Origin: a virus
Taxonomy: Duplodnaviria; Heunggongvirae; Uroviricota; Caudoviricetes
Virus record (IMG/VR): IMGVR_UViG_2778261301_000002
Reading direction: 5' to 3' (one strand)
DNA: 10,268 nucleotides
Shown here piece after piece: positions 1 through 10,268 of this stretch. Below the pieces are notes generated by a model that was given only the letters and a program-made list of their open reading frames with translations, had not been told where the DNA came from and ran no database searches. Both the position numbers and the translations under genes were made by a program. How positions within the stretch are numbered: position 1 is the first letter of the stretch; the number at the start of each line of letters is the position of its first letter.

Positions 1-7888: not shown

Positions 7889-9732
7889 TGAAAGTAACTG
7901 CAAACGGTAAGACATTTACCTTTCCTGATGGTACGAGCACCGAAGATATTGGCACCGCCATTGATGAGTATTTTGCTGGTCAGGCTGTTCAGCAACAAAC
8001 AGTTAATCAGGCCAATAATGAACCAGCACGTGAAGAGCCATCATTGATGCAACAAGCTGGCGATTGGCTCACTGGTGGTAAAAGTGCAGGGCAAATTGCA
8101 GAACAGGCTGGTCGTGGTCTGGTAAACATACCATTTGACGTATTGCAGGGTGGCGCAAGTCTGATTAATGCAATCAGTCAGGGGCTTGGTGGCCCCAAGG
8201 TTTTGGATGATGTTTATCGTCCAGTAGACAGACCGACAGACCCCTATGCTCAAGCTGGAGAAACAATTGGCGGGTATTTAGTTCCAGGAGTTGGAACGGC
8301 AGGAAGCATGGCTATTGGATCACTGGCAGAGGCCGCAAATCAGAAAGGCGATTTCGCACAAAATGTAGCTAAAAATGCCGGAGTTAACCTTGCTGCTCAG
8401 GGTGTTCTTTCCGCAGCAGCAAAGGGAATAGGTCGTGGAATAACGGCTATAAAAGGCGATATTGCGCCAGAAGTAGCGAAAAAAATTGCCACATCAGAAT
8501 CGATGGGCGTGACACCTATGACATCTGATGTAATCACGCCGAAAAATGCTTTCACTCGTGGCCTTACTCAGGATGCTGAGGGGGCTTTGCTAGGGACAGG
8601 TTCAAAGCGTGCGGAGCAATATGCAACGCGTAGTAAGCTGGTAAGCAATTATTTTGACCGTTTTGGTGAGTACAACCCTGATGATGTGGTGAAATCTCTG
8701 ACTACCACGTTAAGGGGGCGGAAGGATGCCGCTGGCGCTGTTATCAATGACGTCACCAATAAAATGGGTAATGCCGCAGTTGATACCACAAATACCATGA
8801 ATGCTCTGAATACAGCGATCGCAAGACAGGAACGGCTTGGGACGTCTGCCAATCAAAGCCTGCTTACATCCTTGCGTAACCTACGTGAAGAATTAGCAAA
8901 CCCTGCAACTGATTTGGATGTTACGTTTGATCTCTTGCGTCAGCACAGAACAGCATTTAGATCTAATGCTCAGGGAGATGCTATGGTCTTCCCCAACCAG
9001 GCAAAAGCAGCTACCAATATGGTAGAGAATGCAATGTCAAAAGATCTTCGTAACGCAGTTGCAAAAAACCTCGGTGCATCAGACGCAGCAAAATACCTTA
9101 AAGCAAATTCCGATTATGCAAACGTTTATAATAAGGTGCTTAATAAAAACATTGCTAACAAGCTCAACAAGGCAAGCAGTGAAGCCAGTCCTGAACTTAT
9201 AAATGCCGTTGTATTAAGCAGAAAACCATCTGACGTGAAACGAATCTGGAGCGCATTGGATGATAAAGGGAAAGATGCTATGCGTGCAGCTTACGTCAGC
9301 AAAATAGCGGAAAAGGCCGGTGACTCTCCAGCCAAGTTCATCACTGAAGTTAATAAGCTGAAATCTCAGTCAGGCGGTGAAATTTACAACACTATTTTTT
9401 CTGGAAAGCACATGAAAGAGCTTGATGCTCTTCATGAAGTTCTACAGCAAACAGCAAGGTCAGACACCGCAAATGTAGTAACTCAGACGGGGCAATCGCA
9501 AGCCAATAGGATAAGGACGATTGGCGCAACTGCGACTCTTGGCGTATCAATGGGGCTTGAGGCTGGTTTCGGTGCAATGATGCGCTTGTATGAGTCCAAA
9601 GCAGCAAGGAATGCTCTCTTACGTTTGGCAAACACCAAAGCAGGAACACCAGCCTATGAAAGAGCGCTAAATAATGCTGCAAATGCGATACGCCCTATAC
9701 TTTCAAGCCAAATTACAGCAGAACAGCAATAA
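7885..9732 (+). CDS. Ejection (DNA transfer) protein, P22 gp16-like
   Basis: 615-aa ORF (P22 gp16 is about 609 aa). Start ATG 7885 overlaps the gp20-like stop (ATGA); an alternative start is ATG 7888. Last gene of the plus-strand block. Confidence 0.8.
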
Positions 9733-9746
9733 AAGATAAGATATAA

Positions 9747-10232
9747 CTACCTGATATTACTGCTACTGTTGCATGTTACCGTGTTTCCAAAACCTGAATT
9801 GCAGTTTGTATATGTGTCAACGCGTGTTGGGTAAGGTTGAGTTATAACAGGCTGGCGCGCTTTTTGCTCGATCGCTTGCATTGTGTTTACAGCCTGATAA
9901 TTCAATAAAGCCTGCTGGAATGCTTGGCTTTGTGCTATTTGTTGGGCTTGTTCTTGGCTTTGTAATTGAACATAAAGATTCTGAAGCTCAAGTCTTGCCT
10001 GTGCGTCACTTATCTTGCCTTGATCGACACCTTGCCCGAGCATCTTCGCAGCAAGGACATACAGCTTAGGTGTTGGTGCTGATGCCATGCGTGAGTCGTT
10101 CTTCACGCTGGCATCAAGGCAATTAGCCATATCACTAAGCTTTGGATAGCGTTGTTCGCAACTTGCTTGGTAGTCACTTACTTTTGCGCATCCAGCCAGC
10201 AGAAGCGGGACAATTAATAGTGATTTTTTCAT
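9747..10232 (-). CDS. Predicted outer-membrane lipoprotein (accessory gene at the gp16-tailspike junction); function unknown
   Basis: 161-aa minus-strand ORF. N-terminus MKKSLLIVPLLLAGC is a classic signal peptidase II signal: basic n-region, hydrophobic core, lipobox LAGC. The +2 residue is Ala, so by the E. coli sorting rule it goes to the outer membrane. Q-rich predicted helical middle and Cys-containing C-terminus. Convergent with the gp16-like gene, stops 14 nt apart. Confidence 0.75.
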   Translation of the reverse strand: MKKSLLIVPLLLAGCAKVSDYQASCEQRYPKLSDMANCLDASVKNDSRMASAPTPKLYVLAAKMLGQGVDQGKISDAQARLELQNLYVQLQSQEQAQQIAQSQAFQQALLNYQAVNTMQAIEQKARQPVITQPYPTRVDTYTNCNSGFGNTVTCNSSSNIR

Positions 10233-10268
10233 AAAGTTATTTATAAAATCCTTTCTATTATTTATCAG
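10233..10268 (-). promoter_or_regulatory. Candidate sigma70 promoter positioned for a leaderless or near-leaderless lipoprotein transcript
   Basis: On the minus strand: CTGATA (-35-like, 4/6; plus coords 10263-10268), 17-nt spacer, TATAAA (-10-like, 5/6; plus coords 10240-10245), then 7 nt to the ATG. There is no Shine-Dalgarno within 5-10 nt of the start; the only GGA is 16 nt upstream. Confidence 0.3.

Follow-up and report, generated by a model that had tools for sequence, protein, structure and literature searches.

A conserved predicted lipoprotein gene in the sieA position of P22-like prophages, a candidate for superinfection exclusion

In phage P22, gene 16 is followed by sieA, orf59a and mnt, all three on the minus strand, and then by arc, ant and gene 9. 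The slot between gene 16 and mnt has one characterised occupant, SieA. This superinfection exclusion protein, of which types A, B and C are distinguished, prevents P22-like phages from bringing in their DNA and targets the ejection proteins whose genes adjoin its own; it is present in about one third of the P22-like phages sequenced (Leavitt et al. 2024, PMC10883804). The slot, named the 'ant moron', also holds many unrelated cargo genes (PMC2629481), so that function is not fixed by position alone. We describe here a lipoprotein gene found in this slot.

Prophage lipoproteins that protect the envelope are already known, and the present case adds an unrelated family with a new architecture at a well-studied locus. 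The closest analogue for the mechanism we favour is Ltp, a lipoprotein that Streptococcus thermophilus phage TP-J34 expresses as a prophage and that is proposed to stop genome injection by acting on the ejected or conduit proteins of the incoming phage (PMC3952083). It differs from our protein in its Gram-positive host, its surface exposure, its helix-turn-helix repeats and its target, a siphovirus tape-measure protein, and no homology between the two was detected in any search. T5 Llp and the Cor proteins of phi80 and N15 are small phage outer-membrane lipoproteins, some of them with conserved cysteines, that inactivate FhuA and so counter superinfection at the envelope. The protein described here is about twice as large, with a helical domain and a stalk, and is unrelated in sequence; it is encoded in the immI region of a podovirus and not beside tail or receptor-binding genes. 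Lambda Bor confers serum resistance, and TraT of the F plasmid confers surface exclusion and masks OmpA. Like our predicted product, Bor and TraT are outer-membrane lipoprotein cargo of mobile elements, expressed from the lysogen or the plasmid, but their architecture is unlike and no search revealed homology.

The DNA analysed here, called the window, is a stretch of 10,268 nucleotides from IMG/VR virus record IMGVR_UViG_2778261301_000002 and represents the late operon of a P22-like prophage. Three of its genes match the P22 gp7, gp20 and gp16 families, which bears out an earlier interpretation made from the DNA letters (the sequence-only reading) that had placed the locus after the ejection-protein genes (Table 1). 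The gp16-type gene converges with an open reading frame (ORF) of 161 amino acids, and 14 nt separate their stop codons. In the ORF list the translation starts MKKSLLIVPLLLAGC, then AK, and the N-terminus reads MKKSLLIVPLLLAGCAK. The PGAP name of the product is 'lipoprotein', and the protein is near-identical to WP_000749286. A minus-strand lipoprotein gene with a lipobox, four extra cysteines and a Gln-rich helix had been noted before, and all these observations hold. The span 9747-10268 attributed to it requires correction: the gene itself extends to 10232 only, and what remains is intergenic spacer followed by the end of another gene, orf104. We also dropped the idea of an AT-rich setting, because the GC content of the gene (0.449) is only marginally lower than that of the rest of the window (0.483) or of the adjacent gp16 gene (0.461), with no distinct island.

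Table 1. Coordinates of the lipoprotein gene, its protein domains and its neighbours in the window
Feature	Position	Strand	Remarks
gp7-type ejection-protein gene	5777-6472		phrog_598
gp20-type ejection-protein gene	6482-7888		phrog_917
gp16-type DNA-ejection protein gene, 615 aa	7885-9732	+	phrog_770; last of the ejection cluster
Prophage lipoprotein gene, 161 aa	9747-10232	-	phrog_6067; stop 9747-9749, ATG 10230-10232
Pro-rich linker and predicted C-terminal beta-hairpin, C144-x9-C154	9750-9857	-	motif T-N-C...G-N-x-V-x-C-N-S
Predicted Gln-rich helical stalk, about residues 85-125	9858-9980	-	length differs among distant relatives
Predicted N-terminal helical domain, about residues 18-96	9945-10181	-	invariant C25 and C38; KLY motif, A79; pLDDT 87-94
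Predicted signal peptide and lipobox, residues 1-15 (MKKSLLIVPLLLAGC)	10188-10232	-	read from sequence
Intergenic spacer between orf104 and lipoprotein gene, 24 nt	10233-10256	-	no promoter-like or terminator-like site
Last codons and stop of orf104	10257-10268	-	upstream gene, cut by the window edge

The reading frame is clearly a genuine gene. We found 97 clusters of homologues, at 48-97% identity, and comparison of 64 distinct alleles of equal length with the window allele gives a median dN/dS of 0.066; in one pair, for example, dN is 0.019 and dS 0.77. The gene is under strong purifying selection, and its dN/dS and conservation rule out a spurious ORF.

The N-terminus has the layout of a lipoprotein signal, MKK-SLLIVPLL-LAGC, with the lipobox LLAGC, a predicted lipidation site at Cys15, and Ala and Lys at positions +2 and +3. 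The lipobox is present in all 87 full-length homologues, and the eight sequences that lack it are N-terminally truncated fragments. Across homologues the +2 residue is A, V or T and never D. Under the Lol rule, a +2 residue other than Asp directs a lipoprotein to the outer membrane. The lipoprotein call itself is supported by a canonical and conserved lipobox, and sorting to the outer membrane is predicted; the protein most likely faces the periplasm, a topology that we infer. The mature part contains no transmembrane segment (maximum 19-residue hydropathy, 0.47).

Besides the lipobox cysteine at position 15, the protein has cysteines at 25, 38, 144 and 154. In several homologue alignments these four are invariant or nearly so down to 22% identity, a pattern that fits two disulfides and an extracytoplasmic location. 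Residues 84-125 include 14 Gln in 42 positions. An AlphaFold2 model built from a 48-sequence alignment (mean pLDDT 73) predicts a helix at 76-125, with pLDDT dropping from about 78 to about 59. Two strands, at 140-146 and 152-158, are modelled with low confidence (pLDDT about 63-67) and would place C144 and C154 on paired strands.

Although the sequence-only reading could match the protein to no family, a profile search identifies it as a full-length member of phrog_6067 (E 2.6e-109, 161/161 positions), a family that carries no functional annotation; no named or functional family was found. Pfam and PADLOC returned no match, and NCBIfam gave spurious low scores only, to GspK through the Gln-rich helix and to LvhB7 through the signal peptide. 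A sequence-profile search of the PDB produced nothing under E 0.9, and a Foldseek comparison of the model with BFVD and the PDB found nothing significant, generic helical bundles at most. Literature searches, by accession or for a lipoprotein in the sieA slot, retrieved no paper on the protein or on any lipoprotein at this position.

A profile search of 1.84 billion representative proteins retrieved 257 sequences at E <= 1e-3, 96 of them at E <= 1e-10. The N-terminal helical domain is common to the 257. The distant representatives are typically 125-170 aa long with a shorter linker, and they retain the lipobox, Q22, C25, C38, KLY, A79 and a C-terminal C-x7-9-C. None has a Pfam match, and most are unnamed metagenome proteins. 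We could read the genomic context of three. One is surrounded by housekeeping genes (uvrC, uracil-DNA glycosylase, earP and what looks like a biotin-synthesis cluster); another, one of two copies in a Sulfuritalea MAG, has a small-terminase gene beside it in a region resembling a prophage; and the third is convergent with a series of unannotated genes. Judging by such contexts, some of them chromosomal, the domain is older and broader than P22-like phages.

The best matches to bases 9700-10268 (99.3% identity over the 569 compared) are the prophages of E. coli O104:H4 outbreak strains, in which the locus can be followed beyond the window edge. The order in E. coli O104:H4 str. 2011C-3493 is gp16, lipoprotein (-), a 104-aa hypothetical protein (-), an Arc-family, Mnt-like protein (-), Arc (+) and Ant (+), and beyond Ant come the tailspike, an acyltransferase, IntS, tRNA-Arg and yfdC. 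Judged by this gene order, which matches that of P22, the lipoprotein gene occupies precisely the place within immI that sieA has in P22, and the immI-equivalent placement proposed earlier is supported. Because the prophage continues to int and tRNA-Arg, we rejected the possibility that a host housekeeping lipoprotein gene marks the prophage end here.

This placement recurs across hosts. The gene adjoins the gp16 gene in convergent orientation in E. coli, Salmonella, Proteus, Morganella, Yersinia, Xenorhabdus and Serratia. Every context examined places it convergent with gene 16, in the interval that runs from there to the tailspike gene: this holds for phages Gally, vB_EcoP-720R6, VSe13 and Proteus phage Brookers, for prophages of Morganella, Xenorhabdus, Yersinia and Serratia, and for the more diverse IMG/VR loci, all 19 of which encode products 52-97% identical to the window protein. 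Homology of the window to Gally, 720R6 and VSe13 is bounded by the ORF borders (9748-10233), the ORF itself being the unit of exchange. Downstream of alleles that are 96-99% identical we found at least four different gp16 types, and we therefore rejected a pairing of the gene with one gp16 type.

The region upstream is more variable. We sorted its arrangements in 80 close IMG/VR loci (96-99% identity): mnt lies immediately upstream in 34, mnt and P22 orf59a in 18, mnt and a divergent second lipoprotein gene (Gally gp14) in 16, and mnt and orf104, the type of the window, in 10; two could not be classified. In five of eight diverse loci measured, the distance from the mnt stop to the lipoprotein ATG is -4 to +17 nt, which points to an mnt-lipoprotein operon as the usual arrangement. 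In the arrangement of the window, the ATG of orf104 overlaps the mnt stop (ATGA); orf104 encodes a secreted protein of 104 aa with a Sec-type signal peptide that matches phrog_19844. No promoter-like or terminator-like site was detected between mnt and the lipoprotein gene, so that the latter looks part of the mnt operon. The mnt-arc gap holds divergent promoter-like sites, as in P22, and the 14-nt gap to gene 16 leaves no space for a terminator. These observations support the earlier suspicion of a longer minus-strand operon, mnt-orf104-lipoprotein, which extends past the window edge and has this gene as its last.

The relation to sieA is most direct in the orf59a arrangement. In 18 IMG/VR contigs, DNA 97.8% identical to P22 spans mnt, orf59a, the mnt terminator, the annotated sieA promoter and the Shine-Dalgarno sequence (CTAAGGAG), and breaks off about 10 nt before the lipoprotein ATG. 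What follows the Shine-Dalgarno sequence is sieA in P22 and the lipoprotein ORF in these prophages. The sieA promoter segment is present in 19 loci, which correspond to these 18 distinct contigs, and the alignments there reveal an ORF-for-ORF swap of sieA for the lipoprotein gene under the sieA promoter. Mosaic swaps in moron slots are common. The two genes share slot and orientation, convergent with gene 16 and downstream of mnt, their products are of similar size (164 aa for SieA, 161 aa for the lipoprotein), and both are expressed from the prophage. The proteins themselves are different: BLASTP gives no alignment at E <= 100, and the FxRYPxEAxxFNK motif of SieA is absent from the lipoprotein. 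SieA has three hydrophobic segments above 1.6 and is polytopic in the inner membrane, in contrast to our protein with its cleavable lipoprotein signal.

The two also do not occur together in the loci examined. SieA type A has no match among the 80 close lipoprotein loci, and type B (query from E. coli HS1) has none in 181 sequences; these tests covered types A and B. Among phage records, 41 carry sieA and five the lipoprotein gene, with an overlap of zero. Taken with the shared slot and the promoter swap, this firmly supports the lipoprotein gene as an alternative occupant of the sieA slot in P22-like phages. A megablast search with bases 9700-10268 found the gene in 186 of 5,426 complete E. 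coli genomes, always chromosomal, compared with 35 for sieA type A, 21 for type B and 923 for gp10, a marker of P22-like prophages, all of these counts being lower bounds for divergent versions. The lipoprotein gene is thus the commonest of the three slot occupants counted in complete E. coli genomes, about three times as frequent as both tested SieA types combined. Its carriers include strains of medical relevance: the O104:H4 outbreak clone, O26:H11 and adherent-invasive E. coli (AIEC) LF82.

LF82 is a lysogen of Gally, and its gene GALLYPH_13/LF82_138 is an orthologue whose product is 98% identical to the window protein. The reanalysed RNA-seq of this lysogen is that of Misson et al. 2023 (PMC9928086). 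In overnight LB, GALLYPH_13 has 70 normalised reads, 4.5-fold over the prophage median of 15.6, and within the Gally prophage is exceeded by the C2 repressor alone (PMC9928086, S1 Table). The same study set its moron cut-off at 5-fold, that is, 78, and its statement that Gally has no moron is due to this threshold; the gene was thus missed as a moron, just under the cut-off, in the one transcriptome study that covered it (PMC9928086). On the scale of log2(fpkm+5), GALLYPH_13 stands at about 6.1 in LB, 7.9-8.2 in the in-vitro conditions B1 and B6, and 10.3 and 8.6 in macrophages at 1 h and 6 h, whereas the adjacent gp16 gene stays at 3.6-4.2 in all conditions (PMC9928086). GALLYPH_13 being transcribed while gp16 is at background, its prophage transcription is independent of the late operon. 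Two promoter-like sites lie ahead of the lipoprotein gene in Gally, where its upstream neighbour is divergent. The proposal that the gene is independently expressed prophage cargo rather than a part of the virion is supported by these measurements, which were made on the LF82/Gally orthologue.

The lipoprotein probably serves to protect or modify the cell envelope. From position, regulation and location, we hypothesize that the lipoprotein acts in superinfection exclusion, a reading to which we assign a probability of roughly 45%. The gene would be driven by promoters active in the lysogenic state, namely Pmnt where the arrangement is that of the window, a promoter of its own in Gally, and in other arrangements the P22 sieA promoter. 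After export the product would receive its lipid at Cys15 and reach the outer membrane, most likely facing the periplasm with a disulfide-stabilised helical domain, a Gln-rich stalk and a C-terminal hairpin stapled by a disulfide. Incoming P22-like phages would then be stopped at or just after outer-membrane penetration, possibly through interference with assembly of the gp7/gp20/gp16 trans-envelope conduit. The lipoprotein may in this way be the outer-membrane-side counterpart of SieA, which acts at the inner membrane. Exclusion has been demonstrated for SieA, and for the lipoprotein it is a role that we propose. The lack of sequence or fold similarity to any exclusion protein counts against it, and near-identical alleles lie beside at least four gp16 types, which makes a close tie to a single ejection protein less likely.

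A different role in the envelope has also to be considered. The lipoprotein may be fitness or virulence cargo which, like Bor, helps the lysogen withstand serum, macrophages or envelope stress and leaves phages unaffected. Expression of the LF82 orthologue in macrophages at 1 h is about 18-fold its level in LB, and in B1 and B6 it is about 4-fold that level, and a role in host interaction fits this strong induction equally well. The gene is found in the pathogens named above, distant relatives occur in ordinary chromosomal contexts, and the one among housekeeping genes suggests a more general envelope role for the family. However, the induction is not gene-specific, as mnt, the tailspike gene and the rest of the right end of the Gally prophage rise along with it, and the family is also present in P22-like prophages of Xenorhabdus, Pectobacterium and Tatumella, hosts that are not mammalian pathogens. 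Moreover, a fitness role leaves unexplained the replacement of sieA under the sieA promoter and the failure of the two genes to co-occur. We consider this explanation rather unlikely.

Masking of a receptor in the manner of Cor and Llp, as the sequence-only reading had envisaged, or of TraT seems improbable. The lipoprotein would here bind FhuA, OmpA or OmpC and block adsorption or irreversible binding instead of acting on ejection proteins. Sf6-type phages use OmpA or OmpC as secondary receptors, and there are precedents in T5 Llp and phi80 Cor on FhuA and F TraT on OmpA. The predicted outer-membrane location is compatible with such a role, and the independence of the gene from gp16 type fits a host target. 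Our searches provided no supporting evidence: the match to phrog_1119 (Cor) is confined to residues 1-29, the signal peptide (E 0.032), with none in the mature protein, no similarity to Llp was found, no fold match emerged, and the sequence gives no pointer to a particular receptor. A function in the lytic cycle, as a spanin-like lysis component or in the protection of progeny, is hardly credible: against a weak match to the Rz-like spanin family phrog_11621 (E 0.06, residues 5-36 only, which comprise the signal peptide and the first part of the mature protein) stand the location of the gene in the immI region, away from the lysis cassette and oriented against the late operon, and the expression of its orthologue while late genes are silent, which rule out an o-spanin of the Rz1 kind, and Gally and the HS1 prophage encode Rz-type lysis genes of their own at other positions.

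The clean ORF swap under the sieA promoter amounts to a natural experiment, through which the exclusion hypothesis can be tested directly. If the lipoprotein does exclude phages, it would show that the P22 ejection machinery can be blocked by a second route, at the outer membrane, with relevance to phage typing, phage therapy and transduction in the lineages that carry it. More speculatively, and with considerable doubt, the protein may define a new class of exclusion against podoviruses in Gram-negative bacteria, anchored in the outer membrane, blocking the conduit and interchangeable with SieA, with the wider family as a source of defence; the 257-cluster family, partly chromosomal, would then be an envelope-level phage defence absent from defence catalogues. 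Should the lipoprotein not exclude phages, it would still be a conserved putative envelope protein that, as seen with its LF82 orthologue, is induced in macrophages.

Gene 16 and the lipoprotein gene meet at a mosaic junction, which lies within the 14-nt gap separating them. The 3' end of gene 16 (window 9409-9686) is a 92% match to the Salmonella phages Emek and ST-35, both of which are devoid of the lipoprotein gene, whereas the lipoprotein ORF (window 9748-10233) is a 90-95% match to Gally, 720R6 and VSe13, phages whose gp16 differs from that of the window. As to sieA, the gene found at this position in P22, some matches in complete E. coli genomes fall on plasmid records rather than chromosomes (2 of 21 for type B, 1 of 37 for type A); these may represent phage-plasmids or misassigned replicons.

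Directly upstream of the lipoprotein gene lies orf104, whose start overlaps the mnt stop (ATGA). Its 104-aa product carries a Sec signal peptide, with cleavage at about VFA|KP, and matches phrog_19844, a family with no assigned function. The orf104 product is a second exported cargo protein encoded in the same operon as the lipoprotein gene. Elsewhere in the window, the strand opposite the tail-needle and gp14 genes contains a 241-aa ORF, most likely a chance ORF inside coding sequence.

Coordinates of the features described in this section
Feature	Location	Strand	Product	Context
orf104, 3' end	window 10257-10268, continuing in L004 12559-12873	minus		
Antisense ORF	window 4914-5639	minus	241 aa	
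Gally gp14	L001 8620-9039		139-aa lipoprotein (MKRIIGVVAGAILLSGC...)	phage Gally; divergent from lipoprotein gene
P0103	L177 6208-6633		141 aa; distant relative of lipoprotein	metagenome contig
P0274, copy 1	L178 8001-8387		128 aa; distant relative of lipoprotein	Sulfuritalea MAG
P0274, copy 2	L179 8001-8387		128 aa; distant relative of lipoprotein	same MAG

Published expression data are available for the orthologue GALLYPH_13 (LF82_138), in the Gally prophage of E. coli LF82. After the C2 repressor, GALLYPH_13 is the most highly expressed Gally gene in LB, at 4.5-fold over background, and macrophages induce all five rightmost Gally genes, GALLYPH_13 to 17 (PMC9928086 S1 Table). Moron calling in that study used a 5-fold cut-off, hence its conclusion that there is no moron in prophage Gally (PMC9928086). 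Gally-type prophages hold two lipoprotein genes, and the second, Gally gp14, is unrelated to the 161-aa family. This second gene is strongly induced in LF82 outside LB, from a log2 value of about 5.5 in LB to 11.0 after 1 h in macrophages (PMC9928086 S1 Table). Genes of the gp14 type are also present in 16 of 80 IMG/VR loci, and the 720R6 homologue is annotated 'Uncharacterized protein 15'.

More distant members of the family are found in other settings. Both P0274 copies have genes for a small terminase, a DUF4224 protein and a HigB-like toxin next to them, and the surroundings resemble a prophage of another type. The neighbours of P0103 are housekeeping genes (uvrC, uracil-DNA glycosylase, earP and an apparent biotin-synthesis cluster), and no phage genes occur in its neighbourhood on the contig. 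A cellular origin or role is probable for the domain of the lipoprotein family.
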